A stretch of DNA of 28,657 bases from a virus (Duplodnaviria; Caudoviricetes): positions 1 through 28,657 of the IMG/VR virus record IMGVR_UViG_3300020045_004230; one strand, written 5' to 3'. This document shows positions 1 to 28,657 of the stretch, piece by piece (within the stretch, counting starts at the first letter, position 1; every line of letters starts with the position of its first letter). A model generated the notes under the pieces. It had not been told where the DNA came from and did no database searches. It was given only the letters and a program-made list of their open reading frames with translations. The position numbers were made by a program, and so were the translations under genes.

Positions 1-250
1 TTGCCTTGTCGGTAATTGGGATAATTTCAATTACTTCAGTTAGTAACACTTCATCAACTGCAACCGGAAAACGGCAATTTTGTGGCTTACTGGTTCCATC
101 GGTCGCAAGTTGCGAAAGTGAGGCCGCCCCATCCCAGTAGTGAATACGTCTTGCGCCTGTCAATGTCGCTTCTTTACCATTGCGCTCTTTAACTGTACCA
201 GCGAAAACACCCGCCGAATAAGTTCGAACCATACAATATTTACCAATCAT
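1..250 (-). CDS. DUF6948-like phage protein, 3' end runs off the window (not in ORF track)
   Basis: ATG at 250 preceded by GGAG. Translates MIGKYCMVRTYSAGVFAGTVKERNGKEATLTGARRIHYWDGAASLSQLATDG...; the RTYSAGVF and WDGAASLSQLA motifs are recalled as DUF6948. Confidence 0.75.
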   Translation of the reverse strand, partial: MIGKYCMVRTYSAGVFAGTVKERNGKEATLTGARRIHYWDGAASLSQLATDGTSKPQNCRFPVAVDEVLLTEVIEIIPITDKA

Positions 251-350
251 TTTTGTCTCCAAGTTTTGTAAAGCACCCAGAATTAGATACTTTAAAAAAC
301 GCCGTCCTAAAACGGCTAAGTAACAAAAGAGCGCATCTCGTTTTGTTGAT

Positions 351-396
351 TTGAATTATAGCAGAGCTTTTAAACTTTGCAACTTGTTTTTTGCAT
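351..396 (-). promoter_or_regulatory. Sigma70-type early promoter, copy A (TTGCAA-N16-TATAAT, extended -10 TGn)
   Basis: Minus strand reads TTGCAA agtttaaaagctctgc TATAAT. Near-identical to 8004-8049 and overlaps the last codons of the VRR-NUC gene. Confidence 0.75.
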
Positions 397-877
397 CATC
401 AAAGCCATAAGCCAGAATATAATGCTGCCCAATCCCATGGATATAATCTCGCCATACTTCTTGCTCCTTGCTCAATACGCCGCCTTTTATTCGCTTCATT
501 TCAACCCAGCACAGCCACTCAGGTATAAAAATATCAGGTACGCCCGGCGACACTCCCTCCAATACTAAAGCTGCCGCCTCGCGCTCGTTACGGTTCCCGC
601 CATTGGGTATGGCTGCAATCTTCACGCCTGGGTATGTGCATTTAAACCAGTGGATTAAATTCACTTGTTCACTATGTTCGGTCGGGATGCGTTTAGATTC
701 TTTTTTCTTTGCTTCAATTTCACGCGCCACTATTTCGGCGGTATCTAAAATAGTATCGCGGTCTTCCTTTGGCTGAGTCATTGCATAATTAATAACCAGG
801 TTACGATCTTTCTTTTTTAGCCCCTGGCGCTTACATAAAAGATCAAGCTCTGATCTAAAAAAATCATCTGTTATCAC
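356..877 (-). CDS. VRR-NUC domain nuclease (Holliday junction resolvase-like) with N-terminal extension
   Basis: EHSEQ..., IPNGG, GVPDIF...VEMK (PD-(D/E)xK motif), LSKEQ..W. Confidence 0.85.
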   Translation of the reverse strand: MITDDFFRSELDLLCKRQGLKKKDRNLVINYAMTQPKEDRDTILDTAEIVAREIEAKKKESKRIPTEHSEQVNLIHWFKCTYPGVKIAAIPNGGNRNEREAAALVLEGVSPGVPDIFIPEWLCWVEMKRIKGGVLSKEQEVWRDYIHGIGQHYILAYGFDDAKNKLQSLKALL

Positions 878-1092
878 ACTCTACCCCTAAAATATTCCAA
901 AAAATTATCACGTTGGTCGGCCGGCTCAAGCATCAAGTCGGCAATGATGTCATCACTCAAATTTAGCTCCTCAAGCTGCATTTTAAATATACTGCACTCC
1001 ATGGTTAACAATCCTGTTTCCGTGTAACCACGGGCTTTATTTTCGTCTGTAGTATCGGCTTTTTGCTGATTAAGTGCCGTTAATATGTCCAT
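874..1092 (-). CDS. Hypothetical protein
   Basis: 72 aa, overlaps both neighbouring genes (translational coupling). Confidence 0.65.
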   Translation of the reverse strand: MDILTALNQQKADTTDENKARGYTETGLLTMECSIFKMQLEELNLSDDIIADLMLEPADQRDNFLEYFRGRV

Positions 1093-1502
1093 TACACATC
1101 CCTCTTTAAAGACTCAGCAAATTTACGCGCCACTTCATCATGGAAGGCTTGCTCTTCAGGTGTGTAACCAGCTTCTTTTATCTTTTTTAATGCGTATTTT
1201 AGTTTGTGACGCGCTTTTATCTTCTCCTTATTAGCATCTTCGTAGGCTTTTCTACTCGCGGCTATTTTCTCTTTATTAGCCGATTGATAGGCTTTAGAAC
1301 GCGCTAATAATTCCTCTCTATTAGCATCGTAATAGACTTTTCTACTCGCTAATATTTCCTCTTTATTAGCCCTTTCATAGGCTCCTCTTTGACGCGCTAT
1401 TTTTTTATCTTTATTAGCCGCGTAATAGGATTTATCTTGTGCTTTTATCTTCTCTTTATTGGCCTCCCTATAGACCTTCCTTTCCTCTGCTGTCATTGCC
1501 AT
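1092..1502 (-). CDS. Basic helical repeat protein (six ~15-aa YxxAN(K/R)(E/D) repeats)
   Basis: YREANKEKIKA / YYAANKDKKIA / YERANKEEILA / YYDANREELLA / YQSANKEKIAA / YEDANKEKIKA; abuts the helicase stop codon. Confidence 0.8.
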   Translation of the reverse strand: MAMTAEERKVYREANKEKIKAQDKSYYAANKDKKIARQRGAYERANKEEILASRKVYYDANREELLARSKAYQSANKEKIAASRKAYEDANKEKIKARHKLKYALKKIKEAGYTPEEQAFHDEVARKFAESLKRDV

Positions 1503-3215
1503 TTAATACCCCCATGAGCGAACTTTATCAAAGCCTTTTTCTTTTGCTACGGTTACGGTTTTTATCTGTTTAAAGAACCTTTCAAAATATTCCTCGCCCA
1601 ACAGGAAAAGCACAGATTTAACATTGACTCCACCTTCGAACTTGCTCATCTGGTAATAGTCGCGCTTGTTTTTCAGCATATCCATAATTTTGGCGGTGGC
1701 TAAGTTTTTAGCCTGTCCGGTATGCTCGATGCACAAATAATCATTGGCTAAATGGTTCCCAGCCTCATCATAAAATGCCATTTTAATCATCTTGATAACG
1801 CTTTTCTTACTGATAGCCTCATCAAATAGCACCTTACTAACTTCATAAGTAAAAGCCATTTCAGCCGCTTTTTTAGCGAGTGCCTCGGCTTTGGTTCGCA
1901 TAGTGTAAAGGCCTTCTTCTCCTTCACTGATAAATTCAGCACCGCAGACCTTACAGCGTTTCGCGCTTAGCAGGTTTGGATAGGCACATTCTTGCCCGGC
2001 GTGGTAGGTTAGTCCATCAAAGATTATGGTCTCGTCAATGATGGCTAGGCAAGTTTTGCGCGGAGGGTCTGATTTGCGTTTTTTGGTTTTAGGTATTTTA
2101 ATATCATCGATACCGCCAAGCCTTTCAATATTACTTCCATAATCCCATATTTTTCCTATTAAATCCCCATATGGACGTATTAGCCTGCCTAGCATTTGAA
2201 TCAGCAGCCCTGGACTTGTAGTCGCTCTTAGCAATACTATTGCTTGTAAGCTGGGCATGTTGAAGCCGGTAGTGTAAATATTCACGTTTACAAGATAACG
2301 CGGGCCCGAGCCATTTACAAACCAATCTATATTCCTGGCGCGTTCGTGCGCAGTGCTGCGACTGCTTGTCATGCGCATAGTTGATGCATCACCCCATTGC
2401 TCCAAAACTTTTTCGCCACTGTCGCAATTTGGCACAAATATCAGCGCCGTTTCTATTTCGTTGTCGATAAATCCTTGCTTAAAATCATCTACCGATTTTT
2501 CACATATAGCATCGAATCTTAATCCAACATCCGTTTGATTAAACTCATGTCCTGACATTTTAACGCCAGATAAATCGACGGTAATATTATGCGTATTAAT
2601 TACCTCGATTTGCGCTAAATGCTTTTCTTCTACAAGTCGCGCTATTCCTGGATCAACGCTTGTATCATAAGGTATTGAATTAAAAAGAGGCTCACCCTTT
2701 ACACACTTTTCAGTCAATAATCCTTGTCCAAGTCGATATGGCGATGCTGTCATGCCGCATATACGCATATTCGGATTTATACGTAACAAACTTGTTACAA
2801 TTTTACGTATCTGTGACTCTGGATTATTACCCACCAAATGCGCTTCATCAATGATTACATAATCGAATGCTCCACTACACGCCCTTTTTGAGTAAAAACT
2901 TTGATACATAGCAACTACAACCTGCTTATTTGTTTGCATCTTTCCAAGTTGCCTACATGCTATTCCTATGTCTTGCTTATTTGATAAAAACTCGAAAAAT
3001 TCTTGATAGTTTTGAGAGCATAATTCTTTTGTCGGCACAAGGCACAATACACGCCCTTTATGCTTAACTCCATAATCAGCAAGTGCGGCGGCCATAAGCG
3101 CCTTTCCTAGTGCGGTCATGACCGATATACAAGGGATTAACCCGTTATCCCAATCATTTACAATAGCCCTACATCCTGCTTTTTGGTAATACCTAAGAAC
3201 CTTTCTTTTTGTCAT
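1503..3215 (-). CDS. Superfamily 2 DEAH-box helicase (RadD/YejH-like) with C-terminal Zn finger
   Basis: LRYYQ Q-motif, TALGK (motif I), DEAH, TAS, TGFN, QMLGRLIR, distal Cys cluster. Start at ATG 3215 preferred (ORF track starts at 3224). Confidence 0.9.
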   Translation of the reverse strand: MTKRKVLRYYQKAGCRAIVNDWDNGLIPCISVMTALGKALMAAALADYGVKHKGRVLCLVPTKELCSQNYQEFFEFLSNKQDIGIACRQLGKMQTNKQVVVAMYQSFYSKRACSGAFDYVIIDEAHLVGNNPESQIRKIVTSLLRINPNMRICGMTASPYRLGQGLLTEKCVKGEPLFNSIPYDTSVDPGIARLVEEKHLAQIEVINTHNITVDLSGVKMSGHEFNQTDVGLRFDAICEKSVDDFKQGFIDNEIETALIFVPNCDSGEKVLEQWGDASTMRMTSSRSTAHERARNIDWFVNGSGPRYLVNVNIYTTGFNMPSLQAIVLLRATTSPGLLIQMLGRLIRPYGDLIGKIWDYGSNIERLGGIDDIKIPKTKKRKSDPPRKTCLAIIDETIIFDGLTYHAGQECAYPNLLSAKRCKVCGAEFISEGEEGLYTMRTKAEALAKKAAEMAFTYEVSKVLFDEAISKKSVIKMIKMAFYDEAGNHLANDYLCIEHTGQAKNLATAKIMDMLKNKRDYYQMSKFEGGVNVKSVLFLLGEEYFERFFKQIKTVTVAKEKGFDKVRSWGY

Positions 3216-3265
3216 GGTGTGCATCCTTTGTGCATTATCCTTTTTGCTTCAATTTTTATTGTCAT
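3212..3265 (-). CDS. Putative 17-aa uORF (MTIKIEAKRIMHKGCTP) coupled to the helicase start
   Basis: ATG lies just after the leader terminator, at the same offset as the ATG at 11099 in the paralogous leader. Its TGA overlaps the helicase ATG (ATGA). Confidence 0.35.
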   Translation of the reverse strand: MTIKIEAKRIMHKGCTP

Positions 3266-3393
3266 TAAATTTAGTCCAAAAAAAACCACCATTAACCCCG
3301 GACAGGAGGTTAATGGTGGTTCAGTAGGTCATGATGAGATGACTTTAAAAAATGCCCTGTCCGGCGCTTTTTGAAGTTGTGGTGATTATATCA
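3262..3393 (-). promoter_or_regulatory. Helicase leader: extended -10 promoter, hairpin 1 (loop GGACAG), intrinsic terminator (loop CTGTCC, U8)
   Basis: TGaTATAAT at 3393-3385; imperfect hairpin 3342-3377; perfect 14-bp stem 3284-3297/3308-3321 with a T8 run at its 3' end; 9-nt complement ccggacagg/cctgtccgg. Confidence 0.75.
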
Positions 3394-3449
3394 ACTTAAT
3401 AGTCTCAATGGAATTTCTAAAGATACGGATATTGATGATAGGTTAATGA

Positions 3450-4202
3450 TTATTCAATCAGATGCCCAAAAGTATCTGTACCTATGTCTCTAGGGTCTCT
3501 TTTAGTTCCTGTAAATGGATTAAATAACCAAGCCACCATCCCATGATACTTGCGATACTGATCTGCTTGGCTCGGATAAGGCTTTTCTTCCCCATTGGAG
3601 GGGTCGAACTTCATTAATTCATTTGTCACTTTTCCTCCTATGCCGTGAGCTTTTTCAATGGCTCTGGCGAATTCAATATAATGTTTTGAAATATCCCAAA
3701 ACTTGTTCCGCACTTCAATTATTTCGTGATCAAGCAGCCCCCTCTTATTATGAGGTGACATGTAAAGCGGGACGACATTGCTTATGTTGTCAACACAGTC
3801 CAAGGGTTTATAAAAATGAAGCCTACTCTCAATATCTCCGTTATCAATATCGGTAACATCATACAACCACGCCACTGGCTTGTCGTCAATGCTTATATTG
3901 TCATTTTTCTTTGCAAGAGCAGCTATAGCCATACGGATAGTCTCATCCACTCTTTCAGGGAGCATTCCGTTTTCAAGGTGCTGGTTAAGTCTGTCGATTA
4001 AATTAGTATACATTCTTGTGTTATGCTTTTCAATGCCAAAGATCGACCGGTTAATATTCCAGAACCAATGCCTATAACCTTTAAAATTAGGCGTTAAATT
4101 AAATTTAATATTTCTCCGATGACATAGCGACCACGGAACTTTTCTAAGCAACACTCTTTTATAGCTTGGATTGCCTACGTAAATCCTGTAAATTTCTTTC
4201 AT
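3450..4202 (-). CDS. Mosaic phage hypothetical protein (PVAW...PLY...FARAIEKAHGIG module plus a separate C-terminal module)
   Basis: 250-aa ORF; motifs typical of variable early-region phage proteins; internal AGGAGG + GTG at 3629. Confidence 0.7.
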   Translation of the reverse strand: MKEIYRIYVGNPSYKRVLLRKVPWSLCHRRNIKFNLTPNFKGYRHWFWNINRSIFGIEKHNTRMYTNLIDRLNQHLENGMLPERVDETIRMAIAALAKKNDNISIDDKPVAWLYDVTDIDNGDIESRLHFYKPLDCVDNISNVVPLYMSPHNKRGLLDHEIIEVRNKFWDISKHYIEFARAIEKAHGIGGKVTNELMKFDPSNGEEKPYPSQADQYRKYHGMVAWLFNPFTGTKRDPRDIGTDTFGHLIE

Positions 4203-4218
4203 AATTTCAACCCTTTAT

Positions 4219-4803
4219 TTACTTAACCCTCAAAGACTCACTACGAACCAGCTTAACACCGGGCAAGGCTTCCAGCTCAAAAATAATCGTCTCCTGGTCG
4301 AGTTTGTTTTTGTCGTCTTTTATGAGCAGTCGCAACGCTTCGGTGATTGCTGGTTTAAGCGCCTCTTTATGTTCTGGCACAGCCGGAACGGTAACGGTAA
4401 ATTCTGTCGGCAACAGCTCGGCGTCAAAATCCGCATCAAAAACCAAAGCTCCTGGCGTTAGCGAATGACTAATTTTAAACATCTCGCCGCGTGACTCGGT
4501 GATGTTGTGAGTAACCATAAATGACAGTGCACCATCACTAAAAAAATCTAAGTTCGATTGTGCGATTTTTTCAATTTTTTGAAACTTAACGCGCTGCTCT
4601 TTAGCCTGGGCAAGTGCATATTTTGCGTCATTTATATGGGACGCGTACCAGTCTGCAATATTTTCAGCTTGTCTTGCCAATGCCTGTAAAGACAGGTTTA
4701 TTTTTTCCAATTCTTCAATATCGTCCTGATCCTCTGGATCAAGATAGTATTTTCTGTCGGTCAGTTCGCGGGTTTTTTCTGTAAGTTCAAAAATTTTGCT
4801 CAT
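4219..4803 (-). CDS. Siphovirus Gp157-like protein
   Basis: MSKIFELT N-terminus, coiled coil, LPTEF, C-terminal PGVKLVRSESLRVK; located near Sak4/SSB genes. Confidence 0.7.
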   Translation of the reverse strand: MSKIFELTEKTRELTDRKYYLDPEDQDDIEELEKINLSLQALARQAENIADWYASHINDAKYALAQAKEQRVKFQKIEKIAQSNLDFFSDGALSFMVTHNITESRGEMFKISHSLTPGALVFDADFDAELLPTEFTVTVPAVPEHKEALKPAITEALRLLIKDDKNKLDQETIIFELEALPGVKLVRSESLRVK

Positions 4804-4827
4804 TATTTATTATCCTTGGTTGTGGGT

Positions 4828-4856
4828 TCGCCACGTCTTAGGTGGCGAGTTTTTAT
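4828..4856. repeat. Hairpin plus 15-bp direct repeat GTGGCGAGTTTTTAT, copy 1
   Basis: Stem tcgccac/gtggcga; 4842-4856 is identical to 5280-5294. Confidence 0.7.
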
Positions 4857-4868
4857 GAAAATCTTTCG

Positions 4869-5021
4869 TCAGGTTGTGGACTCGCCTCCGTGCCTATAAT
4901 TATCGTATGCGCGGTCGGATGATTCACTATCGCGGTCATATTGGCGACACCCTTCTCTGTCGCCGTTACGGAATGCGTCACTGCGATCTGATGGGCTCCA
5001 CTCTCTATACACGTCTTTCAT
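4869..5021 (-). CDS. 50-aa charged hypothetical protein (not in ORF track)
   Basis: MKDVYREWSPSDRSDAFRNGDREGCRQYDRDSESSDRAYDNYRHGGESTT; ATGA overlap with upstream ORF; fills the intergenic gap. Confidence 0.55.
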   Translation of the reverse strand: MKDVYREWSPSDRSDAFRNGDREGCRQYDRDSESSDRAYDNYRHGGESTT

Positions 5022-5239
5022 GATTCCACCCCAAAAAACGCCCTTACCTTTGATTCGATTTTGTACATAACATAGTCATTTTGCGGCTCAAATTCGATTT
5101 CCTTATATGCAATAATAAAAACTCGGTCAATAATTAACTCAACAAAATTAGTAATGTCATCAATACTAGGATTACCACCGGTTAAACCTACCGGTATTCC
5201 AGACTCTCTGGACAGTTCTTTTATAATTTCATTCTTCAT
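5018..5239 (-). CDS. Hypothetical protein
   Basis: 73 aa; MxNExIKEL...FVELII...FFGVE pattern seen in small phage proteins. Confidence 0.7.
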   Translation of the reverse strand: MKNEIIKELSRESGIPVGLTGGNPSIDDITNFVELIIDRVFIIAYKEIEFEPQNDYVMYKIESKVRAFFGVES

Positions 5240-5272
5240 TTTTATTTGCCTTTGGTTTTTTTTATAGTTAAA

Positions 5273-5294
5273 GCCATCCGTGGCGAGTTTTTAT
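5273..5294. repeat. 15-bp direct repeat GTGGCGAGTTTTTAT, copy 2, with short hairpin
   Basis: gcca-tccg-tggc hairpin; 5280-5294 is identical to 4842-4856. Confidence 0.7.
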
Positions 5295-5297
5295 AGA

Positions 5298-5999
5298 TCA
5301 GAATGGTATGTCATCATCCCAGTTGTCATCTTCCGGTGCAGTGGTTTTAAACGCATTCTGAACCGGCGCATTGGGTTGGTTTGTGGCTTGCTTCATGATA
5401 TGCGCGTCGAGCGTAGCGGTCATATATTTAACAGTATCCAGTCCCGCAACATACTTTTCAATACTTTCCGCTTCCACGCCGTCAATAAACTCTTTCGCGC
5501 TTTGTCCTGTGTCGCTGGCGAAGCAGATAAAGTTCGGTGTAATGCGGGTTTCGCCGCTGTCTTTCCAGCTTCCATCAGGCTGTAAAGATTGTTTCTTTTC
5601 CTCTTTCATCTGAAAAACTGCGCCCAAATGTTTGCCTTCCAAATCTTCAAAAACTTTTTTCTTTGTCGGGACTTCTGCGCGTAAATCGTAGTCATAAACC
5701 CCGACCATCTTATTTTTTTGGTTCATGCTTTCCAGTTCAGCAAGCACCATCAATTCGCCGGTGATGCGTTTGACTCCGCTGTCCATCGGTTCGCCTTCGC
5801 GGTTCTGGTAGCAAATATAAATATCGCCACTTTTGCCGCAGTCGGTTACATATCCTAAATGCACCGATTTTGATAAATTATTTTCGCCTTTTCCTTCATG
5901 GTCGAATGCTTTTGTAATAGTGATCGGGTAAAATCCCGTTTTGGTAATTTTGCCGCCTGAAAATGCGCGTACTGCTGTTTTGTCTTGTTGGAAAGCCAT
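5298..5999 (-). CDS. Phage single-stranded DNA-binding protein (DUF669-like)
   Basis: Acidic C-terminal tail DDNWDDDIPF; GFYPITITKA N-terminal strand; follows the Sak4-like ATPase. Confidence 0.75.
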   Translation of the reverse strand: MAFQQDKTAVRAFSGGKITKTGFYPITITKAFDHEGKGENNLSKSVHLGYVTDCGKSGDIYICYQNREGEPMDSGVKRITGELMVLAELESMNQKNKMVGVYDYDLRAEVPTKKKVFEDLEGKHLGAVFQMKEEKKQSLQPDGSWKDSGETRITPNFICFASDTGQSAKEFIDGVEAESIEKYVAGLDTVKYMTATLDAHIMKQATNQPNAPVQNAFKTTAPEDDNWDDDIPF

Positions 6000-6008
6000 T
6001 GTTATTCC

Positions 6009-6899
6009 TTATCTTAAAATGTCAGAGAAAATCTGTTTACTGGTTTCGTCATTATGAATGTCTATGCTGTATGAATCTTTTACATCATCCGCCGTTGTTG
6101 CCCTAACTTTTGCATTAAAGCGGCTGGTTTTTCGCGTGTAAACATTAACCACGCTCGTTCCGCTGTCCTCTGCTACTGTGCGAGGCCCGGCGCCGAACAC
6201 CCCCTTCTTCTTGGTTGTTGAGATTTCCGCTTCCATAAAAAAGACAAAATCGGCGCGATTGCTTAAAAGCCTGGGTATGCTCACATTGCCATACTCTGTT
6301 AAATCAATTTGCCATTTTTTATACAAGTCCCCGTTAGCGTCCAGCGAATCTCTCATGCGAGCGTGGGCGATTAGGATAACATTAATGCCAAGGTAATTTA
6401 ACCGATCTATACCAGCTAAAAACAAGCCTGCCCATAGCGAATGAAGCTTTTCGTAACCCTTGCTGTAGTCATAGTCTGAAAGGCTTTCAACCGGAACCGC
6501 TTGTTTCTTGTCATGCCCCTCCACTTTTGCCATAACAACCGGCTCTTTTTCGATAATATCGGCACAAAATAGGTCATTTAAAAACATGGCTCCATCAATC
6601 ACAATGGTTTTGTAGGGCGATGATTTATTTGCCAGTTTTTTTAACATTGTAAAGAACTCAGTCGAACTTTTAGGGATGTAAACAACATCCTGACCGGCTG
6701 AATTTTTAACTAAAAACTTGCCAACTCCAGCCACTTTTTCAGCGCCTTTTTCCAGTGATAGATAAAATGGGGCCTCTGCAAATTTACATAAGTGCGTTTT
6801 GCCTACCCCGTCACCGCCGTAAACTATCCCAAAATAGGGCGATCTAACGGCTTCATCAGATATGGTTAGCGCGTCCATAAATGAATGTTGTTCACTCAC
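6009..6899 (-). CDS. AAA_24 / Sak4-like ATPase (single-strand annealing recombinase family)
   Basis: Walker A GGDGVGKT, LEKG, YKTIVID (Walker B), ILIAH, DFVFF. Confidence 0.85.
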   Translation of the reverse strand: MSEQHSFMDALTISDEAVRSPYFGIVYGGDGVGKTHLCKFAEAPFYLSLEKGAEKVAGVGKFLVKNSAGQDVVYIPKSSTEFFTMLKKLANKSSPYKTIVIDGAMFLNDLFCADIIEKEPVVMAKVEGHDKKQAVPVESLSDYDYSKGYEKLHSLWAGLFLAGIDRLNYLGINVILIAHARMRDSLDANGDLYKKWQIDLTEYGNVSIPRLLSNRADFVFFMEAEISTTKKKGVFGAGPRTVAEDSGTSVVNVYTRKTSRFNAKVRATTADDVKDSYSIDIHNDETSKQIFSDILR

Positions 6900-7044
6900 A
6901 ATCGACTCCTTTGCTCTTTAAAAACTCGGTTATGGCCGTTTCTGACGCGGCTTTTAGTGTAATGTCATTGGCTGTACAGTAGACAGCTAAAAGCTTTCTT
7001 AGCTCCTTATTGATGACGATTATTGATTTTGTTGATTGCTTCAT
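6892..7044 (-). CDS. 50-aa ribbon-helix-helix-like DNA-binding protein (not in ORF track)
   Basis: MKQSTKSIIVINKELRKLLAVYCTANDITLKAASETAITEFLKSKGVDCE; strand-helix-turn-helix pattern; GGAG RBS; overlaps both neighbours. Confidence 0.6.
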   Translation of the reverse strand: MKQSTKSIIVINKELRKLLAVYCTANDITLKAASETAITEFLKSKGVDCE

Positions 7045-7280
7045 TGCTTATTCTCCAATATTTTTGCTTCGATTAGGTCTAACGCGTAAGTGTTTAACAG
7101 TTCGGTAAAATCTACGCCGCTTATTATTACCTTTTCTATTTCCACATCCTCCGGCCAACCCGGTTGACAGTATTCGGGCGGGCCGAAAAGTTGAGCCTGT
7201 TCTTCTGGCGTATAATAAAACGTAACTTCCATGTCCACGCCATTGATGCAAAGCTCTTCGGTGCGCGCTTTACTGGTCAT
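7041..7280 (-). CDS. Acidic hypothetical phage protein
   Basis: Likely start ATG 7280 (MTSKART); Y.PEE...GPPEYCQPG..EDVEI motif. The ORF track's 7370 start would overlap the upstream gene by about 100 nt. Confidence 0.7.
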   Translation of the reverse strand: MTSKARTEELCINGVDMEVTFYYTPEEQAQLFGPPEYCQPGWPEDVEIEKVIISGVDFTELLNTYALDLIEAKILENKQ

Positions 7281-7569
7281 GATTAAGAGCCAACAGTTCA
7301 GATTTTTGTTGCTGCAAATCGGAAACGCGTTCGATTGCATCCTGGCGAATTGCCTCAATTTTGTCATCAAGTGCTTTGATGACTAGCGGCAGGGTTTGGT
7401 CTTTGGAAAGTCCATCGAATTCAACATTTTTAAACTCAGAGATACGGATTAAATCCGTATCTCTGTCTCTATTATTGCTCGACACAGTACGCATTCCAAC
7501 CAATGCGCTCAATCCTCCGGTTGGGAGATATTCATAAACAGCCACTTTCATTGTTATTTTTTCTGACAT
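7270..7569 (-). CDS. Hypothetical protein with C-terminal coiled coil
   Basis: 99 aa; RBS AGGAGAATAAA-ATG. Confidence 0.75.
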   Translation of the reverse strand: MSEKITMKVAVYEYLPTGGLSALVGMRTVSSNNRDRDTDLIRISEFKNVEFDGLSKDQTLPLVIKALDDKIEAIRQDAIERVSDLQQQKSELLALNHDQ

Positions 7570-7650
7570 TTTATTCTCCTATGATTTTTAAAAAATGTTC
7601 TTTTTGAACAGCATCCTTAGTCTGCTCAATTATTAATCCAGTAAAGCTCC

Positions 7651-7713
7651 TACAGGGCCAATACCTGTATCGGCCTGATAGGTGCGGTTTTTAGCAGGCC
7701 GCTACCACCTGTA
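7651..7713 (-). promoter_or_regulatory. Structured intergenic RNA element with alternative folds
   Basis: Stems tacagg/cctgta, tggtag/ctatca and ggccgata/tattggcc, versus an alternative cggcctg/caggccg stem that exposes CCGCAC. Confidence 0.45.
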
Positions 7714-7720
7714 TATATGT

Positions 7721-7969
7721 CTAAGACATAGACCTTACCCCCACTTGCTGGTGGAAGGCCGCTAATTTAAGCATGCCTTCTTTGTTTGTAATAGATACGG
7801 TATCGGCTCCGCCTTTTACATTCGTCATCCTGACGAAATCACCCTTTTCAGTTTCGCCTTTGGGTGCGCCAAAGGGGTAAAAAGTCTCCCCCTCATTACG
7901 AGGGTTAAATCTTTCTGTAACTCTTGTAAAAGTTACATAAGGGAATTGTTTTTTTAAGTTTTCTAACAT
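7721..7969 (-). CDS. Hypothetical protein, first gene of the leftward operon
   Basis: 82 aa; RBS AGGAGAATAAA-ATG, directly downstream of promoter copy B. Confidence 0.75.
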   Translation of the reverse strand: MLENLKKQFPYVTFTRVTERFNPRNEGETFYPFGAPKGETEKGDFVRMTNVKGGADTVSITNKEGMLKLAAFHQQVGVRSMS

Positions 7970-8003
7970 TTTATTCTCCTTGGTTGTTAAATTATTTCGA
8001 CGG

Positions 8004-8049
8004 TTGAATTATACAGATACTTTTAAACTTTGCAACTTGTTTTTAGCAT
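8004..8049 (-). promoter_or_regulatory. Sigma70-type early promoter, copy B (TTGCAA-N16-TATAAT)
   Basis: -35 at 8035-8030, -10 at 8013-8008; 46-bp near-repeat of 351-396. Confidence 0.8.
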
Positions 8050-8119
8050 TTTTTTATTCCTACAAGGTTTTTATGAGTTATGATAATATCACAGCAACTT
8101 AACAAAAGGAAAAAATGAA

Positions 8120-8317
8120 ATGACAAAAAATGACGTAATCGAATATTTTGGGAGTGCAGCAAAAACCGCTAGGGCTATGCGTATAAGCCGGGCGGCCGTG
8201 TGTTTGTGGCCGGATGTCCTTACTGACGCGATAGCTTTTAAAATTGAACTGGTTACAAAAGGCGCGCTAAAAAGCGACGAAACATTGCGAATTTTGGGGC
8301 GTCTTAATGAGTCATGA
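8120..8317 (+). CDS. Cro-like HTH transcriptional regulator (P22 Cro/DicC type)
   Basis: MTKNDVIEYFGS..KTA...ISRAAVCLW...IELVTKGALK. Confidence 0.85.
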   Translation: MTKNDVIEYFGSAAKTARAMRISRAAVCLWPDVLTDAIAFKIELVTKGALKSDETLRILGRLNES

Positions 8318-10292
8318 TATTGACCAGGCGCGGCGTTTTTTAACGCTTTTGGACGAAACAGCGGAAAAATTCACATTCCAGACTTTTAACGATAAAAAAA
8401 TAGAGGATAGCGGGCCGGATGTACTGGCAAATTGGTTTCATGGGGATATTGACAGCTTATTTACGCGACTGGTCAATTATAACCGCCTAGGCGCGGGTAT
8501 TTTCGTAATGGTGCAGTCTGGCGACGGAACAGGGCGCAACACTAAAGCAGTTGACCGCATTCGCTGCATTTTTAACGAAAACGACCACGGCCTAGTCAGG
8601 GATTATCCGCCCGGCATTGAACCGCACATTATTGTGGAGTCCAGCCCCGGTAAACAGCACCATTACTTTATGTGCAATGGTTTGGAATTGGCTGATTTTA
8701 AGCCTATCCAATGGCGCATGATTAACGACTATGGCAGCGATCCAAACGCGCATGACTTGCCGCGTGTGTTGCGTGTTCCGGGCTTTTATCACAATAAAGA
8801 AAATCCGCATCTTGTCAGCATACTGCACGAGTCAGGAGAGCAGGCTTACAGTCGCGATCAGTTAATAACAGCATTTCCTCCATCAGCTAAGCCGCAAAAA
8901 ACCGCGTCTGGTAGCAGTGGAGACGATACTGGCGGCAAGATTAGCGAGGCGCAGGTTTTGGCGCTTAGATCGGCGTTAAATTGGCTTGATTGCGACGATT
9001 ACAAAGAATGGATAGAGGTTGGTATTGCGCTAAAAAATATCGGCATGGATGGCAAGTCTTTATGGCTTGATTGGTCATCGACATCCGATAAATTTGATCG
9101 TGGGCAGGCGTTTGAGAAATGGGACTCGTTTACTGCCGATTCCGCCGGGTACAAGTCGGTTTTTTGGAAAGCGGCGGCGGCTGGATGGGTTAATACAGCT
9201 AAAAAGGCGGCGGTTGGGGATGGTGATATAGGCACAGTTACAGACGGATTAACCTGGAGCTGTGCCGATGGGATGGCAGACAGCGCAAGAGCACCGGAGT
9301 TTTTAATCAACAATATTTTAGAGACTGATAGTCACGGGATGTTGGCGGGTGATTCGATGGCGTTCAAAACTTTTGTCGATTTGCGCATGGCTTATTCCGT
9401 TTGTACTGGTAAAGATTTCTTTGGTCACGAGGTTTATACCACGGGTAAGGTTTTGTATGTTTGCGGCGAGGGGCGCGGCTCTTTAGCCAGGCGGATTAAA
9501 GCGCTTAAAATTGCCGAGTCTGATTTTAATGGCAATTTAATGGTGCTGGATAATCACATCAGGATCGATAACGCGGTAGATATGGCAGCGTTACGGCTGG
9601 AGGTGTTGTCTATTAATCCAATATTAGTCATTTTTGATACCTTTGGCTCGCTGATTGGCAACACTGATGAAAACAGTAATAGCGACGTGGGTAAATCTTT
9701 ATTGATGATTAAAGATACTTGTCGCCAGGGAAAAACCTGCTCTTTGATCGTGCATCATTATGGTAAAGACAGCTCAAAAGGGATGCGCGGCGCTATTGCA
9801 TTCAAGGCCAATGTCGATTTTGAAATGAGCCTTGAACGTCAAATGCCGAGTTTTACCACTGTTTTAAGCTCAATAAAGATGAAAGACGGGGAAAACTTTG
9901 CGCCAATTGCAATGGAGGCGCAGGTGATTGATTTAGGGCTTATTAGGCAAGATGGCAAGTCATCGACCAGCTTAGCTATGAAAGCGGCGCAGGAAGGTTT
10001 TTTTAGCGCAAATAGCGGCATGAATTACGACCTTTTACAGATCATGGTTGCTATTGATAGCGCTATTGAGAAATATGGATTTAAGCATTATTTTGATGGA
10101 TCGAGCGCAATGGCGATAAATTTATCAGAGCTTAGGCCGATTGCGTACCCTATGATTATTGCGGCTCAAAATTCTAAACGTACTATCCTGTCTAATCGAC
10201 TTAAAACCCTTGTATCATTAGGTAAGATACTGTTTATTAACAACATTATTTGGATTTCCGAAGCAGAAGAAGCGCAACGGAGAGCGCAATAG
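8307..10292 (+). CDS. Primase-helicase fusion: RepB-like primase + PriCT-2 + AAA_25 (RepA-like) helicase
   Basis: VESSPGKQHHYF and DPNAHDLPRVLRVPGF (RepB-type primase); DDYKEWIEVGIALK..WS...KWDSF (PriCT-2); YVCGEG, LVIFDT, IVHH.GKD...MRG (AAA_25). Confidence 0.9.
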   Translation: MSHDIDQARRFLTLLDETAEKFTFQTFNDKKIEDSGPDVLANWFHGDIDSLFTRLVNYNRLGAGIFVMVQSGDGTGRNTKAVDRIRCIFNENDHGLVRDYPPGIEPHIIVESSPGKQHHYFMCNGLELADFKPIQWRMINDYGSDPNAHDLPRVLRVPGFYHNKENPHLVSILHESGEQAYSRDQLITAFPPSAKPQKTASGSSGDDTGGKISEAQVLALRSALNWLDCDDYKEWIEVGIALKNIGMDGKSLWLDWSSTSDKFDRGQAFEKWDSFTADSAGYKSVFWKAAAAGWVNTAKKAAVGDGDIGTVTDGLTWSCADGMADSARAPEFLINNILETDSHGMLAGDSMAFKTFVDLRMAYSVCTGKDFFGHEVYTTGKVLYVCGEGRGSLARRIKALKIAESDFNGNLMVLDNHIRIDNAVDMAALRLEVLSINPILVIFDTFGSLIGNTDENSNSDVGKSLLMIKDTCRQGKTCSLIVHHYGKDSSKGMRGAIAFKANVDFEMSLERQMPSFTTVLSSIKMKDGENFAPIAMEAQVIDLGLIRQDGKSSTSLAMKAAQEGFFSANSGMNYDLLQIMVAIDSAIEKYGFKHYFDGSSAMAINLSELRPIAYPMIIAAQNSKRTILSNRLKTLVSLGKILFINNIIWISEAEEAQRRAQ

Positions 10293-10477
10293 AACGCAAT
10301 TTATGCGTTGCGCTAAATTGCGCCGCAACGGAGCGCAATAGAACGCAATTTAGTGCTGTGTAAGTTATTGATTTATGGTTATCAAGCGCAATATAACGCA
10401 ATATAACGCAATGCAACATTTATTTGACACCGCAACAGAAAGGGTGTAGAGTGGCACTCGCCATCTACCCCCTGTTG
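10271..10477. repeat. Candidate replication origin: CGCAA iterons, IHF site and long hairpin
   Basis: 22-bp exact repeat 10282-10303/10331-10352; 10-bp periodic cgcaatataa; IHF consensus match at 10361-10373; hairpin 10433-10477. Confidence 0.7.
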
Positions 10478-10621
10478 AGTGGGCAAATGTCGGGTTGCAA
10501 ATGGGCGTAGGAACCCTTTTAAACAGTAATAAAACAAAGACTAATTTTTTATATCAGGTGGCTAATTATTGTGCCATTCCTACCCTGGTATTTGAGTTAG
10601 TCTTTTTTTTTGGAAATATAA

Positions 10622-10951
10622 ATGAGCAGAAAAATAAGCACCGTCATGATTGATAAATCAATCGAAAATGTTAAATACTTGCCAAGCAGAGAATATTTAA
10701 ATGAATGCTTCCATATTAAAAACGGTTGTTTGATATGGAAGAAACGACCTGTTGAACATTTTGAAAATAAAGAAAAGCATGAAATGTTCAACAATGCTCG
10801 ACCTGGAACAGAGGCAGGACGATTAGAAACATTAAGGCACTACGTATCAATAAAGGAAATTCAATTCCTTACCACTCATGTTTTATGGAAATTGGTAACA
10901 GGTGAAAATCCAACTGGAATAATGTTAGATGAAGGCAGGCAATCAAAATAG
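10622..10951 (+). pseudogene. Truncated HNH homing-endonuclease homolog (N-terminal part only)
   Basis: EYLNECF...LIWKKRP.EHF...FN....G.EAG...H..W...TGE.P, then the ORF ends where the DHING...N catalytic motif should be. Confidence 0.6.
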
Positions 10952-10953
10952 AA

Positions 10954-11102
10954 TTGCAATTTTTGCGGCCTTTGCTATACTGAACTTGGTTTAGAAATGT
11001 CGTGCGGATTTATTTCTAAACCCTCCTTGGTTTTTAACCTCCACCACATCCTGGCCGCACCTGGGGTGTGACTGGGGGTTTTTTTTGGATTAAATTTTAT
11101 GA
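10954..11102 (+). promoter_or_regulatory. Leader: TTGCAA-N16-TATACT promoter, hairpin 1 (loop with GTGCGG), intrinsic terminator (loop CCGCAC, U8)
   Basis: Stem 10988-10998/11012-11022; terminator 11036-11086; loop segments 11002-11007 and 11055-11060 are complementary. Confidence 0.75.
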
Positions 11103-11566
11103 GCGATAAACATGCAGAAAATAAGGCGCTTTATGCGATCGATGCCGACAATAATTTAAGGCCGTTTTTATTGTGGCAGACTAGAAGATCAAGAGTACCC
11201 CTAGGCCATTTCCCAGGATGGAACGATTGCGTGATAGAGCCAACCTGGGACGATAGTTATGAGTATCGACGTAAAATCGATCCGGTACACTCAAACATTG
11301 ATGACACACTAAAAGAGCGCGGGAGTCGATACGGCGATTTTAAAGAGCACGCACGTATTACTCAGAACATCAAACGGGCGATGGTTGATAGTCCAAATTG
11401 GGCAAGCCTAAGTGACGATAAAAGAGAAGCGCTCGAAATGTTGGCTCATAAAGTCGGGCGTGTCCTAAACGGCGATCCAGAGTATCATGACTCATGGCAT
11501 GATATTATCGGCTATACAAAGCTGGTTGCAGATACGTTGTCTCACATTGATGATGTTAAGACATGA
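11099..11566 (+). CDS. DUF6378-like domain protein with an extra N-terminal phage module
   Basis: TLKERGSRYGDF...LEMLAHKVGRVLNGDP...DSWHDIIGY; N-terminal KHAE...W...P.W....EYRRK module. Confidence 0.75.
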   Translation: MSDKHAENKALYAIDADNNLRPFLLWQTRRSRVPLGHFPGWNDCVIEPTWDDSYEYRRKIDPVHSNIDDTLKERGSRYGDFKEHARITQNIKRAMVDSPNWASLSDDKREALEMLAHKVGRVLNGDPEYHDSWHDIIGYTKLVADTLSHIDDVKT

Positions 11567-11751
11567 TAGAACCATTAATTTTAGGCGCTACAGCCCGGCT
11601 ACTGGTTGAGATATACCAGCGGTTTTTTATCGTGAGACCGTGTGAGCACACACACCAAGCAACGTATCACTCGACCGGCAAGCGGAAATGCTACGATTGT
11701 GGGGCCGAGCGGGATATTGTTGACAATAATTATGCTAAACACACCCGGTAA
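11563..11751 (+). CDS. Small protein, hydrophobic N-terminus and CxH...CxxC Zn finger
   Basis: ATGA overlap with upstream gene; CEH...CYDC. Confidence 0.55.
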   Translation: MIEPLILGATARLLVEIYQRFFIVRPCEHTHQATYHSTGKRKCYDCGAERDIVDNNYAKHTR

Positions 11752-11923
11752 TTTGTTTGTCAGCTTTAGCCTTAGCGTACCGTTTACGCTGAGCAACTTT
11801 GTTGGCGCACTTAGGGCAATGTACCGCTATCAATCGCGCAGTGAATGTTTCGCCGCACTCTGGGCAGGTTTTCTGCTCTGTGCGGCGCTGGTTGACTAGC
11901 AGGGTGCCTGGGTTAGCATTCAT
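11735..11923 (-). CDS. Small basic Zn-finger protein (putative DNA-binding regulator)
   Basis: CPEC...CPKC followed by basic helix ANKVAQRKRYAKAK; TAATG overlap with upstream gene. Confidence 0.65.
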   Translation of the reverse strand: MNANPGTLLVNQRRTEQKTCPECGETFTARLIAVHCPKCANKVAQRKRYAKAKADKQITGCV

Positions 11924-12132
11924 TAATGAATGCCATATTCTTCGTCAAGATCGTTGTACAAGCCTTCACTTTCCGGCCCGAATACAGTGAAAATCACTTC
12001 GTCGTCGTCAAGCGTAGACAATGACGAAACAAAAGAATCAATGCTCATCAACCCAAGCTCTGGGTAATCAATGGGGTCTATCTTGTAAACGCCTGAAATT
12101 GTATCCGCTGCTACATAAGTTGTGTCTAACAT
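11923..12132 (-). CDS. Small highly acidic protein
   Basis: 69 aa with 16 D/E and 1 K; AAGGA RBS and its own promoter. Confidence 0.7.
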   Translation of the reverse strand: MLDTTYVAADTISGVYKIDPIDYPELGLMSIDSFVSSLSTLDDDEVIFTVFGPESEGLYNDLDEEYGIH

Positions 12133-12178
12133 TTTAAATTCCTTGGTTTGTGGTCTGGGAAATCCAAACCGTGGATAT

Positions 12179-12207
12179 AGTATCCCAGAGTTACGTAACT
12201 ATGTCAA
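12179..12207 (-). promoter_or_regulatory. Promoter TTGACA-N17-GATACT with 12-bp palindromic operator AGTTACGTAACT
   Basis: -35 at 12207-12202, -10 at 12184-12179, perfect palindrome 12189-12200 in the spacer. Confidence 0.7.
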
Positions 12208-12280
12208 TAATTATTTATTAATAATTTAATATTGTTTTTACATCAATGCGTTATAATCACAAAAAATTAAAGGAGGGGCT

Positions 12281-12343
12281 ATGGACATTGTATTTATAAT
12301 AATTGATTTGATTTTTAACACTATAGTTATGGCGTTACCGTGA
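12281..12343 (+). CDS. 20-aa hydrophobic micro-ORF (MDIVFIIIDLIFNTIVMALP) coupled to terS
   Basis: TATAAT 12252-12257, AGGAGG 12271-12276, ATG 12281; TGA overlaps the GTG start of terS. Confidence 0.5.
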   Translation: MDIVFIIIDLIFNTIVMALP

Positions 12344-12624
12344 CAGAGACATCCAGCACAGTGCCGAAAAGTGCCGCAAAAAATTTGCCGCCAGGCGGTA
12401 GTCGAAAGGGCATACCGAACAAGGTAACAAAAGAGCTTAAAGACATGATTTTGGGCGCTCTTGATGACGCTGGGGGTCAGGCTTACCTTGCGCGGCAAGC
12501 TAACGAGAACCCCGGGGCATTTATGTCGCTGATAGGTAAAGTCTTGCCTAAAGAGATCAAGGCTGAGATCGAGGGTAATGTAATCAGCAAAGTCGAATAT
12601 CTGATTGTCCACCCTACAGACTAA
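12340..12624 (+). CDS. terS: Terminase small subunit (putative)
   Basis: GSRKGIPNK...AL...GG..YL...A..NP.AF..L.GKVLP motif; immediately upstream of and overlapping terL. Confidence 0.75.
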   Translation: MTETSSTVPKSAAKNLPPGGSRKGIPNKVTKELKDMILGALDDAGGQAYLARQANENPGAFMSLIGKVLPKEIKAEIEGNVISKVEYLIVHPTD

Positions 12625-13972
12625 AATACCGGCACGGCTAGAGCCTGCCCTTAAACCATGCAGATATAAGGGACTGTATGGCGGTCGGGGCGGCGCTAAG
12701 TCGCATTTTTTTGCCGAACAAATTATTATCAGGTGTGCAGCAGAGCAGACTAGAGCCGTGTGCATCCGTGAGGTGCAAAACTCTATCAAAGACTCGGTTA
12801 AGCAGCTTTTGTCCGATAAGATTATCAGCCTGGGCCTTGAGTCGTCATTCTCTGTATTGGAGCAAGAGATACGCGGCGTTAATGGCTCAGTGATCGTGTT
12901 TAAAGGCATGCAAAGTTATTCCGCAGCCAACATTAAGTCTCTGGAAGGTTTTGACATTGCCTGGACTGAGGAGGCGCAAACGCTGTCTCAGCACTCTCTC
13001 GACCTGCTCAGGCCAACGCTACGCAAACCAGGCAGCGAATTATGGTTTTCTTGGAACCCACGCTACAAGACCGATGCGGTTGATGCTTTCTTTCGCAAAA
13101 ATCCACCTGAAAACTCAATATCTATCCAAATTAACTGGCAGCATAATCCATGGTTTAAAGCCACTCCGCTTTACGACGACATGCTGGCTGACTATGCGGC
13201 AGACCCGGACAAAGCGGAGCATGTGTGGGGCGGTGGATATGGCTCAAGTCACGGCGCTATTTTAGCGCGATGGGTAAATGAGGCTGACCGAGATGGGCGC
13301 ATCAATGACGGCGTAACCTACGACCCCAATGGCGCTGGCATTGTCATCAGTTGCGACTTGGGTTTCAGAGACACGTGCGGTTGGTGGTATTGGCAACCGG
13401 TGTTAGGTGGCGCTAATGTGCTAAAATACGATGCAGACCACGGCCTTGATGTGGATGACTGGGTGCCACGTATTAGTGACAATATAAAAGCACTGGGCAT
13501 TACGTCGATTGATAAGATAGGCAGGATATGGCTACCACAGGATGCTAAAGTTAAGACATTTCAAAGCAAACATACAGCTCACAATAAATTCATGCAGGCG
13601 TTCGGCACGTCTAGAGTTAAGATAGTCCCTCCATCGCGAAAACTCGATCAGATCGAGGCATCAAGGACGTATATAAAACGATGTGCGTTTAATCGGGCTG
13701 AGTGTGAGGTGGGCTTGGACGGGCTTAGGGCTTGGGAATTTGATTACAATGACGACAGTGGGGTTTTTAGCCGCGAACCCAAACACAACTGGGCATCACA
13801 TCCCGCTGACGGGTTTAGTTATGGCTGTCAGGTGCTACGCGAGCCGATACCTGAAACTATTACACATCCAATCGATCAGCAATTAATTGATAAATCCGTA
13901 CAATCAATTACAATGGGATCATTGACCAAGAACCATTTAGCAAAAATGAAGTGTAACCGGGAGAATAACTAA
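12605..13972 (+). CDS. terL: Terminase large subunit (PBSX-type ATPase)
   Basis: GGRGGAKS Walker A, CIREVQNSIKDS, IKSLEG..IAWTEEA, SWNP; nuclease domain DLG..D and SHPADGFSY. Confidence 0.95.
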   Translation: MSTLQTKIPARLEPALKPCRYKGLYGGRGGAKSHFFAEQIIIRCAAEQTRAVCIREVQNSIKDSVKQLLSDKIISLGLESSFSVLEQEIRGVNGSVIVFKGMQSYSAANIKSLEGFDIAWTEEAQTLSQHSLDLLRPTLRKPGSELWFSWNPRYKTDAVDAFFRKNPPENSISIQINWQHNPWFKATPLYDDMLADYAADPDKAEHVWGGGYGSSHGAILARWVNEADRDGRINDGVTYDPNGAGIVISCDLGFRDTCGWWYWQPVLGGANVLKYDADHGLDVDDWVPRISDNIKALGITSIDKIGRIWLPQDAKVKTFQSKHTAHNKFMQAFGTSRVKIVPPSRKLDQIEASRTYIKRCAFNRAECEVGLDGLRAWEFDYNDDSGVFSREPKHNWASHPADGFSYGCQVLREPIPETITHPIDQQLIDKSVQSITMGSLTKNHLAKMKCNRENN

Positions 13973-14169
13973 TGACGAATAAAACAAATGTATGTCAAGA
14001 AGGCATCAGCACTATAACAAATGGTGGATTTACTTCGTTTTTTGTGACGAATGAAAGCGGTAAGGTATCATTGCAGACTATTCCAATCGTAACTGAATAC
14101 TATGACACGGCGGATTTAGCTATAGCAGCATGGAACGAAGCTATAGATTTAGCAAAAGAGTCGCAATAA
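13972..14169 (+). CDS. Hypothetical protein
   Basis: 65 aa; TAATG overlaps at both ends; GGAG RBS. Confidence 0.65.
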   Translation: MTNKTNVCQEGISTITNGGFTSFFVTNESGKVSLQTIPIVTEYYDTADLAIAAWNEAIDLAKESQ

Positions 14170-16616
14170 TGACTGAATCGCTAAACGAAATCGAAACCAC
14201 CACGCCCAACGGCGGCGTAAAATACTGGCTCAATGAGCTGGACGAAGCCAAAAAGCGCGATCAGGATTATCATAAAGAAGGGGCGCGTATTATTGGTATT
14301 TATGAATGTAAAGACGCTCAAAAAGTGCCATTCAATATCCTTTTCAGCAATACCGATACAATCCTTCCCGCTTTATACTCAGCAATCCCCCGTCCGGTCA
14401 TCAAACAACGCTACAAAAATGAGGACGCTACCGCACAGGCAGCGGCTACCGCTGGCGAGCGCTTGCTTACATACCTACTCGATACCAATACTGACGGCTA
14501 CGAGTCCTTTAATGACGGCATGGAAAACAGCGTTATAGATGCGCTACTACCAGGGCGCGGCGTAACTCGAATTAAATATGATGCGGAGATAGGCGAGTCC
14601 GAAGCGGAACCGGAGACGATCGACGACGACCAGGCAGAGGATGCAGCAGAGCCAGAAATGGTTAAAGAGTCAGAGCTGGTCTGCATCGACTCCATCACCT
14701 GGGACAAAGTTTTCTTTGGTTATGCCAAAAAGTGGTCAAAAGTCCCCTGGGTGGCGTTTGAAGAAATAATCGACAAGGATGAGGCTATTCGTTTGTTCGG
14801 CAAAGAAACAGCCAACAAGATCAATTTTGTCAAAGAGGGCGGCGACGATGATGAAGATCACAAAGAAGATGAGCATCAAGGTGGGCGCAAGACGGCAACA
14901 ATTTACCAGATTTGGGACAAAGACGGAGGAAGAAAAGTCCGTTATGTGTCCAAGCACTACAAAGACGACTATCTTAAAGTCGACGACGACCCGCTGGAAC
15001 TGACCGGCTTTTATCCAATGCCCCAGCCGTTAATGTTGGTTGCCAAGTCAAACGACATGACCGTTACGCCACCATACAAGGTGTACGAGGAGCAGGCGAA
15101 AGAGCTTAACGAAGTCACACGGCGCAGAACGCGGGTACTCAAAGCAATCAAAGCCAAAGGCATCTATGACAGCGAGCTAGGCGGCGACATCGAGAACCTT
15201 ATGGATGGCGATGACAACACGCTTATCCCTGCCGATAAGTCGGCGGTATTGAGTGAAAAAGGATTTGAGAACTCTATCTGGTTTATGCCGATTGAGCAGT
15301 TGATTAAAGTCTATATGGAGCTGACCAACGCACAGGCATCAATCAAACAGATCATCTATGAGATTACCGGCATATCTGACATTATCCGAGGCTCGACCGT
15401 AGCCAGCGAGACGGCAACAGCACAAAATATCAAATCCCAATGGGGCACAATGCGGCTTAAGCGCAACCAGTTCGAGATACAGCGGTACGCACGGGACATG
15501 ATGCGCATTATGTTGGAGATTGCAGCGACAAAGTTCAGCGAGGAAACCTGGGCGGCGATGACCGGCCTGGAATACGCTACCGAACAGCAAGTGCAGCAAG
15601 CGCAAATGATAATGAAAGCCGCCAAACAAGTACAACAACAGATGGCAATGCAGCCGCCACAAATGGGGCCGGACGGACAACCACAGCCACAAATACCACC
15701 TCAAGCCATGCAAGCTTACCAACAGGCGCAACAAACATTGCAGCAACCGCAATGGTCTGCAGTTCTCGACTTGCTTAAAAACGACATGCAGCGCAGTTAC
15801 CGGATCGACATCGAGACCAACTCTACAATCATCCCTGAGGCTACCGAAGATAAGCAAAACATGAATGAGGCGCTACAAGCCCTTTCCGGCTTCATCAAAG
15901 AATCGTTACCCGTGGTTCAGTCTGGTCTATTGCCGTTCGAGGGTTTCAAGGCTATTTTGCTAAAAATATCCCGCCAGTTTCAATTCGGCGAGGAAATCCA
16001 GGACGAACTTAAATCAATGCAGCCTCCACCACCACCCGCCGCGCCAGTTGACAACTCCATGCAGATTAAGCAAATGGAGCTACAGGCTAAACAGGCCAGC
16101 GATCAAGCCAAGCTCCAGGCCGACATACAAAAAGCCGCAGACGAAAAGGAGATAGCACAAGGACAAGCCATGCTCGATGTAAACCTGCAAAAAATGAAGC
16201 AGGCTGACATACAAGGACAGGCCATGCTTGACGTGCAGCTTGAGAAAATGCGCCTTGAGAATGCCAAGTTGCTTGAGATATTGGGCAATGAATCAGCGGA
16301 AAAGATAGCGATGTTCAGGGCTACTCTAGACGCACAAACCAATATCCAGATAGCGCAAATGCAGTCCGAGAACAGCATGAAGCAAGCGATACTGGCCGCT
16401 AATGGCGCGCTTGATGACGATGCGATAACCGAGAGAGACGAGAACGGGGAGCCTGTCACCAGGCCGACAATTGCAGATTTGATAACCGGCATTCAACAGG
16501 GAATGACCGAGTTAGCCATGCAGCACAGTACAGGACTTGAGGTATTGGCGGCGCAAATGTCGAGACCGAAAGAAGTAATCAGAGGCCCGGACGGGCGCGT
16601 AATTGGAGTGCAATAA
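14169..16616 (+). CDS. Portal protein with long Gln/Pro-rich coiled-coil C-terminus
   Basis: Position after terL; FNILFSN...PALY...P, YEITGISDIIRG, ETATAQNIK, YRIDIETNST. Start at ATG 14169 by TAATG overlap. Confidence 0.9.
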   Translation: MTESLNEIETTTPNGGVKYWLNELDEAKKRDQDYHKEGARIIGIYECKDAQKVPFNILFSNTDTILPALYSAIPRPVIKQRYKNEDATAQAAATAGERLLTYLLDTNTDGYESFNDGMENSVIDALLPGRGVTRIKYDAEIGESEAEPETIDDDQAEDAAEPEMVKESELVCIDSITWDKVFFGYAKKWSKVPWVAFEEIIDKDEAIRLFGKETANKINFVKEGGDDDEDHKEDEHQGGRKTATIYQIWDKDGGRKVRYVSKHYKDDYLKVDDDPLELTGFYPMPQPLMLVAKSNDMTVTPPYKVYEEQAKELNEVTRRRTRVLKAIKAKGIYDSELGGDIENLMDGDDNTLIPADKSAVLSEKGFENSIWFMPIEQLIKVYMELTNAQASIKQIIYEITGISDIIRGSTVASETATAQNIKSQWGTMRLKRNQFEIQRYARDMMRIMLEIAATKFSEETWAAMTGLEYATEQQVQQAQMIMKAAKQVQQQMAMQPPQMGPDGQPQPQIPPQAMQAYQQAQQTLQQPQWSAVLDLLKNDMQRSYRIDIETNSTIIPEATEDKQNMNEALQALSGFIKESLPVVQSGLLPFEGFKAILLKISRQFQFGEEIQDELKSMQPPPPPAAPVDNSMQIKQMELQAKQASDQAKLQADIQKAADEKEIAQGQAMLDVNLQKMKQADIQGQAMLDVQLEKMRLENAKLLEILGNESAEKIAMFRATLDAQTNIQIAQMQSENSMKQAILAANGALDDDAITERDENGEPVTRPTIADLITGIQQGMTELAMQHSTGLEVLAAQMSRPKEVIRGPDGRVIGVQ

Positions 16617-16787
16617 ATGGCAGAGCTACAAGGGCAAGAGGGCGAATTGAGGTTTACCGTCCAAATAACAAGGGCGGCCACCGGGCAAGTGGAAGAACAT
16701 GAATTGGTCGGTAAAATTTCCGACACACAACTGGAACAACTTAAGGAATTAAATAATGTCAGTAACCCACACGACAGCGGCGCGTAA
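16617..16787 (+). CDS. 56-aa hypothetical protein (not in ORF track)
   Basis: MAELQGQEGELRFTVQITRAATGQVEEHELVG...; ATG directly after the portal stop, GGAG RBS. Confidence 0.65.
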   Translation: MAELQGQEGELRFTVQITRAATGQVEEHELVGKISDTQLEQLKELNNVSNPHDSGA

Positions 16788-17145
16788 TGCCGCAACCGAT
16801 GCTGTGACCGCTCTTATCGGCGCGTCAGGCAATCTAAAATTCAGGCTGACCGGCACGGTATCAGCACCCGGAACCGCTGTCGCCACGTTGCCGTTATCGG
16901 CTGACGCTTTTGCCGACGCGGCGACAGGCACCGCAACAGCCAATGCAATCACGTCAGACACCAACGCAACCGGCAACGCCTCACCCGTGGCAACAGCAAC
17001 GCTTGAAACGTCCGGCGGAACGGTGGTTATTCATTGCGCGGTGGCGGCCTCAGGGTCAGATATAAACATGACCAATGGCTTAACGGTGGCCGCTGGCGAC
17101 ACCGTCAGTTGTTCATCACTGACTTATACAGCGCTGGCAGCTTAA
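16756..17145 (+). CDS. Putative virion structural protein (fibre anchor/decoration)
   Basis: Ala/Thr/Gly-rich beta-type 129 aa; AAGGA RBS; precedes the fibre-like gene. Confidence 0.65.
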   Translation: MSVTHTTAARNAATDAVTALIGASGNLKFRLTGTVSAPGTAVATLPLSADAFADAATGTATANAITSDTNATGNASPVATATLETSGGTVVIHCAVAASGSDINMTNGLTVAAGDTVSCSSLTYTALAA

Positions 17146-17153
17146 TACAGTAA

Positions 17154-18683
17154 ATGGCCTTAACCTATGTCGGAGGCATAACCGGGACTAAGGCCGGGGC
17201 CACATCAGGCAATACCACGCTATCACTGACCGCATTAACGGGCGGCAGTAATGCAGCGGCGGCGGCTGGCGATATTGTTATTGCGGTATTTGCGACAGGC
17301 TCGGCAGCGGATAGAACGCTTGCTATTACCGACGGGACAACAGCTTACACGCTAATTGGGGCTGAACTGTATGCAAATGGCACATCCTACGACACAAATT
17401 TAAGAGTCGCTTATAAAGTTTTAACCGGCGCTGATGCGACGGTCACATTCGGCCCAACGGGAAACAATGCAGATGCTGGCGCAATGGCGGTGCATGTTTG
17501 GCGTGGTATATCCGCATCAAACCCCATTGATGTTACGACGACCACAGCGACAGGGACGGCAAGCGGAAAGCCGAACGGCGCAGCGATTACGCCGGTCACA
17601 TCGGGCGCAGTCATTCTGGTTGCTGGAGGGGCCGCGGCAGCAACGGGCGCGGCATTTACCCAGTCAGGCGCGGAGCTAAGCAATTTTAGGTCGGCCACGT
17701 CGGTTGATACTAACGATGCAATGGTTGGTATCGGGTCAAAAGCGTGGACAAGCGGCGCATTTGACCCGGTTGTCTGGACAGGCGGAACTGCTAACGCGGC
17801 TGATTCATGGGCGGCTATTACCGTAGCGCTACGGCCATTTGTCGCGGTCACGCACACCACTACAGGAACGCCGACCGGCCAAGGGTCTACCGTATCCGGA
17901 ACGGCTCAACATAATGCCGCACATTCGACAAGCGGCGCACTTACCGGGCCTGGATCGACAGTTGTGGGATCGGCAGCGCGATTCAGGGCGCACGCTGGAA
18001 CAGGCGGGCTAATCGGCCAAGGCGCTGTTATTACCGGCAGTGCCGATCGTCAAGACGCGCCTGCTTTTGTTGAGCATGCGACAAGCGGGGTATTAACTGG
18101 ACAAGGGTCGTTGGTCGTCGGGGCGGCAGCCAGAACGCGCGCGCATGGCGCAACAGGCGGGGTGTCAGGGCCGGGATCGATCGTTGTTGGAGCGTCGGCC
18201 AGAGTTAGAGCGTTTACCTCGTCAGGCGGATTGGTTGGACAAGGCTCTGAACTTTCGGGAACAGCGTCAAGAGTCGGCCAGGCGGTAACGCACGATACAA
18301 CGGGCGATTTAACCGGGCAAGCATCGACGCTATCCGGGGCGGCTGGCAGATCAGGCGACGAAGGCACCACAACGCCGGGCGGCGATGATGCACCACATGG
18401 CATTTATTACCAAAACCAGAAACGGCGCAAGATAGGCAGAAGGCCGCTCGACAAGTTGTTGGATAAAGCTATCAAGGAATACGGCGAAGGTTTAGCGGTA
18501 TTTATAGAGAGCGAAAAGGAAGAAGTAAAGGCTATTGTTGCGCCGTTTGTTGATGAGGGCGTTATTAATTATGAAAGCCTACGGGATGACATCGACGCTA
18601 TTAAACAGCTTATCGCTGAATACCAAGCGTATTTGTTAGAGCAGGACGAAGAAGAAATTTTAATTTTATTAATGGTGGCATAA
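17154..18683 (+). CDS. Putative head/neck fibre protein with seven ~23-aa repeats
   Basis: Ala/Thr/Gly-rich N-domain; repeats H..(S/T)G.L.G(Q/P)GS.V.G.A.R; acidic C-terminus EQDEEEILILL. Confidence 0.65.
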   Translation: MALTYVGGITGTKAGATSGNTTLSLTALTGGSNAAAAAGDIVIAVFATGSAADRTLAITDGTTAYTLIGAELYANGTSYDTNLRVAYKVLTGADATVTFGPTGNNADAGAMAVHVWRGISASNPIDVTTTTATGTASGKPNGAAITPVTSGAVILVAGGAAAATGAAFTQSGAELSNFRSATSVDTNDAMVGIGSKAWTSGAFDPVVWTGGTANAADSWAAITVALRPFVAVTHTTTGTPTGQGSTVSGTAQHNAAHSTSGALTGPGSTVVGSAARFRAHAGTGGLIGQGAVITGSADRQDAPAFVEHATSGVLTGQGSLVVGAAARTRAHGATGGVSGPGSIVVGASARVRAFTSSGGLVGQGSELSGTASRVGQAVTHDTTGDLTGQASTLSGAAGRSGDEGTTTPGGDDAPHGIYYQNQKRRKIGRRPLDKLLDKAIKEYGEGLAVFIESEKEEVKAIVAPFVDEGVINYESLRDDIDAIKQLIAEYQAYLLEQDEEEILILLMVA

Positions 18684-19034
18684 ATGAGCAATTTAGTAAA
18701 TGAAGGCGGCGCTGGGCTATTTGTAGCGTCCAGCGTCGATGTAAATGCGTTAATTGTTGCTAATGTTGACGCGGCAGTTGCGGCAGCCGCCGGTTTGCGG
18801 CTAATGGGCTACTCAGCCAAAGAAAGCGCAGCCGTACCAGCAGCTGCAACAGCGGTAATCGTACATGGAGCCACAGGCGCAGGTGGTACGTCTGTTGTTA
18901 ATCTCAACTTAGCGCTGAGCACGTCCGAGACACAATGGTTTGGGCCTGACGGGATTGCTTGCCCTAATGGTCTGTCAATCGACTGGCTTACTGGTCGTCT
19001 TGATATTAATCTGTTTTATAAAGTGGTGATTTAA
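18684..19034 (+). CDS. Putative virion structural protein
   Basis: 116 aa, contiguous in the late operon. Confidence 0.6.
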   Translation: MSNLVNEGGAGLFVASSVDVNALIVANVDAAVAAAAGLRLMGYSAKESAAVPAAATAVIVHGATGAGGTSVVNLNLALSTSETQWFGPDGIACPNGLSIDWLTGRLDINLFYKVVI

Positions 19035-19468
19035 TGCCGGTTTATGTCTACGCCTGCCCTGAATGCTTACACTCTTTTGAGAAATTTAGAAGCGTGGCGC
19101 AATTCCAGCGTACGGAAGATTGTCCGGTTTGCGACGCAGTAGCGCGACAAGTTATCACCGCGCCAATGGTCATCATCCCCGCGCACATGAGCGCAACGGG
19201 CGAGAGTGGCTACCGCTCACCGATTGACGGCAGACCGATAACTACAGCAGCACAGCGGCGTGAAGATATGGCGCGTAATGATTGTGTGGAATATGAACCG
19301 GGGATGAGACAGGATGTAGACCGGCGAGTGATTGAGGATGAAAAAGCGCTTGATCGGGCTGTTGATGAAACTTTTGATAGAGAGATTGCAAAAATGCCAG
19401 CGGCTAAACTTGAGCGACTGGATGCGGAAATGAGCGCCGGAATGTCGGCGGAAGTAGCGAGGCTATAA
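19034..19468 (+). CDS. FmdB-type Zn-ribbon protein with phage C-terminal domain
   Basis: MPVYVYACPEC...CPVC; YRSPIDG..IT....RREDM. Confidence 0.8.
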   Translation: MPVYVYACPECLHSFEKFRSVAQFQRTEDCPVCDAVARQVITAPMVIIPAHMSATGESGYRSPIDGRPITTAAQRREDMARNDCVEYEPGMRQDVDRRVIEDEKALDRAVDETFDREIAKMPAAKLERLDAEMSAGMSAEVARL

Positions 19469-19471
19469 TTT

Positions 19472-20458
19472 ATGAGTGAATTTGAAGAAGGAAATACAGG
19501 CAATGACAATACAGATGATTTTGATCTTGATGCTGGCGTTGCCGATATTGCCGAAGGGCTTGGCTTTGGTGCGGGCGATGATGATAGCGATGATAATTTT
19601 GATGATGATGGTGTAGCCAATGAAGCTGAACCGGAAGCAAAAAAGGATAGTCAGGAAGATACTAAGGAAGCCGAAGCAACAATAAAACAAGCGCCGGCCT
19701 CGTGGTCGAAGGAGCAACATGATAATTGGTCGAAGATACCTAAAGAAGCGCAGGAATACGTGGAATTGCGTGAGAAACAGATGCTTGACGGCATTGAGCA
19801 GTATAAGCAGGGTTATCAACAAGCGGTAGAAATGCAGCGTATTATTGAGCCATTCCGCGGGTCATTACAAAAGCATGGCGTGAGTGAAACCCAAGCGATT
19901 CAAAACCTGTTTGGGCATCATATCGCGCTGACCGAGGGTTCTACAGAATCGAGGCAAGCGGCTTTTGTTGCGCTTGGTCAAAATCTTGGATTGATACCGC
20001 AGGAAGGCCAAACGCAGGCCGACCCCAGAACCCAGGAACTGCAACAACGTCTTGAACGCATCGAGCGACAAGAACAGCAGCGCATCCAACAAGCTCAACA
20101 GCAAAGTTATTCCAAGATCGAACAAGAGGTGAATGCGTTTGCGTCAGACCCAAAGAATGAATACTTTGACGAGGTGGCGGATGACGTTGTGATGTTGCTC
20201 AAATCTGGCATTGATTTGCAGTCGGCTTATGAAAAGGCAGTCTGGGCCAACCCTATCACTAGAGCTAAAGAACTGGCGAAGTCAACAGCAGAGCAGACAA
20301 AGACGCTCACAGCCAAGAACACCGAAGCAGCCAAAGCAGCAAAGAAAGCATCAAGCACCAACATTAGGCCACTGAATAGTAGCAAGAAATCCAGTGAGCC
20401 GGCGCAAAGCTGGGATCAAACTATGGAAGAAACACTAGCTAGGATTAAAGGCGGTTGA
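19472..20458 (+). CDS. Capsid scaffolding protein (putative)
   Basis: Acidic N-terminus, APASW..E....W, coiled coil, L..AYEKAVWANP; directly upstream of the capsid gene. Confidence 0.75.
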   Translation: MSEFEEGNTGNDNTDDFDLDAGVADIAEGLGFGAGDDDSDDNFDDDGVANEAEPEAKKDSQEDTKEAEATIKQAPASWSKEQHDNWSKIPKEAQEYVELREKQMLDGIEQYKQGYQQAVEMQRIIEPFRGSLQKHGVSETQAIQNLFGHHIALTEGSTESRQAAFVALGQNLGLIPQEGQTQADPRTQELQQRLERIERQEQQRIQQAQQQSYSKIEQEVNAFASDPKNEYFDEVADDVVMLLKSGIDLQSAYEKAVWANPITRAKELAKSTAEQTKTLTAKNTEAAKAAKKASSTNIRPLNSSKKSSEPAQSWDQTMEETLARIKGG

Positions 20459-20482
20459 CACGGTAGCATAGCTTGCTATAAT
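20455..20482 (+). promoter_or_regulatory. Consensus promoter TTGACA-N16-TATAAT (extended -10) for the capsid gene
   Basis: -35 at 20455-20460, -10 at 20477-20482 preceded by TGC; about 130-nt leader follows. Confidence 0.8.
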
Positions 20483-20619
20483 CCCTACTAACTACGCTTA
20501 TCCGACAGAGCCAGCGCAGCAGGGCTAGTCCCGCTCACTACCACCGCACATAAGCCTGACAGGCCGACATTGCAGATGGAAATGATTAAACTCATTTTTA
20601 ACTACATTGGAGGCCTATC

Positions 20620-21582
20620 ATGGCATCACCAAATAGCACCTTTACGGAACTGGTATCTACCACTTTCCGCAAACACCGCAAAGAAATTAAAGACAATATT
20701 TCCAATCGTAATGCGCTCTTGAAGTACATTATGAAGCGCGGCAATTACATCAGCGAGGACGGCGGTTTAACTATCGCTACGCCGCTTGATTACAATGCAA
20801 ACGGCACTTATCAGCGTTACTCTGATTGGGATACGCTTAATATTTCCCAGTCTGACGTTATCAGCTCGGCTGAGTATCAATGGAGACAGATTGCGATTAA
20901 CGTAGTCGCTTCCGGTCGTGAATTGCGCATTAACAGCGGCGATTCCCGCATTATCAGCTTGGCTAAGTCCAGAATGAAGAATGCAATCCGCACCTTCAAC
21001 AACAACTTTTCAAGTGATTTGTACTCGGCTGGCTCCCTTAGCAACCAAGTCAACGGCTTGCAGGCGATTGTTGCCGATGTGAACACCAATACCGTTGGCG
21101 GCATCGATGCGTCAGCTTGGTCATTCTGGCAAAATAAAGTCTATGATGCTTCTGTCAACTCCGTAACGGCATCAGCTACCACCATTGAAGGCTCATTGAT
21201 GCTACCATTGTGGTTACTGCTCGACCGTGGCCCGGATGACTGCCCTGATTTGATTGTTGCCGATAATACCTTTTATCAATACTTTGAAAACAGCCAAGTA
21301 TCACTGAAACGCTACGCAACAAGCGAAAGTGTCAACGCTGGTTTTGCTACGATCAAGTACAAAAATGCGGATGTTATTTATGACGGCAACAGCGGCATTC
21401 CTTCCAGTCACATGTACATGCTTAACACTGAGTATTTGAAGTTGGTTGTACACAAAGATGCTGATTTGACCGAAGTGCCTGAACAGCGCCCTGTAAATCA
21501 GGACGGTAGCGTTATTCCGATCCTGTGGATGGGCAACTTGACCTGTAGCAACAGAAGCCAGCAAGGGGTGATAATCCTGTAA
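20620..21582 (+). CDS. Major capsid protein (podovirus-type)
   Basis: 320 aa after the scaffold; DN....NALL, WQN, NQD..V.PILW.GNLTCSNR..QG; GGAGG RBS. Confidence 0.9.
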   Translation: MASPNSTFTELVSTTFRKHRKEIKDNISNRNALLKYIMKRGNYISEDGGLTIATPLDYNANGTYQRYSDWDTLNISQSDVISSAEYQWRQIAINVVASGRELRINSGDSRIISLAKSRMKNAIRTFNNNFSSDLYSAGSLSNQVNGLQAIVADVNTNTVGGIDASAWSFWQNKVYDASVNSVTASATTIEGSLMLPLWLLLDRGPDDCPDLIVADNTFYQYFENSQVSLKRYATSESVNAGFATIKYKNADVIYDGNSGIPSSHMYMLNTEYLKLVVHKDADLTEVPEQRPVNQDGSVIPILWMGNLTCSNRSQQGVIIL

Positions 21583-21662
21583 ATACAATAACTTACGAAC
21601 TATTGGCAATGGGTAACTAATTATGTTATAGTGTCATTTCTTTAATTAACCAGGGGAATGAC

Positions 21663-22319
21663 ATGAAAGCACGAGGATTATCAGTAAAAGATCGAATAGG
21701 CCAAAGGATTGGCAAGTTAGTTGTAATTGAAAGAGCAGCCAACAAGATAGAGATAGCAAAAAGCGGGAAAAAATCCGTTCGGGCTTGTTGGGTGTGTGCT
21801 TGTGATTGTGGGAATATAATCACGGCCAGCGGGCATAATTTGAGTAAGGCGCTTAGTAATCCAAACACAACCGCAGGAACTCGTTCTTGTGGTTGTTTGA
21901 TGGGGAAAGGTAATTTTAAGCATGGGCTATGTAACACTGATTCTTATATATCGTGGAAATCGGTATTAAGTCGATGCTTAAATCCAAACTACACATCTTA
22001 TAAAGATTATGGCGGTAGAGATATTACAGTTTGTGATAAATGGCTAACCTTTGAAGGATTCTATGAGGACATGGGAGACAGGCCGGAAGGCATGACCATA
22101 GACAGAACAGAAAACAACAAAGGTTACTATAAAGAAAACTGCAAATGGGCTACAAGAGAACATCAGGCTAACAATAGACGATCTAATGTAATACTTGAAT
22201 ACAACGGTAAGTCGATGACAATAGCTCAATGGGCGCGTGAAATCGGAATAACCAAAGGCGCTTTAAAATCACGTATAGAACGTGGCTGGGATATTGAAAG
22301 AGCATTAACAACACAGTAA
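21663..22319 (+). mobile_element. Free-standing HNH-like homing endonuclease inserted after the capsid gene
   Basis: WVCACDCG, SCGC, RC.NPN...Y..YGGR.I.VC..W, TIDR..N.KGY...NC.WAT...QANN; AT-rich, with its own TGtTATAGT -10 (21624-21632). Confidence 0.8.
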
Positions 22320-22325
22320 AACAAC

Positions 22326-22352
22326 ACCCCGCTTTAACCGGCGGGGTTTTTT
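22326..22352 (+). terminator. Intrinsic terminator
   Basis: accccgct-ttaacc-ggcggggt followed by a T run. Confidence 0.8.
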
Positions 22353-22374
22353 AATCGAATATGAGGTACTCAAA

Positions 22375-22839
22375 ATGTCATTATTTACAGGCGCTAAACT
22401 AGATACTATCGATGCCAGCGCGTTGTTTACGCTAGGCGAGGTATTCCATGCCCAAGGCGGCAAGAAATACAAATATATCCAGTACGACACAGGCGCTGGC
22501 GCTGTTGCTGCCGTGGCTGGTAATGTGGCCTATGTTTATGCGCCAAGCGGTGCATCAGCAGGGGCCACCAATGTTGTTACGTCGGATTTGTCTGATTCCG
22601 CAGGTGTTGGCGCTGGTGTATTACAGGCGGCGCTTACAGATGGCGCTTATGGATGGGTTCAAATTTCAGGCCCGGCTACATTAACCACGGCTCTAACAGC
22701 CGGTGCTGACGGTAACGCATTAACCCCGGTAGGCTCTACCGATGGCACACTAGACGCTTCAGCATTGGTTACAGACCATATCTGTGCTATCGCTGTTGAT
22801 GCGAGCGCCAAAATCGTAATGTGTTGCTTCCCCGGATAA
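22375..22839 (+). CDS. Capsid decoration/cement protein (putative)
   Basis: 154 aa, Ala/Gly-rich; FTLG...G..Y.Y and YGWVQI.G motifs; follows the capsid gene. Confidence 0.65.
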   Translation: MSLFTGAKLDTIDASALFTLGEVFHAQGGKKYKYIQYDTGAGAVAAVAGNVAYVYAPSGASAGATNVVTSDLSDSAGVGAGVLQAALTDGAYGWVQISGPATLTTALTAGADGNALTPVGSTDGTLDASALVTDHICAIAVDASAKIVMCCFPG

Positions 22840-22851
22840 CTCGGTGTTTTC

Positions 22852-22875
22852 CCCGCTCGAAAGGGCGGGTTTTTT
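22852..22875 (+). terminator. Intrinsic terminator
   Basis: cccgctc-GAAA-gggcggg followed by T6. Confidence 0.85.
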
Positions 22876-22892
22876 AACTATCAGAGGTATTT

Positions 22893-23570
22893 ATGGCACT
22901 AGCACAAATTATGCAAAATGAACCCGGCGGAATGCCTTATGTCAGATTTGAGAGAGCCGCAGTTGAAGATAAGGCGGGTAGCTTAGCCGCCGGTCATTAT
23001 GTGGCGCGAGATGTGGATATGGCTAATGTTACGCCGCCATACTCTAAGGACATTATGAAGTATAAGGTTTTGAACTGGTTTGAACAGTTAAAAACCGACT
23101 CCATGAACGGACGCATACCGGCTGAATGGGTGGACAAATATCAAGCAGCCTATGCCGCATGGCAAAAAGGCCAGGAATTGCCGGTTGACGGCTTTCCTAT
23201 CAAAGGTTGGGGAGTATGCTCACCGGCGCAGCAAGAAACTCTTATCAAAATGCACGTGCTGACAGTTGAGCAATTGGCGGCAATGACACACGAGGGTTTG
23301 CAGCGGGTAGGCATGGGCGGCGTAGACCTTAAGAACAAGGCTAACGCATGGTTACAGGCTCTTAAAAAAGCAGGCCCGGTTACGATTGAGAATGCGGCGC
23401 TTAAAAAGAAGGTTGACGACCAGGAAGCGACAATTTCAGGCATGGAGGCGAAAATCAAAGAATTGACTCGCCTAGTTGAGCAGGTTACACAAGCGCAACC
23501 AGTGCAAACGGGCGCGCACATGGGCGCAGTTTCGGGAATCAGTGCTGACGATTTACTGGACGAAGATTAA
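22893..23570 (+). CDS. Phage hypothetical protein (head-tail region)
   Basis: 225 aa; Y.AW..G.E....G.P...W and TVEQLA motifs; C-terminal coiled coil; GAGG RBS. Confidence 0.7.
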   Translation: MALAQIMQNEPGGMPYVRFERAAVEDKAGSLAAGHYVARDVDMANVTPPYSKDIMKYKVLNWFEQLKTDSMNGRIPAEWVDKYQAAYAAWQKGQELPVDGFPIKGWGVCSPAQQETLIKMHVLTVEQLAAMTHEGLQRVGMGGVDLKNKANAWLQALKKAGPVTIENAALKKKVDDQEATISGMEAKIKELTRLVEQVTQAQPVQTGAHMGAVSGISADDLLDED

Positions 23571-23573
23571 TTT

Positions 23574-24284
23574 ATGAACCTGCTCACGCTTGTACAAAAG
23601 TTTTGCCAACGGACTAACATCCCCGTACCGGTTACGGTTTATGGCTCGACTGATAGTCAAATCTTGCAAGCAATGGCTATTCTTGAAGAAGAAGTCAACG
23701 ACTTGGCAAGCCGCCACACATGGCAAGGATTACAGCGTGAAGCGACACACAACACTATTGCCAACGAAGATCAAGGCGACATTAACACGCTTGACCCTGG
23801 CTTTCGGTTCATTCGTAACAACACTATTTGGGATACGACTGACAGACTCCCGGTTCTCGGCCCGCTGGATGGGCAGCAATGGCAAGCATTAAAAGCCATT
23901 CTGTCTAGTGGCCCGCGTTATCAATTTAGGTTTCGTGGCGATCATCTTTTAGTAAACCCCGTACCCGTTGCCGGGCATGTTTGGAAATTCGAGTATGAAA
24001 CTAAATATGCAATATTGGCGGTCGATGGGGTTACAGTAAAAGAATTTTTTACCGCTGACACCGACACCTTTTTAATACCAGATAACCTGCTCTTAATGGG
24101 GCTTAGATGGCGCTGGATGCGTGAGAAGGGCTTAGATTATGGCGAGCTATTCAACACCTACGAACGGCAGGTAAAAGACGCGATGGGGCGCGATGGCGGC
24201 AAGCCAATATTGTTTATGGACAATGGAGGCCGCGAATTAAAGCCGGGAATTTTTATACCTAATGGCACATGGACAGTACCATGA
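23574..24284 (+). CDS. Head-tail adaptor / tail tubular protein A-like
   Basis: MNLLTLVQ..C, LL..GLRWRW...KGLDY; position before the large tail gene. Confidence 0.7.
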   Translation: MNLLTLVQKFCQRTNIPVPVTVYGSTDSQILQAMAILEEEVNDLASRHTWQGLQREATHNTIANEDQGDINTLDPGFRFIRNNTIWDTTDRLPVLGPLDGQQWQALKAILSSGPRYQFRFRGDHLLVNPVPVAGHVWKFEYETKYAILAVDGVTVKEFFTADTDTFLIPDNLLLMGLRWRWMREKGLDYGELFNTYERQVKDAMGRDGGKPILFMDNGGRELKPGIFIPNGTWTVP

Positions 24285-24291
24285 AAAGGAT

Positions 24292-24382
24292 GGCTGTCTT
24301 TCCAGCCTGTCAAACGCTTGAATCAATAGGATTCGATTATTACATAAGACGCGCGCGCGTTTATGTAAAGCCGCACAGCGTT
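24292..24382 (-). ncRNA. C4-like antisense small RNA (candidate)
   Basis: Three-way junction (aacgct/agcgtt; ttacataa/ttatgtaa; gaatc/gattc), then TGACA-GGCTG-GAAAGA-CAGCC; upstream TATAAT at 24401-24396. Confidence 0.6.
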
Positions 24383-24405
24383 AGCACCGATCTTTATTAT
24401 ATAAC

Positions 24406-25968
24406 ATGAGAAAGCCACTACGCAACAGAGCCAACGCAAAGCAGCAGATTAGCAACTTTATAAGCCAGCAGTCCCCCGTCGGCGGGTGGAATGCTGTTGA
24501 CGCTTTGGCTAACATGAAGCCGTCCGAAGCGGTTGTTTTAGACAACTGGTTCCCAAAGCCGGGTTATTGCGAGATACGTGGCGGCAGCTCAAGCCATGCT
24601 ACAGGAATGACAGGGATAGGAAAAACTCTTGCTACTTACAACGCTTTGAACGGCACAAATAAAATGTTTTGCTCGACTGAGAGCGGCGTTTATAACGTAA
24701 CGTCGCCCGGTGCTGTCGGCGTGTCAGTAGCAGCGCGGACTAATGGCAAACATCAGCACTTACAATTTGGCGATGGTACCAACAATTATTTAATCATGGT
24801 AAACGGTGTCGATAAGCCGCTTTATTATGACGGTACAAACTGGATAGCGGTTGACGGTGCGAGTAGTCCAGCGCTGACGGGCATAACAACAACAAACCTG
24901 ATTGGCGTGGCCATGTTTAAGGGCCGGTTGATGTTTATCGCTAAGAACAGCCTTTCATTTTGGTATCTGGCGGCGGGCGCAGCGGGCGGGGCATTGACCG
25001 AGTTCAACCTATCCGGCGTGGCTCAGATGGGCGGTTATCTGGTAGCGGCTGAAACGTGGACGGTGGACTCTGGCAGTGGCCCCGATGATAGGATGGTTTT
25101 TATTACGTCAAATGGTGAGGTGATCGTCTATCAAGGCACAAATCCATCAGCGGCGGCAACCTGGGCGCTGGTAGGTACGTATCATCTGGGTGAGCCGTTG
25201 GGTCGCCAATGCACGATAAAAATAGGCCCGGACATTGTTATTCTGTCTAAAAATGGCGCTTATCCATTATCGACCATTCTTAACGCTACAGGATTGGATT
25301 ACTCGAAAGCGGTAACCTACAAAATTCAGAACGCTTTTAATGAAGCAGCGCTAAATTATGGCAATAATTTTGGATGGAAAGCCATATCATATCCAGGCCA
25401 AAGCGCGGTATTAATTAATATCCCGGTGGCTGAAGATGGAACGCATTACCAGTATGTTTTAAACACTATTACGAACGCATGGTGCAGGTTTATTGGTTGG
25501 GACGCTGAGGATTTTGGTTTGCTAAATGGCGAACTGTACTACTGTCAAGGTTCAAAGGTTATTAAGGCATGGACAGGTGCAAGTGACCAAGGCGGCAATG
25601 TCGAGGCTTATGCAAAAACGGCCTTTTCATATTTCAGCAATCGAGGCCAGTTAAAAAACTTTAAAATGTTCCGGCCTGTTTTAGCAACTAACGGTTCGTT
25701 ATCGTTTTTGATTGATATTGATGTTGATTTTGAAGATTCAGAAATTTATGGCGTTGCATCTTATTCGGTCGCCACGTCTGGAACATGGGACGTGTCGGAA
25801 TGGGATAGCGCTTTTTGGGCGGCTGGATTGCAGATAACAAAATCCTGGAACAGTCCGGCAGCTTATCCAGGATACGCGACTGCTGGGAAAATAAAAATAG
25901 CAACACAGTCGTTGGAAGTGCAGTGGATGAGTTGCGATTACATGTATGAGTCCGGCAATGGCTTATAA
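24406..25968 (+). CDS. Tail tubular protein B / P22 gp10-like packaged-DNA stabilisation protein
   Basis: 520 aa, beta-rich; PVGGWNA.D...M....A..LDNWFP; NGVD.P..YDG..W. Confidence 0.8.
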   Translation: MRKPLRNRANAKQQISNFISQQSPVGGWNAVDALANMKPSEAVVLDNWFPKPGYCEIRGGSSSHATGMTGIGKTLATYNALNGTNKMFCSTESGVYNVTSPGAVGVSVAARTNGKHQHLQFGDGTNNYLIMVNGVDKPLYYDGTNWIAVDGASSPALTGITTTNLIGVAMFKGRLMFIAKNSLSFWYLAAGAAGGALTEFNLSGVAQMGGYLVAAETWTVDSGSGPDDRMVFITSNGEVIVYQGTNPSAAATWALVGTYHLGEPLGRQCTIKIGPDIVILSKNGAYPLSTILNATGLDYSKAVTYKIQNAFNEAALNYGNNFGWKAISYPGQSAVLINIPVAEDGTHYQYVLNTITNAWCRFIGWDAEDFGLLNGELYYCQGSKVIKAWTGASDQGGNVEAYAKTAFSYFSNRGQLKNFKMFRPVLATNGSLSFLIDIDVDFEDSEIYGVASYSVATSGTWDVSEWDSAFWAAGLQITKSWNSPAAYPGYATAGKIKIATQSLEVQWMSCDYMYESGNGL

Positions 25969-26383
25969 AATAATAGATAAAGATTATGAGCGCTGCAATC
26001 AATTTATGATTGAACATGCCGAATGGCATTGCTCCGACATGGTGGTTTTGATTGGCCTTGAGAAAAATAGCGAGATCATAGCGGTATCAGGTTATAACTG
26101 CTTTAACGGCAAGTCATGTCAGCAGCATATGATAATAAAAAAAGGCGAGTACATGCCGCGCAACTTTGCATGGTTCATTTATTATTATCCTTTTGTGCAG
26201 TTGGGTTTAACGCTGTTAATAGGCATCATTCCAGAGGATAATGCAGACATTATCAAATTAGCGAACCATGCAGGATTTGAAGAACAATATCGAATAGATG
26301 GCGGTCATCCATCGGGTGATTTGCTTTTATGCACAATGAAGAAAGAACAGTGCAAACCATTAAATTTTAAAATTAGAGGATAG
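25958..26383 (+). CDS. GNAT-fold-like tail-associated protein
   Basis: YPF.QLG...L...I..DN......A...GF motif; likely start ATG 25958. Confidence 0.65.
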   Translation: MAYKIIDKDYERCNQFMIEHAEWHCSDMVVLIGLEKNSEIIAVSGYNCFNGKSCQQHMIIKKGEYMPRNFAWFIYYYPFVQLGLTLLIGIIPEDNADIIKLANHAGFEEQYRIDGGHPSGDLLLCTMKKEQCKPLNFKIRG

Positions 26384-26387
26384 CAAT

Positions 26388-27227
26388 ATGGGCGGCTCAG
26401 ATGCACCAGCAACTCCCGATTACGTAGGCGCAGCACAGGCAACAGGAGAGAGTAACCTTGAGGCGGCTGTTGCGTCAGGGCATATTAACAACCCTAATGT
26501 CATCAATCCTTATGGTACTCAAAGTGTAACATGGAACGGTAACGACCCGACGCTTACCCAAACGCTATCTCCAGAGCAGCGGGATATTTACCTGAAAGGG
26601 GCGCAGACTAAATCAGCCATGCTTGATGCTGGGCTTGGGCTATCCGGGGCGCTAAAGAGCAACTTGAGCGGGAATATTGACTTTAGCGGGTTGCCCGGTG
26701 CGCCGGTATCGTCAGGTCAACGCAGGGATGACGCGCTTAACGCGATGATGGCGCGTGTTAATTCCGACACACAAGGCCAGCGAGACAGCAAAAATGCCGA
26801 GCTTATAGCAGCGGGCATTAGGCCAGGGACAGCGGCCTATTCGACGGCCATGACCCAAATTGATCGCGGATATAATGACGCTCGTAATCAAGCTATTTTG
26901 GCATCAGGTCAGGAGGCTACGCGAGACTTTGGTATGGACAGTCAGGCCAGACAGCAAGCTATTAGCGAGATGATGACCAGACGGCAAACACCGCTTAACG
27001 AGGCCAACGCCTTGCTAACCGGCGCACAGGTCAGTAACCCCTTTGCTGGCGGCCTAGGCTATCAGGCAGGGGCTAATGTCCAGGGTACAAACTACCTTCA
27101 AGCGGCTGGGTTACAGGGACAGGCGGCACAAAACAGCTACAACCAGCAGCAAGCCGGATACAACGCCAATATTGGCGCGGGAGCTGGCTTGATTGGTTCA
27201 TTGGGTTCAGCGGCTATTTCACGTTAA
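26388..27227 (+). CDS. Internal virion / DNA ejection protein
   Basis: AP.TPDY..AA, N...PYG, L...GI.PG..AY, Gly-rich hydrophobic C-terminus. Confidence 0.65.
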   Translation: MGGSDAPATPDYVGAAQATGESNLEAAVASGHINNPNVINPYGTQSVTWNGNDPTLTQTLSPEQRDIYLKGAQTKSAMLDAGLGLSGALKSNLSGNIDFSGLPGAPVSSGQRRDDALNAMMARVNSDTQGQRDSKNAELIAAGIRPGTAAYSTAMTQIDRGYNDARNQAILASGQEATRDFGMDSQARQQAISEMMTRRQTPLNEANALLTGAQVSNPFAGGLGYQAGANVQGTNYLQAAGLQGQAAQNSYNQQQAGYNANIGAGAGLIGSLGSAAISR

Positions 27228-27643
27228 TGAATAACCTAGCTATGGCTGGCAATATGCCACAAATATTAGAAATGGAAGCCTTTATGCGCGAATTGCCACA
27301 GGTTGAAATGCCGGTAAAGCATCATTTTATCGATGGCGTTTACATGCGCGAGCTGCATATCCCAGCCGGTACGCTATTAACGGGCAAAATCCACAACAAA
27401 GAGAACTTTTCCATTTTGGCATCAGGTACGCTCAGGATAACCAATGGCACCGACTCAATGATTATTTCAGCACCGCACGTTATGAGCGACAAACCGGGGA
27501 TTAAACGCATGGGTTACGCGGAAACTGACGTTGTATTTATCAACGTGATTAAAACCGATTTGACCGATATTGACGAGATAGAAAAAGAGTTGGTATCGGA
27601 AACTTTTGAGGAATTCGAAATGAAACGATTGGAGTTGGTGTAA
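27227..27643 (+). CDS. Cupin-fold phage protein
   Basis: HHF.DGVY.RE..IPAG....GKIH, PG.KR.GYA..D. Confidence 0.75.
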   Translation: MNNLAMAGNMPQILEMEAFMRELPQVEMPVKHHFIDGVYMRELHIPAGTLLTGKIHNKENFSILASGTLRITNGTDSMIISAPHVMSDKPGIKRMGYAETDVVFINVIKTDLTDIDEIEKELVSETFEEFEMKRLELV

Positions 27644-28611
27644 TGTCGTTTGCAGCGGTTGGTATAGCCGCGGCAGCAGTCGCGGAAGGGATAGCGGCGG
27701 CGGCAGCGGCGGCTAGTGCGGCAGCGGCTAGTGCAACGGCGGCAGTAGCAGGCGCGGCGGCTAGTGCGGCAACAGCGGCGGGAGCAAGCGCAGGCACGGC
27801 TGCAACGATTGGCTCAACCGTAGCAGGGGCAGCACAGGGCGCGGTAGCAGGTGCAGCAATCGGAGCGGGTACGTCGGCAGCCACCGGCGGCGATGTCGGC
27901 AAGGGTGCGCTTTACGGAGCGGCTGGTGGGGCATTGACCGGAGGCGCTAGTGGGGCAATGGCCGGCGCAGAAGGCGCAAGCGCCGGAACAGCAGCAGGCG
28001 AAGCAGTAAAAGCAGCGCCAGCGGCGGGTGATTCCGTGGCAGGAGAAGGAATTTATGGTAGCGTAGCAAAGGAGGGCGGCACCGCCAGCGCCAGGGCGGT
28101 TGGGGAGCAGGCGGTTAATCCAGCGTTTGAGTCAGCGACAGGGCAAGCGGCAACATCCGGGAATGGTGTAGGTTCGGCAGCTACGGGCGGCAATACGACA
28201 GGCTCGTTGATTGGCTCAAGTCCTGTAACCCCATCATTCACCAGCGCAACTGATGCAGGCGTAAACGGCGCAAGTTCGCCAGGTATGCTTGGCACAGCCG
28301 GAACCAATGCGGCAGACATATCAACCGGACAAGGGGCAATTAATCCAGGCTTTGCGTCAATGGGCGCGGTAGAGCAACCTAACCCGGTGATAGCGGCCGC
28401 TAAAGATATGTACCGGATTAATTCCAATTCCAACGACATAAGGCAGCTATCCGGCGATAGTCAAGCGCAGCAAGACCAAAACAACGCCATTGTGAACGCG
28501 CAGGCCGGTGAGTTAGCTCAAAACTCGCTGAATAATTTAGTACCGTACCAGGATGACCCGCGCAACAGAATATCGAGTCAATTATTTATGAACAACTGGA
28601 CTAAAATCTAA
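27643..28611 (+). CDS. Ala/Gly-rich internal virion / DNA pilot-like protein
   Basis: Poly-Ala N-terminus and glycine-zipper GA..GA..G repeats; TAATG coupling at both ends. Confidence 0.65.
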   Translation: MSFAAVGIAAAAVAEGIAAAAAAASAAAASATAAVAGAAASAATAAGASAGTAATIGSTVAGAAQGAVAGAAIGAGTSAATGGDVGKGALYGAAGGALTGGASGAMAGAEGASAGTAAGEAVKAAPAAGDSVAGEGIYGSVAKEGGTASARAVGEQAVNPAFESATGQAATSGNGVGSAATGGNTTGSLIGSSPVTPSFTSATDAGVNGASSPGMLGTAGTNAADISTGQGAINPGFASMGAVEQPNPVIAAAKDMYRINSNSNDIRQLSGDSQAQQDQNNAIVNAQAGELAQNSLNNLVPYQDDPRNRISSQLFMNNWTKI

Positions 28612-28657
28612 TGGCCGAAACCACACTAGACGAAGAAACAAGGGCTATTGCTCGTCG
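28611..28657 (+). CDS. Start of next gene (truncated by window edge)
   Basis: TAATG overlap; MAETTLDEETRAIAR... Confidence 0.55.
   Translation, partial: MAETTLDEETRAIAR

Follow-up and report, generated by a model that had tools for sequence, protein, structure and literature searches.

The window analysed here is a 28,657-base virus record of a tailed phage (IMGVR_UViG_3300020045_004230). A scan of its 40 ORFs identified Sak4-like, SSB, Gam-like, helicase and HNH genes in the leftward direction, and Cro-like, primase, HNH and DUF6378-like genes followed by terminase, portal, capsid and tail genes in the rightward direction. The annotated capsid closest to that of the window belongs to an uncultured phage (62% identity), and the capsids of cultured phages reach at most 42%. 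The Cro-like gene was found without an integrase or CI among the ORFs of this 28.7-kb record, which is shorter than the complete relatives (36–46 kb). In a scan of bacterial genomes, the helicase of the clade was found only on two short genome-bin contigs and otherwise as distant relatives, and no host or prophage was established. Three gene groups of the phage are each preceded by a predicted RNA leader of 100–150 bases. The first-pass annotation had described two of them (leaders A and B), which are present as described with the layout and folds confirmed, and had overlooked the third (leader C).

Leader A (3393–3262, minus strand) is located upstream of a Superfamily II helicase gene (1503–3224, minus strand; PHROG 16; Pfam ResIII/DEAD/Helicase_C). 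Its predicted promoter, an extended -10 element TGaTATAAT (3385–3393), was read by eye, whereas a consensus promoter scan lists the promoter of leader B without that of leader A. Folding predicted a hairpin 1 (3342–3377) with the loop code GGACAG (3362–3357) and a 17-bp terminator (3322–3283) with the loop CTGTCC (3305–3300), followed by a U8 tract (3285–3278). The adjoining region (3212–3277) contains a GGA motif resembling a ribosome site and a 17-codon ORF (ATG at 3265; ORF 3265–3212), whose stop codon overlaps a helicase ATG at 3215. The helicase does lie downstream as previously claimed, but the first ATG after the leader opens this short ORF, which is probably translationally coupled to the helicase. 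The folding z-score of leader A is -4.2, and none of 200 shuffled sequences was equally stable. Leader A may be a cassette that remained after its nuclease gene was lost.

Leader B (10954–11102, plus strand) has a predicted promoter TTGCAA-16-TATACT (10954–10981) with an extended -10 TG (TGcTATACT, 10973–10981). Hairpin 1 (10988–11022) presents the code GTGCGG (11002–11007), and an 18-bp terminator (11036–11081) carries the loop CCGCAC (11055–11060) and ends in a U8 tract (11079–11086), after which come GGA and an ATG at 11099. The folding z-score is -3.7, again with none of 200 shuffles equally stable. In both leaders the loop codes are exact complements, as claimed before, and the probability of finding the exact code by chance in a shuffled upstream stretch is about 0.004 per leader (0.0047 for A and 0.0036 for B). 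The ATG starts a 155-aa gene (11099–11566), followed by a 62-aa ORF (11563–11751). The gene had been called DUF6378-like; the match exists, but its score of 23.1 bits is below the Pfam cut-off of 27.1. The linker of leader B is the reverse complement of AACCAAGGA, which occurs at three gene starts. An antisense action of the linker on ribosome sites was rejected as not general, because the linker motif of the orthologous leaders occurs only in the linkers of G034 and G035. These two records, of which G035 is a close relative of the window phage (capsid 88%) and G034 has Cro (72%) and Gam (58%) in common with it, carry GTGCAG/CTGCAC in place of GTGCGG/CCGCAC, which is by sequence comparison a compensatory change from G-C to A-U.

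A generalised scan revealed leader C (10424–10624, plus strand), 350 bases upstream of leader B, with the code GTAGGAA and its complement TTCCTAC. The promoter scan predicts TTGACA-17-TAGAGT (10424–10452); a weak hairpin 1 (10499–10520) contains the code (10507–10513), and the terminator (10536–10611) bears a side hairpin and the unpaired strand TTCCTAC (10577–10583). The U9 tract (10603–10611) is followed by GGA and the ATG of an HNH endonuclease gene (10622–10951, plus strand; PHROG 99). The gene is truncated before the HNH core: its product shows 41% identity to an HNH_3/AP2 homologue of 184 aa, over the N-terminal 91 aa of the latter, and a Pfam scan of the truncated product gave no match. 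The code of leader C would arise by chance with a probability of 0.0034 in shuffled sequences. The fold of the whole region is unremarkable (z -1.3), no -10 element adjoining hairpin 1 was found, and the HNH gene lacks its catalytic core; leader C may therefore be decaying.

Leaders A and B end in tails which are identical at 24 of 26 positions, including the start codon, as was noted earlier and borne out by direct reading. The tail is present in exactly two copies in the window even when three mismatches are allowed, and in none of 100 shuffles. An exact scan of viral contigs for the shared tail returned no match. A degenerate scan anchored on the tail gave mostly noise: 21 of 93 distinct sequences were terminator-like, with the full 6-bp complement in four and a 5-bp complement in one. 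BLAST of leaders A, B and C against annotated phages gave short chance matches only. No RNA holder is on record for the region, which carries no information about expression. At the gathering threshold, Rfam gave no match for the window and five relative loci, and three irrelevant hits at E 4–9 fell within 1–13000; the first-pass annotation had likewise assigned the leader to no named family.

To collect relatives, an alignment of the helicase was used, which retrieved 79 viral loci; the close clade accounts for 32 of these. Missing parts of records and records found by pattern were added. The helicase as a single query retrieved no loci. The general scan covered the window and 83 clade loci, which amount to 1.05 Mb with overlaps and contain 211 terminator-like hairpins; it gave 26 distinct matches, four of which were judged to be chance, whereas a control scan of 83 distant loci (0.87 Mb, 71 hairpins) gave two chance-like matches. 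The four chance-like matches from the clade loci (L028 minus, L036, L038 and L171) were left out of the curated counts, as was another element of G036, which matches over 5 bp and has a likely G.U pair in addition. The curated set, consisting of general-scan matches, one further leader and three from a covariance model, contains 26 leaders from 18 records with 20 codes. In this set, each of the 20 codes is complementary to its own terminator strand. The three leaders found by the covariance model without the complement criterion (L030, L047 and L008) all carry the complement. Two or three leaders are present per record in seven records, always with different codes (25 leaders compared).

The leaders fall into type I, with a simple terminator loop like A and B (n = 16), and type II, with a side hairpin like C (n = 10). 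An alignment of seven type II sequences has a mean column identity of 66%, and both-side changes occur in 8 of 17 predicted pairs of the terminator. Since the type II model weakly scores some type I leaders (E 0.006–0.7), the two types may be homologous. Helicases, HNH or GIY-YIG nucleases, a methylase and small unknown ORFs lie downstream. Of the 10 type II leaders, eight are followed by HNH or GIY-YIG type genes, as is a single type I leader (9 of 26 overall). Endonuclease-like ORFs in these records number 21, seven flagged automatically and three by inspection, a count that is inflated because leader-linked genes served as queries. A helicase lies behind three leaders in three records, directly or via a short ORF. 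In the lineage L045/L046/L051 the code was kept while the stems changed. As a unit, the leader acts like a portable expression cassette that is frequently associated with homing-endonuclease genes.

The anatomy of the leaders is regular. In 19 of 26 leaders, a -10 element with at least five of six matches precedes the code by 8–35 nt (mean 6.2, maximum 13 leaders in shuffles). The distance from the -10 element to the code is 10–14 nt for short hairpins and 20–24 nt for long ones; because this distance tracks the hairpin length, the RNA would start at hairpin 1. The code is 19–39 nt from the base of the terminator, and the U tract starts 18–21 nt before the next ATG in 15 of the 21 leaders that have an ORF of at least 30 aa. 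The partner strand is 13–23 nt from the U tract, compared with a median of 9 nt in 39 other terminator-like hairpins of the clade, a difference partly imposed by the 12-bp threshold. The long stems likewise are partly a product of the search thresholds (12 bp or more; pattern gaps 11–22). Few alignment columns outside the U tract are invariant; codes preferentially begin with G or GU, and the type II linker AAAC-AAAG is conserved. The predicted kissing energy lies in a narrow band of -8.0 ± 1.1 kcal/mol, compared with -5.0 ± 2.3 kcal/mol for random hexamers. The complement ends at the loop in nine of 12 leaders checked, with one extra pair in two and 2 + 2 extra pairs in leader A. A classical terminator/antiterminator attenuator, whose antiterminator would invade a terminator arm, was rejected on these counts.

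The loop complementarity had been proposed to amount to covariation, and the relatives agree with this: they retain the match with other letters. In a swap matrix of 12 leaders, no more than five matches were obtained off the diagonal, except for pairs with the same code. A scan with the degenerate pattern GTGCRG...CYGCAC...GS-T7 found 92 loci, 58 of them distinct, many of which presumably are leaders of Bacteroidota-type phages judging from their promoter motif. Several matches with the first hexamer inside the promoter spacer were not counted. The second hexamer is in a long terminator loop in 34 of the 58, and in all 34 the free position is paired (31 A-U, one G-C, two G.U and no A.C), whereas A.C occurs in four of the 24 other matches (Fisher p 0.055). 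The 34 sequences group into 25 clusters at 75% identity; 32 of these sequences are preceded by a hairpin. A blind scan with the terminator side only yielded 119 of an estimated ~220 loci, 93 of them distinct and with enough flank. Among the matches listed, GTGCAG or GTGCGG was found 25–70 nt upstream in 15 of 18 CUGCAC-loop terminators but in none of 75 non-terminators (p 1e-14), and 119 permuted hexamers averaged 0.3 of 18; the three misses, among these matches, are the weakest hairpins or nearly so. The lineages of the 18 terminators are partly non-independent and overlap with the degenerate-scan set. On these comparisons, selection on the loop–loop pairing is well supported.

The closest structural precedent is the guanidine-IV riboswitch (GGAM-1 motif), for which the kissing hairpins are proposed to stretch the linker such that the outer terminator pairs cannot form (PMC7736828). 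It is described as an ON switch with this topology (PMC7736828, PMC11611296), and single-molecule work indicates that its kiss keeps the terminator from assembling during a narrow window of transcription (PMC11611296). As far as these sources describe it, the guanidine-IV riboswitch shares with the phage leaders, in which the pairing is predicted and covarying, a 5' hairpin loop that pairs with the loop of an intrinsic terminator without strand exchange with the terminator arms; its read-through is proposed to arise from a steric block of the outer pairs. Unlike guanidine-IV, the phage leaders lack conserved ligand nucleotides (the 26 leaders have 20 codes, with only the preference for a G/GU start), precede phage early genes and no sugE, transporter or guanidine-related genes, occur in several copies per genome and, in the type II form, set the partner strand beside a side hairpin. 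The leaders had no match in Rfam 15, which bears on guanidine-IV only if the copy used includes that model.

From the layout and the guanidine-IV precedent, it is reasonable to infer that loop–loop pairing controls termination. The reading to which we lean, somewhat short of even confidence, is that the leaders act in cis as ligand-free, co-transcriptional attenuators in which the kiss favours read-through. Transcription would start approximately where hairpin 1 begins, and this hairpin would fold first. Since the terminator loop is 13–23 nt upstream of the U tract, it would leave the polymerase before the U-tract pause and could be captured by hairpin 1. The docked complex would hold the basal terminator pairs open and allow some polymerases to pass, as in the guanidine-IV riboswitch; without capture, the far more stable terminator would form and a short RNA would be released. 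As a result, a defined fraction of polymerases, tuned by kinetics, would read through. Consistent with this order, when transcripts are cut short (81 and 87 nt for A, 130 nt for C), the fold of lowest energy is the code duplex, and the terminator of A and C forms only in longer transcripts; the pseudoknot of B is not representable in the folding. By a crude straight-helix estimate, the linker is too short for the kiss and the full terminator to coexist in 12 of 13 long-hairpin type I leaders, including B. No internal promoter was found in three of the five HNH genes that lie between a leader and a helicase, and helicases stand behind such terminators, so read-through would be needed; the helicases behind the leaders look essential and probably depend on it.

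Several results stand against this reading. The same estimate allows the kiss and the full terminator to coexist in leader A and the other short-hairpin type I leaders (linker too short in none of three) and leaves five of 10 type II leaders compatible even when straight, so that steric exclusion cannot be universal. Full-length nested folds strongly favour the terminator. Moreover, L022/G001 has a long terminator before HNH and helicase genes, with no hairpin 1 or partner hairpin found in this 80%-complete record. The L022 terminator is located 10 nt after a stop codon, and ribosomes are described as able to suppress termination close after a stop codon in E. coli (PMC4824070); ribosomes might similarly rescue read-through in L022.

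Coexistence of the kiss with the full terminator, which appears feasible in short-hairpin and many type II leaders, is what would be expected if the kiss reinforced termination or stabilised the terminated RNA, thereby throttling nuclease or early-gene output, with read-through by leak, ribosome coupling or a phage antiterminator. The placement of 9 of 26 leaders before homing-endonuclease-type genes fits such a throttle, as does the L022 terminator, which still precedes a helicase without hairpin 1; in T4-like phages, terminators and hairpins are described to keep the expression of such genes low (PMC2988022). However, a 17–20-bp stem with U7–U9 should terminate unaided, helicases lie directly behind leaders in three records, and guanidine-IV, the only tested analogue, acts in the opposite direction. 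For the direction of the kiss effect we therefore regard throttling as unlikely and retain read-through as the tentative choice. Alternatively, the shape of the kissing complex may be read by a host or phage protein that decides between termination and read-through. Rop recognises the kissing loops of ColE1 in this way. The free variation of the codes, the G/GU start and the conserved type II AAAC-AAAG linker would suit shape reading, but no candidate factor was identified, and a single phage protein would not explain similar elements in very different phages; we consider this improbable.

A terminated leader RNA could also accumulate and pair in trans with the same leader as it is transcribed, blocking the cis kiss and giving a code-specific negative feedback (an early pulse, gene dosage or superinfection control). 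A hairpin at the predicted 5' end together with a terminator should make the RNA stable, and leaders residing in one record always differ in code (none of 9 pairs identical, seven records). The latter is expected anyway, given that just 10 of 291 pairs formed between records have the same code, and so does not point to selection for orthogonality. Lineages keep their codes, GTGCAG is found in 25 clusters, and an intramolecular partner has a large concentration advantage. Such feedback is hence rather improbable, and we hold at the same low level the broader proposal that phages widely use uncatalogued, portable RNA switches whose signal would be the terminated leader, giving each cassette a protein-free timer or dosage control on an orthogonal channel. 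The first-pass annotation had instead proposed that a separate trans-acting RNA uses the hexamer as its address, as in P4 CI or P1 C4. CCGCAC at 7682–7687 (minus strand), in a structured intergenic stretch, matches the B-type code of the window, and CTGCAC upstream of a G034 leader matches the B-type code of G034. Nevertheless, extra intergenic code sites numbered 21 against 19.4 expected (25 codes, 16 records), and the complete record G002, for both of its codes, as well as G030 had no such site; the longest outside complement to A or B is their shared tail; no C4-type match appeared in Rfam; and conservation of codes within lineages, with one code in 25 sequence clusters, also speaks against a separate address, which we judge very improbable. 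Finally, chance or a by-product of hairpin duplication could be invoked for the complementarity, given the four chance-like matches among 26 in the general scan and two among 71 control terminators. This is hardly credible in view of the covariation counts, the blind scan and the shuffle probabilities, and of L030, L047 and L008, which carry a complement that was no part of their detection.

The analogy with P4 CI and C4 drawn earlier did not extend to membership, the guanidine-IV riboswitch being structurally closer. P4 CI is described to act on seqA and seqC, which flank it on either side (PMC4825925), and the c4 antisense RNA is listed as Rfam RF01695 (PMC2864571). As far as these sources go, the phage leaders resemble both in that RNA–RNA pairing in the early leader of a phage is linked to premature termination, but have one 6–7-bp pairing only and no Rfam match. 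Neither a processed antisense RNA that, like P4 CI, has targets to both sides nor an excess of outside partner sites was seen. Homing-endonuclease hairpins of the T4 family (PMC2988022) likewise combine RNA structure and a terminator that limit a free-standing HNH or GIY-YIG gene. Unlike what is described there, the present leaders place promoter, hairpin and terminator upstream of the gene and conserve the loop–loop pairing, and their GGA and ATG are located on the 3' side of the U tract, beyond the main stems, and are not sequestered. Phage leaders of this kind are not described in the literature covered, including the accessible parts of PMC2864571, PMC10907184 and PMC2988022; subscription papers fell mostly outside its scope, and supplementary catalogues of candidate RNAs may list members.

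We conclude that the leaders form a real, uncatalogued family of structured leaders, which by this analysis appears to work like the guanidine-IV expression platform without being a member of it. If the kiss controls termination, phages employ this platform with no ligand, many times over and with codes that can be exchanged. The leaders would then provide short attenuators with orthogonal codes for synthetic biology, and the steric-antitermination model would become testable on dozens of natural variants with differing geometry. For the phages themselves, they would represent a general, undescribed layer of early-gene control and of homing-endonuclease dosing.

The linker of leader B, the kissing leader before the DUF6378-like gene, was found to be the reverse complement of AACCAAGGA (window 11024-11032), and three other exact copies of AACCAAGGA are present at 4813-4821, 7977-7985 and 12140-12148, each at a gene start. 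When the linker was compared with the surroundings of window 7977, 14 of 15 bases matched. No counterpart of this complementarity between linker and gene starts was detected in G034 or G035, the related phage records that carry the leader B orthologue.

CCGCAC, the complement of the leader B code, lies within a structured intergenic stretch of 150 bases (window 7570-7720, minus strand) in the leftward early region, and CTGCAC is located in a structured stretch of G034 (L528, 2030-2135). Overall, such code-complement sites were not in excess.

Among the loci retrieved from other viral records, L030 contains a direct tandem of two leaders with different codes (GTGCAG and GTAGTGG) at 9250-9480, the second of which has its own -10 directly past the U tract of the first. 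An HNH gene and a helicase gene are located downstream of this tandem, as they are downstream of a terminator-only copy in L022 (9430-9490; loop ACTTCC), which lies 10 nt past the stop codon of the Gam-like gene. Neither hairpin 1 nor a partner for this copy was found in G001, the 80%-complete record that holds L022.

The terminators of the kissing leaders in L201, L202, L213, L217, L238, L250, L258, L260, L261 and L276 (near 1500) contain an AGTA/GAA internal loop, which resembles a loop E/sarcin-ricin motif. In L240, L268 and L280 (near 1500), GTGCGG lies within the spacer of a promoter and CCGCACCCGA precedes a short terminator; these elements are not kissing leaders and resemble antirepressor-leader motifs. 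A second 12-bp terminator with the loop CATAGCCA was observed in L528 (8240-8320) and L529 (near 3807). GGCTAT is located 42 nt upstream of it, and hairpin 1 is not clearly present upstream.

The window also contains repeats. Two copies of a 46-base repeat (351-396 and 8004-8049), which are 85% alike, include the same minus-strand promoter, TTGCAA-16-TATAAT, and downstream of the promoter copy at 382-355 there are two hairpins as well as a U tract at 316-295. L024 has a similar motif ahead of a short terminator (near 1607). The 136-aa HNH-like gene carries four internal repeats of 45 bases (15 codons) at 1209-1476. Where the primase gene ends (10283-10416), AGCGCAAT(A)..ACGCAAT is repeated at least three times, and these repeats are possibly origin iterons.

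Follow-up and report, generated by a model that had tools for sequence, protein, structure and literature searches.

An accessory 121-bp insert between two phage tail genes carries an uncatalogued hairpin module and a putative minus-strand small RNA

The 121-bp gap between two tail genes of the analyzed phage genome (24285..24405) is, as judged by comparison with relatives, an accessory insert between genes that normally abut. On sequence grounds the element appears real and modest: it represents a new setting of an uncatalogued RNA hairpin module and not a C4 RNA, and its proposed regulatory link to attenuator leaders is a low-odds lead. The window, i.e., the whole stretch of DNA studied here, covers an entire virus record (28,657 bases, 74% complete). 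It comprises a left operon (Sak4, SSB, Gam-like protein, and helicase) and genes for cro and primase-helicase, terminase, portal, head, and tail, while tRNA genes were not found in the window. Upstream of the spacer lies the gene of an SU10-type adaptor or tail protein (23574..24284, plus strand; PF24175, phrog_6013), and downstream that of a 520-aa virion (tail) protein (24406..25968, plus strand), assigned to PHROG 5107 and labelled amidase.

The gap had been noticed in the first-pass annotation of the sequence, and comparison with relatives bears it out as an insertion. The junction gap is at most 20 nt, mostly an ATGA overlap, in 109 of the 130 distinct relatives carrying both genes, and it is 0 in the nearest relative, L001 (91% identical). 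Other inserts exceed 300 nt in 16 of the 130 relatives and measure 61–300 nt in five. The spacer contains no reading frame of 50 codons or more, and a BLAST search of it against cultured phages returned only pieces of 18–46 nt at chance level. Since the junction hosts frames with HNH-type motifs, recognized by eye rather than by a family scan, inserted before the tail gene (L260, L295, L200, and L208), as well as long extra virion-like genes, it can be considered an insertion hot spot. A different non-coding insert of 136 nt, with ATGCCGACA repeated near both ends, was observed at the same junction of another relative (L163:4065-4200), and Rfam gave no match to it.

The module occupies 24292..24312 on the minus strand and consists of TGACA (24312-24308) followed by the hairpin GGCTG-GAAAGA-CAGCC (24307-24292), which agrees with the general pattern of UGRCA and a five-pair stem with a GAAAGA loop. 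This pattern occurs in an estimated 2,300 or so viral stretches, and one of the loci (L042) carries 21 letters identical to those of the window. The pattern leaves two stem pairs unconstrained; in 121 distinct copies these were paired in 98% and 95%, respectively, and pair 4 was represented by six pair types. As far as covariation in sequences can tell, the module is an RNA element that covaries beyond chance. Extra copies in the flanks were on the same strand in 20 of 20 cases, and all tRNAs called beside modules were on the module strand, none on the other; therefore, the module strand in the window is the minus one. Downstream tRNAs (within 200 nt) were present in 24 of 152 module settings, and 18 of these 24 start within 9 nt; upstream tRNAs (14 of 152 settings) were at scattered distances. 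The usual place of the module is 3–9 nt ahead of a tRNA or inside a long leader, and no tRNA follows it at the window locus. Spurious frames overwhelmed an analysis of the reading frames near modules.

Cultured phages with the module infect Ralstonia, Bacteroides, Bacillus, and Erwinia. Module-like strings were also present in Halorubrum viruses, at four places in three records, and near the 3' end of an ssRNA phage (L431:1500-1520; L432:301-320); the ssRNA phage case may be due to chance. Together, these occurrences hint at a host-independent or very ancient partner. The module loop octamer GGAAAGAC is identical to positions 2056-2063 of E. coli 23S rRNA (L435:4697-4704), which belong to the macrolide-site region; 0.24 chance matches are expected in 6 kb, and the identity is only a curiosity unless the module mimics rRNA. 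In the window, a 16-nt stretch of the SSB gene (5556-5571), on the module strand, matches the hairpin of the module but lacks UGACA; this probably reflects codon chance. Rfam searches over the hairpin revealed no family in the window, in the spacer, or at 20 module loci (of 119), and the module is not in Rfam 15. No description of either the module or the kissing-loop leaders considered below was found in the largely open-access literature searched. The module was likewise not found in the covered text of PMC2864571 or in the covered material of PMC10690425, a source of 10,006 candidate RNA models; gapped alignments can hide a match in such comparisons.

All letters described in the first-pass annotation are present in their places. 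On the minus strand, the box TATAAT (24396..24401), which has a counterpart in the relative L003, represents a predicted -10 element, and the candidate -35 box TTGCGT (24420..24425) lies 18 nt away, inside the tail gene. This putative promoter exists as letters but does not stand out from chance: its -35 box has three of six consensus letters and was not called by the promoter scanner. The predicted RNA body (24313..24391, minus strand) is marginally stable and includes the 5' tail ATCGGT, the helix P1 formed by AACGCT (24382-24377) and AGCGTT (24318-24313), the seed segment GTGCGGCT (24376-24369), and the predicted arms P2 (24368-24340) and P3 (24334-24320). The structure drawn earlier has an energy of -29.0 kcal/mol, within 1.3 of the optimum of -30.3. 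The fold z-scores for 24285-24395 are -1.1 (minus strand) and -1.6 (plus strand), and the pairing probabilities are about 0.3 for P1, about 0.5 for P2 and P3, and about 1.0 for the last hairpin, while the seed segment is predicted to be unpaired 30–60% of the time. Of the compact fold proposed for the minus strand, the last hairpin is thus well founded, but the fold as a whole is not beyond chance (z of -1.1, P1 at about 0.3). A terminator-like call was obtained for the window cassette only and not for L003, and neither has a strong terminator.

L003, a 66% relative, carries a 115-nt insert at the same adaptor/tail-gene junction with the same minus-strand layout. In both cassettes TATAAT and ATCGGT are followed by a GCU/AGC-based helix closing at UGRCA and then by the module, which stands 5–7 nt from the insert end; the L003 insert ends 5 nt past the hairpin. 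Its -10 region is TG-G-TATAAT, a perfect extended -10 in the same place as the window TATAAT, and the distance from the -10 box to the module is 80–83 nt in both. TATAAT was found 68–98 nt upstream in only 1 of 111 unselected modules. Within the 5' parts, 17 letters agree between the two cassettes over a stretch of 27 chosen post hoc, and 16 were attained by 3 of 199 unrelated controls. A U-rich tail follows the module in only 30 of the 152 settings, and L003 is without one. In a tail-protein tree of 23 selected proteins, L001 is the sister of the window and L004 that of L003, in separate starred clades, and both sisters are insert-free; two gains or a horizontal swap would be the simplest reading. 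Judging by sequence comparison, the L003 cassette is a look-alike in another clade at the same junction and on the same strand. It was the sole case of the module in related loci (2.17 Mb), and none of 29 related records contained a module. Pattern scans of viral stretches yielded 9 with GTGCGG ahead of the module, none resembling the cassette; 90 with TATAAT ahead of it, where among the matches listed only L003 was alike by eye; and 5 with GCTG-NN-CGGC, L003 among them. The minus-strand small-RNA unit claimed earlier is therefore likely, from this independently placed cassette with the same layout and a perfect extended -10, but its identification as C4 does not hold.

The proposed targets of this RNA were two attenuator leaders in the same genome, and both are borne out as loop-loop terminators; a third one, overlooked earlier, is also present in the window. 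Leader a (3278..3390, minus strand), with a TATAAT box, precedes the helicase gene; its hairpin 1 contains GGACAG (3362-3357) and its terminator CTGTCC (3305-3300), within a 9-nt cis complement. Leader b (10976..11087, plus strand), with a TATACT box, precedes a DUF6378-like gene and has the hairpin 1 loop GTGCGG (11002-11007) and the terminator loop CCGCAC (11055-11060), complementary over 6 nt. Leader c (10424..10610, plus strand) precedes an HNH gene and combines TTGACA-17-TAGAGT with the hairpin GTAGGAA (10507-10513) and the terminator TTCCTAC (10577-10583), complementary over 7 nt. As stated earlier, GGCCGCAC at 11053-11060 and CCTGTC at 3306-3301 (minus strand) both lie in terminator loops. 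A stricter kissing-loop detector accepted 2 of 18 terminator calls versus 3 of 600 mismatched pairs, so that complementarity between the loops of these leaders exceeds chance, and the three leaders rank among the five strongest of the 18 calls. Leaders a and b end almost alike, with a U-run, GGA, Y, TAAATTT, W, and ATG (11080-11102 on the plus strand and 3284-3263 on the minus strand), suggesting a common origin; among viral contigs, the shared 3' anchor was found in 4 stretches, none with a kissing hairpin. Directly behind the helicase terminator lies a 17-codon frame (3265-3212, minus strand), which an ATGA overlap couples to the start of the helicase gene. Other clear kissing-loop leaders were observed in G010 (L443:10030-10185), G037 (L459 near 217, minus strand), and G059 (L531 near 5283), with the loop strings GGATAAG, GGTGAGAG, and GATGAA, respectively.

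The 8-bp match between GTGCGGCT and the 11053-11060 loop is present in letters, but it is little better than chance and only weakly suggestive. Of 1,500 shuffles, 2.9% reached its level on the leader b loop and 3.4% on any of the three loops; the corresponding counts among 162 unrelated module RNAs were 2 and 12. A null over any of six loops (36% of shuffles, 34/162) admits many G-U pairs and is too permissive to be given weight. The leader b duplex ranks 3rd of 1,811 sense-strand duplexes in the window, at -9.9 kcal/mol net with opening costs. Seven sites in the window fit the seed 8-mer, the spacer itself being one of them, and among 61 terminator loops taken from other phages, two pair with the RNA body over 8–9 bp. 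L003 differs from the window seed at two of the six loop-mimicking letters. The second match, between GACAGG and CCUGUC in the helicase leader, fails as a specific seed, as pairing of at least 6 bp was also seen in 98 of 162 unrelated module RNAs; it is uninformative because the module carries GACAGG itself (G follows TGRCA in 69%). Its GG lies in a stem, as had been pointed out, and is paired with a probability of about 1.0. For leader c, no matching seed was found in the spacer RNA. Leader b is the only candidate target with any support from the sequence.

Across genomes, the detector was applied to 629 terminator calls from 40 module-bearing genomes, of which those over 40 kb were covered only in part. 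It gave 16 hits, distributed over 14 of the genomes, and the genome's own upstream RNA was in the top 5% for 3 of the 16. None of these cases is convincing: in G075 the match is the TATAAT box itself, in G037 it is a partial 6-bp match, and in G052 the leader is doubtful. Counts of 4/48 and 8/48 were set aside because 4 of the 40 genomes had been picked for carrying GTGCGG. In G037 and G059, which have the two clearest kissing leaders among the 40 module-bearing genomes, the hairpin-1 loop string was absent from their own upstream RNA. Among relatives of the window, G010 has a kissing leader and no module, and G005 has a module, on its early strand, and no kissing leader. Single-protein scans with the helicase and portal revealed no relatives, and no close relative of the early region was reached.

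The C4 assignment was examined against the known RNAs. C4 of phages P1/P7 (RF01695) and the P4 CI RNA resemble the spacer RNA in being short structured phage RNAs with a closing helix and two inner arms, and in a proposed action via short seeds on leaders (PMC5320573 and PMC4825925). Rfam C4 model searches, the check suggested with the original claim, gave no match for the window (E<=1), for 24260-24460 (E<=10), or for the window and L003 per genome (E<=10); no score of at least 45 bits was obtained at the locus, and P1 C4, the positive control, scored 68.8 bits. The last element had been likened to the 3' hairpin of C4, but P1 C4 (L137:8344-8420) has no GAAAGA hairpin, and the likeness is mistaken because TTGACAG is the string of the C4 target sites a1/a2 and not of C4. 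C4 RNAs have a long P1 of about 17 pairs, two hairpins, and the a' string UGYCAA before the 3' strand; the spacer RNA has a P1 of six pairs with a probability of about 0.3 and no a' string before the closing strand, and its unpaired segment, unlike a', lies 5' of the arms. According to PMC5320573, C4 is excised from its target operon's leader, places two seeds on one message, and is processed by RNase P at the 5' end of P1. In P1 it is encoded between a1b1 and a2b2 in the target-operon leader, while the spacer unit does not come from such a leader: it lies on the antisense strand of the tail operon, at distances of 13 and 21 kb from its proposed targets, and offers at most one 8-bp match per leader instead of two seeds (a' and b') on one mRNA. 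The C4 identity was rejected, given no model match, no long P1, no leader location, and no double seed. A further likeness concerns c4-a1b1 (RF03163): the spacer 7-mer TTGACAG at 24313-24307 equals the P1 a1/a2 site, which there forms a hairpin loop, whereas in the spacer it is a single-stranded arm of the module. The c4-a1b1 model had no match at the locus and only a 6-bit match elsewhere (23864-23877, E of 2.5).

Phage morons are self-contained promoter-gene-terminator units located between genes adjacent in relatives. The spacer resembles them in being inserted between late genes that abut in relatives, in its own predicted promoter, and in its patchy spread; it differs in carrying no protein gene, in being antisense, and in ending with the UGACA-GAAAGA module instead of a strong terminator. 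A -10 box is present in both cassettes, the -35 box is weak, and the terminator-like call concerns the window only. In contrast to its usual setting, the module in the window closes a two-part unit and is followed by nothing further. The boxB hairpin of lambda nut sites, likewise located in phage untranslated RNA, also combines five stem pairs with a purine-rich loop; unlike it, the module has a six-base loop and no boxA, and it spans phages of several phyla and Halorubrum viruses.

The best explanation, to which we give a probability of about 45%, is that the spacer is an RNA-only moron producing a minus-strand RNA whose 3' end is set by the hairpin and whose 5' part pairs with messages other than the leaders. 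The insertion, its patchy spread, the module with its covariation, and the second cassette of the same layout are observed. The predicted minus-strand promoter, represented by the -10 box, would produce an RNA of roughly 100 bases, and its 3' end would likely be set by the UGACA-GAAAGA hairpin through weak termination and trimming back to the hairpin. The common placement 3–9 nt ahead of tRNAs would agree with this if tRNA 5' processing made the upstream RNA end in the module, but it agrees with a leader role as well. The 5' letters common to both cassettes may base pair with non-leader messages, perhaps a host or foreign-phage message, and the cassette could move between phages by recombination in flanking genes. 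Several facts argue against an RNA-only moron. The body fold is not significant and rests on two sequences, the module elsewhere heads a unit (18/24 downstream tRNAs within 9 nt), so a 5' leader fits at least equally, U-rich tails are infrequent (30/152, none in L003), the AT-rich run with TATAAT could serve tail-gene translation, and the duplex with leader b is third-best of 1,811 at -9.9 kcal/mol net. Alternatively, the spacer may be a passenger or a cis element on the late mRNA, such as a captured non-coding-leader fragment retained because it destroys the target of a homing nuclease or adjusts tail-gene translation. This is unlikely, although the junction takes many unrelated inserts, including the four HNH-motif frames seen by eye, the insertion breaks the ATGA coupling of the two tail genes, and the plus strand folds the same three-way junction more firmly than the minus; an intact module with a -10 box at 80–83 nt on the module's strand in both cassettes is hardly expected at random (1/111). 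Slightly less credible is the idea that the promoter and module head a longer antisense transcript running into the adaptor gene and damping early leakage of late genes, with the module as a 5' leader or protein-binding site for the downstream sequence. The frequent position of the module 3–9 nt ahead of tRNAs and the orientation of both cassettes, without a strong terminator, into the late operon agree with this idea, but it leaves unexplained why a stem-closed body of 70–80 nt is kept in both, and nothing structured follows the module.

Two readings retain a role for the kissing-loop leaders. In one, the GUGCGGCU segment outcompetes hairpin 1 for the 11053-11060 terminator loop and alters read-through into the DUF6378-like gene. 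Six of its letters equal the hairpin-1 loop and two more pairs reach into the weak top of the terminator stem, the plain duplex has -14.3 kcal/mol versus -9.3 for the cis pair, and the site is the best one on the sense strand for the seed segment (rank 3/1,811, attained by 2/162 controls). We nevertheless consider such competition improbable: the level is about 3% by shuffle before allowing for the free choice of segment, strand, and loop, seven window sites fit the 8-mer, the seed is only partly unpaired, and neither the upstream RNAs of G037 and G059, lacking the hairpin-1 loop string, nor the module-free kissing leader of G010 fit it. The original proposal went further, assuming a single C4-like RNA that imitates the hairpin-1 loop of each leader and controls the two attenuators together, providing immunity or timing. 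Both matches exist as letters, and the P4 CI RNA is a precedent for RNA-caused termination (PMC4825925), but this proposal is very hard to maintain. There is no C4 match, GACAGG is module consensus with its GG stem-paired at about 1.0, leader c is seedless, and module and kissing leaders do not coincide in G010 and G005. RNA-based immunity fares no better, as the cassette is rare and recent, almost all relatives being without it. In none of the five records tested, two of them complete and non-proviral and the window only 74% complete, did a tyrosine integrase or an HTH_3 repressor score above the cut-off; since the two complete relatives lack both, lysogeny needing protection may be absent.

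The module, present in viral stretches by the thousand, belongs to no catalogued family and has no assigned role. The window and L003 cassettes are the smallest natural module units seen in this analysis (promoter, body, module, and nothing after), and they bear on whether the hairpin ends an upstream RNA or heads a downstream one. The window genome also holds three kissing-loop terminators, which bears on trans-RNA switching of such leaders. A long shot in this respect is that the cassette is a mobile RNA-only unit with a variable seed on a universal hairpin scaffold, displaying a copy of the hairpin-1 loop and acting as the missing trans switch of a kissing-loop terminator; if true, it would be the first link between two uncatalogued phage RNA classes. 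Elsewhere in the window, an HNH gene (21663-22319) lies directly after the major head gene and has more than 80% in common with L001 and L004, and the head gene of L001 is split by a 472-nt alignment gap. Another relative (L317, 69%) sits in a Methylobacter MAG, a weak hint of a gammaproteobacterial host.
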